This document shows, piece after piece, positions 1 to 64,000 of a stretch of 64,000 bases of DNA; within the stretch, counting starts at the first letter, position 1, and every line of letters starts with the position of its first letter. The stretch lies in the NCBI GenBank assembly GCA_041660525.1, contig JBAZWD010000009.1, forward strand, positions 2,829-66,828. The letters run 5' to 3'. A program made the translations under genes and the position numbers. The DNA comes from Legionellales bacterium. Lineage in GTDB: Bacteria; Pseudomonadota; Gammaproteobacteria; JABCZS01. The notes under the pieces were generated by a model. It searched no databases. It was not told the DNA's origin and was given only the letters and a program-made list of their open reading frames with translations.

Positions 1-104
1 CCGGTCAATACCGTATTAGTGAACAACTTAAAGAAACAAGCGCCTGGGAAGGCTCAGCACAAATTTCTTTAGTTGAGGGACACTTGAGAATTGCGCCTTT
101 ATAG
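1..104 (+). CDS. minC: Septum site-determining protein MinC, C-terminal end (partial, runs off window)
   Basis: Frame starting at nt 3 reads GQYRISEQLKETSAWEGSAQISLVEGHLRIAPL then TAG at 102-104. The pattern resembles the MinC C-terminus, and it lies directly upstream of minD-minE. Confidence 0.6.
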   Translation, partial: GQYRISEQLKETSAWEGSAQISLVEGHLRIAPL

Positions 105-140
105 ACAATAATTAACTAACATAATAGAAGGATCTTAACT

Positions 141-959
141 GTGAACAAACAAGCACAAGTCATTGTTGTCACCTCCGGGAAGGGTGGTGTCGGTAAAACT
201 ACAACCAGCGCTGCGATTAGTACTGGTCTTGCCTTACGTAAACATAAAACTGTGGTTATCGATTTCGATGTGGGCTTACGGAACCTGGATTTAATCATGG
301 GTTGCGAGCGTCGCGTCGTATATGACTTTATCAATGTCATCAACAAAGAAGCCAATCTGAATCAAACTTTAATTAAAGATAAACGGGTTGAAGACTTGTA
401 TATTCTGCCTGCTTCTCAAACTCGTGATAAAGATGCCTTAACTCGTGAAGGCGTAGGCGCAATTATCGATGAACTTAAAGAACGTTTTGATTATATTATT
501 TGCGACTCCCCTGCGGGAATTGAAAGTGGTGCTTTAATGGCCATGTATTATGCCGACCATGCCATAGTGGTCACAAATCCTGAAGTTTCTTCGGTGCGTG
601 ACTCTGACCGTATTTTAGGTATTCTATCCAGCCGTGCCCGTCGTGCAGAAATGGGCTTAGATCCGGTTAAAGAATATTTATTACTTACACGCTATTCACC
701 TGAACGTGTTAAACGTGGCGAAATGCTCAGCGTTAAAGACGTGGAAGAAATTTTATCGATACCTTTATTGGGCGTGATTCCTGAATCTAAAGCCGTATTA
801 CGTGCTTCTAACGAAGGAACACCTGTGATATTGGATCAAAACAGTGATGCGGGTAAAGCGTATCAAGACGCGGTTTCACGCTTCTTGGGCGAAAAAACAC
901 CGCACCGCTTTATACAAAGTAAAAACATCCTTGAACGTTTATTTGGAGCAGAAGCATGA
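141..959 (+). CDS. minD: Septum site-determining ATPase MinD
   Basis: GTG start with AAGGA upstream. Deviant Walker [11 protein letters not shown]. Full-length similarity to MinD, followed by minE. Confidence 0.97.
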
Positions 960-1222
960 GCCTACTAGACTTTTTTCGCCCTCGCGGACGTGCCAATGCA
1001 TCAGTTGCAAAAGAACGCCTGCAAATTATTGTTGCGCATCAGCGTGGCGGTAAACATCCTGATTATTTACCGATGTTGCAAAAAGAATTGTTAGATGTCA
1101 TTAGTAAATATGTGAAAATTGACAAAGAACAAGTCAAAGTCGCATTGGAACGTGATAATGAGTTTTCGGTTTTAGAATTGAATATTATTTTGCCTGAAGA
1201 GCGTACGGCTCAGACAATTTAA
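956..1222 (+). CDS. minE: Cell division topological specificity factor MinE
   Basis: 88 aa. N-terminus [10 protein letters not shown]...[13 protein letters not shown] is typical of MinE. ATGA overlap with the minD stop. Confidence 0.95.
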
Positions 1223-1239
1223 ATAATCTTTATCGGTCG

Positions 1240-1258
1240 GGGCGAAAATCTTTCGCCC
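1240..1258. terminator. Hairpin between convergent minE and vapC (possible bidirectional terminator)
   Basis: GGGCGAAA-ATC-TTTCGCCC, an 8-bp perfect stem. No clear U-run on either side. Confidence 0.4.
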
Positions 1259-1264
1259 TGCACG

Positions 1265-1675
1265 TTAAAAAATAAGTTCTGCACTTGTTTTGCCTGTGAG
1301 CAAACCATCGATATGATCAAAATGTTTATCATAAGTGCACAAACTAGCGCCCTGCTCCATTACTTGTGCACTTATCCAAAGATCATTAGTCGGAATAGGT
1401 TTTCCTTTACGCTTAAGACATGAAAAAATTTCACAATAAAACTGCGCTGTCTGCGCAGACATAGGATATATTTTAACTCGCGGCGAACTTAAAAATTGTT
1501 TTAATTCATGACGATTATTATCTGTTTTGCGTCCCATTTCAAAGCCACTTAATAATTCTCCTAATACAATAGGACTTATGCCTAATGTGTGTGCCTGCTG
1601 AACAATTTCAACAATATTTTTATCACCCAATTTAAAAGCGGTATAGGCATTGGTATCCAAAAAGACCACTTTCAT
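1265..1675 (-). CDS. vapC: PIN-domain toxin VapC
   Basis: 136 aa. PIN acidic residues sit in FLDTN, GELL, TNDLW and YDKHF contexts. 4-nt overlap with the upstream antitoxin gene. Confidence 0.9.
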   Translation of the reverse strand: MKVVFLDTNAYTAFKLGDKNIVEIVQQAHTLGISPIVLGELLSGFEMGRKTDNNRHELKQFLSSPRVKIYPMSAQTAQFYCEIFSCLKRKGKPIPTNDLWISAQVMEQGASLCTYDKHFDHIDGLLTGKTSAELIF

Positions 1676-1926
1676 TCCCAGATTTCCTTATCAATTGATT
1701 CAAAGAAAGTAGAATTATTTTCAAACTCTTGAACATCTTTAGCATCCCAGGTCCCCGCCAAAAAGTCGAGTTCATGATGAATTGGATTTTTACTAGGGCT
1801 ATAGCCAACACCTTGTTCAAGTAGTTTTAGAATGAAGGAATTAACGCTTTTGTCTTGCTGCTTAGCTTGCTGCTTTAATACATCCATCATTTCTGGCGAA
1901 ATCCCTCTCAAATTAAAATTAAGCAT
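1672..1926 (-). CDS. vapB: Ribbon-helix-helix (Arc/CopG-like) antitoxin VapB
   Basis: 84 aa. N-terminal NLRGISPEMMDVLKQQAKQQDKSVNSFILKLLEQ fits an RHH fold. Translationally coupled to vapC. Confidence 0.8.
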   Translation of the reverse strand: MLNFNLRGISPEMMDVLKQQAKQQDKSVNSFILKLLEQGVGYSPSKNPIHHELDFLAGTWDAKDVQEFENNSTFFESIDKEIWE

Positions 1927-1935
1927 ATATAAACC

Positions 1936-1979
1936 TTAATGTGATACCACTATTGTATCATACTATGGTATCACATTAA
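1936..1979. promoter_or_regulatory. Operator-like inverted repeat upstream of vapBC
   Basis: Perfect 14-bp arms TTAATGTGATACCA (1936-1949) and TGGTATCACATTAA (1966-1979), 16 bp apart. Three GTATCA/TGATAC motifs. A minus-strand TACAAT -10-like hexamer (1952-1957) lies between the arms, 10-53 nt upstream of the vapB ATG. Confidence 0.6.
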
Positions 1980-2036
1980 AAGTTTGTCAAGAGAATAAAA
2001 TATCTGATTTATAGATTTAAAGCTATGGTGAAGTCT

Positions 2037-2225
2037 CTATGCTTTATGTATGATTTTGTTTACATCGTGATCCAAGCATTTATTTAATTCAGGTGGTAAT
2101 TCATCAAAATCATCCGCAATATGTATTTGTCCTTTCCATAAACCCAATTGTCGAGGCTGCTTAGGCGGTTCATAAGCAATAACTTGTGCCACGGGTTTAC
2201 CAGCTTTGCATAGAATAACTTTCAT
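2037..2225 (-). pseudogene. N-terminally truncated Phd/YefM-type antitoxin remnant, no partner toxin
   Basis: The 62-aa ORF starts at ...VILCKAGKPVAQVI and ends with the LGLWKGQIHIADDFDELPPE motif typical of this antitoxin class. About 25 N-terminal residues are missing. Its ATG overlaps the pmbA stop (ATGA). Confidence 0.5.
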
Positions 2226-3544
2226 TCCCCAGCCACCATCATTTTACCGAGTAGCACAGAACCTGTTAGAATATTCATGCGTGTATCCACATCATTGGCA
2301 ACTGTCTGTATATTGGCAAACATATCTCGCAAATTACCTGCTATCGTAATTTCATGCACGGGATATTGAATCTCGCCATTTTCTATCCAAAAACCAGTCA
2401 CACCGCGTGAATAATCACCGGTTAAAATATTAACACCCTGCCCCATTAATTCCGTGACATAAAGCCCAGTTCCCATTTTTTTAAACAATGCCGCTAAATT
2501 TAAATCGCTACTCGCTATGGTTAAATTATGAACGCCGCTCGCATTACCTGTTGGGGTTAGATTTAATTTACGCGCAGCATAGCTGTCTAAAATATAAGAC
2601 GTTAAAATACCATTGCGTACAAAATCTTGCGCACGTGTTGCAAGCCCTTCACCGTCAAATGGTGCACTACCAATTGCGCCTTTGATATGTGGGTTTTCAT
2701 GAATATGAATAAAATCTGGAAATATTTTTTGTTGTAAATGATCACACAAAAATGAAGCGTTGCGGTATAAACTATCACCAGAAATTGCTGCTAATAAATG
2801 TCCCCATAATGTACTGGCTATTTCTGCTGCAAAAATTATTGGATATTGTCCGGTTTTAACCCGCTTAGCATTTAATTTCTCTATGGTGCGCTGCGCAGCG
2901 ATTTCACCCACCGTCTTAGCGTTTTGCAATAATGCTGCATTACGTGAAGTGGTATACCAATAATCTCTTTGCATGTCCTGCTGTTTTGCGATTGCAACGC
3001 AAGACAAACCATGGCGGCTGCTTAAATAACTGCCCATAAAACCATGACTATTGGTATAAACGCTACAACTAGTGCGCGTTGAAAGACTTGCACCATCAGA
3101 ATTACTAATGCGTTTATCATAATTTAAGGCTGCTGCTTCGCAAGTTTTTGCAAGTGTGATCGCATCCACCACTTCCAAATTCCACGGATGATACAAATCT
3201 AAATCGGGATAATCTTTTGCCATATAACGTGCATCTGCAAGTCCTGCAAAACTATCTTCTTGCGTCACATTCGCCATATCACAGGCAATTTTGACCGCAG
3301 ATTCAATACTCAAGACACTTAAATCACTGGTACTCGCTATGCCTTTACGTTGACCTTTATAGACTTCAATATCAATACCTTGATCGCGATTAAAACTAAT
3401 CGTATCCACTTCACCTAAACGCACCTTTACTTCATAACCTGCGCTTTTTTGTGCAGAAACTTGTGCGCTAGTGGCACCCAAAGCTTGGGCTTGTTTTAAT
3501 GCGTCTTGCGTTAAATGTTTTAAATTTTCTACTTCTAACTGCAT
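2222..3544 (-). CDS. pmbA: Metalloprotease PmbA (TldE)
   Basis: 440 aa with full-length PmbA/TldE-like sequence, adjacent to tldD. Confidence 0.93.
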   Translation of the reverse strand: MQLEVENLKHLTQDALKQAQALGATSAQVSAQKSAGYEVKVRLGEVDTISFNRDQGIDIEVYKGQRKGIASTSDLSVLSIESAVKIACDMANVTQEDSFAGLADARYMAKDYPDLDLYHPWNLEVVDAITLAKTCEAAALNYDKRISNSDGASLSTRTSCSVYTNSHGFMGSYLSSRHGLSCVAIAKQQDMQRDYWYTTSRNAALLQNAKTVGEIAAQRTIEKLNAKRVKTGQYPIIFAAEIASTLWGHLLAAISGDSLYRNASFLCDHLQQKIFPDFIHIHENPHIKGAIGSAPFDGEGLATRAQDFVRNGILTSYILDSYAARKLNLTPTGNASGVHNLTIASSDLNLAALFKKMGTGLYVTELMGQGVNILTGDYSRGVTGFWIENGEIQYPVHEITIAGNLRDMFANIQTVANDVDTRMNILTGSVLLGKMMVAGE

Positions 3545-3907
3545 TTATTTTTTCTCGTTAAATTTTAATGCGACAGAATTAATACAATAACGTAAACCCG
3601 TCGGTTGTGGGCCATCGTCAAATACGTGACCTAAATGTGCACCACAATGCGGACATTGTACTTCCGTACGCAATTGCCCAATTTTCGTATCGGACTTTTC
3701 AGATAAGGGTTTTTCGGTTTGCCAAAAACTCGGCCAGCCGCTGCCAGAATCATATTTTTTATCAGATAAAAATAATAATTCACCGCAGACGACGCAATGG
3801 TATTCGCCTTCATGGTGATTATTAACATACTCGCCAGTAAAGGGTTTTTCAGTGCCGCCTTCTTGCGTGACATGAAATTGCTCAGGTGTTAAATGATCTT
3901 TATTCAT
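3545..3907 (-). CDS. msrB: Peptide-methionine (R)-S-oxide reductase MsrB
   Basis: 120 aa. Two CxxC zinc motifs ([22 protein letters not shown]) and the catalytic RYCINS. Confidence 0.95.
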
Positions 3908-5343
3908 GCAGTGCCTCCAACAGTTAATTCATCCACTTTTAAGGTAGGTTGGCCGACGCCAACCGGAACACTTTGTCCTGCTTTTCCACAAACGCCTATA
4001 CCGGAATCTAATTGTAAATCATTACCCACCATCGAAACTTTTGTTAACACATCAGGGCCATTACCAATTAATGTCGCGCCTTTTACAGGGCGTGTGATTT
4101 TTCCATCTTCAATCAGGTACGCTTCACTGCTGGAAAACACAAATTTACCCGAAGTAATATCCACTTGGCCGCCCGCAAAATTAACTGCATAAATGCCTTT
4201 TTTTACAGATTTAATAATTTCTTGTGGGTCGTGTGGTCCTGGTAACATATAAGTATTAGTCATGCGTGGCATAGGAATATGCGCATAAGATTCACGGCGT
4301 GCATTACCAGTGACCGGCATGCCCATTAATTTAGCATTGAGTTTATCTTGCATATAACCTTTTAAAATGCCATTTTCGATTAATGTTGTGCATTGCGTGG
4401 GTGTGCCTTCATCATCGATATTCAATGAACCGCGACGACCTGGCATTGCACCATTATCAACTATCGTGCATAAAGGCGCAGCAACACGCTCACCAATACG
4501 ATCATGAAATGCGGAACTTTTTTTACGATTAAAATCACCTTCTAAACCATGTCCGATTGCTTCATGCAATAAAACTCCTGGCCAACCTGCACCTAATACT
4601 ACGGGCATATTACCTGCGGGCGCATCAATAGCTTCTAGATTAACACTCGCTTGTCGTATGGCTTCTTTTGCATAATGGCTGAGCAATTCAGGGGTGAAAA
4701 AACCATAATCTGCACGACCACCACCGCCGCTTGAGCCACGTTCACGGCGTTTTTTATCTTGCATCGTAACTTGAATACTGCAACGCACAAGTGGGCGTAC
4801 ATCTGCAATTAATTCCCCAGTATTATTGACGATTAATACTATCGTGTAAGAACCCGATAAACTCGCCACCACTTCTGTGACGCGATGATCAAGACTACGC
4901 GCAGTTTGATCGAGCTGTTGTAATAAATTAATTTTTTGTGTTTGGGTTAAGGTATTTAAAGGATCTTCGCTGGGATATAAATTATGCGCGAGTGATTGTT
5001 TATGCCAAGCTTTTAAAGGTAAACCCGTATCCAAAGTTAAAATACTACGCGCCGCGCTGGCGGCTTGTTGTAGCGCAGGTAAAATAATTTCATCTGAATA
5101 GGCAAAGCCGGTTTTTTCGCCACTTTGTACGCGAACACCGACGCCTTTATCGCTGTGAAAACTTGCATCTTTAACAATGCTATCTTCCAGTACCCATGAT
5201 TCATGACGCGCAGCTTGAAAATATAAATCGGCCATATCAATATGACGGCCTAACATTTGATGCAATACAGTAATCACATTTTTTTCATCAAGACCATTTT
5301 GTTCTAACAAAACTTTTTCGGCTAAAGCCAAATGCATATTCAT
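3904..5343 (-). CDS. tldD: Metalloprotease TldD
   Basis: 479 aa. [11 protein letters not shown] (HExxxH) motif and a glycine-rich SSGGGGR loop. Confidence 0.95.
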
Positions 5344-5362
5344 TCATTACCACCATTTAAAA

Positions 5363-5388
5363 TTCGCCCCCTCTTTCAAGGGGGCGAA
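5363..5388 (-). terminator. Rho-independent terminator after comEA
   Basis: 10-bp stem TTCGCCCCCT / AGGGGGCGAA with a 6-nt loop. On the minus strand it is followed by TTTTAAA. Confidence 0.6.
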
Positions 5389-5408
5389 GCATCGTCTAGC
5401 GTTTAAAA

Positions 5409-5681
5409 CTAATCAACAGCTAACATATCACGATTTCGCGCTAAAGTCGCATCTCCAATACCGTTAACCTCAAGCAAATCTTCGACCTGTTCAAACGCAC
5501 CATTTTGCTCACGGTAAGCAACTATCGCTTCTGCACGTGTTTGCCCGACACCTTTCATTTGCTGCAGCTCTTCTACGGACGCCGTATTAATATTAATCGG
5601 TGCCAGATCTTCTGCATAAGCATTAGAAAAAATAGAAACCAAACACACTATCGATAAGAAAAAACGTTTAACAACTTTCAT
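5409..5681 (-). CDS. comEA: ComEA-family helix-hairpin-helix DNA-binding protein (secreted)
   Basis: 90 aa. Signal peptide, then ININTASVEELQQMKGVGQTRAEAIVAYREQNG...VNGIGDATL (tandem HhH). Confidence 0.85.
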   Translation of the reverse strand: MKVVKRFFLSIVCLVSIFSNAYAEDLAPININTASVEELQQMKGVGQTRAEAIVAYREQNGAFEQVEDLLEVNGIGDATLARNRDMLAVD

Positions 5682-5710
5682 TGAATTAACTCCTGCATAT
5701 AACTAAATTG

Positions 5711-5726
5711 CCCCGCGGATGCGGGG
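5711..5726 (-). terminator. Short GC hairpin after the host-attachment-like gene
   Basis: CCCCGC-GGAT-GCGGGG. Only a weak T-run follows on the minus strand. Confidence 0.4.
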
Positions 5727-5777
5727 CCCCAAGTCTTCAATGATAAGGAGATTGTTTTAAAAAATCAATAATGTTTT

Positions 5778-6218
5778 TTATTTATGTTCAAATTCGATCA
5801 CATGTGCATATAATTCATGTAAAGGTATACGCATATAATCTTTTTGAATGATTTTATGGATCATGTCTATCACGTGCGGATCTAATTCTTTGGATAATAT
5901 GCCATGAAAATGTGGGCTCACCACTAATACCAAGCGTTCAAAGGCATGATTAACGCGCCCGGACTCTAATGCTTTTGCAATAGTACGCGCGAATTGTTGT
6001 AATTCTACGGCTTTAGGACTAGTGTGTTCAAAGCTCTCAGAATGACCGTGCATAGGATCATCAAATTGACCAGGCTTATCAAAACCGATTTCACCGTCTT
6101 TTAAGCGACCTTCAGGGTTTTCAAGTTCTTTAATCAGAACCAATTCACCTTTAATTTGCCCTAAAGCGTAAATATTAGCTCTAGTCGTATCTGCCGCCAA
6201 AACCCAAGTAATGCTCAT
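5778..6218 (-). CDS. Host-attachment-family protein (Host_attach-like)
   Basis: 146 aa. The pattern WVLAADTTRANIY...DKPGQ...FARTIAKAL...LVLVVSPHFHGIL matches my recollection of that family. Confidence 0.6.
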   Translation of the reverse strand: MSITWVLAADTTRANIYALGQIKGELVLIKELENPEGRLKDGEIGFDKPGQFDDPMHGHSESFEHTSPKAVELQQFARTIAKALESGRVNHAFERLVLVVSPHFHGILSKELDPHVIDMIHKIIQKDYMRIPLHELYAHVIEFEHK

Positions 6219-6286
6219 AGTAGTTCCTTAACATAAAGATAATTTAGTTAAAAAAGTATAGTAACTATGGGGAGAACGGCAAGATT

Positions 6287-6363
6287 TGGTGCGCCCGGAG
6301 AGATTCGAACTCCCGACCATCTGGTTCGTAGCCAGGTACTCTATCCAACTGAGCTACGGGCGC
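6287..6363 (-). tRNA. tRNA-Arg (anticodon ACG)
   Basis: Reverse complement GCGCCCGTAGCTCAGTTGGATAGAGTACCTGGCTACGAACCAGATGGTCGGGAGTTCGAATCTCTCCGGGCGCACCA. Close to E. coli tRNA-Arg(ACG). CCA is encoded. Confidence 0.95.
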
Positions 6364-6388
6364 ATATTTGAAGAAACATAGTGTAACA

Positions 6389-6478
6389 CGGAGAGAGAGG
6401 GATTCGAACCCTCGATGAGGATAAAAGCCCCATACTCCCTTAGCAGGGGAGCGCCTTCAGCCACTCGGCCATCTCTCC
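6389..6478 (-). tRNA. tRNA-Ser (anticodon GCT)
   Basis: Reverse complement GGAGAGATGGCCGAGTGG...CTCCCCTGCTAAGGGAG...GGGTTCGAATCCCTCTCTCTCCG. Long variable arm. CCA is not encoded. Confidence 0.95.
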
Positions 6479-6500
6479 TATGAAGGTGGATCATACACAG

Positions 6501-7214
6501 TTAAGCGCTCAAAAACAAACCCCTAGTCGATAAAGGACGTGGTCCTAAATAAACATGTAGCGTTTGTCTTAATAGTTGTCTGGCTTGCTTTTGAACCAAA
6601 GGATCTGCAAGATTATTTTGCGCTAAATCCAATAAACTTTTTCCTGAAAAAACATAATCTTTAGTTGTGTTTTCGTCAATACGTACCGGGCCTTTTTCTA
6701 ATAAATAAATATATTGCGCATCTGGCTCGATTACTTCACCGGTATGCGCATCATGGCTTAAATTTAATTCATAGCCTAAAGCGCTTAATAAATTTTTTTC
6801 AAATAATCTTAAACAAATCCATAAATCATGTTTATTGCGTAATGCTTGAATAATTTTTTCATAGGCTTCAAATAAAAAATCACACGGCGCTTCTTTTAAT
6901 AATAAACGCATCAATAATTCGTTAACATACAAGCCAGCAAATAAATAATCACCTTGTAATAAAACTTGTTGATGAATAACTTCTGCGCAGGTTAATGTTT
7001 TTAATTCATGCTTACCCACTGTATTAATCATCAGAGGAATAAAAGGTTGTAATATGCCGCGGTAACTGGATTTAGGGCGTTTTGCACCTTTGGCAATAAC
7101 ACTGATACGGCCTTGTGGTGTTAACAATTCAACCAAAAGACTTGTTTCTTGATAAGGGCGCGTGTGTAATACGTAAGCCGCTTGTTCTGTGGTTTTAAGA
7201 TTCATCCTGATCAT
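6501..7214 (-). CDS. recO: DNA repair protein RecO
   Basis: AYVLHTRPYQETSLLVELLT matches the RecO N-terminus. Position follows era as in E. coli. The start may instead be the ATG at 7205. Confidence 0.9.
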   Translation of the reverse strand: MIRMNLKTTEQAAYVLHTRPYQETSLLVELLTPQGRISVIAKGAKRPKSSYRGILQPFIPLMINTVGKHELKTLTCAEVIHQQVLLQGDYLFAGLYVNELLMRLLLKEAPCDFLFEAYEKIIQALRNKHDLWICLRLFEKNLLSALGYELNLSHDAHTGEVIEPDAQYIYLLEKGPVRIDENTTKDYVFSGKSLLDLAQNNLADPLVQKQARQLLRQTLHVYLGPRPLSTRGLFLSA

Positions 7215-8100
7215 TATAACCTAAGCTGTTTAAAGCACGGGCACTGTCAGCCCAATTAGCAAATACTTTCACCCACAACTTGAGCATAACTTTGGTATTG
7301 AATAAACGCTCGAGCGCAATTCTTGATTGTGTTCCCATAGCTTTTAAGCGTGATCCCTGCTTGCCTATGACTATGGGTTTTTGACTGTCACGTTCGACCC
7401 AAATAATAGCACTAATGGTTAATAATTCAGGTTGTTTATCAAACAACTCTATCGCCACTGTTGTCGCATAAGGCAGCTCTTGCCCTAAGCCACGAATTAA
7501 TTTTTCGCGTATAACTTCACTGGCTAAAAAACGCTCGCTGCGATCGGTTTTATCAGTTTCACCAAAAAAATAATGTTCTGTTTCGGGTAAATATTTTAAG
7601 ATACAAGTTTCAAGCTGGGTTAAATGATAACCCGTGCGTGCAGATAAAGGCATGATGTCTGAAAAGTTATATTGGCCTGAAAGTTTTAGCAAATGCGGCA
7701 ATAACACTTCTTTGTTAATTAATAAATCAACTTTGTTTACCGCTAAAATAACCGGGACTTTTATTTTTTTTAATTGCCGTAAAACCCATTCATCGCCTGC
7801 ATTAAAAAATAAACCTTCAACCACAAATACGATAACATCCACATCATGCAGCGCGCTCAGCGCAGTTTTATTCATGAATTGATTCAGTTTATAAGGTGCT
7901 TGTTGATGAATGCCAGGTGTATCGACATACACAATCTGGGCATGTTCTAAATTTTTAATGCCCAGAATTTTATGACGTGTGGTTTGCGGTTTGCGCGAAG
8001 TAATGGATAATTTTTCGCCTAATAAATGATTCAATAAGGTGGATTTACCCACATTAGGTCGACCAATAATGGCCACATAACCGGTACGCTTATTGCTCAT
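7195..8100 (-). CDS. era: GTPase Era
   Basis: GRPNVGKST, DTPG and NKVD motifs, with a C-terminal KH domain. Confidence 0.97.
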   Translation of the reverse strand: MSNKRTGYVAIIGRPNVGKSTLLNHLLGEKLSITSRKPQTTRHKILGIKNLEHAQIVYVDTPGIHQQAPYKLNQFMNKTALSALHDVDVIVFVVEGLFFNAGDEWVLRQLKKIKVPVILAVNKVDLLINKEVLLPHLLKLSGQYNFSDIMPLSARTGYHLTQLETCILKYLPETEHYFFGETDKTDRSERFLASEVIREKLIRGLGQELPYATTVAIELFDKQPELLTISAIIWVERDSQKPIVIGKQGSRLKAMGTQSRIALERLFNTKVMLKLWVKVFANWADSARALNSLGYNDQDES

Positions 8101-8773
8101 TATTTTTTAATGCAGCTAAAGTCATAGTTGCTGCGGCTTGCTCTGCTGCGCGGCGCGAGCGGCCTATGCCTTGGGGGCGTTCGTGTAAAATTTGTACTTC
8201 GCATTCTACACAAAACTCTTGTTCATGCGGTTGACCTTTAATCGATAGAATACGGTAAACAGGTAAAGGCAATTTACGCGCTTGTACATATTCTTGTAAT
8301 AATGTTTTGGGATCTTTTTGCGATTCGTCTAATTTAATATAATCCAAACGTGTGGCATACCAGTTATAAACACAATCTTGGCATTTGTTGATATTGGAAT
8401 CTAAAAAAATTCCAGCAATAATGGCTTCAACCGCATCCGCTAAAATCGATGGGCGTCTTGCGCCGCCGCTTTTTAGCTCGCCCACGCCTAAATGTAAATA
8501 ATCTGCAATTGATAATTCATCCGCAATTTCACATAAGGTTTGCTGATTCACCAGGCTCGCACGCAAACGGGTTAATTGACCTTCACTGGCTTCTGGAAAT
8601 CGTTCAAACAAAGCTTGCGCAATGATAAAATTAAGGATGGCATCGCCTAAAAATTCAAAGCGTTCATTATTGCTACCGGGCATACTACGATGCGAAAGTG
8701 CTTGCTGCAGTAATTCCGGCTGTTTAAATAAATACCCTAAACTTCTTGATAGCGCGATATGATCGACTGCCAT
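8090..8773 (-). CDS. rnc: Ribonuclease III
   Basis: NERFEFLGDAIL signature and a C-terminal dsRBD. Confidence 0.97.
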   Translation of the reverse strand: MAVDHIALSRSLGYLFKQPELLQQALSHRSMPGSNNERFEFLGDAILNFIIAQALFERFPEASEGQLTRLRASLVNQQTLCEIADELSIADYLHLGVGELKSGGARRPSILADAVEAIIAGIFLDSNINKCQDCVYNWYATRLDYIKLDESQKDPKTLLQEYVQARKLPLPVYRILSIKGQPHEQEFCVECEVQILHERPQGIGRSRRAAEQAAATMTLAALKNNEQ

Positions 8774-8781
8774 AATGCCTC

Positions 8782-9558
8782 CTATTTAATGCTTCTGCCT
8801 ATACGTGAGAATCGAACTCGGTAATCTTCTGAATCCCAGCTCATCCAAAGTCCAAATGCTTTACCGATAATATTAACTTCCGGTACAAAGCCCCAAAAAC
8901 GACTGTCATCGCTTTCATCACGATTATCGCCCATTACAAAATAATGTCCATCTGGAACCGTCAAAGAGATACTTTGACCCGGCCCGATATGTTCATAAAT
9001 ATCATGGGGCGCACCAGGCATTTCTTCTAGGAAACGCTGCATGGGGTAAGTATCCCCATCAGGTGAAGTTTGCGATTCAGTTTGAAGTAACGTTTTTGGA
9101 ATGAGCTCGCCATTAATAAATAATTGTTTATTTTGATAAATAATTTTATCACCGGGCAAACCAATAACGCGTTTAATAAAATTAATTTTTGGATCGGGCG
9201 GGAAACGAAACACCATCACATCGCCACGCTCGGGCTCATTGAATTCAACAACTTTGGCATTCAATATCGGCAGGCGAATACCGTAAGTAAATTTATTCAC
9301 AACAATAAAATCACCTACTAATAACGTAGGTTTCATGGATCCAGAAGGAATACGATAAGGTTCGATCACAAAAGAACGTAATAAAAATACAAAAATCAGT
9401 ATAGGGAAAAAAGATCGCGCATAATCCACGACTAGTGGTTCTTTAGCATGTGGATGTTTAGCAAGACGTGCTTTTTTAAAGAATTGCGTATCAATAAGCC
9501 ATATTACGCCCGATAGGATAATTGCAAAAAATAATAACGCTGAAAAATCCCAAATCAT
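8782..9558 (-). CDS. lepB: Signal peptidase I
   Basis: SGSMKPTL serine box and GDNRDESDDSR box E. Confidence 0.95.
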   Translation of the reverse strand: MIWDFSALLFFAIILSGVIWLIDTQFFKKARLAKHPHAKEPLVVDYARSFFPILIFVFLLRSFVIEPYRIPSGSMKPTLLVGDFIVVNKFTYGIRLPILNAKVVEFNEPERGDVMVFRFPPDPKINFIKRVIGLPGDKIIYQNKQLFINGELIPKTLLQTESQTSPDGDTYPMQRFLEEMPGAPHDIYEHIGPGQSISLTVPDGHYFVMGDNRDESDDSRFWGFVPEVNIIGKAFGLWMSWDSEDYRVRFSRIGRSIK

Positions 9559-9570
9559 TCAATCTCTCCT

Positions 9571-11370
9571 TTATTTATCCACTTTTAAAACTGCTAAAAA
9601 TGCAGATTGTGGGATTTCTATTTTACCGATTTGCTTCATCCGTTTTTTACCGGCTTTTTGCTTTTCTAATAATTTACGCTTACGGCTAATGTCGCCACCG
9701 TAACATTTTGCAGTAACATTTTTTCGCAACGCTTTTACGGTCGAGCGCGCAATGATTTGACCGCCTATGGCTGCTTGAATCGCTACATCGTACATTTGCC
9801 TTGGAATCAATTCTTTCATTTTCTCAGTGAGTAGACGCGCACGTGGCGCGGCAAAATCACGGTGCACAATCAAAGCCAATGCATCTACGGGTTCACCATT
9901 AATTAATATTTCTAGTTTAACCAAATTCGCTGTTTGGAAATGATCAAAATGATAATCCAGTGAGGCAAAACCACGGCTGATCGATTTGAGTTTATCGAAG
10001 AAATCTAATACGACTTCATTCATCGGAATATCATAAGTCAGCGCCACTTGCCTACCGGAATATTGCATTTTAATTTGTATACCGCGTTTATCGGTGCACA
10101 TTTTAATAATGCCGCCTAAGTGCTCTTGCGGAACAAATATATTCGTGCGCGCTATAGGTTCGCGAATTTCTTCAACCGTACCTGGATCAGGTAAATCCAC
10201 AGTGTTATGAATATGCAATACATCACCTTTGCGCGTGACGACTTCATAAACAACCGTAGGCGCCGTGGTAATTAAATCTAAATTATATTCACGCTCTAAA
10301 CGCTCTTGCACAATTTCCATATGCAACATGCCTAAAAATCCACAGCGAAAACCAAAACCTAAAGCCGATGACGTTTCAGGTTCATACGTTAAAGCCGCAT
10401 CATTTAAGCGCAGCTTGGCTAGTGCTTCACGAAAAGCCTCGTAGTCATCGGATTCTGTAGGAAATAAACCAGCATATACTTGTGAATTTACTTTCGCAAA
10501 ACCTGGTAAAGCTTCTTTTGAACCATTAGTAGCGTGCGTTAACGTATCACCCACAGGTGCGCCGTTAATGTCTTTAATGCCTGCAATCACAAAACCTACT
10601 TCACCGGTTTGTAATTGTGCAGTTTCACAACGCTTAGGTGTAAAAATACCCACGCTGTCTGCTGTATGGGTTTTATTGGTCGACATGACCAAAAACTTAT
10701 CGCCCTTTTTAAGCATCCCTTGTTTGATACGCACCAGCGATACCACACCTAGATAATTATCAAACCAAGAGTCAATAATTAAGGCTTGTAAAGGCGCATC
10801 ATTATTACCTAGTGGTGCTGGAATTTTTGCAACGATGACTTCTAATAATTCTTCTATGCCGATACCTGTTTTAGCACTGACCTTTACAGCATCATGCGCA
10901 TCGATACCAATAATGTCCTCGATTTCATCGATCACACGTTGTGGCTCAGCTTGCGGTAAATCAATTTTATTTAATACGGGAACAACTTCTAGACCTTGCT
11001 CAATTGCGGTATAACAATTAGCAACGGTTTGCGCTTCTACACCTTGCGCAGCATCTACAACTAATAATGCACCTTCACAAGCGGCAAGGGATCGCGAAAC
11101 TTCGTAAGAAAAATCCACGTGTCCTGGGGTATCAATAAAATTAAGCTGATAACTTTGATTATCCTTGGCTTTATAATACAAAGTCACACTTTGTGCTTTG
11201 ATAGTGATCCCGCGTTCGCGTTCTAGATCCATGCTATCGAGCACTTGCTCGGCCATTTCTCTGTCTTCAAGACCACCACAAAACTGAATTAATCGATCAG
11301 ACAGGGTCGACTTGCCATGATCAATATGCGCAATGATAGAAAAATTACGAATATTTTGTTGTAACTGCAT
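9571..11370 (-). CDS. lepA: Elongation factor 4 (LepA)
   Basis: [11 protein letters not shown] and DTPGHVDF motifs. 599 aa. Confidence 0.98.
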
Positions 11371-11385
11371 TAGTTTACACGCATC

Positions 11386-12798
11386 CTACGGCTGCTTTGG
11401 CTGCGGACGAATCGCTAAATACCGTTGCGGTTCACCGCGACGTGTAACTAACATCGATATCGCTTGACCATCTTTAACATCTTGCATGATATTCGCTAAA
11501 TCCTCTGGATTTCTCACGGGTATATTATTCACCGTTAAAATCACATCACCCGGACGTAAACGTGCTTTTGATGCTGGACTATTATTGGCCACTTGCACGA
11601 CTAATACGCCACGTTTAGTATCGGTTAAATCTAAACGCGCTCTTTCTTCGTCCGTTAATTCACGCACATTTAAACCTAAACGGTTACTTTCCGTACCTTC
11701 TTGTGTGCCGCCGACTTCTGCTAATTCTTCTTCAGCAGGTAATTCCGTAATTTTAACGGTAACGATTTTTTGTTTACTTTCACGGATAACCGTTAAATCT
11801 ACTTTTTCATTCGGCTTTGTTAAACCTACTAAGTGGGGTAAATCCGCAGCATGTTCAACGCGTTTATCACCAAAATGCGTAATAATATCGCCAGGCAATA
11901 ATCCGCCTTTAGAAGCTGGGCTATCAGGAACAACTTCTGCTACTAAAGCACCTCTGGGTTGTTTTAAACCAAAAGATTCCGCTAAATTACGATCGATATC
12001 TTGGAATAATACCCCGAGCCAGCCGCGTGTCACATGGCCACTACTTTTGAGTTGTTCAATAACATCAACAGCCACGTCTGAAGGAATGGCAAAAGATAAA
12101 CCTAAATAACCACCACTGCGGCTCACAATTTGTGCATTAATACCCACGACTTCGCCGCGCATATTAAATAAAGGACCACCGGAATTACCAGGATTAATTG
12201 CAACATCGGTTTGAATAAACGGTACATATTTTTCTGTTTGTAAGGGGCGGCCTTTAGCACTCACAATGCCGGCAGTGACAGAATAATCAAAACCAAAAGG
12301 AGCACCTATGGCTACAACCCACTCACCTACTTGTAAATCTGTGGATGATCCAAATTTCACAGGCACTAATTCATTTTCCGGTTCAATTTTTAATAAGGCT
12401 AAATCGCTACCTGGATCTGCACCCACCATTTTGGCATCGTATTCATCACCGTCTATGGTGCGCACAATGATTTCATCAGAATCTTGAATCACATGATTGC
12501 TGGTCAGGATGTAACCGTCTTTAGAAATAATAAATCCTGAGCCTAAGGATTCGCTGTCAAATTCTTCAGGTGAAAAAGGACGGCCAAAAAATTGCTCAAA
12601 CATATCGCCAAATTCATCCGGTGCGCCATCAAAGCGGTATTGATCAGCAATCGCTTCCGCATTACGCGTGCTGCTGATATTCACAACCGTTGGGCTTAAT
12701 TCTTTTGATAAATGGGTAAAGTCTGGTAACTGCGCAAATACCGCACTACTTAAAACCAAAAGACACAAAGGGGAAATTAACCGGATCAAACGATTCAT
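11386..12798 (-). CDS. degP: Periplasmic serine endoprotease, HtrA/DegP/MucD family
   Basis: Signal peptide, catalytic H (TSNHV), D, and S (GNSGGPL), plus two PDZ domains. Start chosen at the ATG at 12798 preceded by GAAGGAG; the ORF track extends to 12822. Confidence 0.93.
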   Translation of the reverse strand: MNRLIRLISPLCLLVLSSAVFAQLPDFTHLSKELSPTVVNISSTRNAEAIADQYRFDGAPDEFGDMFEQFFGRPFSPEEFDSESLGSGFIISKDGYILTSNHVIQDSDEIIVRTIDGDEYDAKMVGADPGSDLALLKIEPENELVPVKFGSSTDLQVGEWVVAIGAPFGFDYSVTAGIVSAKGRPLQTEKYVPFIQTDVAINPGNSGGPLFNMRGEVVGINAQIVSRSGGYLGLSFAIPSDVAVDVIEQLKSSGHVTRGWLGVLFQDIDRNLAESFGLKQPRGALVAEVVPDSPASKGGLLPGDIITHFGDKRVEHAADLPHLVGLTKPNEKVDLTVIRESKQKIVTVKITELPAEEELAEVGGTQEGTESNRLGLNVRELTDEERARLDLTDTKRGVLVVQVANNSPASKARLRPGDVILTVNNIPVRNPEDLANIMQDVKDGQAISMLVTRRGEPQRYLAIRPQPKQP

Positions 12799-12836
12799 AT
12801 GCGCTCCTTCAAATATATCCATTCATTATACGCATT

Positions 12837-13451
12837 TCAATCGCGCAGTAAAGGCTGCACTTGATTATCAATTGCCTCACGCGCACGAAAAATTCGCGAT
12901 CGGACCGTACCTAAAGGACAATGCATAATCTGGGCTATTTCATCATAGCTTAAACCTTCTAATTCGCGCAGAATAATCGATACGCGCAATTCTAAAGGTA
13001 AGGTATTAATGACTTGAAATACGGTGCGTTCGATTTCATCACGCAATAACAATTGTTCAGGATTAACATCAGCGCGCAGCTCGATATCCAATTGTGCATC
13101 CACATCCCGATCCGGGGGCCGGCGTGTTAATGCTATCAAATAATTTTTGGCAGTATTCACGGCAATACGATAAACCCAGGTATAAAAAGAACTAGTGCCC
13201 CGAAAATGATCCAAGGCGCGATAAGCTTTAATAAAGGTTTCCTGAGTTAAATCAAAAACTTCATGGGGATCACGGACATAGCGAGCAATGACTTTTTCCA
13301 GCCGCGTTTGGTATTTGAGGACAAGTAAGTTGAATGCCTGATTATCACCCTGCTGCGCACGGCGCACCAAAGCCGCATCGGCTAGACGCTCACTAATTAA
13401 TACATCCTCTTTTATTGCGATGCTATTTAGTTTATTATGATGACTATCCAT
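12837..13451 (-). CDS. rpoE: ECF sigma factor RpoE (sigma-24)
   Basis: Strong similarity to E. coli RpoE (FYTWVYRIAVNTAKNYL, GTVRSRIFRAREAIDNQVQPL). Start taken at MDSHH (ATG 13451), not the longer ORF-track start at 13580. Confidence 0.92.
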   Translation of the reverse strand: MDSHHNKLNSIAIKEDVLISERLADAALVRRAQQGDNQAFNLLVLKYQTRLEKVIARYVRDPHEVFDLTQETFIKAYRALDHFRGTSSFYTWVYRIAVNTAKNYLIALTRRPPDRDVDAQLDIELRADVNPEQLLLRDEIERTVFQVINTLPLELRVSIILRELEGLSYDEIAQIMHCPLGTVRSRIFRAREAIDNQVQPLLRD

Positions 13452-15021
13452 GAACTCTCTTTTAAAATACGATACCCTAATTATCGGCAGCGGCGCCGCA
13501 GGACTGAGTCTCGCCCTGCATTTGCCAGAAAATACACGCATCGCTTTGATCTGTAAAGACACATTAACTGAAGGCAGCACCTATTATGCCCAAGGCGGCG
13601 TGGCTGCGGTTTTTGATGAAAATGATAGTTTTGAAGCTCATATTAATGACACATTAGTTACCGGTGACTATTTAAGCGACCCTAAAGTTGTTACACATGT
13701 AGTCAATCAAGCCGTACCCTGTATTGCTTGGCTGCGCGAATTAGGTGTTCATTTTACGGAAAAAAAATCCGGAAATGGCCAGCTGCATTTAACCCAAGAA
13801 GCAGGGCACAGTCACAGACGCGTTGTTCATGCGGCTGATGCTACCGGAAAATCTGTTTCCACGACCTTAATTGATTTAGTCAAAGCCCGAAAAAATATTG
13901 ATTTATTTTCCCATCATGTCGCCATTGATTTAATCAAAAAAAATAAGCTATGCATGGGCGCTTATATTTACGACAGTAAAACCGCTAAAACCTTAAGTTT
14001 TGCTGCAAAATCTGTGGTATTAGCCACTGGCGGTGCGAGTCGGGTTTATTTATATAGCACTAATCCTGCAGTATCCAGCGGCGATGGCATTGCGATGGCT
14101 TGGCGTTGCGGCGCACACGTTGCAAATTTAGAATTTAATCAATTTCACCCCACGTGTTTATATCACCCACATGCAGGTTCATTATTATTAACCGAAGCCA
14201 TCAGAGGCGAAGGTGGTACTTTACATTTAAAAACCGGTGAACGTTTCCTAGAAAAATTTGATCCGCGCCAAGAATTAGCGCCACGTGATATTGTTGCACG
14301 TGCTATTGATCATGAAATGAAACGCTTAGGTCATGAACATGTTTACTTAGATATAAGCCATAAAAATCCAGATTTTGTTAAAAATCATTTTCCCAATTTA
14401 TACCAACGCTGTTTGCAATTTGGTTTTGATATGACAAAAGAAGCATTGCCCGTAGTCCCCGCTGCACATTACACATGCGGTGGCGTTGTTACCGATTTAA
14501 ACGGACAAACGTGTATTCCAGGTTTATATGCGATCGGCGAAGTTGCGCACACAGGTTTACACGGTGCTAATCGTATGGCCAGCAATTCATTATTAGAATG
14601 TTTAGTCTTCGCAAAAAGCTGCGCCGATCATATTATAAAAACTCTGCCCGATAGAGAATTTTTAAACGAAATTCCCATTTGGGATGAAAGCCAAGTCAGC
14701 CCTGCCCATGAAAATGTCATGATTCATCATAACTGGGATGAACTGCGTCGCGTGATGTGGAATTATGTAGGTATAGTGCGATCGAACCAGCGGTTAAAAC
14801 AAGCACGCGAGAGAATTAATATTTTAAAACAAGAAGTCGCCGATTATTATGCAAAATTTTACATTCATCCAGATTTAATCGAGCTGCGAAATTTAGTGAC
14901 GGTTGCCGATCTGATGGTTCAATGCGCTATGCTTCGAGCTGAAAATCGCGGCTTGCATTATAATATTGATCTAGTTGATGCGCCCAAGTTGCCCGCTCAA
15001 AATACCGTATTAATTCCGTAA
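13450..15021 (+). CDS. nadB: L-aspartate oxidase
   Basis: N-terminal DTLIIGSGAAGLSLAL FAD fold. 523 aa. Divergent from rpoE as in E. coli. Confidence 0.96.
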   Translation: MNSLLKYDTLIIGSGAAGLSLALHLPENTRIALICKDTLTEGSTYYAQGGVAAVFDENDSFEAHINDTLVTGDYLSDPKVVTHVVNQAVPCIAWLRELGVHFTEKKSGNGQLHLTQEAGHSHRRVVHAADATGKSVSTTLIDLVKARKNIDLFSHHVAIDLIKKNKLCMGAYIYDSKTAKTLSFAAKSVVLATGGASRVYLYSTNPAVSSGDGIAMAWRCGAHVANLEFNQFHPTCLYHPHAGSLLLTEAIRGEGGTLHLKTGERFLEKFDPRQELAPRDIVARAIDHEMKRLGHEHVYLDISHKNPDFVKNHFPNLYQRCLQFGFDMTKEALPVVPAAHYTCGGVVTDLNGQTCIPGLYAIGEVAHTGLHGANRMASNSLLECLVFAKSCADHIIKTLPDREFLNEIPIWDESQVSPAHENVMIHHNWDELRRVMWNYVGIVRSNQRLKQARERINILKQEVADYYAKFYIHPDLIELRNLVTVADLMVQCAMLRAENRGLHYNIDLVDAPKLPAQNTVLIP

Positions 15022-15381
15022 AATCATTTGCAGTGCTCGCCAATCCGATTTATTGAATTGATGACGAAATAATATTACTTTCATGTGATTACAAAATCGC
15101 AAAATCACCAAAAAATCGCTAATATAATTTTTATTCAAAAGCAACACTGTCTGTTCTTTTTCATTTAATAAATAGAGCTTCCAATTATTATATTGAACAT
15201 GCTGAAATGATTTTATCAAACACTTTGTATTTTTAGAATAAAGATAAGATAAAAAAACAAGCGCACAAAACCATTTTGAAACAGGCAAGATTAATATAAT
15301 AAACAATGCCAATAAATGAATTAAAATAACCCAGTTACGTAAAAAATTTGATGGTTTTATGTCAAAGTGTTTGTTGCGCAT
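15010..15381 (-). CDS. ygfX: YgfX (CptA)-like small inner-membrane protein
   Basis: Two TM helices after ...NWVILIHLLALFIILILP and a C-terminal DWRALQMIL motif like E. coli YgfX. Immediately downstream of sdhE. Start inferred at the ATG at 15381; the ORF track starts at 15432. Confidence 0.6.
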   Translation of the reverse strand: MRNKHFDIKPSNFLRNWVILIHLLALFIILILPVSKWFCALVFLSYLYSKNTKCLIKSFQHVQYNNWKLYLLNEKEQTVLLLNKNYISDFLVILRFCNHMKVILFRHQFNKSDWRALQMILRN

Positions 15382-15616
15382 GCGCGCGGATTTTATCACA
15401 CAATGCTTGTAAAGTGGAATCATCACACACACTCACACCCAACAACCAATTGTATAAATCTTGATCAGCTTCTTGCAGCAATAATACAAATGTATGTCGA
15501 TCCGTCTCGGACAAATCGTCATAACAGTCATCAAAGAAAGTCATTAAAAAACAATCTAATTCCAACATACCCCGCCGGCATGCCCAGCGTAATTGATTTT
15601 TGTTAGGTGTTACCAA
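15362..15616 (-). CDS. sdhE: FAD assembly factor SdhE (YgfY)
   Basis: 84 aa with LRWACRRGMLELD (RGxxE motif). TTG start. Confidence 0.9.
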   Translation of the reverse strand: MVTPNKNQLRWACRRGMLELDCFLMTFFDDCYDDLSETDRHTFVLLLQEADQDLYNWLLGVSVCDDSTLQALCDKIRAHAQQTL

Positions 15617-15644
15617 AGTAAATTGAATCCTCTATAATAGTCCG

Positions 15645-16280
15645 ATGAATATAACATCTCCCACTCATTTTGGCACGCTCAAAGTCCATGGCCTCGACGC
15701 CACCGCTTTTTTACAAGGTCAACTTACTTCAGATATTCACCTGCTCACAACAGGCGCGCATCAATTAACTGCTTTTTGTAACCGCCAAGGCCGTGTACTC
15801 GCATTAATGGACATTTTTCGTCTTAATGAGGATTACTTCCTAACCCTACCCCAGGAATTACTCCCAATTATCCAAAAAGAACTGCAAAAATATATCGTAT
15901 CCTCAAAAGTTAAAATAGATGACTACAGCCACGAATATACCCTAACAGTCAGCCAAGACTTTAGATTAAGCCAAATGAAAGCCTTAATACCTTTTATAGG
16001 ACTTGATCAAACCGCACAATTCCTACCCCATCCTTTAGGATTAGTAAAATTAGGCGCAGTCAGCTTTAATAAAGGCTGCTTTGTTGGCCAAGAAATTATC
16101 GCGCGCATGCAACACCGCGCCACCCTCACCAAAGAATTACAATACCTGGAAGTCTCAGAAGATGCCTTGCCTGCTTTGCAAGAAACCCAAACCATGGTTA
16201 ATACCTTAAAAATCAATCCACAAACCTATGCGGTTCTAGTCATTACTGACACAAAAATGCTCTATACTACAAGTGATTAA
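15645..16280 (+). CDS. ygfZ: Folate-binding Fe-S cluster repair protein YgfZ, compact form
   Basis: KGCFVGQEIIARM signature. Only 211 aa versus about 326 aa in E. coli. Confidence 0.8.
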   Translation: MNITSPTHFGTLKVHGLDATAFLQGQLTSDIHLLTTGAHQLTAFCNRQGRVLALMDIFRLNEDYFLTLPQELLPIIQKELQKYIVSSKVKIDDYSHEYTLTVSQDFRLSQMKALIPFIGLDQTAQFLPHPLGLVKLGAVSFNKGCFVGQEIIARMQHRATLTKELQYLEVSEDALPALQETQTMVNTLKINPQTYAVLVITDTKMLYTTSD

Positions 16281-16294
16281 CTTCAAATGGACTC

Positions 16295-17281
16295 TTGTTT
16301 ATGATCGTGCAAAATCAGATGTTGAGCTGTTTCTTCCCCACCACCGTGGTTTTTATTGATGATAATACCCATCATCTGGAAGCGATGCTCTCAACCATTA
16401 ATATGCAACATGCAGTACCTAAATTATTTAGCGACCCGGTGCACGCTGTGGGATTTATTAACCACCATCCGTCTATTTTGCAACGCTCTTCACAAATTCA
16501 ATATGATAATGATATCCGCAGCTTTCACCAAAAAATAATCGGTCATGGCGATCAACGTTTTCATGAACTCACCGTTGTAGTTTGCGATTACGCTATGCCA
16601 CAAAAAAACGGTTTGGAAGTTTTACAAGATATTAAAAAGCGTGAACTTAAAACCATTATGCTTACCGGTGAAGCCAGTGAAACCCTAGCGGTTGAAGCAT
16701 TCAATCGCGGTTTAATCGATCATTTCATGCATAAAGAAACACCAGATTTTACCCAAACAATTAATAATACTATTTTATCGCTGCAACAAGATTATATTTT
16801 TAGAGAAACCGGTTTAATCGTTGATAATATTATTCTAGGCAAGCTCCCCAGAAGTTGCGCCCTCACTGATCCGATGTTTTTTAAATTATTCAATGAAGTC
16901 GTAAAAAAATGCAACATCATCGAATATTATTTACTTGATGATGAAGGCAGTTATTTAATGCTCGATCAAAAAGGACAAGTTTTCATTTTAGCTATTTTAG
17001 AAGCTGTCGGCCTAGAAGCCATGGCGCAACAAGCTATCGATGAATTTGCACCCGATAATATTGTAAAAGCATTAGAGAGCAAAAAATACATGCCTTTCTT
17101 TTATTCAAAAGAAGATGCCGCAACACCGGCAACTGAATGGAGTAATTTCTTATATCCAGCCCATGCTTTAAAAGGACAACAAACTTATTATTACAGCGTG
17201 ATTCCGCACAGTAAGATTCATCAGCCTAAGATACATCCTAACCAAACGTTTGAGCATTTCCTGGAACATGCGCATGATTAA
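16295..17281 (+). CDS. Response-regulator receiver protein with an unassigned ~190-aa C-terminal domain
   Basis: Receiver landmarks: VVFIDDN, VVVCDYAMPQKNG (putative phospho-Asp at about residue 98), IMLTGEA, HFMHKE. No HTH, GGDEF or other output domain is recognisable. TTG at 16295, ATG at 16301. Confidence 0.75.
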   Translation: MFMIVQNQMLSCFFPTTVVFIDDNTHHLEAMLSTINMQHAVPKLFSDPVHAVGFINHHPSILQRSSQIQYDNDIRSFHQKIIGHGDQRFHELTVVVCDYAMPQKNGLEVLQDIKKRELKTIMLTGEASETLAVEAFNRGLIDHFMHKETPDFTQTINNTILSLQQDYIFRETGLIVDNIILGKLPRSCALTDPMFFKLFNEVVKKCNIIEYYLLDDEGSYLMLDQKGQVFILAILEAVGLEAMAQQAIDEFAPDNIVKALESKKYMPFFYSKEDAATPATEWSNFLYPAHALKGQQTYYYSVIPHSKIHQPKIHPNQTFEHFLEHAHD

Positions 17282-18878
17282 CTTGCACTGAAGTCAAAGC
17301 ACTGGAAACACTTGCGGTAGTAGTTGGCGAAGTAGATGTAGATGTCTTATCTTCCCATTTCGTCAGTAGTGTTGATTTTTTTGTAAAATTACTTACCGCC
17401 TCGTTACCCGCTGTAAGCGATAAAGTCGCTAAACCACCCACTTTTACAAACTCAGCTTGTTCACTGGGTACTTGACCATCATTCGATTGCCCTGCAACAG
17501 CGGCCGCATTTAAAAGTTGGCCAAATATTCTTATGCGAAATTCATTTATTTTTTCCCAAAAGCTTACATTTGGAATTATTTCTTCAGCAAGCAAAGCACT
17601 TGCTGCAGTTTTCATGGCAAAAGGTGTATTTGCAACCATAGCACCATAGGTGATTATTTCAGAGGTAATATTACCTATTTGCTTACCATAAGGCCCTTTT
17701 AATATTTCTTCAGATATACCGTTACCCACAGTGTCGCCACCTGAAGATAAAACGCCTTCCATAGCGGCAAATATAGGAACAAATAATAAGACTAAAAAAA
17801 CTTGTATGAATTTAACACATAGTAAAACTATTTCTATAACTGCGGTGGCAATGATTCTCAAGCTATCTTTTAATGCTGCCCATTTTTTATTCCATGAAGA
17901 ATCCAATAGTATGTCTAAAATATTTAGAGCTAAATACAGGCATCCTTCCCAGGCATTTGCCCAATAAGCTTTAAATCCTGTTACTAAAGTTTTACAAAAA
18001 ATAGCTAATGCGTTTATCGAAAATATACCATCGCCATTATATTGTTCTTTTAATTTGGCATCTAAATGCAATAAGCTAGCCCAACTACGGGCAGCTAACA
18101 ATCCGTAGATAATTCCAAAGAGTGCTAAGATAATACCCATAAATATACAAGCAGGTATCACAATCCAAGGGCTACTCAAAGCTAAAATAATCGGGAAAAC
18201 CCATTTGCCAAAAACTCCGACAACCGCAATAACATAAAAGACGCTTAATACACAACCTGCATTTAAAATTCTAAAATGATTTTCAGTAAACTCTGTTTCA
18301 ACACCATCATCCGATTTATTTTTTTTGAAACCCTCCGCCCAACTTAAATTATAATCTTTGTCCATAGTTACAAATAATTTAATTACTGTTTCTCCAAGTT
18401 TATTAAACTGTAAATTATAATTGATAAAATAACTGGCTGAAAAAAGTAATAATCCTATTGGTAAGATGTAATAGCCAAAACTTAATAAAAATATAGAAGC
18501 CAAAATTAAAAGAAAAAATTTAATATTTTCTTTTTGATTTTTTGTTAGCTCAATCTTTGCTTTTTTTTCATCTGTTATCTTATCTTTTTCCTTTTGATCA
18601 TCTGTTAGTCTAATTAGGGATAATATTTTATCCATTATCGTTTGGTAAGCAATGGCAATTAAAATTAAAAAAACGATAGGAGGAGCTGCCACCCAGGGCA
18701 TTGTTAAATACCTTAATAAAACCTCTTGCGTAACCATAGAAGTCGAATTCGTACTAGCGCACAATCCAAATACAATATTGGCTTTATTTTGATTGAGCTC
18801 AATGAATATTTGCCAATCTTTATTGGCTTTTATTCTAGCTTCAATTGTAGGATCCAAGTGGGGCATATAGCACCGCAA
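17238..18878 (-). CDS. Orphan multi-pass membrane protein (about 8 TM) with S/T-rich C-terminal tail
   Basis: 546-aa ORF with several long hydrophobic segments. KE-rich loop (DDQKEKDKITDEKKAK). Tail is KTSTSTSPTTTASVSSALTS. TTG at 18878; the first ATG is at 18866. Confidence 0.7.
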   Translation of the reverse strand: MRCYMPHLDPTIEARIKANKDWQIFIELNQNKANIVFGLCASTNSTSMVTQEVLLRYLTMPWVAAPPIVFLILIAIAYQTIMDKILSLIRLTDDQKEKDKITDEKKAKIELTKNQKENIKFFLLILASIFLLSFGYYILPIGLLLFSASYFINYNLQFNKLGETVIKLFVTMDKDYNLSWAEGFKKNKSDDGVETEFTENHFRILNAGCVLSVFYVIAVVGVFGKWVFPIILALSSPWIVIPACIFMGIILALFGIIYGLLAARSWASLLHLDAKLKEQYNGDGIFSINALAIFCKTLVTGFKAYWANAWEGCLYLALNILDILLDSSWNKKWAALKDSLRIIATAVIEIVLLCVKFIQVFLVLLFVPIFAAMEGVLSSGGDTVGNGISEEILKGPYGKQIGNITSEIITYGAMVANTPFAMKTAASALLAEEIIPNVSFWEKINEFRIRIFGQLLNAAAVAGQSNDGQVPSEQAEFVKVGGLATLSLTAGNEAVSNFTKKSTLLTKWEDKTSTSTSPTTTASVSSALTSVQVNHAHVPGNAQTFG

Positions 18879-19077
18879 TATAAGAGGTTGTTATTTAAAA
18901 GTGTTTTAAAATGGCAAGCTGTTGCTAGTAATAACTAACAACAGCGGCTACAGATGCAAGCTGTGCAGCTTAATTGGGGGAGAAACGAAAATTTTGGGAG
19001 ATTTTTACTCATAGTTAGAACATATCACCGTAAGCTGGGCATGTCAATTGCTTTTTGACAGGTATATAATATAAGCC

Positions 19078-19917
19078 ATGACTGCCCAAAACCATCTTGA
19101 AATTACCACCTTAGTAGCCCATGCCTTAAAAGAAGATATCGGCCGCGGCGATTTGAGCGCACAATTAATTGCGCCCCAAGCACAGGCGCGGGCGCAGATT
19201 TTGTCTCGGGAAGCAGCTGTATTGTGTGGGGTTGATTTTGCCAAGGAAGTATTCAATAAAGTTGATCCGAGTATTAAGCAAGATTGGCAGCTTAAAGATG
19301 GCGATAAACTTTTGCCTGATCAAATTTTTTGTACGCTTGCAGGGCCTGCACATAGTATTTTGACTGCTGAGCGCACTGCGCTTAATTTTTTGCAAACATT
19401 GTCAGCAACTGCTACACGTACGGCTTATTTTGTGGATTTAATTAAAGATACAAAAGCTACCATTTTAGATACCCGTAAAACAATACCCGGCCTTCGCGAT
19501 GCACAAAAATATGCGGTGCGCATGGGTGGTGGCACTAATCATCGACATGGTTTATTTGATGCGATTTTAATAAAAGAAAATCATATTAAAGCTTGTGGAT
19601 CAATTACGAATGCTATTCAAACTGCGAAAGAGAAATTTTCAGATATAAAAATAATGATAGAAGTGGAAAATCTGCATGAGCTCCAAGAAGCTATTCGTGC
19701 TCATGCGTTACATATTATGTTAGATAATTTTTCATTAGAAAATATTATTAAAGCAGTGAATATGAAACCTGCGAATGTTAAGCTGGAGGCTTCTGGCGGT
19801 ATTAATGAAGGCAATATTCTGGCCATTGCACAAGCTGGGGTTGATTATATTTCCCTAGGTACGTTAACTAAAGATATTAACGCTGTTGATCTCTCGTTAT
19901 TATTTAATCAAACCTAA
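19078..19917 (+). CDS. nadC: Nicotinate-nucleotide pyrophosphorylase (quinolinate phosphoribosyltransferase)
   Basis: 279 aa. N-terminus AHALKEDIGRGDLSAQLI and overall NadC-like sequence. Confidence 0.95.
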   Translation: MTAQNHLEITTLVAHALKEDIGRGDLSAQLIAPQAQARAQILSREAAVLCGVDFAKEVFNKVDPSIKQDWQLKDGDKLLPDQIFCTLAGPAHSILTAERTALNFLQTLSATATRTAYFVDLIKDTKATILDTRKTIPGLRDAQKYAVRMGGGTNHRHGLFDAILIKENHIKACGSITNAIQTAKEKFSDIKIMIEVENLHELQEAIRAHALHIMLDNFSLENIIKAVNMKPANVKLEASGGINEGNILAIAQAGVDYISLGTLTKDINAVDLSLLFNQT

Positions 19918-21867
19918 CATGGACACTGATTTATTTTTTACAGCATACTCATAGATTGCTATATAAATCACATCAATCCTATCGCCTTTATTCATTTGAG
20001 CAATAAAATCCTGTGCATTTTTCAATTCATCTGTACTATGAAGCTTATTGTCTGGTAACATTAAAAATTTATTTAATCGTTTACCTTCATCAGATATCGT
20101 CTTAGAGGACGAAACATTTTGACCTAAAAGTAAATCATGCTCTGAAGCCTTTTCTAAATCCCCATAGATAAATTTTAACGCTGCTAATATACCAAGGCCC
20201 CGATCTTCAATATAAAACACTTTCGTGTGGCGTTGGATAGCGCGGTAAATCTCAATTACTTTTCTTAAAAAAACGATTTTATCGTCTTCTTCCTTCAAAT
20301 TATCAAGTGGACGAATTTCAGCTTTAATAAGTTTATCAACCACATTTGTGAATAATTCAATATCCCATCCCGGGGTGGCCAATAATGCTTTTTTTGCAGT
20401 TTCAAAATGGTTTTTAGCTAAATGATTTTGGTATTGCTTATAAAAATTATTAACATATGGCGCAAAAGCACCGCCTGTTGAGATTGAATAACACAAAGCA
20501 TTCGGCACTGGTCCAACCGAGTCATTAAGAATCTTATGCAAGAAAAAACCACCTGTATAGGCGAATGTACTTAATAAAAACATTGAGGATAAATTGTAAG
20601 GGTTGAAATTATCTGTGCCAAATGAAACGCACGCTTGCATTAATGCTCTCACTTCAGGCTTAACTTGCTGCGCGCTTAATATAGGTTCTTTTTTTTCAGG
20701 TTGTTTCTCTTTTGGTTTTTTGACAGAATTGTCTTTGATAGATTGTGGAACAGCTTTCAACTCTATGACTTCTTTTTCAAAAAAGAAAGTGTAATCTTGA
20801 TCTTTATCTTCACTCGCATTTTTTAAGCTGCCATCATATCGCGCTACAATTATTTCTAAAACTTCTTTTAATGTTTTATTTTCAAGCTGGACTGCATGGT
20901 TCTCCATAAATGATAAAATTTTAAGTAAAAATTTTATTTGAGCACCTTTGCCATTTAGAAAATCTTTTTGCTTGTTAGGTGTACTTTCATAAACATTGAT
21001 ATAATTTAGAAAAGATTCGATTTTCCATTGGTCATCAACTTGCAGTGATCTTCTTGCCTCTTTTAAAGGTTTTAACTCTTCTTCTCGATTCTTTTTAACT
21101 TCTTGCTCTTTAAGCTTTCTTTCTTCGGCACGCTTATGACGCTCTGCTTCGTCGTTTATTTTTTGTTCACGCTTTTCTCTTTGCTCTTTTTGCTCTTTTT
21201 CTTTGCGTGCTTTTTCATTCTGCTCTTTATCTTTGCGCTCTTGCTCTTCTTTTTCTTTACGTTCTTTTTCTCTGCGCTCTTGTTCTTTACGTTCTTTCGC
21301 TTCTTTTTCTTTTTGTTCTTTTTCTTTACGCTCTTGTTCTTTACGCTTTTGCTCTTCTTTTTCTTTGCGTTCGTTTTCTTTACGCTCTTGTTCTTTGCGC
21401 TTTTGCTCTTCTTTTTCTTTGCGTTCGTTTTCTTTACGCTCTTGTTCTTTGCGCTCTTGCTCTTCTTTTTCTTTGCGTTCGTTTTCTTGACGCTCTTGTT
21501 CTTTGCGTTCTTGCTCTTCTTTTTCTGTTTTTTCTTTATCCAGTTTAGCGGTCAGCTCGTTATTCCTTCGCATTATTTCTTTATGCAAGAGTGAATTTAA
21601 ATTTTTATATACTGGATTTTGGTCTCTTTCTAAATTTGCATAGCTACCCATGACGTTTCGCATTTCTTCCAAAGCAGGTAGAGGGATCTGTTGATGATCT
21701 TTTCCGTCATAAGCTACCCAAAATGCATTTAAATACCAAGCTTGTACATAAAGCTGATCTATAGAATTAAGTTTCTTTAATTTCATTCGATAAGCGTTTA
21801 TCCCATCGTTTGTTGTACCCATGACGAGGTCTTTTAAGTAATTTTCCCAAGCTTTAAACGAAACCAT
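19900..21867 (-). CDS. Orphan 655-aa protein with a central E/K/R-rich tandem-repeat helix
   Basis: Long ORF. Residues about 108-270 are almost entirely E, K, R, Q with an 18-aa period (KEKEEQERKEQERKENER). Globular-looking N- and C-terminal regions. Confidence 0.8.
   Translation of the reverse strand: MVSFKAWENYLKDLVMGTTNDGINAYRMKLKKLNSIDQLYVQAWYLNAFWVAYDGKDHQQIPLPALEEMRNVMGSYANLERDQNPVYKNLNSLLHKEIMRRNNELTAKLDKEKTEKEEQERKEQERQENERKEKEEQERKEQERKENERKEKEEQKRKEQERKENERKEKEEQKRKEQERKEKEQKEKEAKERKEQERREKERKEKEEQERKDKEQNEKARKEKEQKEQREKREQKINDEAERHKRAEERKLKEQEVKKNREEELKPLKEARRSLQVDDQWKIESFLNYINVYESTPNKQKDFLNGKGAQIKFLLKILSFMENHAVQLENKTLKEVLEIIVARYDGSLKNASEDKDQDYTFFFEKEVIELKAVPQSIKDNSVKKPKEKQPEKKEPILSAQQVKPEVRALMQACVSFGTDNFNPYNLSSMFLLSTFAYTGGFFLHKILNDSVGPVPNALCYSISTGGAFAPYVNNFYKQYQNHLAKNHFETAKKALLATPGWDIELFTNVVDKLIKAEIRPLDNLKEEDDKIVFLRKVIEIYRAIQRHTKVFYIEDRGLGILAALKFIYGDLEKASEHDLLLGQNVSSSKTISDEGKRLNKFLMLPDNKLHSTDELKNAQDFIAQMNKGDRIDVIYIAIYEYAVKNKSVSMLGLIK
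21205..21528 (-). repeat. Six tandem 54-bp (18-codon) repeats inside the 655-aa ORF
   Basis: Units start at 21205, 21259, 21313, 21367, 21421 and 21475. Units at 21367 and 21421 differ by 1 nt. The unit at 21475 has 3 mismatches to the 21421 unit, and the unit at 21313 has 4 mismatches to the 21367 unit. Confidence 0.9.
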
Positions 21868-21937
21868 TATCCGCCCCTGTTGTACAAATTTTGAGCATTA
21901 TATCACAAAGTTATGTTGCCAAACCATGTTTTGCAGC

Positions 21938-22681
21938 TTAATTTGACCAATAAGTTTGGGCTAAGGCTTGAGCTTGTTCGAGCTCTTCTGGGGTATTAAT
22001 TTCTAGTGTTTTATGGGGAGTTAGGCAGACGCGGATTTTAAAGCCATGTTCTAGGGCACGCAGTTGTTCTAGCTTTTCTGACAGCTCTAGAGGGGTTTGG
22101 GAAAGGCCTGTGAATTTAAGTAAAAAGTCACGGGTGAAGGCATACATGCCTTGATGATGATAAACCGGGATATCTTCGATGATTTCCCTTTGATAGGGAA
22201 TGGGCGCGCGTGAAAAATAAAGGGCATTATCGAATTGATCGATGATTACTTTTACAAAATCTGGGCTTTGATATTGCCCATCAAAATCTAAAGGATTAGC
22301 TAAAGTCGTCATGCCAGGGCGCTCACCATTTAGATAAGGCTGAATTAGCGCTGTAAGCATGGGTTCTATGACAAAGGGTTCATCACCTTGTAGGTTTACA
22401 ATAATATCCATGTCTTTATATTGTCTTGCGACAAAGGCAACACGATCACTGCCAGTTTCAATGCTGGCATCTGTCATCACGACGGTGCCGCCACAATTTT
22501 TAATGATGGTTGCAATTTCTTCTGAATCTGTGGCGACTACCACTTCTGTAAATGCAGGGCAGGTTTTTGCAGCTTCATAGGTACGTTGCACCATGGGTTT
22601 TCCGGCTAATAAGGCCAATGGTTTACGTGGCAGGCGTGTGGAACCTATGCGTGCTGGAATGACACATAATATTTTCAGCAT
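21938..22681 (-). CDS. kdsB: 3-deoxy-manno-octulosonate cytidylyltransferase
   Basis: 247 aa. N-terminus VIPARIGSTRLPRKPL and KdsB-like sequence throughout. Confidence 0.95.
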   Translation of the reverse strand: MLKILCVIPARIGSTRLPRKPLALLAGKPMVQRTYEAAKTCPAFTEVVVATDSEEIATIIKNCGGTVVMTDASIETGSDRVAFVARQYKDMDIIVNLQGDEPFVIEPMLTALIQPYLNGERPGMTTLANPLDFDGQYQSPDFVKVIIDQFDNALYFSRAPIPYQREIIEDIPVYHHQGMYAFTRDFLLKFTGLSQTPLELSEKLEQLRALEHGFKIRVCLTPHKTLEINTPEELEQAQALAQTYWSN

Positions 22682-22683
22682 GA

Positions 22684-22968
22684 TTATTTTTTCTTTTCAT
22701 CAACGCGTTTGCGATAAATAGCACACAATGAGCCAATTTTGACGATCAGTTCTGCTTTTTGCACTTCACAAATGGCTTTGATCATTTCATCGCGTGTTGC
22801 GTGATCAGGAGCATTTAAACGTATTTTAATTAATTCATGTACATTAAGCGCACCATCAATTTCTTTTTGAACAGCTTCAGTTAAACCTTTTGCGCCTAAT
22901 AAAACCACAGGGTTTAAGGCATGGACTTGTTGCTTTAAGCGCTTGATTTTTTCGGGTGATAATGACAT
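22684..22968 (-). CDS. yhbY: RNA-binding CRM-domain protein YhbY
   Basis: 94 aa. LKQQVHALNPVVLLGAKGLTEAV...HELIKI pattern. Confidence 0.88.
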   Translation of the reverse strand: MSLSPEKIKRLKQQVHALNPVVLLGAKGLTEAVQKEIDGALNVHELIKIRLNAPDHATRDEMIKAICEVQKAELIVKIGSLCAIYRKRVDEKKK

Positions 22969-23009
22969 AGTTTATTATAATTCTTATTTATCACCAAAGT
23001 CAAAACATT

Positions 23010-24170
23010 ATGAATAACGATCCAGTAGTTATCGTCAGTATCGCCAGAACCCCTATGGGTTCTTTTCAAGGTGAATTATCTCCTTATACTGGCCCTCAAT
23101 TAGGTGCAGCAGCTATAAAAGCGGCACTGGCACGCGCAAATTTAAATGCTGATCAAATTTCAGAAGTCATTATGGGATGTGTATTATCGGCAGGCCAAGG
23201 GCAAGCCCCTGCCAGACAGGCCGCTTTGGCTGCGGGATTATCCAATCATACGCCTTGTAGTACTTTAAATAAAATGTGTGGTTCTGGGATGAAATCCGTG
23301 ATGCTTGCGCATGATTTATTGTTAGCACATCCCAATGATGTCATTATTGCTGGCGGTTTAGAAAGTATGACACATGCTCCTTATTTATTACCTGATGCAC
23401 GTAAAGGCATGCGTATTGGACATGGAAAAGTTTTAGATCATATGTTGCTAGATGGTTTAGAAGATGCTTATGACAAAGGCCAAGCCATGGGTGTTTTTGC
23501 ACAAGCAACCGCCGATCGTTATGGTTTTACCCGTGAAGCGCAAGATGAATTTGCAATTCGTTCTGTAAAACGTGCGCAAAAAGCTATTCAAGAAGGTTTA
23601 TTTAAAGCCGAAATTACCCCGCTTGATAATATTGATACCGATGAGGGACCTTCTCGCGCTAAAATTGAAAAAATTCCATTACTGCGTCCTGCATTTAAAA
23701 CAGATGGCACAGTAACCGCTGCTAACTCCAGTTCTATTTCTGATGGCGCTGCAGCATTGGTTTTAATGCGTGAATCTTATGCAAAAAAACTTGGACTTCA
23801 CCCGTTGGCAAAAATTGTAGATCATGCGCAATACGCACACGAACCTGAATGGTTTACCACCGCGCCTGTTGGCGCTATTAAAAAATTATTATCACAAATC
23901 AATTGGACTATCGATGACGTCGATTTATTTGAAATTAATGAAGCCTTTGCTGTCGTAACCATGGCTGCAATCCATGATTTAAAGTTGGATATCGAAAAAG
24001 TAAATATTCACGGCGGCGCTTGTGTTTTAGGACACCCTATCGGTGCAAGCGGAGCGCGCATTCTTGTTACGCTTTTATCAGCATTACAACAGCATCATTT
24101 AAAACGTGGCATTGCTGCGTTATGCATTGGTGGTGGTGAAGGTACTGCAATGGCTATTGAGCTTGTGTAA
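23010..24170 (+). CDS. Acetyl-CoA C-acetyltransferase (thiolase II)
   Basis: NKMCGSGMKS active-site Cys region and C-terminal NIHGGACVLGHPIGASGARI...CIGGGEGTAM. Confidence 0.95.
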   Translation: MNNDPVVIVSIARTPMGSFQGELSPYTGPQLGAAAIKAALARANLNADQISEVIMGCVLSAGQGQAPARQAALAAGLSNHTPCSTLNKMCGSGMKSVMLAHDLLLAHPNDVIIAGGLESMTHAPYLLPDARKGMRIGHGKVLDHMLLDGLEDAYDKGQAMGVFAQATADRYGFTREAQDEFAIRSVKRAQKAIQEGLFKAEITPLDNIDTDEGPSRAKIEKIPLLRPAFKTDGTVTAANSSSISDGAAALVLMRESYAKKLGLHPLAKIVDHAQYAHEPEWFTTAPVGAIKKLLSQINWTIDDVDLFEINEAFAVVTMAAIHDLKLDIEKVNIHGGACVLGHPIGASGARILVTLLSALQQHHLKRGIAALCIGGGEGTAMAIELV

Positions 24171-25464
24171 GGCGATGAATGAGTATCGCAGCACGTTGTG
24201 TATTGATATTTAATGATTCTAAATCTAGCGTTTCATCTATCGTATGCGTACAACAACCTGTAGGACCTAAACCGCCTAAGTTTGCAGGAACTATGCTCGC
24301 AACATAATTGATATCCCCCGCACCACGAAATTTAGGATCAGTTGCAGTCACTTCGCCGTAACCTAAATCTACACTCACTTGATTATATAATGCTAACAGA
24401 TCATTATTATTTTCTGTCGGCGGCATAGGTGGCATACCATCAACAAAAGAAATCGTAGATGTTGTGCCCGGCAGCGGTAATAATGTTGCATCAATTAAAG
24501 TTTTTTTAATGATGGCTTTTTCTTCTAGCGTTAAAAATCGAATATCGCCTTTGGCCATGGCTATTTGTGCAACAACATTATCTTTGCCACTGCCAATAGC
24601 AGTGGATTGTGCTTTATTTATTTCAGCTTGTGTGCCACCTATTATAAGGCCAGGATTAAACGTAGCGTAGGGTTCATCACCCAAATGCATGCTGCCATAA
24701 TTTAAAACTCTAGCCAATTCAAAAATAGCACCAAAGCCTGTATCACCATGGAATATTTTAGATGAGTGAGCAGATACACCGGTAGATTTTATTTCCCAAG
24801 AACTGATACCGCGACGTGAAGTAGTTGCTTCTCGCATATGGGCTGCAGGTTCAAAGTCCAAAGCAACATCCATCCCTTGCGCAGCAGCAATTAAAGGTGC
24901 ACGTGAAATAGCTGCAGGTTTTCCGGAACTTTCTTCATCACCGACTAAAGCCACAGTGATTGTTGTGTCTTCAAGTAATCCTTGTGCATTTAATGCTTTT
25001 AACGCATAAAGAATAGAAACGATTCCTGCCTTATCATCAATAATCCCAGGCCCCTTAACGGTATTACCTTCTTTTTTAAACGTTTGAAACGTAGAATTTT
25101 TAGGAAAAACAGTATCTAAATGCGCAATTAATAATAAACGTTTTCCTCTCGAGCCTTTACGCGTCAACAATAATGTGCCCGCGCGATGCATATCTGCAGG
25201 TGGCGTATTCCATAGACTTTTAAAACCCAGCGCTTCGAATTCTTTTTGCACAAGCTTGCCCACTTCATACACGCCAGCGACATTATCCGTGCTGCTATTG
25301 ATGTTGACTATTTTTTCAAGAAAGAACAAAGCTTCAGATTGATGCTTATCGATATAAGCTATCATATCTTTTTCGGCAGCAAAACTTGCAGGAAAAAAAC
25401 TAAAGAGTAAAAACGCAAAAATACCAAGCATTACCCAAGGGGCAGGTTGAGTATGTTGCTTCAT
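24154..25464 (-). CDS. Secreted M20-family metallopeptidase (carboxypeptidase G2-like)
   Basis: Signal peptide. AHLDTV, GPGIIDDKAG and VGDEESSG metal-ligand motifs. Confidence 0.85.
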   Translation of the reverse strand: MKQHTQPAPWVMLGIFAFLLFSFFPASFAAEKDMIAYIDKHQSEALFFLEKIVNINSSTDNVAGVYEVGKLVQKEFEALGFKSLWNTPPADMHRAGTLLLTRKGSRGKRLLLIAHLDTVFPKNSTFQTFKKEGNTVKGPGIIDDKAGIVSILYALKALNAQGLLEDTTITVALVGDEESSGKPAAISRAPLIAAAQGMDVALDFEPAAHMREATTSRRGISSWEIKSTGVSAHSSKIFHGDTGFGAIFELARVLNYGSMHLGDEPYATFNPGLIIGGTQAEINKAQSTAIGSGKDNVVAQIAMAKGDIRFLTLEEKAIIKKTLIDATLLPLPGTTSTISFVDGMPPMPPTENNNDLLALYNQVSVDLGYGEVTATDPKFRGAGDINYVASIVPANLGGLGPTGCCTHTIDETLDLESLNINTQRAAILIHRLTQAQ

Positions 25465-26345
25465 GTGGATGCTCCAGAAAAATATTTATCAATTAGATTC
25501 TTTAAAATTGCATCAGTTTGCTGATCAGGGATGCCGGAGTAGTCACTAGGACGAAAGTGCATTTGAAAAGCACTCACGACATTCCGTGTTTGTTGATCTA
25601 GTTTGCCGGTTATTTCTATATTATAGCCATAGCGCGCCAGATTTTCCTGTAACAAGCGTATATTGATTTCTTCCTCAGGATCATTTTTTAATAGTTCTGC
25701 AACGGAATCTTCATCATACCAAGCCCCTATTCCAGCCTGAGCAAGTTTTTCCCAAGGAAATAAAGGACCCGGATCAATACGAATATTACCGCCACGCGCT
25801 TTGATATTAGGGGTAATATCGCTGTGTCCAACAATATGGGTTGGGTCTATGTCATATTTTTCAACTAAATAGTGTAGTAATTTTATTAAAACATCAATTT
25901 GATACTCTGAATAGGGATAAAATATACGCACATTATTTTCAACTCTAAAGCCTGGATTGACAAGTTCAATACCTAAAGATGAAGTATTTAAATTAATTTG
26001 CCCATCTCTCTCATGACCTTGCCAATAGCTTAGACCCGCTTGCGCTGCTTTTAAATCATCAGGTACTAATTGATAAATCAACTTTTTCCCTTGAATAGGC
26101 TCTTCTGGAATTAAATAATGTGCACTCACATGACCTTGCGTTAACGTGTTTAAAGATGCCTTAAGTGAACCATGCGTAAAATGCAAAACAATATATTGAA
26201 TCCTTTGCCCAACAGCTTTAGCTGTATAGCTTTCGTCCAGGTATATGCCTTCGTTTTCTAATTCAGTATTTTTATGAAAAAGCGCAAAGCCCAATAAAAA
26301 TAAACAAATCAAGAAAGCAAGTAATAAATAGATACGTTTTTTCAT
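25461..26345 (-). CDS. N-acetylmuramoyl-L-alanine amidase (amidase_2, AmiD/AmpD-like) with C-terminal peptidoglycan-binding domain
   Basis: Signal/anchor segment, IVLHFTHG and GHSDI motifs. C-terminal LQENLARYGYNIEITGKLDQQTRNVVSAFQMHF is PG_binding_1-like. Confidence 0.82.
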   Translation of the reverse strand: MKKRIYLLLAFLICLFLLGFALFHKNTELENEGIYLDESYTAKAVGQRIQYIVLHFTHGSLKASLNTLTQGHVSAHYLIPEEPIQGKKLIYQLVPDDLKAAQAGLSYWQGHERDGQINLNTSSLGIELVNPGFRVENNVRIFYPYSEYQIDVLIKLLHYLVEKYDIDPTHIVGHSDITPNIKARGGNIRIDPGPLFPWEKLAQAGIGAWYDEDSVAELLKNDPEEEINIRLLQENLARYGYNIEITGKLDQQTRNVVSAFQMHFRPSDYSGIPDQQTDAILKNLIDKYFSGAST

Positions 26346-26386
26346 TGTATAGCTCGTTTATGGATTATTTTTATAATACTATAAAA

Positions 26387-26791
26387 TTATGTATTATCAA
26401 TAGGATCCATAGAAATCGCATAATGCCCTGGATATTTCTTAATCGCGCCAGTGGCTATATCGACAAAAAACGTCGGCCAAAATAAGATATCCAATAATGC
26501 AAGCGAATCAAAACTATCATTGATAGAACCTGTATAATTTTCATAACCATTTTTATCACATTTAATTTGCAAAGGCGCATTCCCCTTTGGAATCATCACT
26601 GCATCTGGATTAGACTTAATATGATAAATCGTGCCACTGGAATCTGTTACATTGCAGCTCACATGATTTAAATCTTGTTTAGTTTCTTCATCAACTGCGG
26701 TGAAAGTGACTGATTGATTTGATCCGTGAAAAACGGTAGCACAACTTGATAATAACAAAGAAGACATCACTAACGATAGTGGTTTAAACAT
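26387..26791 (-). CDS. Small lipoprotein, paralog A
   Basis: Lipobox LLSSC. Roughly 60% identical by eye to the ORF at 30561-30968. Shared motifs IPKGNAPLQ and ILFWPTFFVD.ATGA..KYPG. Confidence 0.75.
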   Translation of the reverse strand: MFKPLSLVMSSLLLSSCATVFHGSNQSVTFTAVDEETKQDLNHVSCNVTDSSGTIYHIKSNPDAVMIPKGNAPLQIKCDKNGYENYTGSINDSFDSLALLDILFWPTFFVDIATGAIKKYPGHYAISMDPIDNT

Positions 26792-26929
26792 ATTTTTTCC
26801 TTTTTTTAGATTAATCCTGCGAAGTGATGATTCTACTAAATCATTTGATATAAATGCAATATAATATTTTTTTCATTGAAAATATGATGTATTTTCAAAA
26901 TTTAATCATTAAAGATTGATTTTATATTA

Positions 26930-27700
26930 TTATGCAGGATTTTCAGAATCAATATAAACACCAGAAATTTTAAATTTTTCTTCAATGATTTTCATTAAAG
27001 CCTGTATTCCAAATTGTTCAGTAGCATGATGACCGCCCGCTAACATGACCATATCTGATTCGCGCGCTTCGTGCCAATCATGCTCACTCATTTCGCCAGT
27101 AATATAAGCATCTAAACCACTGGCTAATGCAGACGCCCATTGTGAATTTGCACCGCCAGTAATAATACCTATGGAATTGATGACTTTTTCTGGGTTAGGT
27201 GTTGAAAGTAATATGGGATGGTTTAAAATTTTTTCTAAGGCCTGTGAAAGTCCTTGTGCAGTCGTAGTAAATTCACCTTTAACGCCCATATAAGAGCCTT
27301 TCATTTTACCTTCGCAAAAATGCTGGATATTTATCATTCCTAATAATTTTGCTAAACTGGCTGCATTTCCCATTTCAAGATTGCCATCTAAAGGAAGATG
27401 ATAAGCAAAAAGATTAATGTTATTTTCAATAAGCGGTTTCACACGTTTAGCAAATGGCCCAGTAATAGTTTTGGTTCCATGAAATTTCCAAAACAAACCA
27501 TGGTGCACAATCAAAGCATCCACGCCCTCTTTTATTGCTTTTTCGACAGAATCTGCAGTAGCAGAAACTGCAAATGCAATTTTATTAATCGTATCTTTAC
27601 CCTCTATTTGCAAGCCATTGGGGCAATAGTCTTCAAAGGCTTCGGGTTTTAAGAGCGTGTTGAGGTAAGTTGTAAGTTCTGAGCGAGATACTGTTGCCAT
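26930..27700 (-). CDS. Nif3-family metal-binding protein (YbgI / GTP cyclohydrolase 1 type 2 homolog)
   Basis: 256 aa. VHHGLFWK and AGGHHATE motifs. Confidence 0.9.
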   Translation of the reverse strand: MATVSRSELTTYLNTLLKPEAFEDYCPNGLQIEGKDTINKIAFAVSATADSVEKAIKEGVDALIVHHGLFWKFHGTKTITGPFAKRVKPLIENNINLFAYHLPLDGNLEMGNAASLAKLLGMINIQHFCEGKMKGSYMGVKGEFTTTAQGLSQALEKILNHPILLSTPNPEKVINSIGIITGGANSQWASALASGLDAYITGEMSEHDWHEARESDMVMLAGGHHATEQFGIQALMKIIEEKFKISGVYIDSENPA

Positions 27701-27765
27701 TGCTATAGAGCTCCATTGAATATTGAGTAACCTTTAAATATTAGCCTAATTTTAATACATTTGAT

Positions 27766-29094
27766 TTATTTATAAACAGGTAAAACCGTTAAAACGCGCG
27801 CTCCAGGTGCTTGATGTTGGCTTTGCTGTTGCGAATACTGTAATAAAGATGTACGTTCAGTCATGGTTGAGACTTGGGTCTCAAGTTCTTTGCTGATATC
27901 ATCCACTTCATCTGGTGGCAAAATCATTTGCATATCTTTAAACTGCGCAGCCATTTCTCGTGCATCAAGAATGCTAAATGTTTCTTCACAATTTTTCACA
28001 TTATTTGATAAAAATAAATTCCAAATAATAATAAATAATTCCGCAATTTTAAAATTGGGTATAACTGCAAATAAAACACCGGAAATGGCAACAAATACTC
28101 CTAGAAAAGTGCAAAAATCATCACAAGAATCAAATAATTCTTCATTAACATCTAAATAAAATTTAAGCGGCACTGCGAATGAGCATAATGAAATTAGACT
28201 TTGAACAATTTGTACAGAAGCATTCAGCTTAGGATTATGTCTAGCAAAAGGATTTTGATAAAATTGATCGATTAATGTATCTGGCAAATGATAACCAAAC
28301 AGACCCGCTAAAATCAACCAAGGCATCGTTAAAGTAGTGCCTAAAAAAATAGAAGCAACCAATCTATCGCTTTTATTTTCTGGTAAAAAATATTTCAAAG
28401 CTCCTATATTATTATCTGGATTATTCAACAATAAAATATTGATCACACAAAATGGACCGTTATAAAATAATGGCAATAAAATAGAAGAAGATATTTTTAT
28501 CCATCGAGAAATAGCTTGATGAGGGATAGCAGCACCATTAAGTTCATAAGCTTTAAGCGCTTGTAGAAACTTTTGAACGTTGGGCTTTAAATAACTTGAT
28601 GAAATAGATAAATCTTGTGCAAGAGAATAAAAGGTATAACTTGCCATGATAAAATTAGCAACAAAAACAAGCTTACCCTCAACAGGATCCTCTGTGTTTA
28701 ACATAAGCGGTAATGCAGCCAGAAAACCTGTTAAGATAGATAATGACAATCGAATCGGTATTTTTTTATTATTTTTTTGTTCTTTATAAAAAACATTGTT
28801 TTTACCCTGCACTGCTCTTTGGATTGCAGAAAAAAGCTGAGCGCTGGTGAAAATCACAATTATTAAATTAGTGGCACCATTAGGAATAAAAAAGGCCTTA
28901 GCCTCAGCTGAAGAGCAATTGAAATTTTCCTCACATAATAATATCGTTTGCTGTTTACTCAAAAAAATGGCAAAGCCACCGAGTGTGCAGGAAAATAGAG
29001 TATTAGCCAGTAACCAAGATATTTCTTTGCCCGTTAATTTTTTGGGTTTATTTAATTCTGACATTAATGATTCAATTAATGCGTCATGCGGCAT
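27766..29094 (-). CDS. Orphan multi-pass membrane protein (442 aa)
   Basis: Long ORF with many hydrophobic segments and a Q-rich C-terminal tail (LLQYSQQQSQHQ). No family recognised. Confidence 0.7.
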   Translation of the reverse strand: MPHDALIESLMSELNKPKKLTGKEISWLLANTLFSCTLGGFAIFLSKQQTILLCEENFNCSSAEAKAFFIPNGATNLIIVIFTSAQLFSAIQRAVQGKNNVFYKEQKNNKKIPIRLSLSILTGFLAALPLMLNTEDPVEGKLVFVANFIMASYTFYSLAQDLSISSSYLKPNVQKFLQALKAYELNGAAIPHQAISRWIKISSSILLPLFYNGPFCVINILLLNNPDNNIGALKYFLPENKSDRLVASIFLGTTLTMPWLILAGLFGYHLPDTLIDQFYQNPFARHNPKLNASVQIVQSLISLCSFAVPLKFYLDVNEELFDSCDDFCTFLGVFVAISGVLFAVIPNFKIAELFIIIWNLFLSNNVKNCEETFSILDAREMAAQFKDMQMILPPDEVDDISKELETQVSTMTERTSLLQYSQQQSQHQAPGARVLTVLPVYK

Positions 29095-29216
29095 AGGGTT
29101 TTTCCTGACATGAATTCTGTTTTTAATAAGATATAATCATTAAAATAATGCCTGAAAATAGAGCATATGTAAAGAATGGTCTTATCCGTTCTAATAGACA
29201 AGCTTATGCTAGTCAG

Positions 29217-29227
29217 CCCCCCCCCCC
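29217..29227. repeat. Homopolymeric C11 tract in a divergent intergenic region
   Basis: Direct count: cccc (29217-29220) plus ccccccc (29221-29227). Confidence 0.95.
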
Positions 29228-29263
29228 TGCGTGTTTAATAATATTTTCTTAAATAAGGAATAA

Positions 29264-30301
29264 ATGATGCCCACCTCATTTCCGACTATTGAAAACCATC
29301 TTCGCGAAAAATCATCTGCATTTTCAGTTAACTTCTTTATCGATGTTTTGAAAGCAGATTTTCAATTGCAAAAATATGAAAACTTGTTGCTTCAAGGAAG
29401 AACAACGCTCGATAACATTTACGATGCCGCACGCAAGGAACAGTTGATCAATGACTTTTCACTCCGCACGAATGCATTTAATCATTTTTTAAGGTCATTA
29501 GCTCAAGATCCATCTACTGCGCCTATAGTTAATCAATTTAAAAATTTGACTCATTTCGAGAGAGTTCAACAATTTTCAACTTTCAAAGCAAGGCAAGATG
29601 CTAACCATCTAAATATCAAACATCTAGAAGAGCTTTACACTGAAAGTCTGGGCGTATATTTAAATATCGATTTTGTGTTTGAATATTATGTTTTATCTGC
29701 AATGCCGCTCACCATGACAGCTGAAGAGCAGTCTCAATTTTTATCTAACGTCAAAGATACAATACAAACATCCCTTAACCAAGCAAACTATTTAATTTTC
29801 AAAGAAAATTCTAAAGTAGATAAAGAAAAAATGATCCAGTTTGCATCGGTTCTAAATGAATTAGGCTGGACTAAATATTCAAATGTCGCAAAACAATTTA
29901 TCTTACCTATTTTAAATGCTGAAATTGTATGCTCTAGCTTTAGAAATAAATATCTATATTTACTCGCACTTAAAGATCAAGTAGAAAATAACAAATGGGA
30001 CCACTTGAAAAATTTTTATGGCGGCAACAAAGATACACCTTCTGAAATTTCAAATTTACGTAATAAATTGAAATCACTAGAAGCTGCGTACAAGCAAGCA
30101 ACAACTGGCAATCAAGGATCATTAAATCAAATGTTCACTGAAGTTGGCACGATTATTAATGAAGAAAGAGGATTCATGCGTCATGATGGTGATACTGCAG
30201 ATCTTTATATTGAATATAAGGAAAAATATAATCAAATGAACGGAGGATCTTCTGTTCAATCCAATAATACATCGCCGTTTTCACAGCTCAGGAAACAGTA
30301 A
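29264..30301 (+). CDS. Orphan soluble, probably all-helical protein (345 aa)
   Basis: ORF with AAGGA SD about 8 nt upstream. No motif recognised. Polar S/N/Q-rich C-terminus. Confidence 0.7.
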   Translation: MMPTSFPTIENHLREKSSAFSVNFFIDVLKADFQLQKYENLLLQGRTTLDNIYDAARKEQLINDFSLRTNAFNHFLRSLAQDPSTAPIVNQFKNLTHFERVQQFSTFKARQDANHLNIKHLEELYTESLGVYLNIDFVFEYYVLSAMPLTMTAEEQSQFLSNVKDTIQTSLNQANYLIFKENSKVDKEKMIQFASVLNELGWTKYSNVAKQFILPILNAEIVCSSFRNKYLYLLALKDQVENNKWDHLKNFYGGNKDTPSEISNLRNKLKSLEAAYKQATTGNQGSLNQMFTEVGTIINEERGFMRHDGDTADLYIEYKEKYNQMNGGSSVQSNNTSPFSQLRKQ

Positions 30302-30560
30302 ATGTAGTCATGCCTGGCACAGTTGTGAGTTGAATATCTGACCGGCGTTTTAAGGCTAACAATCTCAACATAAAGTAGATTAAAACCATATCTCATTGAT
30401 ATATAGGAACTTTAAACACTCTACTCGTAGGGGGGTCTAGAATAACATGCCCAAATCTATACTAGAAACCAACCCATGCCTGACACCAATATGTGCTCGT
30501 AACTGAAAATATGATAATATGCTGGTCTTTTAAACTAATTGCAAGCGCAAGGAAAATAAC

Positions 30561-30968
30561 ATGCATAAAATCATTCTTACATCCATTAGTCTCATTTTCC
30601 TATCAGGCTGCGCTACTGTTTTCAGCGGCACTGATCAAGCTGTCAATGTAACAGCGGTAGATCAAGAAACAAAAAAAGATTTAAAAAATGTACATTGCAC
30701 TATTATCGATGACGAAGGAGCGACATATCAATTAGTCTCAAATCCAGGCGCGGTTGTTATCCCCAAAGGCAATGCACCATTACAAGTTAATTGTCATCAA
30801 AATGGATATCATACCTATTCCGGCGTAATCAATGATAGCTTCGATGCTGTGACATTAATTGATATCTTATTTTGGCCAACTTTTTTTGTTGATTGGGCAA
30901 CCGGTGCTATGCATAAATATCCTGGACAACATTCTGTTGTGATGGCGCCTGAGACTACAGAGTCATAA
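30561..30968 (+). CDS. Small lipoprotein, paralog B
   Basis: Lipobox FLSGC. Paralog of 26387-26791 in inverted orientation. Confidence 0.75.
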   Translation: MHKIILTSISLIFLSGCATVFSGTDQAVNVTAVDQETKKDLKNVHCTIIDDEGATYQLVSNPGAVVIPKGNAPLQVNCHQNGYHTYSGVINDSFDAVTLIDILFWPTFFVDWATGAMHKYPGQHSVVMAPETTES

Positions 30969-30981
30969 GCTTGAAGATATT

Positions 30982-31001
30982 GATGGGGTAATGACCCCGT
31001 C
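30982..31001. terminator. Hairpin between the convergent lipoprotein B and DUF2971 genes
   Basis: GATGGGG-TAATGA-CCCCGTC, a 7-bp stem including one G-U pair. No U-run. Confidence 0.3.
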
Positions 31002-31016
31002 ACAAAAGATCAGTTT

Positions 31017-31841
31017 CTACTGCTCATTTCCATCAGGATAACCATAGATTTTCTTATACCGAGCAATGTCTTGTTCATAATTATTATATTCAATAACATC
31101 TATTTTATATTCACCAATTGAAGGCACTGCAACATAAAACTTCGGATTTATTTTTCCCAAAGTTTGAATCACTTGTTCTACTCGTCGCTTTGAAATATTA
31201 AAACCAAAAATTATTTCTTTAATACTGTTGTGAACCATATCTCGAGTCAATCCAGCTGAAGTTTTATCTTTAAGTAGACCGCAACTGTCATAAACTCGCC
31301 ACTCTTTTTCTTGTGCAAAGGTTGTATGTTTTGACTTAAATACAGAACTCCAATCTTTCCCGACATTTCCATGATTAATTTTATAAGCTCTTTTTTTGTA
31401 ATTAACTTTTATCAGGCTTGAGTGGTTTTTGAATATTTCAGAATCAAACCCAATACATATTCCTTTAAAACCATCGGCATAATGTGAAAACATGTAAATA
31501 GAGTCCTTTGATTCATTAAGGCAAAATACACCATTCTCGATTATTTTTGCCATAAGAATATGGTTAATTGTATTTTGCTCTGCTGATAAGTGGTATAGAC
31601 CATCATTTCCCTCTTTTAAATCCAATAGCTCAATTGCTTTCTCAGTTACACCAGCTTTTGTGCAGCTCAATTCTTGCAATGAAAAAAAATGTTCAAATGG
31701 ATCGTTAAATTGATGAACTTTTGCAAAATAAATCTCGCCACGAGACAATATGGGTTCCGTGTGCTCGTGAAAAAAATCATTATTTTTAGGATTATCTACC
31801 GCTCGATATTTATATAGCACTGGGGGTAAATCATCGCACAT
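31017..31841 (-). CDS. DUF2971-family protein
   Basis: N-terminal LYKYRAVDN......IYFAKVHQFNDPFE pattern is characteristic of DUF2971. 274 aa. Confidence 0.7.
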   Translation of the reverse strand: MCDDLPPVLYKYRAVDNPKNNDFFHEHTEPILSRGEIYFAKVHQFNDPFEHFFSLQELSCTKAGVTEKAIELLDLKEGNDGLYHLSAEQNTINHILMAKIIENGVFCLNESKDSIYMFSHYADGFKGICIGFDSEIFKNHSSLIKVNYKKRAYKINHGNVGKDWSSVFKSKHTTFAQEKEWRVYDSCGLLKDKTSAGLTRDMVHNSIKEIIFGFNISKRRVEQVIQTLGKINPKFYVAVPSIGEYKIDVIEYNNYEQDIARYKKIYGYPDGNEQ

Positions 31842-31871
31842 ACTATCTCCCTATCGTTATTAACTTCATTC

Positions 31872-31914
31872 TGCCGACAGAGCTTACGTCCGCCTGATCT
31901 ACTGATTACGAATC
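31872..31914 (-). other. Degenerate copy of the 3' half of tRNA-Thr (att-like remnant)
   Basis: TGCCGACAG (9/9) and CTACTGATTACGAATC (16/16) are identical to 32935-32943 and 32963-32978. The 18-19 nt between them (T-arm) diverge. Flank TTCATT(C/A) is also shared. Confidence 0.75.
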
Positions 31915-32059
31915 TGAGTTAAACAACAAATGGTAACACATCAGAACAAATAACAGCAACCAAATCAAAGGGTTAAAATTAAATGCTTTTTATCTTATGC
32001 TGAAGAGTGTTACTAATTGTTATCTCTGAGTGGCCATGAGTTCCACATGAAGAGATATG

Positions 32060-32088
32060 TGTTATAATCTTATTAATAAGATTATAAC
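32060..32088 (+). promoter_or_regulatory. Extended -10 promoter embedded in a perfect 28-bp palindrome (operator) upstream of the AbrB-type antitoxin
   Basis: TGTTATAAT at 32060-32068. GTTATAATCTTATTAATAAGATTATAAC (32061-32088) equals its own reverse complement and ends 9 nt before the ATG at 32098. Confidence 0.55.
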
Positions 32089-32097
32089 GGAAATAAG

Positions 32098-32361
32098 ATG
32101 ATGAACATACTAGCAACAACAAAAATGTCTTCAAGGGGGCAAGTTGTGATCCCTGAAGATATTCGCAAACAACTTCACTTAGAAACAGGCACACAATTCG
32201 CTGTAATTGCTGAAAATAATGTAGTAATATTGAAAATCATTACCCCTCCTAAACTCAGCGAGTTTAAGGGAATATTGAATAAAATACAAAAAGCAGCCAA
32301 AGCAGCAGGACTCACCCCAAAAGATCTAGAAGAAGTGATTAAGGAAGATCGTAAAAAATGA
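32098..32361 (+). CDS. AbrB/MazE/SpoVT-family antitoxin
   Basis: 87 aa. SSRGQVVIPEDIRKQL looped-hinge-helix motif. 4-nt overlap with the PIN gene. Confidence 0.85.
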   Translation: MMNILATTKMSSRGQVVIPEDIRKQLHLETGTQFAVIAENNVVILKIITPPKLSEFKGILNKIQKAAKAAGLTPKDLEEVIKEDRKK

Positions 32362-32780
32362 TTCGGATTGTATTAGATACAAACGTATTTGTATCTGGTT
32401 TATTTTGGTCTGGACCTCCAAGCCAAATATTAGATGCATGGGAAGAAAAAAATTTAACTCTTGTATTCTCCCTAGATATCATGGAGGAATATAAACGAAT
32501 AGCACACGCTTTAGCACATAAGCGTGAGCTTCATCAAGACATGAATGTCTCTGCCGCCCTAGAACTTATTGCAATACATGGCGAGCTAGCCTCGCCCATT
32601 TCCCTTGATAAATCAATCTCACGTGATCCTGATGATGATAAATTTATTGCTTGCGCATTAGGCGCTGATTGTTTCTTGATTGTGAGTGGTGATAAAGATT
32701 TATTAGATATTTCTGGATATGCGGGGATTAATATAGTGAAGCCAGGAGAATTTTTGAAGCATTATTTATCTAAAGAGTAA
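32358..32780 (+). CDS. PIN-domain toxin (TIGR00305-like)
   Basis: 140 aa. VLDTNVFVSG start, later DPDDDKFIACAL and SGDKDLL motifs. Confidence 0.85.
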   Translation: MIRIVLDTNVFVSGLFWSGPPSQILDAWEEKNLTLVFSLDIMEEYKRIAHALAHKRELHQDMNVSAALELIAIHGELASPISLDKSISRDPDDDKFIACALGADCFLIVSGDKDLLDISGYAGINIVKPGEFLKHYLSKE

Positions 32781-32839
32781 CACTACTGTACAAATTGTAA
32801 AAAAATTCAGTATTAACCGTAGATGGATTCGCTGATTAT

Positions 32840-32868
32840 TAATTATGCAACAGGCTGTTGCATAATTA
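32840..32868. terminator. 29-bp palindrome downstream of the PIN gene (terminator or recombination-site candidate)
   Basis: TAATTATGCAACAG-G-CTGTTGCATAATTA, 14-bp perfect arms. No U-run. Lies between the TA module and the tRNA-Thr 3' end. Confidence 0.35.
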
Positions 32869-32934
32869 CTCAGTGTACAATTAATGCCCCAGCACAGTGC
32901 TAGTACAACACATCTCATCTCGTTAATTTCATTA

Positions 32935-33007
32935 TGCCGACAGGGCGAATCGAACGCCCGGCCTACTGATTACGAATCAGTTGCTCTACCGACTGAGCTA
33001 TGTCGGC
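32935..33007 (-). tRNA. tRNA-Thr (anticodon CGT)
   Basis: Reverse complement GCCGACATAGCTCAGTCGGTAGAGCAACTGATTCGTAATCAGTAGGCCGGGCGTTCGATTCGCCCTGTCGGCA. Resembles E. coli thrW. CCA is not encoded. Confidence 0.95.
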
Positions 33008-33154
33008 TAGGTGGTTATGCTGACAGTTAATTATAAAAATTTATGCTAGAAAAGTATATAAATTATTTATTTAAATAATCATATTTGACTATTGAAAACA
33101 TTTTCTAACGCGGGTAATATCCAAAAACTATAATAAATAACATGGAGTATCTAT

Positions 33155-33580
33155 ATGCAGCGACAAAAAGGATTCACACTGATTGAACTCATGATCATCG
33201 TAGCCATCATCGCTATCTTAGCGGCGATTGCGATTCCCGCTTATAACGATTTTACTACGCGTAGTAAAGTCAGCGAAGGGATGAGTCTGGCGAGTACTGC
33301 GCAGCTGGCGATAGTGGAATATTTTGTTTTGACTGGGACTTGGCCTGAGAATAATCAAGATGCTGGGTTGGCGGAGCCTGCCATGATTTCTGGGGAATAT
33401 GTTGAGAGTGTAACGGTTTTAGAAAATCAGGTTTTAGTTTTATTTAAATCTAATGCGGGAACTGGACTTTCTGGGCATACTATTATGATGCAAGCTAATA
33501 ATACTCAGGGGTCGATGACTTGGGTGTGTTCGAGCGAGGATATTGACGGGAATTTTTTGCCGCAAAATTGTCGGTCGTAG
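33155..33580 (+). CDS. pilA: Type IV pilin (PilA-like)
   Basis: [30 protein letters not shown] prepilin leader and N-methyl-Phe region. C-terminal Cys pair ([15 protein letters not shown]). GGAG SD. Confidence 0.92.
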
Positions 33581-36500
33581 ATAAAGCTGCATTGTATTCT
33601 AAAGAAACTTGATCGTGGCCCAACCAATCGCGCAACATTTTTAATAAATGTGCGTCTGGAGTTACGCGCCAATTTTCGCCTAATTTTAATTCCGCTTGCG
33701 CGTTTTCCTTTGTGTATTGAATGAAGACTGGGCATTTGCCTGGGCAATAGGGTTTTAGAATTTCTATTAATTGCTCGACAATATTTTCTTTGGCAATTTC
33801 AGGTTCTATTTTTAAGGATAAACGTTGAATGAAATGTTGACGTGCCATGTTCATATCATAAACTTCCGATACCCGCATGCGAAGACCGCCGGAATATTCA
33901 TCATGCATCACCACGCCTTGAACGACTAATAAACTTTCCGTTTGTAAGAGTTCACGGTATTTTTCGAATTCATTATTAAATAAAGTTATATCCATACGTG
34001 CACTTTGATCATCGATGGTTGCAATGCCCATGCGTTTGCCTTGCTTGGTTTTTACAATTCGGAGTGACGTTAAAAAACCTGCTAGCGTTATTTTTTTATC
34101 AGGTTCTGAGCGTACGTTTGCAATTCTACAACTGATGAAACGTTTTAATTCCGGTAAAAATTCTGTAATGGGATGGCCCGTTAAATATAAACCCAACGTT
34201 GTTTTTTCACCTAATAAACGCTGTGCATCTGACCAAATGGGTGCTGGAACTAAATCAGGTGTTGCTTGCGTATCTGATGAATCTGCAAATAAATCGGATT
34301 GGCCAACTGCAGCATCTTTGCTGGCTTTTTCTGCTAATTGTATCGCTTTTTCTAGTGAAGCTAATAATAAAGCCCGATGCGGTGCAAAATCATCTAATGC
34401 CCCTGCTTTTATCAAAGCCTCTAATGCGCGGCGATTATTTTTACGTAAATCAATACGTTTGCAAAAATCAAATAGATCTTTAAAAACACCGTCTTTATTT
34501 CGACTTTCAATAATTGATTCTATAGCCCCTTCCCCTAAACCTTTAATAGCACCTAATCCGTAAATGATTTGTGAATTTCTGGCGATAAAGTGATGAACGC
34601 TATGGTTAATATGCGGAGGTAAAATTTCTAAGTTTAAAATACGGCACTCTTCAATTAACATGACAACCTTATCGGTATTATCCATATCGCTCGATAATAC
34701 GGAGGCCATAAACTCTGCAGGATAATGCGCTTTTAAATACGCTGTTTGATAAGCAAGTAAGGCGTAGGCTGCTGAGTGTGATTTGTTAAAACCATAACCT
34801 GCGAACTTTTCAACCAAGTCAAATATCGATGTTGCAGTATTTGCAGGCACACCATTTTCTACTGCGCCTTTAACAAAAATTTCGCGTTGCTGCGCCATTT
34901 CTTCGGCTTTTTTCTTACCCATGGCGCGACGCAAAATATCTGCGCTACCTAATGAATAACCCGATAAGGTTTGCGCGATTTGCATGACTTGTTCTTGGTA
35001 TAAAATCACACCGTAAGTCGGCTCTAAAATAGCTTTTAAACTAGGATGCGGATATTCAACGCGCGCACGTCCATGTTTACGATTTATGAAATCATCAACC
35101 ATTCCAGATTGTAAAGGTCCTGGGCGGAATAATGCGACGAGGGCGATAATATCTTCGAAGGTATCTGGCTGTAATCGTTTGATTAAATCCTTCATGCCGC
35201 GTGATTCAAGCTGAAATACTGCTGTCGTTTGACACGCTTGCAATAATGCAAATGTTTTTGGACAATCTAAAGGTATTTGGGTAATGTCTAATTTTTCTTC
35301 GCGAAATTGATTAATCGCGCGCGCCGCCCAATCAATTATCGTTAATGTGCGCAAACCTAAAAAGTCGAACTTCACTAAACCAATAGTCTCAACATCGTCT
35401 TTATCTAATTGACAAACAAGTTGTTCAGATCCCGATTCACAATAAATCGGTGTGAAATCTGTTAATTTTCCAGGTGCAATAACAACGCCGCCCGCATGTT
35501 TACCTGCATTACGTGCAATGCCTTCAAGCTGCAAGGCTAGATCAATTAAATCGTGAACGGCTTCATCTTGATCGTATAATTCTTTTAATATTTTTTCATC
35601 GATTAAGGCTTTTTCCAAAGTAATACCTAATTCAAAAGGTACTAACTTTGCAATTTTATCGACGAATCCATAAGGATGTCCAAGTACACGACCCACATCA
35701 CGTACCACTGCTTTTGCAGCCATAGTGCCGAAAGTAATAATTTGCGAAACACTGTCGCGACCATAACGATGGGTTACATATTCAATGACTTCATCACGCC
35801 TATCCATGCAAAAATCGATATCAAAGTCAGGCATGGATACCCGTTCTGGATTTAAGAAACGTTCGAAAAGTAAATCATATTGCAGAGGATCCAAATCTGT
35901 AATACCTAAAACATAGGCAACTAATGAACCTGCACCTGAACCCCGTCCTGGTCCTACAGGAATACCCTGCTCTTTTGCCCATTGTATAAAATCAGCGACG
36001 ATTAAAAAATAACCGGCAAAACCCATGTTATTAATAACTTTTAATTCTGTATCTAAACGCTCTTGATAAGCATCTTTAATCTGCCCAAAACGTTTTTTTA
36101 AGCCATTCATAGCTTGTTGTTGTAAATAGGATTCAATTGTCATTTCTGATGGCACAGGAAAATGCGGCAAATGCACATCGTATAATTTTAAACTGACATT
36201 GCAGCGTTTTGCAATTTCAACAGAATTTTCTAGGGCTTCGGGTAAATCTGCAAATAAAGCTTGCATCTCAGCTGGACTTCTTAAATATTGTTGCGCTGTA
36301 TATTCTGAAACGCGTTTTGGATCGTTTAACATTTGCCCTGCGTGAATACAAACTCTTGCCTCATGTGCATCAAATTCATTGGGCTGTATAAAACAAACAT
36401 TGTTAGTGGCAACAATAGGCACACAAAATTTTTGTGCGAGTTTTAATGCTTGTTGAATATAAAATTCTTCTTGTGGCTTTCCTATGCGTTGTAATTCGAT

Positions 36501-36980
36501 ATAAAAACGATTCGGAAATATGGATTGCCAAAATTGTATGCATTGCTGCGCTTGCGCACTTTGATCGGCCAATAATGCACGACCAACATCGCCTTCTTGC
36601 GCCGCAGATAAAGCAATGAGTCCCGCCGATTTTTCTTTTAAATAATCTTTGGAAATAACTGCATCGCCATGAGGCGTGCGATTCAAATAACTGTAGGAAA
36701 TTAATTGTTTTAAATTAGAAAATCCTTCATCATTTTGACAGAGTAAAACTAATTGCGCATCTTCAATTTGTACTTGCGCTGCAAAAATAGGCTTGATACC
36801 CGCATCTACGCATTCTTGATAAAACTTGACCATCGCAAATAAATTATTGTGATCTGTCAGCGCTAATGCTGGCATTTTTAATTGTGCAGTTTTTTCAAGT
36901 AAATCTGGAATACGACATAAGCCATCAACTAATGAAAATTCGCTATGCACATGTAGATGGACAAATGAAACTGACCTCAT
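33495..36980 (-). CDS. dnaE: DNA polymerase III alpha subunit
   Basis: 1161 aa. PHP domain [15 protein letters not shown]. Has a ~30-aa tail beyond the conserved ...VSLEY end. Confidence 0.98.
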
Positions 36981-37558
36981 GCTTCAACTTCCAATAGCAA
37001 TCGCACAGGTCTAAAACTGCGTCTATGAATATCGAGCACGCCAAATTTTTGTAAAGCTTCAACATGCATTTTTGTAGGATAACCTTTATGTTGTGCAAAG
37101 CCATATTCAGGATGTTTTGCATCCATTTCAACCATCATGGCATCACGTGTAACCTTTGCAATTATCGATGCAGCGCTAATGGCGGGAATTAAAGCATCGC
37201 CACCAATGATCGCTTCTACTTTACATGCTAATTTAGGTTTATTGCGACCATCAACTTGGGCGAATTCTGGCGCAATTTTTAAATCTGCAACCGCGCGCTC
37301 CATCGCTAAAAGTGCGGCGCGTAAAATATTGATTTCATCTATTTCAGCAGGCGTTGCAAGCCCAACACCCACAGCCAAAGCATCACGTTGAATAATTTCG
37401 AATAATGCTTCACGTTTTTTTTGACTCAGCACTTTAGAATCTGCCAAGCCTGCAATCGGTTTATTAGGATCTAAAATTACCGCTGCAGCAACAACTGGAC
37501 CTGCTAATGGTGCACAACCTGCTTCATCGACTCCAGCAATTAGTACGTCCTTGTTCAT
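36977..37558 (-). CDS. rnhB: Ribonuclease HII
   Basis: [15 protein letters not shown] motif. 193 aa. Confidence 0.96.
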
Positions 37559-37567
37559 GTAATGTCC

Positions 37568-38710
37568 TTAAATATATTTCAAGTAGCTATGCTTATATTT
37601 CATTTTAACAGGTCTGTACCATTTACCGGCAAAATATAACAACGGCAAAAAAGATAGCCATATGAGATAAAGCCAAGGCAGAGCAAAAGCCTGTTGATTT
37701 GTTGGCCCTAATTTTTCTCCAAACATAATGAAATGTACAAGCCATGCACTCGCTTCCACTAAAGGAATATGAATAATGTAGATAAATAAAGGTACTTGGC
37801 CAAAAACACATAAATATTTACTGAAGGGATCTTTTTTATCCAATAAAGCCAATAACAAACAAGCTACGCTTAATGCTAAACATAAATATTGTAATGACGG
37901 CGGGTATTTTGTTGTTTTAAATATGGAGAGTAGTGAATAAGCGATATTGTCACTTTGCCATGTCCAAATAATACTGTCACCATAGCCCACTACCATGCGT
38001 AATAATATAAAAGATCCTAATAAACCAAACCCTAGAATCAGGAGCATTTTTTGACGTTGCGCAGCTGTAATGTTTGCAGCAAATACCAAAGAGCCTAAAA
38101 CATAACCGAATAGCATCACTGCAAACCAGGGAATGATGGCATAAGCAAAAAAAACATCCACAACCCCTAAAGGCACGTGTGTTCTTTCACCGTGCAATAG
38201 CATTAAAATAAAGGAAAAAAATGAGCCATCAAATGCAAAACTAAAAAAATTATCCAACGCATTGTGACCGAGCAATACGATAATTGCGAGCATTGCAGCC
38301 CATTTAATAGGAAGGTGAATGAGCGCGCTTAATATAATCATTCCTATACCCAACGTCCATAGAACAGTAAATGCAAACGTATATTGCTCACTCGGCCAAA
38401 ACCATAGCCAAGAGATATAAAATAATTCTATTCCAATAATGATAAGACCACGTTTGAGTAAATCTTTACTCGCAAGCGTAATATTATTATAGTTGCGCAC
38501 TAATAAAAATATTCCCATGCCGCTTAATAGGAAAAAAATTGGCGCACATAGATTGGTTACAACACGCATCAAATATAAAGCTGTTGAGCCAGAGCCTAAT
38601 TCAATTGGATCATATGCTAAGGGTAAAAATGCATAGCGTGCATGTCCCAAGATCATTAAAAGAATGATCATACCGCGTAAGCTATCAATTGCCGTTATTC
38701 TTTGATTCAT
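37568..38710 (-). CDS. DUF1624 / heparan-alpha-glucosaminide N-acetyltransferase-like integral membrane protein
   Basis: N-terminal RITAIDSLRGMIILLMILGHA motif, about 10 TM. 4-nt overlap with the lpxB stop. Confidence 0.72.
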   Translation of the reverse strand: MNQRITAIDSLRGMIILLMILGHARYAFLPLAYDPIELGSGSTALYLMRVVTNLCAPIFFLLSGMGIFLLVRNYNNITLASKDLLKRGLIIIGIELFYISWLWFWPSEQYTFAFTVLWTLGIGMIILSALIHLPIKWAAMLAIIVLLGHNALDNFFSFAFDGSFFSFILMLLHGERTHVPLGVVDVFFAYAIIPWFAVMLFGYVLGSLVFAANITAAQRQKMLLILGFGLLGSFILLRMVVGYGDSIIWTWQSDNIAYSLLSIFKTTKYPPSLQYLCLALSVACLLLALLDKKDPFSKYLCVFGQVPLFIYIIHIPLVEASAWLVHFIMFGEKLGPTNQQAFALPWLYLIWLSFLPLLYFAGKWYRPVKMKYKHSYLKYI

Positions 38711-39849
38711 GATTTTTTTGCCATTACTTCTAAAACTGCTTGCGCTGCTTGTTCATCAGCATTGCAGCGTAACTGATTTAAAATAGTTTCGTATTCTTCT
38801 TGAAGCTGCATTACAGCTTGCGGATTATCTAACCAATTCATTAAAGCAGTACTCATTTTTTCAGCTGTTGCATCATTTTGTAAAAACTCAGGCACTATGG
38901 CTTTATTGGCTAATAAATTCGGTAAGGAGCAGTATTTTACTTTCACTAACAGATTAACAATACCCCAGTTAAATGTACTCATTTTATAGGCAACCACCAT
39001 GGGTTTTCCTAATAAAAATGTTTCTAAGGTGACTGTGCCTGAAGTAGCCAAAACAGCGTCTGCGGATTTAATGGCTGCATAGGTTTTATCTATAATAATA
39101 GTAAATTGAATGGGGTAATTATTTTTATTCAGTATTTCTTGAATTTGCTGTGCAATTTTTTGATTGGCTGCTGCAACGGCAAATGTTAATTGATTATTTT
39201 TTTGTGCGCATAAACAAGCGGTTTGAAAAAATGTTTCTGCCATTCTAGCAATTTCTGAGTGACGGCTGCCGGGCAGTATTGTAATAATTTTATCATGTTG
39301 ATTAAGCCCTAATTCAGTGCGGGCGCTTTCTTGCGTGTAGAGTTTCGGCAAAATATCGGCGCTTCTGTGGCCCACAAATTTTGCGTGAATACCGTGCTTT
39401 ATCAAAAAATCTTTTTCAAAGGGTAATAAGCAAAGCACTAAATCTGCGGATTTTTTTATTTTTTTAACACGATTTGCGCGCCAAGCCCATACGCTGGGGC
39501 TAACATAGTGTATGGTTTTAATGCCATGACTTTTGAGTTTTTCTTCAATGGGCAAATTAAAATCTGGAGAATCTATTCCAATATATAAATCAGGTGGATT
39601 ATTGATTAATTCTTTAATTATTTGCTGACGTAGTTTGAGTATTTTAGGTAATTTAGGAACAATTTCTAAAATACCCATTACGGATAATGTTTCGATAGGG
39701 TAAAGACTTTTACAACCTGCGGCTTGCATGTGCGGACCAGCAACGCCATAAAATTCAATTTCAGGATTAAGATTTTTTAACGCTTGAATTAATCCTGCAC
39801 CTAAACGATCACCGGATAATTCGCCTGCACAGATAAAAATCTTTTTCAT
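38707..39849 (-). CDS. lpxB: Lipid-A-disaccharide synthase
   Basis: 380 aa. N-terminus KIFICAGELSGDRLGAGL. Position matches the lpx cluster. Confidence 0.95.
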   Translation of the reverse strand: MKKIFICAGELSGDRLGAGLIQALKNLNPEIEFYGVAGPHMQAAGCKSLYPIETLSVMGILEIVPKLPKILKLRQQIIKELINNPPDLYIGIDSPDFNLPIEEKLKSHGIKTIHYVSPSVWAWRANRVKKIKKSADLVLCLLPFEKDFLIKHGIHAKFVGHRSADILPKLYTQESARTELGLNQHDKIITILPGSRHSEIARMAETFFQTACLCAQKNNQLTFAVAAANQKIAQQIQEILNKNNYPIQFTIIIDKTYAAIKSADAVLATSGTVTLETFLLGKPMVVAYKMSTFNWGIVNLLVKVKYCSLPNLLANKAIVPEFLQNDATAEKMSTALMNWLDNPQAVMQLQEEYETILNQLRCNADEQAAQAVLEVMAKKS

Positions 39850-39868
39850 GATGAATTATTTCTTTTAT

Positions 39869-40645
39869 TTAACCTACTATCCCTCTGCCCGGTTGTTGAA
39901 TAAAATCTAGCATAAGCTGCACACGCGGCGCTTCTTTGACCATTTCTTGTAATTGTGCAACAGCTTCTTTTAAAGGTAAGCCTTTGCGATAAATGATTTT
40001 ATAAGCACGTTGCACCTGCGTAATTTCTTCAGATGTAAAACCATGGCGCTTTAAACCCTCGCTATTAACACCTATAACGGTGGCACGTCGCTCACCTGGT
40101 GCGACTAACACGTAAGGTAAAATATCCTTTGTAACTAAACTACCGCCTGAAATAAAACTAAATTCACCGATAGTGCAGAATTGATGAATAGCCACAAAGC
40201 CACTCAATATAGCTCGATCATTAACAGTAACATGGCCGCCCATTGCGGAATTATTTGCAATGACAATATGATCTCCCAATTTGCAATCGTGTGCCACGTG
40301 CACATTCGCCATTAATAAATTGTGATTACCTATCTGCGTCACTTTACCACCTTGCACTGTGCCACGATTTAAAGTGCAATACTCGCGTATGACATTATGA
40401 TCGCCAATTTCAAGTGAGGTTTGTTCCCCTTGGTATTTCTTATCTTGCGGCTCGCCGCCGATAGATGCGAATTGAAAAATCTTATTATTTGCGCCGATTT
40501 TTGTGGGCCCTTCAATAACAACGTGAGAACCAATCCAGGTACCGCTGCCAATTTCAACATGTTCCCCAATTATTGTCCATGGCCCAATATGCGCATCAGG
40601 CGCTATTTTTGCATTTGGATGAATGCGTGCTTGCGAATCAATCAT
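39869..40645 (-). CDS. lpxA: UDP-N-acetylglucosamine O-acyltransferase
   Basis: Hexapeptide repeats. 258 aa. Synteny. Confidence 0.96.
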
Positions 40646-41093
40646 GATTAATTTCCTTTGCTACATTCATAATTTCAGCACTACATACAAGTTCGTCATC
40701 TACAAAAGCTTTACATTGAAATTTTGAGAGACCTTGCTTTACTTTAAGTAATTGGATATGTAAGTGCAGTTGATCGCCCGGCTTAACCACTTGTTTAAAC
40801 CGCGCGTCATTAATACCTGCTAAATAATTAATATTATTATTGGTGCCCGGTAATTTATTAATACTTTTATAATATAAAATACCACTTGCTTGGGCTAAAG
40901 CTTCAATAATCAAAACACCTGGCATCACTGGCATTTCAGGAAAATGCCCTGTAAAAAAAGGCTCATTAAAAGTTACGTTTTTTACTGCAATTAATGAATG
41001 AGGCAAATCGAGGCTAATGACTTTATCAATTAACAAAAAAGGATACCGATGCGGTAAATAACGCATAATCTCTTGTATATCCATTTGCTCCAT
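40638..41093 (-). CDS. fabZ: 3-hydroxyacyl-ACP dehydratase FabZ
   Basis: [13 protein letters not shown] and FFTGHFP motifs. Confidence 0.97.
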
Positions 41094-41103
41094 GACAACC
41101 CCC

Positions 41104-42120
41104 TTAATTTTTTTCTAAAGCACGTAATCTTTTCATGATTTCAGGTAAACGTAAATAACCCACCATCTGTTTACGCCATTGCCCATTTTCAATGGCTGGA
41201 ATACCCGAATAAATACCGGGTTTATCAATACTACCTAATACGCCACTCATAGCAGTAATTTGTACGCCATCTGTAATTTGAATGTGGCCATTAATACATG
41301 AGCCACCACCGATTGCACAATGTTTACCGATTTCTGTGCTACCTGCTATGGCTACACAACCGGTAATAATCGTATGATCGCCAATTTGAACATTGTGTCC
41401 AATTTGCACTAAATTATCAATTTTAACACCTGTACCTATACGCGTAGGTGTCAGTACGCCACGATCAATAGCAGTTTGCGCACCTATTTCAACATCATCG
41501 CCGAGTTCAACGCCGGCTAGTTGTGGAATTTTGATCCAGCGGCCTTTATCATTTGCAAAACCAAAACCATCTGCACCTATCACTGCATTACTGTGAATCA
41601 CACAACGCTTTCCAATGATAACATCTTGATAAATACTCGCATTGGCAAATATACGGGTATGTTCGCCAATATGGCTATTTGCACCAATATAAACACCTGG
41701 ACCAATATGCACGCCTTCACTAATATGCACATGATCACCAATATAAGCATTTGCATCAATACAAGCAGTTTGTGCAATTTGTGCATCCTTGCCAATAACC
41801 GCGCTGGCATGAACACCAGAATGCAGTACTTCAGGTTGCGCACATAAATTCATTAATTGTGCAAACGCAACATGTGGGTCAGCGACAATAATGGATGGTA
41901 ATGTTGATTTATCTGCAAATTGTTCGCTAAGTACAATAGCGCCCGCTTTAGTTTGTGCTAAAAGCGGGACGTAATGTGCTTGTGTAACAAAACTAATGTC
42001 CGTAGGCGTGGCTTCTTTTAAAGTAGCCACACCCTCTAGACGTAGCTCAGATGCTTGGGAACATGTTCCTTTTAGGTATTGAGCCAATTGTAACAGCGTA
42101 TGCGCTTTCTGAAATTGCAT
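41104..42120 (-). CDS. lpxD: UDP-3-O-acylglucosamine N-acyltransferase
   Basis: 338 aa with hexapeptide repeats. Synteny. Confidence 0.95.
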
Positions 42121-42122
42121 GG

Positions 42123-42614
42123 TTATTTTTTATCAAGTTGCGTCAATACGTCTTGGGTAATATCCAAAGAATTATTAAAATAAAGTGCAGCACCTGCTTG
42201 TAATACGACGTCATATTTTTTATCAGCAGCTACTTTTTGCGTAGCAGTTTTAACAGTGGCGAGCAACTTCTCTAATTCTTCATTGCCTCTTTTCGCACGC
42301 TGTTGATTAAGTTCTGCGCTTAATTTTTGGAATTCCATTTGATTTTTTTCAAAATTTTGTTGAAATGCCAATTTTTCTTCATTCGACATCATCGCTGAAT
42401 CACGCGTATAAGTCTCAGTGCTATCTACTAATTGTTTTTGCAATTTAATCAAGCTCTCTTCTTTACCTTTGAATTCAGTTTTTAATTTGCTTTCAATAGT
42501 ACCTTCGTATTTTTTCATAATGGCAGTGCCATCTACAAAAGCGATTTTACCCGCATCAGCAAACGCCGCGAAAGAACAAAACATGACAGCTACAACCAAT
42601 AATCTTTTCAACAT
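42123..42614 (-). CDS. skp: Periplasmic chaperone Skp (OmpH)
   Basis: Signal peptide, coiled-coil-rich 163 aa, located between bamA and lpxD. Confidence 0.85.
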   Translation of the reverse strand: MLKRLLVVAVMFCSFAAFADAGKIAFVDGTAIMKKYEGTIESKLKTEFKGKEESLIKLQKQLVDSTETYTRDSAMMSNEEKLAFQQNFEKNQMEFQKLSAELNQQRAKRGNEELEKLLATVKTATQKVAADKKYDVVLQAGAALYFNNSLDITQDVLTQLDKK

Positions 42615-42637
42615 TCCCTTTCTCCTTAAATTTAAAA

Positions 42638-44935
42638 TTAGAGCACGGCACCGATACTAAATTGGAAAACTTCTGTCGTATCATCTTCAGCCTTCGTAAT
42701 CGGGAAACCAAGGCTGACAACCAAAGGACCTAGTGGTGAATACCATTGTGCGGTAGTACCCACAGAAGTACGCATCGGTTCTGAATCCGGATCATCTCCG
42801 TATGTATTATAGAGGCTACCTACGTCAAAAAACAATGAGGTACGCACCGAGCTAACTTCAACGTAAGGCAATGGGAAGAATATCTCTGTAGTGCCATTAA
42901 ATCGGAAGTTACCACCGATAGGATCATCTAGCGAATCTTCAGGACCAATAGAGTTATCAGCAAAACCACGCATAGAAGTCACGCCGCCTAAGTAATAGTT
43001 TTCATAGAAGGGTAATTCTTCTGTACTTAAGAGCCCGTCACCATAAGCCACGGTACCACGTACCATTAAAACAAAAGGATCGTATATTGGCTTATACCAA
43101 CGTGACGTTAATGTCGTTTTATAGTAAGTCAGGGTTGAACCCGGCACCACAATATTAACACCCAAATTCGTAGAACTACCTTCCGTTGGGAAAACGACCC
43201 TATCCAGCGTATTTCGTGTCCACCCTAATATGATTTCGTAGGCATTAAAATCATTACCATTTTCATCCACAAAATCTTGAACTTGATCAGAGACGGTATT
43301 AGGATCGCTGCCAGTTTTAATGAGAATATTTTCATAACCATAACCATAGTAAAAGCGATTATTGGGGTTAATAGGCACGCTGTAATTTACCGCGCCGCCC
43401 CAAATGTCACGTACATAGTTCGAGACATCCGCTTCAGCCAAATCAGCTGCTGAATAAAACACGCTAAATCCGCGGCTTATGCCATCTTCTGTGTAGTAAG
43501 GATCGGTATAACTTAAATTATAAGAAGTGAAGTATTCACTGGTATTGAATAAGAAGCTGGCAATATTACCCGTACCTAAAAAATTAGCTTGGCTGACGCC
43601 TAAGTTAAAGAGTAAACCGTCTAATTGCGAATAACCCACACCACCTGTTAATTGCCCAGATGGACGTTCTTCTACGGTGACATGTAAGTCCACAATATCA
43701 TCTTGTCCGGGCACAGGTACTGTTTCAATATTAATATTATCCAAATACCCGAGTAGATAAAGATTATTGCGGGAGCGTTGAATTTTTGCAGTTGAAACTA
43801 AAGCACCTTCGAGTTGGGTTAATTCACGGCGCAGTATTTCTTCTTGGCTAACATAATTACCGCTGAAATAAATATCGCGCACATACACTAATTGGTTAGG
43901 TTCAATTAAATAAGTAATGGCAACGGTTTTTTCTTCTTCGTTCACTTCGGTCATGGGATGCACTTCCACAAACGCATAGCCCTCATTACCGACTAAGGAG
44001 GTAATGTATTCATTCACTTGCATCATTTTTTGGCGGTTAAATAATTCGCCTTCTTCAAATATTTCAGTATATTTTTCTAATTCTTCCCTGGGCACGACCA
44101 AATCGCCTCCCACCGAAACTTCACTGATGGTGTATTGTTCACCTTCAACAATATTAACAGTCACATAAATATCTTTACGACTTGGAACTATCGACACTTG
44201 CGTCGATTCCACTTTCATATTGAGATAACCATTATTCATATAATGAAATTGCAGGTTTTCAAGATCGCCCATTAAGCGCTCACGGGAATATTGATCGCTG
44301 CTTGAAATCCAGCTTAACCAATTCGTGGTTGTAGATTGAAATGTGTCGAGTAATTCAGCATCATCAAAGACTTCATTACCGACGAAATTAATTTCTCGAA
44401 TTTTAGTGACTTCACCTTCGCTAATATCAATCTCGATCCCGACGCGATTACGCGGTAATTTAACAACAGTGCTGGTAATATCAACATTATATTTACCATG
44501 ACTGAAATACTGGTATTCTAATTCTTTAGTCACTTTTTCAAGGACAGAAGGATCATAAGGATTTCCTTCAGTAATACCCGCATACTCTAAGCCTTCTTCT
44601 AAGGCTTCTGTTTCAATATCTTCATTACCAGAAATCTCGATACGACCAATGGTGGGACGCTCTTCAACCGTTACAACCAGCGTATTGCCTTCACGCGCTA
44701 AACTGATATTGGAGTAATTGCCGGTAGCATAAAGTTCGCGAATAATTTCCGGCGTTTCGCTCATGTAAAGCGTATCACCCACGCTTACGGGTAAATCATT
44801 ATAAACCGTACCTACATCGATACGTTGTAAACCTTCTACTTTAATATCTTTAATCACAAAATAATCATCAGCAAACCCAATACTGCTAACCAGCATTAAG
44901 AACATAAAAGAAACAAAATATTTGAGTTTTAACAT
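42638..44935 (-). CDS. bamA: Outer membrane protein assembly factor BamA
   Basis: 765 aa. Signal peptide, POTRA repeats (IKDIKVEGLQRI...), C-terminal beta-barrel ending ...FQFSIGAVL. Confidence 0.96.
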   Translation of the reverse strand: MLKLKYFVSFMFLMLVSSIGFADDYFVIKDIKVEGLQRIDVGTVYNDLPVSVGDTLYMSETPEIIRELYATGNYSNISLAREGNTLVVTVEERPTIGRIEISGNEDIETEALEEGLEYAGITEGNPYDPSVLEKVTKELEYQYFSHGKYNVDITSTVVKLPRNRVGIEIDISEGEVTKIREINFVGNEVFDDAELLDTFQSTTTNWLSWISSSDQYSRERLMGDLENLQFHYMNNGYLNMKVESTQVSIVPSRKDIYVTVNIVEGEQYTISEVSVGGDLVVPREELEKYTEIFEEGELFNRQKMMQVNEYITSLVGNEGYAFVEVHPMTEVNEEEKTVAITYLIEPNQLVYVRDIYFSGNYVSQEEILRRELTQLEGALVSTAKIQRSRNNLYLLGYLDNINIETVPVPGQDDIVDLHVTVEERPSGQLTGGVGYSQLDGLLFNLGVSQANFLGTGNIASFLFNTSEYFTSYNLSYTDPYYTEDGISRGFSVFYSAADLAEADVSNYVRDIWGGAVNYSVPINPNNRFYYGYGYENILIKTGSDPNTVSDQVQDFVDENGNDFNAYEIILGWTRNTLDRVVFPTEGSSTNLGVNIVVPGSTLTYYKTTLTSRWYKPIYDPFVLMVRGTVAYGDGLLSTEELPFYENYYLGGVTSMRGFADNSIGPEDSLDDPIGGNFRFNGTTEIFFPLPYVEVSSVRTSLFFDVGSLYNTYGDDPDSEPMRTSVGTTAQWYSPLGPLVVSLGFPITKAEDDTTEVFQFSIGAVL

Positions 44936-44958
44936 ACTATAAAGGTCACTTCCAAAGC

Positions 44959-46026
44959 TTACCTGCTACCTAACTGAATTACATCGTTGTAAAAAGCTAA
45001 GACCATTAATGAGAACAACAAAACTAAACCGATACTTAAACCTATTTGCTGCATTTTAAGCGTCAAGGGTTTGCGCATAATCGCCTCGAGGACATAATAT
45101 AACAAATGGCCGCCGTCTAGCATAGGGATAGGCAATAAATTTATTACACCTAAGCTTATGCTCAGCAACGCTAAAAATTTTAAAAAATAAACTAAACCCA
45201 TTTGCGCAGTATCGCCCGCATAAACAGCGATACTAATTGGCCCACTTAAATGTTCAAGACCTAATTTACCAAGCAGCATTTCAAAGATGGATTTAAAAGT
45301 AAGTAAGCTATAAAACCACGTATCGTGCACCCCATTTATGAAAGCTTCATAAAGTGGTACAGATTGTGGCTTTAATAATTCTTTATCGAGGGCTACGCCA
45401 ATAAAACCAATTTCTTGCCCATGATGTAATTTTTTTCCGGGCGTAATTTCAAGTTCCATGTTTTGTTTTTGGCGCTCAAGCGTTAAAGTGACTTTTTCAT
45501 CAGGATGCGCTGAAATAACCTTCACCAATTCAGGCCAATTATGTACGGGTGCTTGATTAACAGCAAGAATATGATCGCCCACTTGTAAATGTGCGTGAGC
45601 GGCTGGCGTATCCGCTTCTATGCCACCAATAATGGCCGGCACTTTGCTCGAATCAAATATGCCAATATGATAAACGCATGAAAATGCGAGAATCGCAAAT
45701 AGGAAATTTGCAAAAGGTCCGGCTAAAACAATTGCGATTCTTTTCCACACAGATTGACGATTAAATGCAAAGGCAAGCTCTGAAGCTGCAACTTCACCTT
45801 CACGCTCATCCAACATTTTTACATAACCACCCAGCGGTAAAATCGATACACAATATTCTGTTCCAGATTTACCTTGATGGCGCCAAATCGGTTTACCAAA
45901 ACCTAAAGAAAAACGCAGCACCTTTACGCCAAGTTTACGCGCTACAATAAAATGACCCCATTCATGTACGCTGATCAAAATACCCAGCGTCAATATAAAA
46001 GATAAAATGGTGATTAACATATTCAT
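44959..46026 (-). CDS. rseP: Site-2 zinc metalloprotease RseP
   Basis: HEWGH motif, PDZ region, and NLLPIPMLDGGH. Confidence 0.95.
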   Translation of the reverse strand: MNMLITILSFILTLGILISVHEWGHFIVARKLGVKVLRFSLGFGKPIWRHQGKSGTEYCVSILPLGGYVKMLDEREGEVAASELAFAFNRQSVWKRIAIVLAGPFANFLFAILAFSCVYHIGIFDSSKVPAIIGGIEADTPAAHAHLQVGDHILAVNQAPVHNWPELVKVISAHPDEKVTLTLERQKQNMELEITPGKKLHHGQEIGFIGVALDKELLKPQSVPLYEAFINGVHDTWFYSLLTFKSIFEMLLGKLGLEHLSGPISIAVYAGDTAQMGLVYFLKFLALLSISLGVINLLPIPMLDGGHLLYYVLEAIMRKPLTLKMQQIGLSIGLVLLFSLMVLAFYNDVIQLGSR

Positions 46027-47192
46027 GATAAAACTGACCGCGCAATTTCGCGTGCATGGTGATCCACTGATAAAATCACTTCTAAATCTTGCGCAGGTTG
46101 CACTTCAAGTCTATTTAAGGTTTCATCAATTACACGAGAAATATCAGTAAACGCTAATTCAGCATTTAAAAATCGCGCAACAGCTACTTCATTCGCCGCA
46201 TTAAAAATTGCGCCTGCTGTTCCACCTTCACGCAAAACTTGACGTGCTAAACTAAGCACTGGGAAGCGTTCCAGACAAGGTGGTGAAAAATCTAAACGTC
46301 CGCCCATTTTAAATAATTCCAACAATGGCGCGCCAGAAATTATACGTTCAGGCCACGCTAATGTATGCGCAATCGGTGTGCGCATATCGGGATAACTCAT
46401 TTGCGCTAAAATAGATCCATCTAAATATTCCACCATCGAATGCACAATACTTTGCGGATGTATGACGACTTGAATATGCTCACTGTCCATCGAGAATAAC
46501 CAATGCGCTTCTATCATTTCCAATGCTTTATTCATCATGGTGGCGGAATCTACAGAAATCTTTTTTCCCATATTCCAATTAGGATGCGCGCAGGCTTGTT
46601 CGGGTGTCACTTGCGCAAGATCCATTAATGCATAATTTAAGAAAGGTCCGCCTGAAGCGGTTAACCAAATTTGTTTAATACTTTGATGCGGTAATTGCGC
46701 TAAATGCGATACCGGTAAACATTGAAAAATAGCGTTATGTTCACTATCAACCGGCAATAATATCGCATTATTTTCTTTTGCAGCATCCATAAATAGTTTA
46801 CCCGTCATGACGAGTGCTTCTTTATTAGCTAATAATACGCATTTACCTGCTTTTACAGCTGCTAAAGTTGCAGGAAGTCCTGGACTACCGACGATAGCAG
46901 CCATGACCGTGTCCACTTCCTCGTGCGTTGCAATTTCAATTAATGCATGTTTTCCAGATAATATTTGCGTTGGAATTTTTTGTGCTGTGCATAAATCTTG
47001 TAATTGTTTAGCAGCTAAGGGATCTGTCATTACCGCATATTGCGGCTGATACGTAAGGCATAAACGCAACATCGCTTGCACATTGCTGTTTGCACTTAAT
47101 GCAAATACATGATGCGTTTTAGCTTGATTAATCACGTCTAAGGTTTGTAAACCTATCGAGCCCGTTGCGCCCAGTATTGTGATTTTTTTCAT
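46023..47192 (-). CDS. dxr: 1-deoxy-D-xylulose 5-phosphate reductoisomerase
   Basis: ILGATGSIG NADPH motif. 389 aa. Confidence 0.97.
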   Translation of the reverse strand: MKKITILGATGSIGLQTLDVINQAKTHHVFALSANSNVQAMLRLCLTYQPQYAVMTDPLAAKQLQDLCTAQKIPTQILSGKHALIEIATHEEVDTVMAAIVGSPGLPATLAAVKAGKCVLLANKEALVMTGKLFMDAAKENNAILLPVDSEHNAIFQCLPVSHLAQLPHQSIKQIWLTASGGPFLNYALMDLAQVTPEQACAHPNWNMGKKISVDSATMMNKALEMIEAHWLFSMDSEHIQVVIHPQSIVHSMVEYLDGSILAQMSYPDMRTPIAHTLAWPERIISGAPLLELFKMGGRLDFSPPCLERFPVLSLARQVLREGGTAGAIFNAANEVAVARFLNAELAFTDISRVIDETLNRLEVQPAQDLEVILSVDHHAREIARSVLS

Positions 47193-48034
47193 TAGTGATG
47201 GCCGCTATATGTTAAGTAAATACAACACCATGCAAATACAGGCACTGCTGCGGTTAAACTATCTAAGCGATCTAATAGCCCACCATGACCCGGTAATAAT
47301 GTACCGCTGTCTTTTACGCCATAAATGCGTTTTACCATGCTTTCAAATAAATCGCCCATGATGGATATAGGAATGATGACAAAAACCATAAGTGCAACAA
47401 GTTGCCAAGTTATTAAATTGGAAAAGAGACCCAAAATAAAAAGCACGAGAGCCGTGCAAATCATTCCGCCCCAAACGCCTTCCCAACTTTTCCCGGGGCT
47501 GACACGGCTGGCTAATAAATGGTAGTTGCCACCAAGGCGCCCCCAAAGTTGTCCCGTAAAATATGCAAAACTATCCGCACAAGCAATCACGAGTAATAAA
47601 ATCAAAAACATTTTATATGTGAAATAATTTAATAAGAAAAATGCTCCGGCGCCAAATGGCACGATCAACCAAAGTCCAATGACAGTATTTACCCAAACGT
47701 TAGAGGACCACAGTGTGCGGCCTTTTTGATAAAAAACAACTGCGATAAACGCAAATATCCAACCTACTAACGATACGCATAAAGTGATGCCTACCCAATC
47801 ACGCAAATAATAGATTACGTTCGCATAATAAAACATCATTACACATAAAAGTAATACAACATAAAATAAAATTTTCTGTGCAGTTTTTGCACCTATAATT
47901 TTTAGCCATTCATGACCTGCACCTAAACAAAATGTGAGCAGAACAGCAGCTTTCATTAAAGCATTGCCATAAAAAATGGTGACTAAAACTAAGCCTATCA
48001 AAAAGGTTGCTGTAATAATGCGTTTTTTAAGCAT
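47192..48034 (-). CDS. cdsA: Phosphatidate cytidylyltransferase
   Basis: Multi-TM. C-terminal SMVKRIYGVKDSGTLLPGHGGLLDRLDS signature. Confidence 0.92.
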   Translation of the reverse strand: MLKKRIITATFLIGLVLVTIFYGNALMKAAVLLTFCLGAGHEWLKIIGAKTAQKILFYVVLLLCVMMFYYANVIYYLRDWVGITLCVSLVGWIFAFIAVVFYQKGRTLWSSNVWVNTVIGLWLIVPFGAGAFFLLNYFTYKMFLILLLVIACADSFAYFTGQLWGRLGGNYHLLASRVSPGKSWEGVWGGMICTALVLFILGLFSNLITWQLVALMVFVIIPISIMGDLFESMVKRIYGVKDSGTLLPGHGGLLDRLDSLTAAVPVFAWCCIYLTYSGHH

Positions 48035-48800
48035 GCTTCACCTTATTTTCTTCTTCAAGAGCGCCATAGCGCCTATCACGATTTGCAAATTCGCAAATGG
48101 CTTTGTGCAAGGCTGCATCATCAAAATCAGGCCATAAAATATCTGTAAAATATAATTCGGTATAAGCTAGATCCCACAACATAAAATTACTTAAACGTAA
48201 TTCGCCACTGGTGCGAATAAATAGATCAGGCTCAGGTAATTGCGCTAATGCCACATGTTGGCTGATCAATTCAGGCGTAATAGCGTCTGGTTGAATTAAG
48301 CCCTGCTGCACTTTCTGGGCAATTTTTTGCATCGCAACGCTGAGATCCCAGCGGCCACCGTAATTAATAGCAATAGAAAGATTAAGTCCGGTGTTGTTTG
48401 CAGTTTTTTGTTCAGCATGTTTGATCGCTTTTTGCAAATCAGGGCTCAAACCTTGGTGATCACCTATAATGCGTAAGCAGACATTATTAGCATGTAAAGT
48501 TTCTATTTCATCGATTAAAGTGGAATAAAATAAATTCATTAAAAACTGCACTTCTTGCGCAGGTCTTCCCCAGTTTTCACTGCTAAAAGCAAATAATGTT
48601 AACGCTTTGATATTCCATTGACCGCAGGCAGTGACAACATTGCGCACGGTTTGTATACCGGCACGATGTCCTGCAATACGCGGTAAATGCCGCGACTGTG
48701 CCCACCGACCATTGCCATCCATAATGATAGCAATATGGGCAGGCACCTTAGAGGGCAAAATAAATTGAGAGAGTTGTTCCGCACGTTTTGCTTGATTCAC
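48027..48800 (-). CDS. uppS: Undecaprenyl diphosphate synthase
   Basis: HIAIIMDGNGRWA motif. GTG start. Confidence 0.96.
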   Translation of the reverse strand: MNQAKRAEQLSQFILPSKVPAHIAIIMDGNGRWAQSRHLPRIAGHRAGIQTVRNVVTACGQWNIKALTLFAFSSENWGRPAQEVQFLMNLFYSTLIDEIETLHANNVCLRIIGDHQGLSPDLQKAIKHAEQKTANNTGLNLSIAINYGGRWDLSVAMQKIAQKVQQGLIQPDAITPELISQHVALAQLPEPDLFIRTSGELRLSNFMLWDLAYTELYFTDILWPDFDDAALHKAICEFANRDRRYGALEEENKVKHA

Positions 48801-48820
48801 AAGTAAGTGACTCTTTTTAT

Positions 48821-49375
48821 TTAAACAGACATCAAGTCTTTTTCTTTTTCTTCCAACATTTTATCCACTTGCGCAATAAAATCGTCGGTTATTTTTTGTA
48901 CTTGATCTTCTAAACGGCGTTCATCATCTTCGCTAATGGTTTTGTCTTTCAAAAGCGCTTTAATTGTAGTGTTAGCGTCGCGTCTAATGTTACGAACTGA
49001 AACCCGCGCACCTTCTGTTTCGTGACGTACAACACGTACTAAATCTTTACGACGTTCTTCTGTTAATGCCGGTAATGGAATGCGAATCACGGTACCTGAG
49101 GTTGCTGGATTTAAACCTAAATCAGAAGTGCGGATTGCTTTTTCAATGGCTGCAACCATTTGTCTATCCCAAGGCGTAATACTCAGTGTACGTGCATCTT
49201 CCACATTAATATTAGCCACTTGCGATAAAGGCGATTGCGTTCCGTAATAATCCACTTGAACATGATCAAGCAAACTCGGATGCGCACGACCGCTACGTAA
49301 TTTGTTAAATTCGTTGTGTAAATTTTCTATCGCTTTTTGCATTCTTTTAGATGCATCTTGAACCACATTATTCAT
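48821..49375 (-). CDS. frr: Ribosome recycling factor
   Basis: 184 aa. Typical Frr sequence and synteny. Confidence 0.97.
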
Positions 49376-50106
49376 TCGCTAGTGCTCCTTGAAACTAATG
49401 TGCCTTCATCTTCCCCTTGGATAATACGTGATAAGGCGCCAGATTTTTTAATACTGAATACACGAATCGGCATATCGTAATCACGGCATTGGCAAAATGC
49501 AGCCAAATCCATAATACCTAATTCATGTTCCAAAGCTTTTGTATAAGTTAAATGCGTATAACGCGTTGCAGTTTTATCGATGCTAGGATCAGCTGTATAA
49601 ATACCATCTACATTAGTGGCTTTAATTAACAAATCTGCTTTGATTTCTATCGCACGTAAACTCGCAGCTGAATCTGTTGTCACTAAAGGATTGCCGGTAC
49701 CGCCTGCAAAAATAACCACGCGATTACGGCCTAAATGTTGTATGGCTTTACGTCTATCGTAATGATCCACTAAACCACTCATGGGAATAGCTGACATGAC
49801 ACGCGTAATAATACCCATGCGTTCTAATGCATCGCGCATCGCTAATGCATTCATGACTGTTGCTAACATACCCATGTTATCAGCGGTAATACGATCAATA
49901 CCGGCTTGCGATAAGGTGATGCCACGCACAAGATTGCCACCGCCTATCACTAAGCCTAATTGCACGCCCATATTCACTACTTCTTGAATTTCAGAAGCAA
50001 TACGTTCGAGCACTTTCGCATCAATACCGGAAGTTCCACCCCCGGTTAAAGCTTCACCGCTGAGCTTTAATAAAATGCGTTTATAAACAGCCTTTTTTTC
50101 AGGCAT
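49372..50106 (-). CDS. pyrH: UMP kinase
   Basis: [13 protein letters not shown] start. 244 aa. Confidence 0.97.
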
Positions 50107-50108
50107 CT

Positions 50109-50993
50109 TTATTTGCTCCCAGCTACTTGCGCCATAACTTCACTGGCAAAATCCACTTCTTCTTTCTCGATACCTTCGCCAACGGCAAAACGTGCAAAAG
50201 AAACGACTTCTGCTTTTTTAGCTTTGAGTAAAGCGCCAACAGTTGTGTCAGGATCTTTAACATAGGCTTGTCCTAATAAGCTGACTTCATCAAGGAATTT
50301 ATTTAGTTTACCTTGAATCATTTTTTCAATTACTTCAGCAGGTTTGCCACTTTCTTGTGCTTGCGCAATATAAATGGCTTTTTCTTTAGCAATAACATCT
50401 TCTGAAACATCTGTGGGTGATACCACTTGAGGACTATTCGCAGCAATATGCATGGCTATATTTTTCGCTAAGTCTGTATCTTCGCCTTTAGCATGTACAA
50501 GCACACCGATACGACCACCGTGTACATACATACCTAATTTACCTTCTTTGGCATCAAACAATGCAAGACGACGAATGTTAATATTCTCGCCAATTTTTGC
50601 AACCAAGGTTTTGCGATTTTCCTCAACAGTGCCTTCGTCATTTAAGCGTGCTTGCGCTAATTGGGCAACATCAGCAATTTTCTTGTCTAACGCTAATTGT
50701 GTTACTGCACGTGTGAAATCAAGGAAATTGGAATCACGTGCCACGAAATCAGTTTCGCAATTGATTTCTGTCATCACGGCAGCGGTTTCTTCTGCGTTCA
50801 TGCAAATGGTGATTAATCCTTCTGCTGCTGTACGATGCGCTTTTTTATCAGCTTTTGCTTGACCTGCAGTACGCATGGCCGTAATCGCTTCTTCAATATT
50901 GCCTTTTGAATTAACCAAGGCTTTTTTACATTCCATCATGGGCGCATTTGTGCGCTCACGTAATTCTCTGACTAATGCTGCTGTAATTTCCAT
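50109..50993 (-). CDS. tsf: Elongation factor Ts
   Basis: [24 protein letters not shown] start. Confidence 0.97.
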
Positions 50994-51010
50994 TCATTTC
51001 TCCTAAAATA

Positions 51011-51817
51011 CTATTCTTGTGCAGGGGCTTCATCACCTTGTGCTGCGGATTCTGCAGCTTTGGTACGTGGTTTACGTTTTGCTTTCACCACAACTTCAGG
51101 TTCTGCTTCCACTTCAATAATTTCTTCAACGCCAATATTGGCTTTTGCACGTGCTTCTAAAATAACGTCTGCAATACTGCTGCTGTAAAACTTAATTGCG
51201 CGCATCGCATCGTCATTACCTGGAATTAAGAAATCAACACCTTTGGGTGAATGATTCGTATCGACAACACCAATAACTGGGATACGTAAACGATTGGCTT
51301 CTTGTATCGCGATATTTTCTTGGCCCACGTCTACAACAAATATGGCATCGGGAATACCGCCCATATTTTTAATACCGCCTAAGCTGCGTTCTAATTTCAC
51401 GAGTTCGCGCGCTCTATCTAGTACTTCTTTCTTGCTCAATTGCATAGAAATTTTTTCTTGTGAAGCAAGTAAATCTTTTAAACGACGGATAGATTGGCGA
51501 ACTGTTTTATAATTCGTCAACATGCCGCCTAGCCAACGGTGATCAACATAAGGCATACCACAGCGCTCAGCTTGTTCACGAATCACGACTTGTGCGGAAC
51601 GCTTGGTGCCGACAAATAAAATCTTGCCATTGCGTGCAGCTAAATTGCTGACGAAATTCAAGGCTTCTTCAAATAAAGGTAAGGTTTTTTCAAGATCGAT
51701 AATATGGATTTTATTACGGATTCCGTAAATATAAGGGGCCATTTGTGGGTCCCAATAACGGGTTTGGTGACCAAAATGAACACCGGCTTGTAACATTTCT
51801 TTCATAGACACTGACAT
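51011..51817 (-). CDS. rpsB: 30S ribosomal protein S2
   Basis: [22 protein letters not shown]. Start set at the ATG at 51817 preceded by AAGGAG; the ORF track starts at 51844. Confidence 0.97.
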
Positions 51818-51995
51818 AGTAAACTCCTTGGGTTGAACCTCCATTCATCCCACTATTCCACCCTTTTGCAAGGCACCCAGAACAGTGTGTCGATAAATGT
51901 GCGGGATATTAAAAACACATATACGCAAACGCGCTAGACTTTATACCATAACTACCATACAATCTCAACTTTATAACCTATAGATACTTACCACA

Positions 51996-52772
51996 ATGGC
52001 CTTAATCAAAACTGCTCACGATATCGAAAAAATGCGCCACGCTGGCAAGTTGGCTATCCAAGTTTTCGCCTTAATGGACGAGCATGTTAAAGAAGGTGTC
52101 ACTACTGAAGAGTTAGACCAGATTTGCCATGATTTTATCGTCAATGAATTAGGCGCCATTCCAGCAGCTTTAAATTATCCGGGTCATCAGCGCCCTTTTC
52201 CTAAATCTGTCTGCACTTCTGTTAATCATCAAGTTTGCCATGGGATTCCAGGACCTAAAAAATTAAAAGACGGCGATATCGTCAATATCGACGCCGCCAT
52301 TATTAAAGACGGCTATTATGCCGATACCAGCAAAATGTATTTGGTCGGCAAACCTTCGATTCTAGCCAAACGTCTAGTCGATGTGACGCAAGAATGTATG
52401 TATATGGGCATTAAACATGTTAAGCCGGGCGTGCATTTAGGCGATATCGGCGCCATCATCCAACAACATGCCGAAAAAAATGGCTTTTCCGTGGTCCGCG
52501 AATATTGTGGTCATGGCTTGGGTACTGTTTTTCATGAAGAACCTCAGGTATTACATTACGGAAAAATGGGTACTGGAATGGTATTGCAGCCTGGCATGGT
52601 GTTTACCATAGAACCTATGATTAATGCCGGTAAACGTGAGATTAAATTACTGCCCGATGGCTGGACCGTTGTGACTAAAGATCATAGTTTATCTGCGCAG
52701 TGGGAACATACTATTTTGGTCACTGATACTGGCTATGAAATTCTGACTTTACGCCCGGAAGAAAACCCCTAA
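51996..52772 (+). CDS. map: Methionine aminopeptidase type I
   Basis: 258 aa. Typical Map metal-ligand contexts (DIVNIDAA, YADTS, GHGLG, FTIEP, EHT). Confidence 0.97.
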   Translation: MALIKTAHDIEKMRHAGKLAIQVFALMDEHVKEGVTTEELDQICHDFIVNELGAIPAALNYPGHQRPFPKSVCTSVNHQVCHGIPGPKKLKDGDIVNIDAAIIKDGYYADTSKMYLVGKPSILAKRLVDVTQECMYMGIKHVKPGVHLGDIGAIIQQHAEKNGFSVVREYCGHGLGTVFHEEPQVLHYGKMGTGMVLQPGMVFTIEPMINAGKREIKLLPDGWTVVTKDHSLSAQWEHTILVTDTGYEILTLRPEENP

Positions 52773-52846
52773 TCTTTAATGTTTATTTCAGCATTTTATT
52801 AATTCATATTTGTTCTATCATGGTATAATAATCCAATTTATTAATT

Positions 52847-53213
52847 TTGCTAGGTGAACAAGTGATCATTACCAAACATGGCCATCCTGTGGCCCTCATT
52901 ATACCCTTTAAGGAAAAAGAAGAACTTGTGCCTGCAAGTAACATCATTGCACAATTAGAAGCTTTTAATCGCTCTCATAAATTAGGCGGTGAAGATTGGA
53001 AAACACTCAAGGATGAAGGGAGAAAATATAGAAATTGATCAAGAAATGTCAGCACGTGCAAGCCATGAAATATTTTCACTGGCCTCTGCGCAAGGTTTAA
53101 CTACTTATGATGCTACCTATCTTGATCTGGCTATGCGCCTAGGATTACCCTTAGCAACACGCGATCAGGCGTTAATTGCAGCAGCAAATCGCGTGGGCGT
53201 TCAAATAATTTAA
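52847..53213 (+). pseudogene. Decayed Phd/YefM-VapC toxin-antitoxin module (truncated antitoxin plus C-terminal half of PIN toxin)
   Basis: The 63-aa ORF begins at a TTG within ...GEQVIITKHGHPVALIIP, so the N-terminal ~25 aa are absent. The 74-aa ORF carries only the distal PIN region (LTTYDATYLDLAMRLGLPLATRDQALIAAA). The N-terminal catalytic D/E region is missing. Confidence 0.6.
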
Positions 53214-53223
53214 GAGAAACATA

Positions 53224-55123
<1,900 letters not shown>

Positions 55124-55393
55124 TTAACTGGCAATAGCGGTCTCAACCACACTTACAAAACTACGGTTTTTAGCACCTTTACGTTCAAACAAAACCATAC
55201 CGCCTTTTAATGCATATAACGTATGATCTTTGCCGATACCGACATTGGTGCCCGCATGAACATGGGTGCCGCGTTGACGAATAATGATATTACCCGGTTC
55301 AACTTTTTCGCCACCAAAGCATTTCACGCCTAAATATTTAGGATTCGAATCGCGCCCGTTACGGGTACTACCACCCGCTTTCTTATGTGCCAT
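55124..55393 (-). CDS. rpmA: 50S ribosomal protein L27
   Basis: [16 protein letters not shown] start. Confidence 0.97.
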
Positions 55394-55398
55394 TTGTT

Positions 55399-55716
55399 TT
55401 AACCCTCGTTATTAATACCGATAATCTTAATTTCGGTAAATGATTGTCTGTGGCCCATTTGTTTCATATGGTGCTTACGACGACGAAATTTAAGAATATG
55501 AACTTTTTTAGCGCGACCATGTTTGATCACTTCAGCAATAACACTGACGCCAGCTACTGAAGGCGTACCTACTGTTAGCTGATCACCATTAGAAACCATT
55601 AGCACATGGTCAAATGTAAAACCATGCCCAACTGCATAATCCAATTTTTCTACCACCAATTTTTGGCCCTCGACGACCCGGTATTGTTTACCGCCTGTTT
55701 TAATCACCGCGTACAT
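55399..55716 (-). CDS. rplU: 50S ribosomal protein L21
   Basis: [14 protein letters not shown] start. Confidence 0.97.
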
Positions 55717-55743
55717 TTAGAATCCCCCTTCATCAAGCGGTTC

Positions 55744-55772
55744 ATTCTAAAGCAGTTTTGCACTTGACACAA
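55744..55772 (-). promoter_or_regulatory. Candidate sigma-70 promoter for rplU-rpmA-obg
   Basis: Minus strand TTGTGT (55772-55767), 17 nt, TAGAAT (55749-55744). A plus-strand TTGACA (55764-55769) overlaps the -35 and faces ispB. Confidence 0.3.
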
Positions 55773-55815
55773 GCCCCTAATTTACGTAACACTGGCGCAA
55801 AAGAGGATAAACCTT

Positions 55816-56769
55816 ATGGAATTAAGCGAGATTCGCGCTTTAATACAGCCTGAATTAGAAGCAGTGGATGCTCTTATTCATCAACGTGCCTCCGCACAAC
55901 TAGAGCTGGTAAACTCACTAACTAGTCATGTTGCACAAGCAGGCGGTAAACGTTTACGTCCTACTATTTTATTATTAGTTGCTAAGGCCTTTAATTATGT
56001 GGGGAATGATCACATTACTCTAGCAGCGGCTACAGAGTTGGTTCATACCGCAAGCTTATTGCATGATGATGTTGTGGATGAATCCACCATGCGCCGCGGA
56101 ATAGCCACAGCCAATCAAATTTGGGGTAATACCGCCAGTGTATTAGTCGGTGATTTTCTTTATTCACGCGCAGGTGAATTGGCCATCGCACTTGAAAATG
56201 TTGCCATCATTAAAGCTTTTGCCAGCAGCACACATTTGCTTACGCAAGGTGAAATTATTCAACTGATGCATAGACGTAATTTTAATATGACGATGCAAGA
56301 TTATTTGGATATTATCACCCTTAAAACAGGCCGTTTATTTGAACTTTCCAGTGAACTTGCAACTTTGCTTGCCTCCCCAAATCACATTGATGCTGCAAAA
56401 GCCTATGGATTAAATTTGGGTATCGCTTTTCAAATGATGGATGATATTCTAGATTATCAAGGTGATGCGCAGCAAATCGGTAAAAATGTGGGCGATGATT
56501 TACGTGATGGAAATTTAACGCTACCTTTATTGTATATTTTAAAAAATGAAAACCAATCGCACATTGAAGCGGTAAAACAAGCAGTAAATTCCGGTGAACT
56601 TGAACCCTTACAACAAGCAATTATAGAATCTAATTCCATAAAACATACACAAGAAATGGCACTGGAATATATGCAAAAATCCCTCGATGCTTTAAACGAA
56701 TTCCCTCAAAATACCTACACGGATGCATTGAAAGCTATCGCACATTTTTCTATAAAAAGGAATCATTAA
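55816..56769 (+). CDS. ispB: Octaprenyl-diphosphate synthase
   Basis: Two DDxxD motifs (LLHDDVVDES, QMMDDILD). Divergent from rplU as in E. coli. Confidence 0.93.
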   Translation: MELSEIRALIQPELEAVDALIHQRASAQLELVNSLTSHVAQAGGKRLRPTILLLVAKAFNYVGNDHITLAAATELVHTASLLHDDVVDESTMRRGIATANQIWGNTASVLVGDFLYSRAGELAIALENVAIIKAFASSTHLLTQGEIIQLMHRRNFNMTMQDYLDIITLKTGRLFELSSELATLLASPNHIDAAKAYGLNLGIAFQMMDDILDYQGDAQQIGKNVGDDLRDGNLTLPLLYILKNENQSHIEAVKQAVNSGELEPLQQAIIESNSIKHTQEMALEYMQKSLDALNEFPQNTYTDALKAIAHFSIKRNH

Positions 56770-56770
56770 T

Positions 56771-57292
56771 ATGTCTTTAAAAAATACGACTCAAAAATTT
56801 GGAAGCGTTAGTAAATTTTTTCATTGGACTATTTTTTTATGCGTGAGTGCGCAGATTTATTTTGTGTGGGTTTTTAAAGATATGTATTGGCATAAAGCTA
56901 TTGGCGCAACGGTTTTATTGCTAGCGATTTTTTGGCTCATCTGGCGTATGTTTAATGTAGTGCCTACACCTAAACCCGGCCCGAATAACTGGCAATATTA
57001 TGCGGCTAAAATTGCGCATAATTTATTATTTGCCTGCATTATTCTTTTGCCCATCAGTGGCATTATTATGGGGATGGCGTTTAACCGCAGCTTCGATTGG
57101 TTTGGAATTTACACCATAACCCCCTTTAGTTTTATTCCACAAAATGAAACTTTCGGAGGTTATTTTAGTCTTGCACACACAATAATCGGTTATAGCCTCG
57201 TTGCTCTTGTGAGCGTGCATATCTTAGGCGCACTTAAGCATCACTTTTTTGATAAAGATGATGTGCTTAAACGGATGTTACCTTTTCAATAA
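56771..57292 (+). CDS. Cytochrome b561-family membrane protein
   Basis: 173 aa, 4 TM, conserved His in FFHWTIF and ...HIL.ALKHHF contexts. Confidence 0.8.
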   Translation: MSLKNTTQKFGSVSKFFHWTIFLCVSAQIYFVWVFKDMYWHKAIGATVLLLAIFWLIWRMFNVVPTPKPGPNNWQYYAAKIAHNLLFACIILLPISGIIMGMAFNRSFDWFGIYTITPFSFIPQNETFGGYFSLAHTIIGYSLVALVSVHILGALKHHFFDKDDVLKRMLPFQ

Positions 57293-57740
57293 TAATAGGA
57301 TCTACAGGCACATCTTGATGTCCTGATTTAGGCCCAGTTTTTTGCGTAGCGATGACATCGACAACATCCATGCCTTCGGTGACTTGGCCAAAAACCGCAT
57401 ATTGTTTATCTAAAAAAGCATTATCTTTTAAATTAATAAAAAACTGGCTAGAAGCAGAATTCGGATCATTGGTTCTGGCCATGGCAATACTGCCGCGCAC
57501 ATTTTTTAAACCCGTATCAGCTTCCAGTTTAATGGGATCTTTGCCTTTTTTCTGTTGCATATCAGCGCTCATGCCGCCGCCTTGGATCATAAAGCCAGGG
57601 ATAACGCGATGAAACACTAAATTATCAAAAAAGCCATCCGCCACATAGGCTAAAAAATTAGCTGTAGTAATCGGCGCTTTCTCTTCATTGAGCTCAACGG
57701 TAATATTGCCAAGGTTGGTGGTGATTATAATAGAAGACAT
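57267..57740 (-). CDS. ppiB: Peptidyl-prolyl cis-trans isomerase, cyclophilin type (cytoplasmic)
   Basis: FHRVIPGFMIQGGG motif. No signal peptide. 157 aa. Confidence 0.93.
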   Translation of the reverse strand: MSSIIITTNLGNITVELNEEKAPITTANFLAYVADGFFDNLVFHRVIPGFMIQGGGMSADMQQKKGKDPIKLEADTGLKNVRGSIAMARTNDPNSASSQFFINLKDNAFLDKQYAVFGQVTEGMDVVDVIATQKTGPKSGHQDVPVDPIIIEKVTSV

Positions 57741-57793
57741 AGCCTACTCCTTTTAGAAAAGAGGCTATATTAGCACTATTTATTCAACAGACG

Positions 57794-57928
57794 CTACTCG
57801 CCATCCCACAAGGTGTGGGAAATCGGCGCATTTATTTGCTCATTTTCACTATCAGCGATAAATGCAGCACTATAAGCACTCATGACCAACATGGTCAAAA
57901 AGAGCAAAACCATGGATTGGTTTTTCAT
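57794..57928 (-). CDS. Hypothetical 44-aa secreted peptide (not in the ORF track)
   Basis: Minus strand has GGAGA, 7 nt, then ATG. Translates MKNQSMVLLFLTMLVMSAYSAAFIADSENEQINAPISHTLWDGE then stop. The N-terminus looks like a signal peptide. Confidence 0.35.
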   Translation of the reverse strand: MKNQSMVLLFLTMLVMSAYSAAFIADSENEQINAPISHTLWDGE

Positions 57929-58004
57929 TAGGCAATCTCCAAACTACATATTATTTTAGTTATATAAGTAATGGACAATATTCAAACAAATGTCAAGGAA
58001 ATAG

Positions 58005-58724
58005 CTAAGTATTTGACCTTAAGCCTAATTTCTGTGCGACAATTTCGTAATGCTCGATCACTTGACCGAGATCTTGGCGGAAACGATCTTTGTCGAAAAT
58101 CTCTTGGGTTTTGGCATCCCAAATTCGACAACCGTCTGGGGAGAATTCATCACCGAGGATTAAATGGCCATCTTTATCACGGCCGAATTCCAGTTTGAAA
58201 TCAACCAGCCAAAAACCTGCAGCAGCAAATAAAGGTACTAATAATTCGTTTACGCGATGGGTTAGCTTTTTAATAGCATCAATATCTTCTGCGCTCGCTA
58301 ATCCAAAGCTTAAAATATGTTCATCGCGCAATGGCGGATCGCCCAAAATATCGTTTTTTAGAAAGAACTCGAATAACGGCGGTTGTAATTTACGGCCCTT
58401 TTCTATGCCATAACGTTTACACAAATTACCCGCAGCATAATTGCGAATAACCGCTTCAATAGGAACCATTTTTAAATTTTTAACCATGGCATGCGTGTCA
58501 TCAATACGATGAATTAAATGGGTTTTAATACCATGACTTTGCAAATATTCCATGATATAGGTGTTAATGTCATTATTAACTTTGGCTTTGCCATCAAGCT
58601 GTGCAAATTTTTCCGCATTAAACGCGGTAATATCATTACGAAATTCCATGATCAATTGATCGGGATTTTCACTGTGGTATAAGGATTTAGATTTTCCTTT
58701 GGAAATTAAGTCTAGTTTTTTCAT
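58005..58724 (-). CDS. purC: SAICAR synthetase
   Basis: 239 aa. KGKSKSLY start region and PurC-like sequence throughout. Confidence 0.96.
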   Translation of the reverse strand: MKKLDLISKGKSKSLYHSENPDQLIMEFRNDITAFNAEKFAQLDGKAKVNNDINTYIMEYLQSHGIKTHLIHRIDDTHAMVKNLKMVPIEAVIRNYAAGNLCKRYGIEKGRKLQPPLFEFFLKNDILGDPPLRDEHILSFGLASAEDIDAIKKLTHRVNELLVPLFAAAGFWLVDFKLEFGRDKDGHLILGDEFSPDGCRIWDAKTQEIFDKDRFRQDLGQVIEHYEIVAQKLGLRSNT

Positions 58725-59053
58725 GCGTCATCTTCATCTTCGCGTGTGCCAGTACGCGCTTTTGCGCGCTCCAATTCTTCTTCGGCTCGCTCCCATAAAG
58801 GGTAGCCGCCAGGAGGAACTAAGTTCATGGGTTCTGCATCAGGACCGGGAAGCGGACCTGCGGGAATAATATAAGGTGATTGATAATTTTCAAGCATCAC
58901 GACATCTTCAGGAAGTATTAAAGGCTCGTCGGCTTGTTCATCTAAGTATCTAAGCTCGCGATCAGGATTAAATTCTTGATAATGATGGTGTGCCGTACTG
59001 CAACCAGCCAATAATCCAAGAAAGATAAACCCTGTAATTAATTTATAAAACAT
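58721..59053 (-). CDS. 110-aa lipoprotein at the BamC (NlpB) position
   Basis: Lipobox LLAGC. Lies between dapA and purC exactly where E. coli has bamC. Proline-rich, with an acidic tail. Confidence 0.65.
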   Translation of the reverse strand: MFYKLITGFIFLGLLAGCSTAHHHYQEFNPDRELRYLDEQADEPLILPEDVVMLENYQSPYIIPAGPLPGPDAEPMNLVPPGGYPLWERAEEELERAKARTGTREDEDDA

Positions 59054-59909
59054 TTAAAGCCTCATTTAACGCTGTATGATATTGTACAGATAATGGCGTT
59101 AAAGGCAATCGAATCCCGGATGGGATTAAACCCATTTTATGCAGCGCCCATTTTACGGGTATAGGATTGGATTCTAAAAACAAATTTTGATGCAGTGCTT
59201 GCAATTGCTTATCGAGCTTATGACCCAATTCCACATCACCCGCTAACATTGCATCACAAAATTGACGCATTAAGCGCGGCGCCACATTAGCTGTTACCGA
59301 AATAACACCCTGACCGCCTACTTTTAATAATTCATAAGCCGTCGCATCATCGCCACTTAAAACAGCCATTTGGTCTGCTGCGTATTGAACTAAGGTTTGA
59401 TAACGATTATTTTCACTGACACATTCTTTGATACCCACAATATTGGCATAACCTACCAATTGTTTAACCGTTTCTGGTAATAAATCACAAGCAGTACGAC
59501 CTGGGGCATTGTATAAAATTTGTGGAATAGACACGCTATCGGCAATTTTTTGATAATGTAGTAATAAACCTGCTTGTGTAGGCTTAACACAATAAGGCGT
59601 TAAAATTAAACATGCATCGACACCTAATTCTTTTGCCGTTTGGGTAAGTTCTATGGTTTTTTGCGTAGAATTTGTACCTGTTCCCGCGAGCACAGGAACC
59701 CGTGCACGCGTCTCTAATAAGACTTCACGTACCACTTGTTGGTATTCAAGAAACGTTAACGCTGCGGCTTCGCCCGTTGTTCCGGCGGCAATAATGCCTT
59801 GTGTGCCTTGTTCAATATGCCACGCTACTAAATCACGCAAAGCAGAAATATCGAGACTGCCGTCTGCATGCATGGGTGTAACGAGTGCCACTAAACTTCC
59901 AGAAAACAT
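59043..59909 (-). CDS. dapA: 4-hydroxy-tetrahydrodipicolinate synthase
   Basis: MFSGSLVALVTPM start. 288 aa. Confidence 0.96.
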   Translation of the reverse strand: MFSGSLVALVTPMHADGSLDISALRDLVAWHIEQGTQGIIAAGTTGEAAALTFLEYQQVVREVLLETRARVPVLAGTGTNSTQKTIELTQTAKELGVDACLILTPYCVKPTQAGLLLHYQKIADSVSIPQILYNAPGRTACDLLPETVKQLVGYANIVGIKECVSENNRYQTLVQYAADQMAVLSGDDATAYELLKVGGQGVISVTANVAPRLMRQFCDAMLAGDVELGHKLDKQLQALHQNLFLESNPIPVKWALHKMGLIPSGIRLPLTPLSVQYHTALNEALNVL

Positions 59910-59963
59910 ATAGACGACCTTATGATTAAAACGCTATTATAACCTTAGCAAAGGAGCACAGCA

Positions 59964-60407
59964 ATGATCACAGAATATTCATTAATTATTAGTCCTGAAT
60001 TAACCATTATTTCCCAAGACTTACGCGGTAAAAATGTCGTCTTGTATTTTTATCCTAAAGACAATACGCCCGGTTGCACCAATGAAAGCAAAGACTTTGC
60101 AAGGCTTTATCCTGAATTTAAACAAACCAATACAGAAATCTTTGGTATATCTCGCGATAGTTTTAAATCGCATGCCAATTTTAAAACCAAATACAATCTG
60201 CCTTTTGACTTAGTCTGTGACTTGGACGAAAAATTATGCAAACAATTCGACGTGCTGTGGCCCAAAAATATGTTTGGTAAAATCGTCAATGGTATTGTGC
60301 GTAGTACGTTTTTAATCGATAAAAATGGTGAACTCAAACAAGAATGGCGTAAAGTCAGTGTGGGTGGTCATGCACAAGCTGTGCTGGAAACTGCTTTAAC
60401 ATTATGA
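59964..60407 (+). CDS. bcp: Thiol peroxidase Bcp (peroxiredoxin Q)
   Basis: YFYPKDNTPGCTNE active-site motif. Confidence 0.93.
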   Translation: MITEYSLIISPELTIISQDLRGKNVVLYFYPKDNTPGCTNESKDFARLYPEFKQTNTEIFGISRDSFKSHANFKTKYNLPFDLVCDLDEKLCKQFDVLWPKNMFGKIVNGIVRSTFLIDKNGELKQEWRKVSVGGHAQAVLETALTL

Positions 60408-61616
60408 ATCCACTAACACCGCACAACAACTACCGGTAAAAACACTCACTGTTGTGCGGCACATATCTAACACGCGATCAACCGCGATAAAAAGTCCAAT
60501 ACCTTCCGCAGGAATACCAATTGCATGCAAAATGGCAATGATCGCAACCAATGAAGAAGATGGCACACCCGCTACACCTAGCGTTAACATAAATGCGAGT
60601 AAAACAATCAGTGCTTGTGTTGTTAGCGTTAAATCAATACCGTAAGCTTGCGCAACAAATAAACTCGCCACACACATATACAATGCCGATCCAGTTAAAT
60701 TCATGGAAGTACCCAATGGAATAACCAAGCTTGAAATTTTATTGGAAACCCCTGCGCGTTTTTCTACACATTCCATAGTCACGGGCAGGGTTGCCGCAGA
60801 AGAACTGGTTGAAAATGCGGTAATCAAGGCCGGTGTCATGGCTTTAATATGCGCAATAGGCGATTTGCCGGCAATGAATTTTAATAAAATAGGCAATACC
60901 ACAAACATAAAGAAAATAAAACCGAGCAAAACGGTTAACGTGAAAAGTCCTAAAGATTGCAGTGATTGCAAACCAAATTCAGAAAATACTTTTGCGACCA
61001 GTAAAAATACGCCCAGTGGCAAAGTTTTCATAATCAAATGCGTGAACTGCAACATCGTTTCAAAAACGCCTTGCGCAAATTGATTCAGCGAATCAGCGCT
61101 CGCTTTACTGATTTTAGAAATACAATACCCAAAAAGAATACTGAAGAAAATAATGCCTAGCATTTGTCCTTTTGAAAAAGCATCAATAATATTACTCGGA
61201 ATAATTTGTAATAATAAATGCGAAATGCTTAAAGTATTTTGCGCAGCCATTTGTTGTATAGCGCTCGTGTCAGTGATTATTTGCGCATGAAAATGTGCAC
61301 CGGGGTTTAATAAGTTTACAAATAAAGCGCCTGTTAAAATGGCTAATAAATTTGTGCCTAAAAATGCACCAAAAGTTTTAAGCCCTAAACGCCCAAATGC
61401 AGGGTCGCCCGCAATTTTTGCAACGCCTGTAATAATAGAGGACGCCACCAAAGGTACGACCAACAACAATAACGCATTAATAAATAAACGACCGCCTACA
61501 TTGTATATTTCCCAAACAAAGGAAGTTTGTGGCGTGAGCGATCCGATAATAACGCCTAAAATAATGGCGATAAAAACGATCCAGGGGCTGGCTTTTTTTG
61601 ATTTAGTGTTGCTCAT
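60402..61616 (-). CDS. Dicarboxylate/amino acid:cation symporter (DAACS family)
   Basis: 404 aa, multi-TM, FSTSSSAATLPV signature. Confidence 0.9.
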   Translation of the reverse strand: MSNTKSKKASPWIVFIAIILGVIIGSLTPQTSFVWEIYNVGGRLFINALLLLVVPLVASSIITGVAKIAGDPAFGRLGLKTFGAFLGTNLLAILTGALFVNLLNPGAHFHAQIITDTSAIQQMAAQNTLSISHLLLQIIPSNIIDAFSKGQMLGIIFFSILFGYCISKISKASADSLNQFAQGVFETMLQFTHLIMKTLPLGVFLLVAKVFSEFGLQSLQSLGLFTLTVLLGFIFFMFVVLPILLKFIAGKSPIAHIKAMTPALITAFSTSSSAATLPVTMECVEKRAGVSNKISSLVIPLGTSMNLTGSALYMCVASLFVAQAYGIDLTLTTQALIVLLAFMLTLGVAGVPSSSLVAIIAILHAIGIPAEGIGLFIAVDRVLDMCRTTVSVFTGSCCAVLVDS

Positions 61617-62661
61617 GATGTTCTGGCCATGCGTTAATAACAGCTTTAATTAATATACCTAAAGGAATAGCAAAAAATACGCCCCAAAATCCCCATAAGC
61701 CCCCAAAGAAAATAATCGCAATAATAATTGCGAGTGGATGGATATTCACCACTTCCGCAAATAAAAGCGGTACTAATACGTTGCCATCGATCGCTAATAA
61801 AACACCATATGCAACCAGAAAATAAACAAAATGCGGCGTTACACCCCATTGGAAAAATGCGATCAAAATCAAGGGAATGCTAGCGATCGCAGCGCCGATA
61901 TAGGGTATTAGTATAGAAATACCAATGACCACGGCCATCAATGCTGCGTAATGTAATCCCATTATCACAAACAAGATCCAACTGGAAACGCCAATAATCA
62001 GCATTTCACCTACTTTCCCAAGCACATAATTACCTAATTGCGTATGCACTTCATCCCACACACGATTCACTAAACCTCTATCTTTGGGTAAAAAATTAGC
62101 AAACCAATCGCAAATAAGATTGCGATCTTTGAGCATGAAAAAAACCATCAAAGGCACTAACACGAAATAAACCACTATGGCCGCCACTATAGGCACTAAA
62201 GCCGTCGAATACGTTAAAATATGTTGTCCCCAATGGCGCACGTGTTCACTGGTGGACGCAATAAAATCATTAATTTGTTGTTCAGAAACCAAGTCAGGAT
62301 AATGAGAAGGTAATAATAATAACTGGCTTTGCCAATTACTTAATATCTGCGGAGATTCTTCGAGTAAACGAAACACTTGCTGTAATAACAGTGGGATTAA
62401 ACCAAAAAGCACCAAGGTCAATAAACCTAAAAAACCTAAATAAACTATAGCCAATGCCCAACCTCTTTTCACCTGCAAACGTCCTAAGCGTCTAATCACC
62501 GCTTCTAATAAAAATGCAATAATTAAAGCGGTGATTACAGAAGCCATAATTTCGCCAAACACTAAACACAAAAAAAATCCTACGACCAAAAACAAAGCCA
62601 AAACTACGGCTTCAGGATTGCTAAAGTTTCGCTTATAAAACCGCTGAAACATCGTTAGCAT
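61603..62661 (-). CDS. AI-2E family transporter (PerM/YhhT-like)
   Basis: 352 aa, multi-TM, C-terminal GGLWGFWGVFFAIPL motif. Confidence 0.85.
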   Translation of the reverse strand: MLTMFQRFYKRNFSNPEAVVLALFLVVGFFLCLVFGEIMASVITALIIAFLLEAVIRRLGRLQVKRGWALAIVYLGFLGLLTLVLFGLIPLLLQQVFRLLEESPQILSNWQSQLLLLPSHYPDLVSEQQINDFIASTSEHVRHWGQHILTYSTALVPIVAAIVVYFVLVPLMVFFMLKDRNLICDWFANFLPKDRGLVNRVWDEVHTQLGNYVLGKVGEMLIIGVSSWILFVIMGLHYAALMAVVIGISILIPYIGAAIASIPLILIAFFQWGVTPHFVYFLVAYGVLLAIDGNVLVPLLFAEVVNIHPLAIIIAIIFFGGLWGFWGVFFAIPLGILIKAVINAWPEHHEQH

Positions 62662-63548
62662 GCAACAGCCTCACGGGTTATGTTTAATAGTTCATCAACA
62701 ACTTTAAGCGGGAATTTTTGTTGTTTGTAAATAAATGATATGGGTTTGATTAATAATTTTTCTAGAGGAGGCGATAACAGTGTTCCCAATTTTAATTCTT
62801 TGGCAATTGCAGCTTGTGGCAATATTGCTACACCCTGTCCTGCTTCAACCGCGTGTTTAATCATAGATATACTGCCCATTTCCATCATAACGCGCAGTTT
62901 AGTGGGTTCAAGGCCTAAATCTTGTATGTATTGAATCACAATATCACGCGCATCCGCTGTTTCATGTGCCATGATCCACGTTTGTTGTTCTAACATACTG
63001 GCATTAATACTTGTAGCACGCGCTAAAGGATGATTAGGCGCTGTTACAAAACGCCAAGGCATTTCGCTATGTTTATGGCTTAATAGCTTTTTGCTGTTAA
63101 CGGATGTTTCTATCACGCCAATATCGGCAAAACTATTTTCCACCATGGAAATAGCTTGTGCACACGAGCAGACATCTAAACGAATTTGCACAGCAGGAAA
63201 TTGTTGAGAAAAATCACTCAGCATAGGCGTTAAAATATATTGCGCCATTGCATTACCCGCTGCGATGCGCAGCACACCGGTAACATCGCCGGTCACTTCA
63301 CGAATGGCATTTTCCATTTCACCGTATAAACCAAAAATACGTTCAGAATAATCAAATGCACGGCGTCCAGCTTCCGTTAAACTGATGCGATTGTGTGATC
63401 GATCAAATAAGCGCACATTTAATTGTTCTTCAAGTTGTTTAATCTGGAAAGTAACAGCAGGTTGAGTCATTTGTAGACTATCCGCTGCACGTGTAAAACT
63501 GAGCAAGCGTGCAACTGCGTGGAATGCTAATAATCGTTTATCCGCCAT
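62655..63548 (-). CDS. LysR-family transcriptional regulator
   Basis: N-terminal wHTH LLAFHAVARLLSFTRAADSLQMTQPAVTFQIKQLEEQL. 297 aa. Confidence 0.92.
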   Translation of the reverse strand: MADKRLLAFHAVARLLSFTRAADSLQMTQPAVTFQIKQLEEQLNVRLFDRSHNRISLTEAGRRAFDYSERIFGLYGEMENAIREVTGDVTGVLRIAAGNAMAQYILTPMLSDFSQQFPAVQIRLDVCSCAQAISMVENSFADIGVIETSVNSKKLLSHKHSEMPWRFVTAPNHPLARATSINASMLEQQTWIMAHETADARDIVIQYIQDLGLEPTKLRVMMEMGSISMIKHAVEAGQGVAILPQAAIAKELKLGTLLSPPLEKLLIKPISFIYKQQKFPLKVVDELLNITREAVAC

Positions 63549-63619
63549 TTGTAAAAAAAACCTCCATGTAAAACTATTGGGACATCAGAATGTCTAGCAC
63601 AAAAATGACGATGCCGCCA

Positions 63620-64000
63620 TTATTTGCGCGCGCGTAAAGCGTTCATCATCACGCAGACATCAATAATTTCTTGTAAGATAGCGCCTATCGGTGGCGATAT
63701 ATATCCAAAAGCTGCAATACACATTAAAACAAAACTTAAACCCATGCCTATCAAAATACCTTGACGCGCAACACGTAACATACGCTGGCCTATCTGCACC
63801 GCATTTGCAACACGGCGCATATCTTCTTCAAGTAAAACAATGTCTGCGGCTTGCGCAGCGATGGCAACACCCTGCGTGCCTATAGCCATACCCACATAAG
63901 CATTTGCTAATGCAGGTGCATCATTAATACCATCGCCCACCATTAATGTATAAGGATGCTGCCTTGCAATTTGTGCAATTTTTTTAACTTTTTCTTCCGG
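63620..64000 (-). CDS. P-type (probably heavy-metal) ATPase, C-terminal part (partial, runs off window)
   Basis: The reading frame stays open to nt 64000 (PEEKVKKIAQIARQHPYTLMVGDGINDAPALA...), followed by two C-terminal TM helices. Confidence 0.88.
   Translation of the reverse strand, partial: PEEKVKKIAQIARQHPYTLMVGDGINDAPALANAYVGMAIGTQGVAIAAQAADIVLLEEDMRRVANAVQIGQRMLRVARQGILIGMGLSFVLMCIAAFGYISPPIGAILQEIIDVCVMMNALRARK

Follow-up and report, generated by a model that had tools for sequence, protein, structure and literature searches.

In Neisseria meningitidis, homopolymers located between the -35 and -10 elements of porA (poly-G) and opc (poly-C) tune the spacing of these elements and consequently expression, while in Haemophilus influenzae, TA repeats within the shared divergent region of hifA and hifB are able to affect both genes. 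Treponema pallidum, an organism with few other switching systems, carries poly-G tracts upstream of its tpr genes, with tract length modulating transcription. More generally, G/C runs of about 9 or more slip at high rates, and rare lineage-specific genes near variable regions are the usual setting of contingency genes. In the poly-C tract of the Bordetella fim3 promoter, the gain or loss of one C acts as a switch, expression is lost altogether when a single C is deleted, and single cultures contain a mixture of tracts ranging from 11C to 16C (PMC10172299). A 2025 review reports long repeats from hundreds of species and points out that the repertoire of many organisms may comprise no more than one or two such loci (PMC11868660). 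For Legionella pneumophila, an unstable, reversibly switching LPS phenotype has been described, in a study that discusses slipped-strand repeats only as a mechanism of Haemophilus and Neisseria (PMC2525541). That study was the sole return of our full-text literature searches for repeat-mediated phase variation in Legionella, which yielded no case of it. The L. pneumophila LPS switch was reportedly traced in later work to the excision of a roughly 30-kb element.

The locus described here lies within a 64-kb stretch of DNA that was analyzed over its full length (hereafter, the window). A direct read of the window finds an uninterrupted run of 11 C on the plus strand at 29217-29227 (G11 on the minus strand) in the context GCTAGTCAG-C11-TGCGTGTTTAATAATATT, at exactly the coordinates given in a preliminary description of this DNA. 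The same description had placed all other G/C runs at no more than about 6 nt, and indeed the longest of these are C5 and G6 (the latter at 30430-30435). The GC content of the window is 38.8%, and that local to the tract is ~34%. Independent-base and first-order Markov models agree that only ~0.002 G/C runs of ≥11 nt should be expected in the window. As an empirical control, we collected 840,727 bases from 87 bacterial loci that are unrelated or distantly related, among which the longest G/C run was 9 nt, or 7 nt in the control loci having <45% GC (525 kb). As the tract is the sole G/C run longer than 6 nt in 64 kb and none longer than 9 nt occurs in 840 kb, base substitution alone is insufficient to account for it. 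The C11 tract is real and far beyond chance. It also reaches the length at which G/C repeats become capable of slippage (about 8-9 or more) and contains no interruption, and from the general behavior of G/C runs, it is probably hypermutable. The tract was recovered a second time in the Logan assembly of SRR18595301, a run for which the literature search returned nothing; in this assembly, contig L001 (8,307 bp) is identical to window positions 24684-32990, C11 included. Outward extension of the Logan contigs gained only ~1 kb per end. Both assemblies were probably built on the same reads and are therefore uninformative with regard to tract heterogeneity. A second long G/C tract was found neither in the window nor in ~53 kb from homolog-bearing or related genomes (L002, L004, and L089), and thus there is no hint of a general use of repeats in this lineage.

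The tract is situated in a divergent intergenic region of 169 nt (29095-29263; about 34% GC), which matches the gap reported earlier, and the two flanking open reading frames (ORFs) are likewise as previously described. On the minus strand, a 442-aa multi-pass membrane protein is encoded at 27766-29094 with its start at 29094, while on the plus strand, the gene nearest to the tract encodes a 345-aa protein at 29264-30301 and is preceded by an AAGGA motif at 29256-29260, with a second ATG at 29267. The distance from the tract to the start of the 345-aa gene is only 36 nt, compared to 122 nt to the start codon of the 442-aa gene. Thus, the tract is found in the non-coding regulatory region of a gene. 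A frameshift switch could be ruled out: at C9, C10, C11, C12, and C13, none of the frames crossing the tract joins either flanking gene, and in-frame stops precede the start codons of both. With the tract lying outside of the coding frames, a transcriptional rather than a frameshift action remains. A known RNA element at the tract was similarly rejected, as no Rfam match was obtained with E values up to 10, and in the predicted RNA fold, the C run is unpaired and no notable structure appears (z-score of only -2.2). Inspection of the gap by eye for PmrA-like or CpxR-like sites found no convincing tandem site.

The 345-aa protein is soluble and predicted to be all-helical. It has no match in Pfam, NCBIfam, PADLOC, or PHROG, and a word-indexed search of 5.8 billion proteins returned only the protein itself. 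When 1.84 billion cluster representatives were scanned in full with HMMER, one credible relative emerged (P0005), a 344-aa protein with 23% identity over the full length (E = 1.8e-11), which is itself unique in the searched proteins. No G/C tract is present in the 47 nt visible upstream of the P0005 gene (L085). The 442-aa protein contains six or more hydrophobic segments and is also without a Pfam, NCBIfam, PADLOC, or PHROG match; it has three homologs (P0002-P0004) of 61-65% identity, which reside in three different genomic contexts (L002, L003, and L004), none of which has a G/C run upstream of the homolog. Scans of plasmids by tblastn and of viral contigs detected no relatives of either flanking gene, and the AlphaFold models of both proteins were unusable (pLDDT 39 for the 345-aa protein and 33 for the 442-aa protein). 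Both genes had been considered orphans. For the 345-aa gene, this is almost fully borne out, its single relative being only 23% identical, while it applies less to the 442-aa gene, given its three homologs and an additional fragment. This fragment, which is 178 aa in length and shares a 90%-identity cluster with the 442-aa protein, is encoded on a contig of a metagenome-like assembly (L088; GCA_020049755.1, contig JAHZTO010919107.1, positions 625-1178) having 92% DNA identity to window positions 29151-28572. The homology stops at 29151, which is 56 nt upstream of the 442-aa start and short of the tract position. Taken cautiously, the tract would therefore be tied to the 345-aa side of the junction. 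The gene copy on this contig is truncated at residue 174 and joined to an unrelated reverse-strand ORF, and the other end of the contig looks chimeric. This only near-identical fragment of the 442-aa gene thus reflects either chimeric assembly of the metagenome or disruption of the gene in that relative.

A second genome carrying the locus was not found in the searched protein collections, and a flank-pattern scan and a family scan of metagenome contigs were both empty. In a set of about 15 billion proteins clustered at 90% identity, each neighbor of the tract was a singleton, namely the amidase, the lipoprotein, NIF3, a second lipoprotein, DUF2971, the pilin, and PIN. One relative (L089) shares ~78% DNA identity across the rpsB-to-dnaE operon, and its synteny is lost just past the tRNA-Thr gene. 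As synteny is lost on that side of tRNA-Thr, the stretch between this gene and the tract locus seems to be variable, as suggested by this one comparison. The tRNA-Thr gene is located at 32935-33007 on the minus strand. Its 3' half recurs in degenerate form, over 55 nt, at 31860-31914, 1,063 bp from the gene, forming a direct repeat (31860-31914/32923-32978) of about 88% identity. The 1-kb islet between the two repeats contains a MazE-like/PIN toxin-antitoxin pair (32098-32780), and the arrangement is the att-like footprint of a mini-island. Beside the islet is a DUF2971 gene (31017-31841, minus strand) that matches the PADLOC candidate defense family PDC-S31 (E = 2e-36) as well as phrog_1762. 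Two paralogous small lipoprotein genes (26387-26791, minus strand, and 30561-30968, plus strand), which are inverted relative to each other and share 58% protein identity, bracket the NIF3 gene, the 442-aa gene, the C11 tract, and the 345-aa gene; no long inverted repeat was found between them at the DNA level. Elsewhere in the window, two large minus-strand ORFs of 546 aa (17238-18878) and 655 aa (19900-21867) belong to no Pfam family and sit amid housekeeping genes. The latter contains 6.2 copies of a 54-nt unit with 90% identity (21194-21526), which corresponds to an in-frame 18-aa repeat and is possibly a variable-number repeat.

With regard to the origin of the DNA, a t44 RNA (Rfam RF00127, 72 bits) is found upstream of rpsB at 51832-51921 on the minus strand, which fits a gammaproteobacterial origin. 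The best match of the NIF3 protein in species-representative genomes is 75% identical and belongs to an unclassified Gammaproteobacteria MAG, whose ORF list gives no hint of a shared gene order, and for LepA, PyrH, and DegQ, the proteins that cluster with them at 90% identity derive from MAGs labeled only "Gammaproteobacteria bacterium". No Dot/Icm genes were present among the window proteins scanned against Pfam or among the gene calls of the fetched contigs. An affiliation with the Legionellales is plausible from the composition and the many orphan genes.

Next to the tract, the preliminary description had noted a promoter-like arrangement, with TAGTCA (29210-29215) as the -35 element, TTTAAT (29234-29239) as the -10 element, and the C11 run inside of an 18-nt spacer (29210-29239, plus strand). 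The coordinates and the spacer length are correct. TAGTCA agrees with TTGACA at 4 of 6 positions and TTTAAT with TATAAT at 5 of 6, the missing one being the A at position 2, which is the reason that a consensus scan omits the pair. In a weight-matrix scan, a heuristic built on approximate frequencies for E. coli sigma-70 promoters, the pair obtains 3.8 bits and is only the 11th-best site of the plus strand, while the best sites found after mononucleotide shuffling of this 169-nt gap average 7.7 bits (sd 1.6). Hence, its promoter-like score is no better than chance. Altering the tract to C10 or C12 would change the score to 4.9 or 2.2 bits, respectively. Moreover, over all tract lengths between C4 and C16, the ceiling for the best overlapping promoter on either strand is 6.8 bits, and the scan gives no support to the view of the tract as the spacer of a recognizable -35/-10 pair of the porA/opc type. 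The weak hexamers lower the support for a spacer model and do not refute it, as known poly-C promoters such as that of Bordetella fim3 also lack a good -35. A/T-rich hexamers resembling a -10 element, namely TTTAAT itself along with AATAAT and TAATAT, occupy 29234-29244, between the tract and the ATG.

Higher scores were obtained elsewhere in the gap. On the plus strand, CTGACA-16-TAAGAT (29105-29132) reaches 9.1 bits and a perfect TATAAT (29132-29137) reaches 7.7 bits; if either were used, the mRNA would have a 5' UTR of roughly 120 nt, with the tract beginning ~75 nt from its 5' end. The best minus-strand candidate, for the 442-aa gene, is TTTACA-17-CATTAT (29173-29145). Relative to this promoter, the tract would span positions of about -79 to -89, and its candidate -10, CATTAT, lies inside the block conserved with L088. 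A further -35-like element, CTGACT (29216-29211, minus strand), directly abuts the G11 run and is followed after 17 nt by TAGAAC (6.6 bits). The candidates that outscore the TAGTCA/TTTAAT pair are still within the shuffled range, and as no candidate beats the shuffles, the promoters cannot be placed from sequence alone. Taken cautiously, the presence of CATTAT in the conserved block suggests that the core promoter of the 442-aa gene lies away from the tract.

From these results, the tract is a plausible contingency locus, most likely one acting on the 345-aa gene, and our tentative preference is for C11 as a contingency repeat that acts on the transcription of this gene (a probability of roughly 0.45). 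Slipped-strand mispairing during replication would add or remove one C. With just 36 nt separating the tract from the ATG, any transcription start located downstream of the tract would place it in the spacer or in the -35 region, the sole other option being a start upstream of it. In the former case, one-base changes would shift either the spacing of the hexamers or an upstream element's phase, as a result of which the 345-aa gene would be transcribed more or less strongly in a heritable and reversible manner, and the divergent 442-aa gene might also be affected. Both the location of the promoter and the effect on expression are features that we infer in this model. In its favor, the tract is real, extreme for this sequence, intergenic, and only 36 nt from the ATG, and both flanking genes are rare, lineage-specific, and near the variable region at tRNA-Thr. 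Several observations speak against it, as both assemblies, which probably share the same reads, give only C11, no sigma-70-like promoter spanning the tract exceeds chance from C4 to C16, equal or better promoter candidates exist upstream of the tract, and homologs of both the 442-aa gene (L002-L004) and the 345-aa gene (L085) have no tract upstream. A more specific version, in which the tract serves as a one-base-step switch of a lineage-specific gene in a little-studied or uncultured AT-rich gammaproteobacterium, possibly a Legionellales-like intracellular one, and possibly controls a secreted effector, would make it the first repeat-based contingency locus of that group and strikes us as rather unlikely.

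A second explanation, which is possible, if doubtful, is that the tract is hypermutable and functionally silent, having expanded through slippage or originated where acquired DNA was joined, and that its length simply drifts within a long 5' UTR or an inert spacer, with no meaningful consequence for either gene. The best plus-strand promoter candidates at 29105-29137 are upstream of the tract, which would turn it into 5' UTR, the candidate -10 of the 442-aa gene is about 70 nt away within the L088-conserved block, the C run is unpaired in an RNA fold without notable structure, and the homologs manage without such tracts. However, an uninterrupted 11-mer of a minority base in DNA of 34% GC is very unlikely to persist without selection or a very recent origin, and the tract occupies exactly the 36-nt zone that a proximal promoter would need to use.

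An action upon the 442-aa gene seems improbable to us. In this case, a change in the tract would shift an upstream activator site or UP-like element, in helical phase or in distance, with respect to the promoter of that gene, and the 345-aa gene would not be the target. The G11 run does abut the -35-like CTGACT (29216-29211) with TAGAAC at 17 nt (6.6 bits), membrane proteins are typical phase-variable products, and repeats in a divergent promoter region that control both genes are known from H. influenzae hifA/hifB. Nevertheless, neither the minus-strand promoter with the highest score (29173-29145) nor the conserved block extends as far as the tract, the relatives of the gene work without a tract, and its start codon is 122 nt away.

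It would be more surprising still if the tract acted through a leader peptide, with its length setting translational coupling or poly-proline stalling ahead of the 345-aa gene. A speculative 34-codon upstream ORF (29148-29252, plus strand) can be read through the tract (…SQPPPPA…), starting from an ATG at 29148 and ending with a stop at 29250-29252. At C12 or C9, its stop would shift to the TAA at 29261-29263, which abuts the ATG at 29264, while at C10 the stop would shift upstream; a possible and more unusual variant of the switch is thus one in which the stop of a poly-proline leader frame slides onto the 345-aa start codon. If the TATAAT at 29132-29137 were used, only a few bases of mRNA would precede the ATG at 29148, which would make translation near-leaderless. 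Just 3.9% of shuffles contain an equally long ORF running through the tract, but this figure is weak and was obtained after the fact, the ORF has no Shine-Dalgarno sequence, and the promoter is only a candidate. We know of no described precedent for a tract mechanism of this kind. Lastly, an artifact of sequencing or assembly, with the real tract being shorter or absent, is hardly credible even though homopolymers are prone to error and one read set may underlie both assemblies, because two different assemblers produced the same 8.3-kb sequence with C11 amid unique sequence and both flanking genes intact, and an 11-mer is too short for a false k-mer join.

If the tract does vary and control either gene, it would represent stochastic bet-hedging by slipped-strand mispairing in a lineage without a prior report of it. 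It would also mark both of the flanking proteins as being under fluctuating selection from a host, predator, or phage. As such a mechanism is textbook knowledge, what would be gained is another taxon and another gene, rather than a new principle. If the tract were invariant or without effect, it would be a mere compositional oddity at a junction of acquired DNA.

A comparison with the described systems would place a C11 contingency repeat of the 345-aa gene among them as follows. Neisseria porA and opc have mapped transcription starts and documented variation, unlike the present locus, in which the hexamers score no better than chance, and Neisseria possesses dozens of such loci, whereas a single tract was seen here. 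The hifA/hifB repeat is a dinucleotide repeat spanning overlapping, mapped promoters, as opposed to a mononucleotide run between promoters that are candidates only. As in the T. pallidum tpr genes, the tract is an intergenic G/C homopolymer just upstream of a gene, although T. pallidum has multiple paralogous loci with variation shown among and within strains, compared to the single locus in a single genome here. In Bordetella pertussis, the tract sets the distance from the BvgA activator site to the -10, as opposed to a promoter that is a candidate only, and the product is a fimbrial subunit, which the product here is not. Like the tracts of B. pertussis fim2/fim3, however, the tract reported here is a poly-C run of similar length (11-16 C in Bordetella) that has no good -35 and is located a few tens of bases upstream.
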